NCBI RefSeq assembly: GCF_003018115.1
Contig: NZ_CP027457.1
Strand: one strand, 5' to 3'
DNA: 64,000 bases
Source of the DNA: Escherichia coli
GTDB taxonomy: Bacteria; Pseudomonadota; Gammaproteobacteria; Enterobacterales; Enterobacteriaceae
Numbering within the stretch: the stretch's first letter is position 1; the number at the start of each line of letters is the position of its first letter. The notes under the pieces were generated by a model, which ran no database searches, had not been told where the DNA came from, and worked only from the letters and a program-made list of their open reading frames with translations. Made by a program: the position numbers and the translations under genes. Shown here piece by piece: positions 1 through 64,000 of this stretch.

Positions 1-32569: not shown

Positions 32570-35206
32570 TTAACGACATTCAGCTGATAGCTGGGTTAAT
32601 AACTGCTGCTGACTCTCTGGTGGCAGTTGATAATTGGCGACACAGTGAGCATTTTCCTCTTCTCCCCATTTCACCTGAACTTTTCCCGCTAAAGGCATTC
32701 CGCTGAGGTAAACCTGACCATTATCCGCAACAATGCCGCTACTCTGGCTACTCTCTGATGTCACCATCGCCCCAAACGGCAGCGGCTTATTATTGTGAGT
32801 TAGCGTCATGAGCAGTTTTATCCCAACGCGCGCTTTAAACTCTGCTCGCACGATCGCCCCACGAGTGGGAACAACGTTAGCGACCGCGTTATCTAAATCG
32901 ACGTTATCAGCCAAGGTATTGGTATCCAGCGCCACTCTATTTTCCCGATATTCGGTGGCATAAGGCAGCACGGCATAACCGCGCCAGTCGGTACGCACCC
33001 CCGTCTGGTTTTCGACTTTTGCATCTTTTGCGCCAGGCGCTTTAACAAGTACCACCGTATCGTTTAACGGCTGCCCCAGCGTTACGCCATTGGCATGAGC
33101 CAGTACCCCACCGCTGACTCCGTAATAGAGCTGCTTAATATCATCGCTATGGCTGTAACCGATATTGGCATTGCCGTAACCACCGCGATAATTCAGCGTG
33201 GCGTAGCCTGTACTTCCGCTATTACCATCGCCTCCCCCGGCATAGCCGGTTTGCACGCTATAACTGAGGTTGTTGTCTTCCAGCAACGTACCGTATACAC
33301 CAGCCAGATTGGTCATCCGACCGTTGAGATCGTGTGACATGCTGTAGCTAGCACTGGCATGTCGCCACTGAGATTTACTGTCAGAACGCAGCCAGTGGCT
33401 GAAAGGAATATTGACGTTAAGCGCTAACATCTGATCCCGTCCTTTTTGCCAGGCGTTTTTCGTCAGGCTATAGCTGAGCGTCCAGTTGATATCTTCGAAC
33501 GCAGTATTTAATCCAGCCTGGAATTGCTCATCGACATTACTCGTTCCCCAATAAGTTTGATGGCTACCACTCAAATACAGTGTTGATGTGCGCCCGAGTT
33601 GCTGAGTAACGGTGAGCTGTAATTTCCCGCGTTTGTTATAAGCGAGGTTGTAATAGTCGGTGAATTTCGGCTTAACCTGAATAACTCCGTCCTGTGTTTC
33701 GATGTTGTAGCCATTCATTCGACTGTATGTTGTATCAGCGAAATTAAAATATCCGCTGGTCGAATAACGGTAACCCACTAACTGAATATTCGTGCCTGAC
33801 TCATTGAGCGATTTGTTATAGAGAAAACGAACCGATTGTCCGTCATGCTGACTGTCATCGGGAAGTGTGGAATTAGCCTGAGTCATATCCACAGACAGAG
33901 CGCCCAGTGCCCCCATGTTTTTCCCGATACCGAAATTAAAAGCACGATAACGATCTGCCAGTTGCGTTCCACCATATATTGTCCAGCCAGCCGGAAGGCC
34001 GTGGAGTAATGTACTCTGGAAAAAGCGGGGTTTTTCCTGTTGCGCATTTCCACTACGGTATTCTCCTGCCGTAATGGAATAACGAGTATGCCCTTCACGT
34101 TGCAAAAGCGGGACTGACGAATAGGGTACGGTAAAAATCTGCGTGCTGCCGTCAGCCTCTTTAATCGTTACCTGCAAGTCACCACTATTACCTGCGGCAT
34201 AGATATCGTTGATGGTAAAAGGCCCCGGTGGCACCGTACTATTATAAATGTCATACCCATTTTGTTTAATAGTGACCTGTGCAGTACCACGAGCAATACC
34301 GTGGATCACCGGGGCAAATCCTCTTTGGCTATCGGGTAACATATTGTCATCTGAGGCCAATTGTGCGCCGCGAAAGTTAATACCATCGAAAATATCGCCC
34401 TGAGTATAACCATCACCCAGCGTCAGCCGGGAACGTAACGGTATTATGTCTCGCTCAAGCCAGGTATTGATATGCTGCCATTTATTTTTGCTACCTGATG
34501 ATCTGTCGCTACTGTTATAACTCCAGGTGGTATTGTCGCGTAAACGCCACGCACCAATATTTAACCCACTCTGTAGGTTTAAATATGCATAATGGCTGTT
34601 ACCCCCAATCCGATTCTGTACACTATTTCCGCTGAAATTATAATTGAGCAATCCGGCATTAATACCGGGATCCCATAACTCAGGAGGAATATAACCACGC
34701 GCGCGATTACTCATAAATGCCTGAGGGATCGTCAGGTTGAGTCGCTGCTGACCAACATCCAGATGCGCAGTAGCGTCATGGATCATTGAGGTTAATGGCA
34801 CGCAGGCATCATCCGCCAGCAGATTCATACCGGAGACAGAAGCCGTATTCAGCCCCATACTGGCAAGTTGCGCGCGTGTCAGGCAGGGAACAATCCCTTG
34901 TTCGCTGTCGCCCGTATTAAATGTGACATCACGCGTTGCCATATAACCATTATTCAAATAGATATCGACACGATACGTCCCTGGTGGTAATTCTTGCCCA
35001 TTCTCAAAACGCGATAAATCGGCTACAGCCTGGGGATCATCCGCTAAAAAACGCGGGTTAAAATAGAGTTCGGCAGATGACAAAGGTGCCTGTGCGGCAA
35101 AAGCACAGGCAACAAAGAGCCGGACAAAAAAACCAGCCAAATGATGCTTACGAATATGCAAGCATTGTGTGTTTCGCTGGTAAAGTCTTAAATTCAGATA
35201 TGACAT
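32570..35206 (-). CDS. fimD: fimbrial outer-membrane usher FimD (878 aa)
   Basis: ORF track 878 aa matching FimD in length and sequence. Confidence 0.95.
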   Translation of the reverse strand: MSYLNLRLYQRNTQCLHIRKHHLAGFFVRLFVACAFAAQAPLSSAELYFNPRFLADDPQAVADLSRFENGQELPPGTYRVDIYLNNGYMATRDVTFNTGDSEQGIVPCLTRAQLASMGLNTASVSGMNLLADDACVPLTSMIHDATAHLDVGQQRLNLTIPQAFMSNRARGYIPPELWDPGINAGLLNYNFSGNSVQNRIGGNSHYAYLNLQSGLNIGAWRLRDNTTWSYNSSDRSSGSKNKWQHINTWLERDIIPLRSRLTLGDGYTQGDIFDGINFRGAQLASDDNMLPDSQRGFAPVIHGIARGTAQVTIKQNGYDIYNSTVPPGPFTINDIYAAGNSGDLQVTIKEADGSTQIFTVPYSSVPLLQREGHTRYSITAGEYRSGNAQQEKPRFFQSTLLHGLPAGWTIYGGTQLADRYRAFNFGIGKNMGALGALSVDMTQANSTLPDDSQHDGQSVRFLYNKSLNESGTNIQLVGYRYSTSGYFNFADTTYSRMNGYNIETQDGVIQVKPKFTDYYNLAYNKRGKLQLTVTQQLGRTSTLYLSGSHQTYWGTSNVDEQFQAGLNTAFEDINWTLSYSLTKNAWQKGRDQMLALNVNIPFSHWLRSDSKSQWRHASASYSMSHDLNGRMTNLAGVYGTLLEDNNLSYSVQTGYAGGGDGNSGSTGYATLNYRGGYGNANIGYSHSDDIKQLYYGVSGGVLAHANGVTLGQPLNDTVVLVKAPGAKDAKVENQTGVRTDWRGYAVLPYATEYRENRVALDTNTLADNVDLDNAVANVVPTRGAIVRAEFKARVGIKLLMTLTHNNKPLPFGAMVTSESSQSSGIVADNGQVYLSGMPLAGKVQVKWGEEENAHCVANYQLPPESQQQLLTQLSAECR

Positions 35207-35272
35207 TATTCCTCCGGTTTAAAATTACCCGGCAGTCAATTCTTTTTATTCAGGCGAGAAATTCCCCCTGCG

Positions 35273-35998
35273 TTATTCCATTACGCCCGTCATTTTGGGG
35301 GTAAGTGCGCCATAATCATTTATTGTTCGGTAAGTAATATTGCTTCCTGCATCAGAAGGCAATTTAACCGTGCTTTCGCCCATTGGAGGCACCAATGCAT
35401 TTTCAAGAACCCGGGTTCCGGCATTCAACTCTGTTACCGTCAGATAATAGGGTGTCGGGTTAATCAGCGTCAGAGAATTCGCGCTACGACGAAATCTTAA
35501 TTTTTCTGCGGCCTGATCGGGTGGCAACGCTAATTTAGCCGGGCGATAGTACAGTTTAATGCGGCTGATAATTGCGAGCTGTAGCGTATTCTCAGTCAAT
35601 TTTGATTTATCCATTGACGGAATCGCTTTAACATTCATCCAGAATAAACTTTCCCGGTCCTGTGGCAATTGGTTATTTGTTGCATCAAGAATACGCAAGG
35701 TATTCTCTTTTTTTCCCTTCATCGCAAACAGAGGAGGCGTCACGATAAAACGACCATCCTTTACACCATCGGCATTTTCCACCCATGATTGAATTAAATA
35801 GGTACTATTTTCATCATTATTTGTCACGGCAAGTTGCACTTGTTTTTGCCCTGCCGGATAAATTACGCGAGTCGCACCTAAGGCCACTCCCGCTTCAGCG
35901 CGTCCGGCAACCATCATTGCCATGAACATCAGGATACCTGCCAGCAAGCAGAATGTTATTTCCTGCGATTTCCTTACATTGACGTTTTTATTACTCAC
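35273..35998 (-). CDS. fimC: periplasmic fimbrial chaperone FimC (241 aa)
   Basis: ORF track; PapD-like chaperone sequence. Confidence 0.95.
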   Translation of the reverse strand: MSNKNVNVRKSQEITFCLLAGILMFMAMMVAGRAEAGVALGATRVIYPAGQKQVQLAVTNNDENSTYLIQSWVENADGVKDGRFIVTPPLFAMKGKKENTLRILDATNNQLPQDRESLFWMNVKAIPSMDKSKLTENTLQLAIISRIKLYYRPAKLALPPDQAAEKLRFRRSANSLTLINPTPYYLTVTELNAGTRVLENALVPPMGESTVKLPSDAGSNITYRTINDYGALTPKMTGVME

Positions 35999-36034
35999 TG
36001 TCCTGTTCCTGTTATCACATTATCTGCTGAACAA

Positions 36035-36574
36035 TTACTGATAGGTTAAAGAGAACCAGGCCTGGGCATTGGCGATGCCGCCAGTAACCCGACGCCCGGT
36101 AGCACGATATTTGGCGATGAAATGTAGCGAAGTAGAGCCTGAGTAAAGCCGTTTCCAGTTTACTGGAGGACGATTAATCGGTACGAGGTTTCCTTCATCA
36201 TCAAACAACGCTACGCCAATATTGGTGGCTATCCCTGGCCCCTCTCCCACGGAAAGCACATCCGGATTTTTACCATCCGCGACACCGTGAAACGCCACAC
36301 CCACACGTTCACTCACCACCGTGCTACATTCCCGTAAATGAATAACAAAAGGCACCGGTGCGCTATCTTCCCCTACCGCATGAAACCGGTTACTGCTGAT
36401 TTGCCCCATATTGACCGTCATTTGTTTATCACCGGCTTCAATCCGGCAAGTTTCCGCAATAATGACGCCCTGAAATTGCATATTTCCGCCGGGCAGCGTG
36501 GTATTCCATTTATTTCCGGCCAGAGCAAACATTGGCAGCAACGACGCTAATAGAAATAATCTCTTCCTTTTCAT
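36035..36574 (-). CDS. fimI: fimbrin-like protein FimI (179 aa)
   Basis: ORF track frame; start at [20 protein letters not shown] (cat at 36572-36574); the longer ORF-track start would overlap fimA. Confidence 0.85.
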
Positions 36575-36638
36575 CGTTATTTTTATCGCACAAGGGTGGG
36601 CATCCCTGCCCGTAATGACGTCCCTGAACCTGGGTAGG

Positions 36639-37187
36639 TTATTGATACTGAACCTTGAAGGTCGCATCCGCATTAGCTGCGCCAGGGGTTGCGACACCGG
36701 TTGCATAATAACGCGCCTGGAACGGAATGGTGTTAGTACCGTTATTCAGGGTTGTTTGCTCACTGAATGTCGCACCATCCAGCGTCAGCGCAGCACCCGT
36801 TCTGTCCAGGATCTGCACACCAACGTTTGTTGCGCTACCCGCAGCTGAACTCTGCAGAGCCAGAACGTTGGTATGACCCGCATCAATCGCCGTACCTAAA
36901 AAGGCAACTGCGGCTTTAGATGCAACATTGGTATCGCAATCATTCAGCTGAATGTTAAAACCGACAGCAGAACTGGTTGCTCCTTCCTGTGCCAGCGATG
37001 CGGTACGAACCTGTCCTAACTGAACGGTTTGATCAACAGAGCCTGCATCAACTGCGCAAGCGGCGTTAACAACTTCCCCTTTAAAGTGAACGGTCCCACC
37101 ATTAACCGTCGTGGCAGCGGCCAGAGCCGCTGTAGAACTGAGGGACAGAGCCGACAGAACAACGATTGCCAGAGTTTTAATTTTCAT
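36639..37187 (-). CDS. fimA: type 1 fimbrial major subunit FimA (182 aa)
   Basis: ORF track frame; start [23 protein letters not shown] (cat at 37185-37187). Confidence 0.95.
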
Positions 37188-37306
37188 GCTGCTTTCCTTT
37201 AAAAAAACTATTTCTAAATCGACATGGGCAGTCGTTCTGTACACTTTGTTTTGTCAACGAGTTTGACTGCCAACACTGCACAGTTTTCCCCCAAAAGATG
37301 AAACAT

Positions 37307-37620
37307 TTGGGGCCATTTTGACTCATAGAGGAAAGCATCGCGTACAAACTTTTTCAGTTTATTTGTTGGCTTAATATTCTATTGTTATCTTTATTTATAG
37401 ATTTTTATATTGCATGAGGTGGTTTTTGGAGAGAAGAATGAGGAAGATGCGTCGAGCCACAGAAACGTTAGCTTTACATATAGCGGAGGTGATGTGAAAT
37501 TAATTTACAATAGAAATAATTTACATATCAAACAGTTAGATGCTTTTTGTCGTTTTTTAATATTTTTATGCTTGAGAAAAAATACGTAACTTATTTATGA
37601 TATGGACAGTTTGGCCCCAA
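37307..37620. promoter_or_regulatory. fimS: fimS invertible phase-variation switch (314 bp) bounded by 9-bp inverted repeats
   Basis: ttggggcca at 37307-37315 and its inverted copy tggccccaa at 37612-37620, between fimA and fimE as expected for the FimB/FimE-driven switch. Confidence 0.9.
37572..37602 (+). promoter_or_regulatory. sigma70-like promoter inside fimS (ttgaga -18- tatgata), oriented away from fimA in this sequence
   Basis: -35 ttgaga at 37572-37577 and -10 tatgata at 37596-37602 on the plus strand, abutting the fimE-proximal inverted repeat; fimA is on the minus strand on the other side. Confidence 0.55.
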
Positions 37621-37667
37621 TTGTCTTGTATTTATTTGTTTTTTAACTTTATTATCAATAAGTTAAA

Positions 37668-38264
37668 TCAAACCTCTTCTCTTTTTAATTTTTCGTTTAT
37701 GAGATTATTTCTTTCCCATAATCCGGCAAAACGAGCAGCATTACTGGCGGTATAACGCACAGTATGGCGAATATTTCGATGCCCGAGATAATCCTGAATT
37801 AAACGAGTATCTGCACCACGCTCCGCCAGTTCATAACCGCAAGCATGCCTTAACATATGAGGATGAGTCTGCGTTACGGTTCCAGCTTCAATACCGGCAT
37901 CGCGAATAATGCGATAGGCCTGCTGGCGAGAAAGCCGACTCCCGCGGCGAGAAATAAATATGGCGTCGGTCCGGTCAGCGCCTTTCCAGTTAGCACGTTC
38001 CAGGGTCCAGCGTTCCACAGCTTCACGCTCATCAAAACGTAACGGGTGAACGGTAGAAAATCCGTTCTTCAGTCGGCGAATATTTATTCGACCTTCATTA
38101 AGGTCAAGATCCTGATAATGCAGATCAAGCAGTTCACTAATACGCATCCCATGCCGATATGCCAACAGAATAAGACAATAATCTCTGGCTCCCGTTGCCC
38201 CGTAACAAACCGCCTGCATCATGGCCTGAACTTCTTTACCGGTAAGATAACGACGTTTACTCAC
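37668..38264 (-). CDS. fimE: tyrosine recombinase FimE (198 aa, ON-to-OFF switching)
   Basis: ORF track; MSKRRYLTGKEVQAMMQAV...; closer of the two paralogs to fimS. Confidence 0.95.
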   Translation of the reverse strand: MSKRRYLTGKEVQAMMQAVCYGATGARDYCLILLAYRHGMRISELLDLHYQDLDLNEGRINIRRLKNGFSTVHPLRFDEREAVERWTLERANWKGADRTDAIFISRRGSRLSRQQAYRIIRDAGIEAGTVTQTHPHMLRHACGYELAERGADTRLIQDYLGHRNIRHTVRYTASNAARFAGLWERNNLINEKLKREEV

Positions 38265-38741
38265 AATAGTAGTACTCCTGACTGAGATATATTTAAATGA
38301 ATACCTATAGGAAACCTCAATCGGTCAAAATTAGCCCAATAGATAAAAAGATAACCACACACGAAGTGATGTGGCTATCAGTCAATTACATTAAATATCA
38401 TACAAAAATAAAATATCACTGATGTGACAACATCTATTTTCATTGATTTGATTCAATATAACAATAGATTGCAGTAGATTAGCTTCCAGTTGCTTAAAAA
38501 ATAAAGAAAAAAGTGCGAAAACAGGAGAATTTAAGTGATGTGTAAATTTATGAATGATTTTGTTTATTTATTTTGAAGAACATAAACCATTGTATTTTGT
38601 ATGGATATGGTTAACTTAATGTTTATTATGATAATTAAGAATCATACTTACAATAACATCAATTAATAAATGCTTAATCATTTTTGATATATCGTAAGAA
38701 TAATGTTGTTTTTAACACCATCCCTGGTATCTCAACTATCT

Positions 38742-39344
38742 CTATAAAACAGCGTGACGCTGTCGTCCTCTGGCTCTATCCCAGATGCCGTAAAAACGCC
38801 CTGCATTGCTGGCGGTATACCAGACAGTATGACGAATATTGCGATGCCCAAGATAATCCTGGATAAGTCGCGTATCTATTCCCATATTCGCCAAAGCAAA
38901 ACCACACGAATGGCGTAACATGTGCGGATGAATCTCCAGTGACAACCCGGCATTACCACCGGAAGTCGAGATAATATGGTAAAATTGTTGCCGAGAAAGC
39001 GGATTCCCCTTACGCGATAAAAATACCCACTCGCTCTCAGCATGCGGATACGAAGTACGGATACTCAACCAGTTTTTTAAAGCCTGAACTTCTTTGTTCA
39101 ATAGCGGGTGCGTTGTTGAAAAGCCTTTTTTTAATCGATGGATATATATACACTTTGCCTTAAGATCAATATCCGAAATCCTCAATCGACAAATTTCACT
39201 CGCCCGGAAACCATGAATAAAACAAAGCAAAGTCAGACAATAATTACGTGCTGCATGAGGCCCGGTATTTGCTGCTTTAAGGAGTGATTCGATTTCACTA
39301 TGGGTCAGGAAGTTCCTTTTTTTGTTTTCAGCCTTATTCTTCAT
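38742..39344 (-). CDS. fimB: tyrosine recombinase FimB (200 aa)
   Basis: ORF track frame; start at MKNKAENKKRNFLTHSEIESLL (cat at 39342-39344). Confidence 0.95.
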   Translation of the reverse strand: MKNKAENKKRNFLTHSEIESLLKAANTGPHAARNYCLTLLCFIHGFRASEICRLRISDIDLKAKCIYIHRLKKGFSTTHPLLNKEVQALKNWLSIRTSYPHAESEWVFLSRKGNPLSRQQFYHIISTSGGNAGLSLEIHPHMLRHSCGFALANMGIDTRLIQDYLGHRNIRHTVWYTASNAGRFYGIWDRARGRQRHAVL

Positions 39345-40359
39345 CGTTTTTCCCTTATAATTACAGACGCGCACTAGCTGTGCTGGGTTAGCAATAATCC
39401 AACATTTTTATCCTGATTATGTTTATAAAAGCGAACGTTTGCTTAATAACTAACGTAAGTGGACCAGTTCTTCTGAGTGAACTTAAATGGAGTAGCAACA
39501 GTTAATTATAATAACGTTGCCATACAAACGCTATGCTCTTGCATGCTATGTACCTTTATATATTTATCAATCGGATACGAATCTAATAATAACCCTCATC
39601 ATTAATGCAACTAATCTTATCTATATATCATGTGATATGTTCTGTAACAAGTAAAATCAACATAAAAAATTCAGCAAAATTTAATATTCGTTCAACTAGC
39701 CGTCTCACATATGACATTATTAGTCAACTCCATTTGCCACAAAATGGCTATTTCATGGAACACAGTAATTTCTTAGTGGCTATTATCAAGCTAATTCTTA
39801 GGTCCCTAGCGATTATTCCTGGCTGGTTCGTCAGTTTAAGCCATGAGATTGTTACATTCCTTTTTATCCTGGAGATATGGGGGAACGCAGGAGACGATTT
39901 TTTCATCTACATTCGTTGGTAAATATGGCTTTGGTCACTGCGACTTAAACCTTCCTCAATCACAGCCATTCGCCGGGCGATACGGCAAACAAACTAAGTG
40001 AAACATCATCCTGAAAACACCAACATCAACAAGCCTCTCCAGATCGACTTCAGAAGTGACCAGTTACAAGCCACAAACCAGGAAACATATTTCATGATGA
40101 GAATTATGCTCAGCCTGATGGCGGGTAAACACTGATTTTCATCAAACTCACTGAGTTAGCTTGCAAAGCTTTCCTTGTTTAGACTCTAAATAAATTATTT
40201 ATAAAACAAATATTTAAACGAAGATCTTTAGTTTTTGAAGACCACCGCAAGTGTTCGTCTGGCTTCACATGGCATCTTCCTCTTAGAAAAAGATCGACAT
40301 ATTTTGTGACACGAATTGCAAATCTGGTTTTGTTGTATGGATTGCGTGATTTTTGATCT

Positions 40360-40380
40360 GGTATAACAGGTATAAAGGTG
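40360..40380. promoter_or_regulatory. GGTATA-repeat operator (candidate NanR site) in the fimB-nanC intergenic region
   Basis: ggtataacaggtataaaggtg; NanR is known to bind GGTATA repeats in the nanC-fimB region. Confidence 0.55.
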
Positions 40381-40797
40381 CACCAAGATAGTCAATGAGA
40401 CAGGGCATCTCGCAATCTCTGGCAAACATCACTTCAGTTCTTTCTCATCGGGTGATGAAAACGCACTTCAGTCTGAAAGGAATATGAAAATGAGATCAAC
40501 AGACACTCTATTTTATGACTCTGGGTAAAATGAATTGAGTAAGTGATATAGCTTACGAACATTCAAATCAATTAAACATCAGAAGAGATTTTATACTCAG
40601 GTATTTAATCTGGCTCTCTGTTTATTTAAATAATGTGGAAAGAGAATTTTCACAGGAGACCTTATACAAAAAATATAAAATAAGCTACCCGTTGCCAAAG
40701 ACACTATAAGCCTGGCAAAAAATATTACACAACATAAATGCTAATTGTTTATGCGGGCTTTGTTTTGCTTTCTGTATCCTACAAATGAGTGAAATTT

Positions 40798-41514
40798 ATG
40801 AAAAAGGCTAAAATACTTTCTGGCGTATTATTACTGTGCTTTTCGTCACCATTAATTTCTCAGGCTGCGACACTGGACGTACGTGGTGGATATCGTAGCG
40901 GAAGCCATGCCTATGAGACTCGACTCAAAGTCAGTGAGGGATGGCAAAATGGATGGTGGGCAAGCATGGAAAGTAATACCTGGAATACCATTCATGATAA
41001 TAAAAAGGAAAATGCCGCACTCAATGATGTTCAGGTTGAAGTTAATTACGCGATTAAACTTGATGAGCAATGGACGGTGCGCCCGGGAATGTTAACGCAT
41101 TTTAGCAGCAACGGCACACGCTACGGACCCTACGTAAAACTGTCCTGGGACGCGACAAAAGATCTTAATTTTGGCATTCGCTATCGTTACGACTGGAAAG
41201 CTTACCGACAACAAGACTTATCCGGTGATATGTCTCGTGATAACGTTCATCGTTGGGATGGATATGTCACTTACCATATTAATAGTGATTTCACCTTCGC
41301 ATGGCAAACGACGCTATACAGCAAACAGAACGATTATCGCTATGCAAACCATAAGAAATGGGCGACGGAAAATGCATTTGTTCTACAATACCATATGACG
41401 CCCGATATTACGCCATACATAGAATATGACTACCTGGACCGTCAGGGTGTTTACAACGGCAGAGATAATTTATCGGAAAACAGTTATCGCATTGGTGTGT
41501 CATTTAAACTGTAG
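40798..41514 (+). CDS. nanC: N-acetylneuraminic acid outer-membrane channel NanC (KdgM family)
   Basis: ORF track frame; start MKKAKILSGVLLLCFSSPLISQA (signal peptide); divergent from fimB. Confidence 0.9.
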   Translation: MKKAKILSGVLLLCFSSPLISQAATLDVRGGYRSGSHAYETRLKVSEGWQNGWWASMESNTWNTIHDNKKENAALNDVQVEVNYAIKLDEQWTVRPGMLTHFSSNGTRYGPYVKLSWDATKDLNFGIRYRYDWKAYRQQDLSGDMSRDNVHRWDGYVTYHINSDFTFAWQTTLYSKQNDYRYANHKKWATENAFVLQYHMTPDITPYIEYDYLDRQGVYNGRDNLSENSYRIGVSFKL

Positions 41515-41533
41515 TAGACAGGAGACAGTCACA

Positions 41534-42640
41534 ATGAATAAAACAATAACGGCGCTTGCTATCATGATGGCTTCATTTGCCGCAAACGCGTCTGTATTAC
41601 CGGAAACTCCTGTGCCATTTAAAAGTGGTACCGGAGCAATTGATAACGACACTGTCTACATTGGTTTAGGTAGCGCAGGTACGGCATGGTACAAGCTGGA
41701 TACACAGGCCAAAGATAAAAAATGGACAGCGTTAGCTGCATTCCCTGGTGGAACAAGAGATCAAGCAACCTCGGCATTTATTGATGGCAATCTGTATGTG
41801 TTTGGCGGCATTGGCAAAAATAGCAAGGGCTTGACTCAGGTATTTAATGACGTACACAAATACAACCCCAAAACCAATAGTTGGGTTAAATTGATGTCGC
41901 ACGCACCGATGGGCATGGCAGGTCATGTGACTTTTGTACACAACGGCAAGGCTTATGTTACTGGCGGTGTTAACCAGAATATCTTCAATGGCTATTTTGA
42001 AGATCTCAACGAGGCTGGAAAAGATTCAACCGCTGTAGATAAAATCAACGCTCACTATTTTGACAAAAAAGCAGAAGATTATTTCTTCAATAAGTTTCTG
42101 TTGTCTTTTGATCCCTCAACACAGCAATGGAGTTACGCTGGCGAATCTCCCTGGTACGGAACGGCTGGTGCGGCGGTTGTGAATAAAGGTGATAAAACCT
42201 GGCTTATTAATGGTGAAGCCAAACCAGGATTGCGAACGGATGCCGTATTTGAACTTGATTTCACCGGTAATAATTTAAAATGGAATAAGCTTGCTCCCGT
42301 CTCATCACCAGATGGCGTCGCTGGCGGTTTTGCGGGGATAAGCAATGATTCTCTTATATTTGCCGGAGGGGCCGGATTCAAAGGTTCACGAGAAAATTAC
42401 CAAAACGGTAAGAACTATGCGCATGAAGGCCTGAAAAAATCATATAGCACTGATATTCATCTTTGGCATAACGGGAAATGGGATAAATCGGGTGAATTAT
42501 CGCAAGGTCGGGCCTACGGAGTATCATTGCCCTGGAATAATAGTCTATTGATTATTGGCGGTGAAACTGCAGGCGGCAAAGCGGTGACGGATTCAGTTTT
42601 GATCTCTGTGAAGGATAATAAAGTTACAGTACAAAACTAA
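41534..42640 (+). CDS. nanM: N-acetylneuraminate mutarotase NanM (Kelch-repeat protein)
   Basis: ORF track frame; start MNKTITALAIMMASFAANA with ggagacagtc RBS; Kelch-like repeats. Confidence 0.9.
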   Translation: MNKTITALAIMMASFAANASVLPETPVPFKSGTGAIDNDTVYIGLGSAGTAWYKLDTQAKDKKWTALAAFPGGTRDQATSAFIDGNLYVFGGIGKNSKGLTQVFNDVHKYNPKTNSWVKLMSHAPMGMAGHVTFVHNGKAYVTGGVNQNIFNGYFEDLNEAGKDSTAVDKINAHYFDKKAEDYFFNKFLLSFDPSTQQWSYAGESPWYGTAGAAVVNKGDKTWLINGEAKPGLRTDAVFELDFTGNNLKWNKLAPVSSPDGVAGGFAGISNDSLIFAGGAGFKGSRENYQNGKNYAHEGLKKSYSTDIHLWHNGKWDKSGELSQGRAYGVSLPWNNSLLIIGGETAGGKAVTDSVLISVKDNKVTVQN

Positions 42641-42704
42641 CGCTTCAGGGCCCCAGTAAAGGGGCCCTGCTATCAATTTGTCATTTCAATTACGCGAAAT
42701 TTAT

Positions 42705-43685
42705 ATGAACGCAATAATATCGCCTGATTATTACTATGTTCTTACCGTTGCTGGTCAGTCTAATGCCATGGCGTATGGCGAAGGACTGCCATTACCGGAC
42801 AGGGAAGATGCGCCTCATCCAAGAATTAAACAATTAGCGAGATTTGCGCATACGCATCCCGGAGGCCCGTCATGTCACTTTAACGACATTATTCCACTGA
42901 CTCACTGCCCACACGATGTTCAGGATATGCAGAGTTATCACCATCCTCTGGCAACGAATCATCAAACACAGTACGGCACCGTTGGCCAGGCACTGCATAT
43001 TGCACGGAAATTACTGCCCTTTATTCCTGATAACGCAGGGGTTCTCATCGTTCCATGTTGCCGTGGCGGATCGGCTTTTACCGCGGGCAGCGAGGGGACA
43101 TATTCAGAACGGCACGGAGCCAGCCATGATGCTTGTCGTTGGGGAACGGATACTCCGCTGTACCAGGATTTAGTCAGCAGAACGCGAGCCGCACTGGCAA
43201 AAAATCCGCAGAACAAATTCCTCGGCGTATGCTGGATGCAAGGCGAATTTGACTTAATGACCAGTGACTACGCGTCACACCCTCAACACTTTAATCATAT
43301 GGTTGAAGCCTTTCGTAGGGATCTAAAACAATACCATTCTCAGCTGAATAATATTACTGACGCGCCGTGGTTTTGCGGCGATACCACCTGGTACTGGAAA
43401 GAAAATTTCCCTCATGCGTATGAAGCTATTTATGGCAATTATCAAAATAATGTTTTAGCCAATATTATTTTCGTCGACTTCCAGCAACAAGGTGAAAGAG
43501 GACTGACGAACGCGCCTGATGAAGATCCGGACGATTTAAGCACGGGATATTACGGTTCAGCGTACCGGTCACCGGAGAACTGGACGACGGCACTGCGAAG
43601 CAGTCATTTCAGCGCGGCAGCCCGTCGGGGGATTATTTCTGACAAGTTTGTAGAAGCAATTTTGCAGTTTTGGCGCGAAAGGTGA
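42705..43685 (+). CDS. nanS: 9-O-acetyl-N-acetylneuraminate esterase NanS
   Basis: ORF track frame; start MNAIISPDYYYVLTVAGQSNAMAYG (SGNH-like GQSN motif). Confidence 0.85.
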   Translation: MNAIISPDYYYVLTVAGQSNAMAYGEGLPLPDREDAPHPRIKQLARFAHTHPGGPSCHFNDIIPLTHCPHDVQDMQSYHHPLATNHQTQYGTVGQALHIARKLLPFIPDNAGVLIVPCCRGGSAFTAGSEGTYSERHGASHDACRWGTDTPLYQDLVSRTRAALAKNPQNKFLGVCWMQGEFDLMTSDYASHPQHFNHMVEAFRRDLKQYHSQLNNITDAPWFCGDTTWYWKENFPHAYEAIYGNYQNNVLANIIFVDFQQQGERGLTNAPDEDPDDLSTGYYGSAYRSPENWTTALRSSHFSAAARRGIISDKFVEAILQFWRER

Positions 43686-43839
43686 GCGTTCATTAATTTG
43701 ATTTATTCGCATCCATCAGCGCTTTTAACTCCTCCGGCGTAAACGGTGGTTTGCGTCGGTGCAACATCGCATGGCAATTAGGGCACACAGGCAGCAAAAA
43801 AACAAATGAGATCAAAGTAATATATCTTCACTTGCAGGC

Positions 43840-64000: not shown

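What the first reader, a model, noticed from the sequence alone, without database searches (positions are those of the whole stretch)
37307..37620. fim switch appears captured in the phase-OFF orientation
The invertible element is bounded by the 9-bp inverted repeats at 37307-37315 and 37612-37620. The only good sigma70-like promoter inside it (ttgaga -18- tatgata, 37572-37602, plus strand) abuts the fimE-proximal repeat and points away from fimA, which is on the minus strand at 36639-37187. In the ON state the fimA promoter should sit next to the fimA-proximal repeat and read into fimA. The assembled sequence therefore represents OFF-phase cells, or an OFF-majority population.
Basis: partly seen in the sequence, partly recalled or inferred. 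Interest (0 to 1): 0.5.

Follow-up and report, generated by a model that had tools for sequence, protein, structure and literature searches.

The report
fim switch assembled in OFF orientation
This is the well-known invertible promoter of E. coli type 1 fimbriae, assembled with its promoter pointing away from fimA (phase OFF); about 95% of complete E. coli genomes show the same state, so it is ordinary.

Summary
Window 37307-37620 is the canonical 314-bp fimS element. It is bounded by the published 9-bp inverted repeats TTGGGGCCA and lies between intact fimE and fimA on the minus strand. The interpretation, phase OFF, also holds.

- **Published orientation assays, run in silico.** BstUI gives 188+539 bp against a published OFF pattern of 187+539. 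SnaBI gives 440+161 bp, exactly the published OFF pattern.
- **Reference genomes.** The element is collinear with UTI89, whose switch the literature states is OFF. It is also collinear with MG1655 and with O157:H7, whose switch the literature describes as locked OFF by regulatory mutations.
- **Promoter.** TTGAGA-18-TATGAT (plus strand, 37572-37601) sits at the fimE-proximal end and reads away from fimA. In natural ON assemblies the same promoter sits at the fimA-proximal end and reads into fimA.
- **Frequency.** Among complete E. coli genomes, 4449 are collinear with the window and 251 with its inverted form.
- **Switch integrity.** FimB and FimE are intact with full catalytic tetrads, and the O157 16-bp deletion is absent. 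The switch is probably functional, not locked.

That the culture was mostly OFF is a reasonable inference, but it cannot be tested without reads. Nothing here is novel, and interest is low.

The parts
38742..39344 (-). fimB, a tyrosine recombinase that inverts fimS in both directions
   Evidence: 200 aa, 199/200 identical to K-12 FimB. The catalytic residues R47, H141, R144 and Y176 listed in PMC9820224 can all be read in the alignment.
37668..38264 (-). fimE, a tyrosine recombinase biased towards ON-to-OFF inversion
   Evidence: 198 aa, 197/198 identical to K-12 FimE. R41, H136, R139 and Y171 are present.
37307..37620 (.). fimS, the 314-bp invertible element, in phase-OFF orientation
   Evidence: Length and repeats. 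It has 2 substitutions against MG1655 fimS in the same orientation. In-silico BstUI and SnaBI assays give the OFF patterns.
37612..37620 (.). fimE-proximal 9-bp inverted repeat (IRL), TGGCCCCAA on the plus strand
37307..37315 (.). fimA-proximal 9-bp inverted repeat (IRR), TTGGGGCCA on the plus strand
37572..37601 (+). PfimA: -35 TTGAGA (37572-37577), 18-bp spacer, -10 TATGAT (37596-37601). In this orientation it reads towards fimE and away from fimA.
   Evidence: Consensus scan, 10 of 12 positions. The same motif sits next to the fimA-proximal repeat and faces fimA in ON assemblies. The promoter-distal end is identified from the Fis site. The transcription start was not mapped here.
37584..37589 (.). 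SnaBI site (TACGTA) in the promoter spacer, used in the published orientation assay
37339..37342 (.). The only BstUI site (CGCG) in the assay amplicon, at the promoter-distal end, used in the published orientation assay
   Evidence: sequence
37349..37384 (.). Fis / LRP-2 binding region at the promoter-distal end of fimS
   Evidence: The wild-type flanks of the published Fis-site mutagenesis primers map here. The site is described in PMC9993118.
36639..37187 (-). fimA, the major fimbrial subunit gene, disconnected from its promoter in this orientation
30592..36574 (-). fimI, fimC, fimD, fimF, fimG and fimH, the rest of the operon driven by PfimA when the switch is ON
   Evidence: ORFs; gene names from the 99.9%-identical strain F8111-1SC3

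Best explanation
Window 37307-37620 is the canonical E. coli fimS phase switch, assembled in the OFF orientation.

**Mechanism (established knowledge, PMC2647292, PMC9993118).**
- The tyrosine recombinases FimB and FimE cut and rejoin within the two 9-bp inverted repeats and flip the 314-bp segment.
- The segment carries the only promoter for fimAICDFGH near one end.
- It also carries a Rho-dependent terminator that acts on the fimE transcript only when the switch is OFF.

**State in the window.** The promoter end lies next to fimE and reads on the plus strand, away from fimA, so the fim structural operon has no promoter and cells with this sequence are afimbriate.

**Functionality.** The recombinase genes and repeats are intact, and the element differs from K-12 by 2 substitutions. 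The switch is therefore most likely functional and reversible.

**What the assembly records.** It most likely shows the majority orientation of the sequenced culture. A majority of OFF is expected because FimE drives ON-to-OFF switching and dominates FimB.

**Shown versus inferred.** Shown here: the identity of the element, its orientation and the integrity of its parts. Inferred: promoter activity, actual inversion in this strain and the make-up of the population.
For: - **Element.** Exact published repeats at a 314-bp outer distance between fimE and fimA.
- **Assays.** In-silico BstUI gives 188+539, the OFF pattern. In-silico SnaBI gives 440+161, the OFF pattern exactly.
- **References.** Collinear with MG1655 and O157:H7 and with UTI89, whose reference is stated to be OFF.
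- **ON assemblies.** They show the same breakpoints with the inner sequence inverted and the promoter facing fimA.
- **Frequency.** 4449 genomes are collinear with the window and 251 with its inverted form.
- **Integrity.** FimB is 199/200 and FimE 197/198 identical to K-12, with catalytic tetrads intact. The 16-bp O157 deletion is absent.
- **Closest relatives.** The three closest assemblies (99.9%, O169:H41 lineage) are collinear in a single piece across fimS.
Against: - Nothing contradicts the orientation call.
- The consensus promoter scan is not significant on its own, and no transcription-start data were available in the held papers. The primary mapping paper and Hinde 2005 are not held.
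- The population-level claim cannot be tested without reads.
- One conservative substitution each in FimB (D6E) and FimE (Q88L), and two in fimS, have untested effects.
Confidence: 0.93

Rival explanations
1. The switch is locked or strongly biased OFF in this strain by a cis or trans defect, as in O157:H7. The OFF state would then be fixed and not a snapshot of phase variation.
For: O157:H7 is collinear with the window. The window has lineage-specific substitutions: FimB D6E, FimE Q88L and two bases in fimS. All three closest relatives are also OFF.
Against: The 16-bp O157 deletion is absent, and both repeats are perfect. FimB and FimE are full length with all catalytic residues. About 95% of all assemblies are OFF anyway, so three OFF relatives carry little information.
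Confidence: 0.04
2. The orientation in the assembly does not reflect a clear OFF majority. The culture could have been substantially mixed, with the assembler or a reference-guided polishing step picking one orientation.
For: fimS inverts at appreciable rates, about 1e-2 per cell per generation for FimB (PMC2647292). Static cultures can be near half ON: 48.3% OFF in wild-type CFT073. Assemblies collapse mixtures to one sequence.
Against: With both recombinases present, FimE makes OFF predominate. The 4449:251 ratio across assemblies fits a majority-OFF rule. There is no sign of misassembly at the junctions: the flanks are identical to other strains.
Confidence: 0.08
3. The element is actually ON. 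The true fimA promoter would then be one of the other promoter-like sites, for example the minus-strand TTGATA-18-TAAATT at 37531-37502 that faces fimA.
For: Two further 9-of-12 consensus matches lie inside the element, and one faces fimA.
Against: Both published restriction assays call this orientation OFF. The literature places the Fis site at the promoter-distal end, which here is the fimA side. UTI89, stated to be OFF, is collinear with the window. Matches of 9 of 12 are expected by chance in DNA of 32% G+C.
Confidence: 0.01

Closest known systems
E. coli K-12 fimS (MG1655 NC_000913.3 reference sequence, phase OFF)
   Same: Both have a 314-bp element with identical 9-bp repeats, the same orientation, the same promoter hexamers and the same BstUI, SnaBI and HinfI sites. 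Gene order is fimB-fimE-fimS-fimA in both.
   Different: There are two substitutions inside fimS, a 1-bp difference in the A-run between fimE and IRL, and two substitutions in the fimA leader. FimB has D6E and FimE has Q88L.
E. coli O157:H7 fimS, described as locked OFF (EHEC regulatory mutations, PMC6458436); this assembly carries a 16-bp deletion
   Same: Same orientation and flanks. The FimE protein accession (WP_000044700.1) is the same as in the window's close relative.
   Different: O157:H7 lacks 16 bp (AAACGACAAAAAGCAT) inside the switch, giving a 298-bp element. The window has the full 314 bp.
Natural phase-ON assemblies (for example strains 13E0780, S21, DH1, DH5alpha and W3110 with fimE::IS1)
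   Same: Identical flanks and repeats, and an inner sequence of 98-99% identity once inverted.
   Different: The inner 296 bp is inverted, so the promoter lies next to the fimA-proximal repeat and faces fimA. These make up 251 of about 4700 scorable genomes.
Other Fim-type invertible promoters (ipuS, the hyxR/fimX switch) described in UPEC
   Same: Same principle: a promoter on a short segment flipped by a tyrosine recombinase (PMC6458436).
   Different: They have different loci, repeats (7 bp in ipuS) and target genes. None is present in this window according to the annotation of the near-identical strain.

Membership tests
fimS type 1 fimbrial phase switch (E. coli) | A 314-bp segment bounded by perfect 9-bp inverted repeats TTGGGGCCA | tested here: met
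   Repeats at 37307-37315 and 37612-37620, the only copies in the window, with an outer distance of 314 bp. Definition in PMC8777976 and PMC9820224.
fimS type 1 fimbrial phase switch (E. coli) | Located between fimE and fimA, upstream of fimAICDFGH | tested here: met
   ORFs and the annotation of the 99.9%-identical strain. FimE is 99% identical to K-12.
fimS type 1 fimbrial phase switch (E. coli) | Linked tyrosine recombinases FimB and FimE with the catalytic R-H-R-Y tetrad | tested here: met
   FimB has R47/H141/R144/Y176 and FimE has R41/H136/R139/Y171, all present in the alignments. The residue list comes from PMC9820224.
fimS type 1 fimbrial phase switch (E. coli) | An internal sigma-70 promoter near one end that drives fimA in one orientation only | tested here: inconclusive
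   The sequence motif TTGAGA-18-TATGAT is present at the fimE-proximal end, and it faces fimA in ON assemblies. The promoter end agrees with the Fis-site description. Promoter activity and transcription start were not measured, and the primary mapping paper is not held.
fimS type 1 fimbrial phase switch (E. coli) | Both orientations occur, with breakpoints in the 9-bp repeats | tested here: met
   4449 genomes are collinear with the window and 251 with the artificially inverted form. The alignment shows identical flanks and inversion exactly between the repeats. This was shown across strains, not within this strain.
fimS type 1 fimbrial phase switch (E. coli) | Inversion actually takes place in this strain (a mixed population) | not testable with these tools
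   No reads or cultures were available.
Phase-OFF orientation of fimS | The published PCR-restriction assays give the OFF fragment sizes | tested here: met
   BstUI gives 188+539 against a published OFF of 187+539. SnaBI gives 440+161 against a published OFF of 440+161.
Phase-OFF orientation of fimS | Collinear with a reference stated in the literature to be OFF | tested here: met
   In the UTI89 reference the same-orientation alignment score is 292 against -20 for the inverted form. The statement that UTI89 is OFF is in PMC6458436.
Locked-OFF fimS (O157:H7 type) | A 16-bp deletion inside the switch | tested here: not met
   The window has the full 314 bp. The deletion is seen only in the O157:H7 row of the alignment.

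The most novel reading that the evidence does not exclude
The OFF-specific junction at the fimE end may create regulatory features of its own. PfimA reads antisense into the 3' end of fimE. An imperfect 16-nt inverted repeat (37587-37602 / 37650-37665) exists only in the OFF state and would lie in the fimE 3' UTR, where it could contribute to the known orientation-dependent control of fimE mRNA. A separate point is that the 95:5 OFF:ON ratio across about 4700 complete assemblies could serve as a crude population readout of switch bias. Neither idea is specific to this window.
Probability: 0.05. Interest if true: 0.2.

Novelty: already known. Interest (0 to 1): 0.05.

Why it matters
It matters little. 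The fim switch is a textbook phase-variation system, and OFF is the usual state in genome assemblies.

The practical value is for annotation. In this sequence the fim operon is intact but has no promoter attached. Promoter and operon predictions, or RNA-seq and variant calls made against it, should therefore allow for reads in the inverted orientation. The strain should not be scored as unable to make type 1 fimbriae.

Tried and rejected
- **Terminator and promoter papers.** Hinde et al. 2005 (PMC1317003), which describes the terminator and promoter layout, is not held.
- **Full-text search.** Searching for the promoter hexamers together with fimA returned only irrelevant papers. Further searches gave reviews and schematic figure legends, but no base-level transcription start.
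- **Statistics alone.** The promoter scan gave 3 hits against 2.2 expected. The 9-mer count gave 2 copies, reached in 10 of 100 shuffles. Neither is significant, so I relied on identity to the published element.
- **RNA hairpin.** Folding the OFF-specific inverted repeat next to the fimE stop codon gave z = -1.47, so I dropped it as a structure claim.
- **Locked-OFF hypothesis.** I considered it and rejected it: there is no 16-bp deletion and the recombinases are intact.
- **Minus-strand promoter-like site.** I rejected the site facing fimA as the true promoter on the basis of the assay and literature anchors.

Full report
**What is in the sequence**

The fim gene cluster lies on the minus strand of the window:
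- fimB at 38742-39344
- fimE at 37668-38264
- a 480-bp intergenic region
- fimA at 36639-37187
- fimI, fimC, fimD, fimF, fimG and fimH, running down to 30592

Inside the intergenic region, TTGGGGCCA occurs at 37307-37315 and its reverse complement at 37612-37620. These are the only two copies in the 64-kb window, and their outer distance is exactly 314 bp. Reviews define fimS as a 314-bp element flanked by 9-bp inverted repeats 5'-TTGGGGCCA (PMC8777976; PMC9820224; PMC2647292).

The consensus scan finds TTGAGA (37572-37577), an 18-bp spacer and TATGAT (37596-37601) on the plus strand. This is the best match in the region, at 10 of 12 positions.

Two caveats apply. The promoter scan is not significant on its own in this DNA of 32% G+C: it finds 3 sites against 2.2 expected, and two other 9-of-12 sites lie inside the element. 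The 9-mer count alone is also not rare by chance. The identification rests on exact identity to the published element in its published position.

**Which orientation is it?**

I used tests that do not depend on the promoter prediction.

1. *BstUI assay.* The Dorman laboratory assay amplifies the switch with primers OL4 and OL20 and cuts at the single BstUI site. OFF gives 539+187 bp and ON gives 433+293 bp (PMC9993118). Both primers match the window exactly. The 727-bp amplicon (one extra base relative to K-12) is cut into 188+539 bp, and the artificially inverted element gives 434+293 bp.
2. *SnaBI assay.* The assay in PMC13276309 uses a 601-bp amplicon, with ON giving 403+198 bp and OFF giving 440+161 bp. 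In the window it gives a 601-bp amplicon cut into 440+161 bp.
[quoted passage not shown] The wild-type flanks of its mutagenesis primers map to 37349-37384, next to the fimA-proximal repeat. The promoter end is therefore the fimE-proximal end, where the TTGAGA/TATGAT motif lies.
4. *Reference genomes.* The element is collinear with three references:
   - MG1655 NC_000913.3, with 2 substitutions in 314 bp;
   - O157:H7, which in this assembly carries a 16-bp deletion inside the switch and whose switch PMC6458436 describes as locked OFF by regulatory mutations;
   - UTI89, which PMC6458436 states has fimS in the OFF orientation.
5. *Natural ON assemblies.* Strains 13E0780 and S21 have identical flanks and repeats and the inner sequence inverted. 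Their motif lies next to the fimA-proximal repeat and faces fimA.

All five tests agree that the window is phase OFF.

**How common is this state?**

A 1101-bp query spanning fimA, fimS and fimE matched 4725 of 5426 complete E. coli genomes. In 4449 of them a single place covers at least 80% of the query, meaning the same orientation as the window. The same query with the 314 bp inverted in silico reached 80% coverage in 251 genomes. A genome in the opposite orientation covers only about 73% of either query (hit H29), so the two counts separate cleanly.

That gives 94.7% OFF and 5.3% ON among the 4700 scorable genomes. The ON list includes several K-12 laboratory derivatives: DH1, DH5alpha and W3110 with IS1 in fimE. 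The three assemblies closest to the window (99.9% identity; the O169:H41 lineage, including 2014EL-1345-2 and F8111-1SC3) are collinear in a single piece across the switch.

**Is the switch intact?**

- FimB is 199/200 identical to K-12 (D6E) and FimE is 197/198 identical (Q88L).
- The catalytic residues listed in PMC9820224 are all present: FimB R47, H141, R144 and Y176; FimE R41, H136, R139 and Y171.
- Both repeats are perfect, and the 16-bp deletion seen in the O157:H7 assembly is absent.
- The two substitutions in fimS are at positions that also vary between K-12 and O157:H7.

Nothing suggests a locked switch.

**Mechanism**

What follows is established knowledge, cited from PMC2647292 and PMC9993118.
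- FimB and FimE act independently at the repeats.
- FimE strongly prefers ON-to-OFF, and it dominates when both are present.
- IHF, Lrp, H-NS and Fis shape the reaction.
[quoted passage not shown] The anatomy and the orientation are shown here. Promoter activity, inversion in this strain and the make-up of the sequenced population are inferred.

**Verdict**

The statement that the culture was OFF or mostly OFF is the expected situation, but it cannot be checked without reads. This is a textbook element in its usual state: already known, and of low interest.

**What led nowhere**

- The primary promoter and terminator papers were not held.
- Text searches for the hexamers were uninformative.
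- An OFF-specific imperfect inverted repeat straddling the fimE-proximal repeat does not fold better than shuffled sequence (z = -1.47).

Noticed in passing
window 19001-44000 (whole window context): The window comes from the E. coli O169:H41 lineage. It is 99.9% identical to strains 2014EL-1345-2 (NZ_CP024223.1), NZ_LR882990.1 and F8111-1SC3 (NZ_CP024269.1). No listed record is shown as 100% identical over this 25-kb query. The window has 15 mismatches and 3 gaps against F8111-1SC3 over 41 kb.
   Followed up: partly
window 32570-35206 (fimD) and about 35125: RefSeq annotates fimD as frameshifted in F8111-1SC3. The window lacks the extra A found there near 35125 and has an intact 878-aa fimD ORF. 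The frameshift in the relative may be an assembly error or a real difference between strains.
   Followed up: partly
window 43840-44769: The phosphorothioated-DNA-binding restriction endonuclease gene is annotated as frameshifted in F8111-1SC3. In the window it is an uninterrupted ORF, because of an extra G at 44727. UTI89 has an intact homologue.
   Followed up: partly
window 19585-19604: The window has 20 bp here that are absent from F8111-1SC3, in the region between kptA and yjiH.
   Followed up: no
window 39345-48208: tRNA-Leu(CAA) (leuX, 48124-48208, minus strand) lies only about 8.8 kb from fimB. The interval holds nanC, nanM, a truncated sialate O-acetylesterase gene, an HNH endonuclease fragment and a 682-aa hypothetical ORF (45398-47446). 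This looks like a short remnant of the variable leuX island.
   Followed up: partly
window 36594-36628 (minus strand): The 35-nt fimR2 small RNA sequence annotated in MG1655 (b4838), just downstream of fimA, is present as an exact copy.
   Followed up: yes
window 55251-55326 and 55347-55422 (minus strand): Two tandem Rfam naRNA4 (REP-derived nucleoid-associated RNA) matches lie between pepA and holC. They coincide with a direct repeat of about 96 bp that blastn also detects.
   Followed up: no
window 54223-54417 (minus strand): An Rfam Ysr276 (Yersinia antisense sRNA) match at 180 bits lies inside the pepA coding region on the opposite strand. It most likely reflects conservation of pepA and not evidence for an sRNA in E. 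coli.
   Followed up: no
window 37587-37602 and 37650-37665: An imperfect 16-nt inverted repeat (88% complementary) has one arm inside fimS, over the -10 region, and the other in the fimE-side flank. It therefore exists only in the OFF orientation. The RNA fold is not better than shuffles (z = -1.47).
   Followed up: yes
window 1-18715: Going by the annotation of the near-identical strain, this end of the window carries several notable genes. They are a 5.2-kb inverse autotransporter gene (iatD), a 2.1-kb pentapeptide-repeat protein gene, an SdiA-regulated-domain gene and a frameshifted Rpn-family nuclease gene.
   Followed up: no
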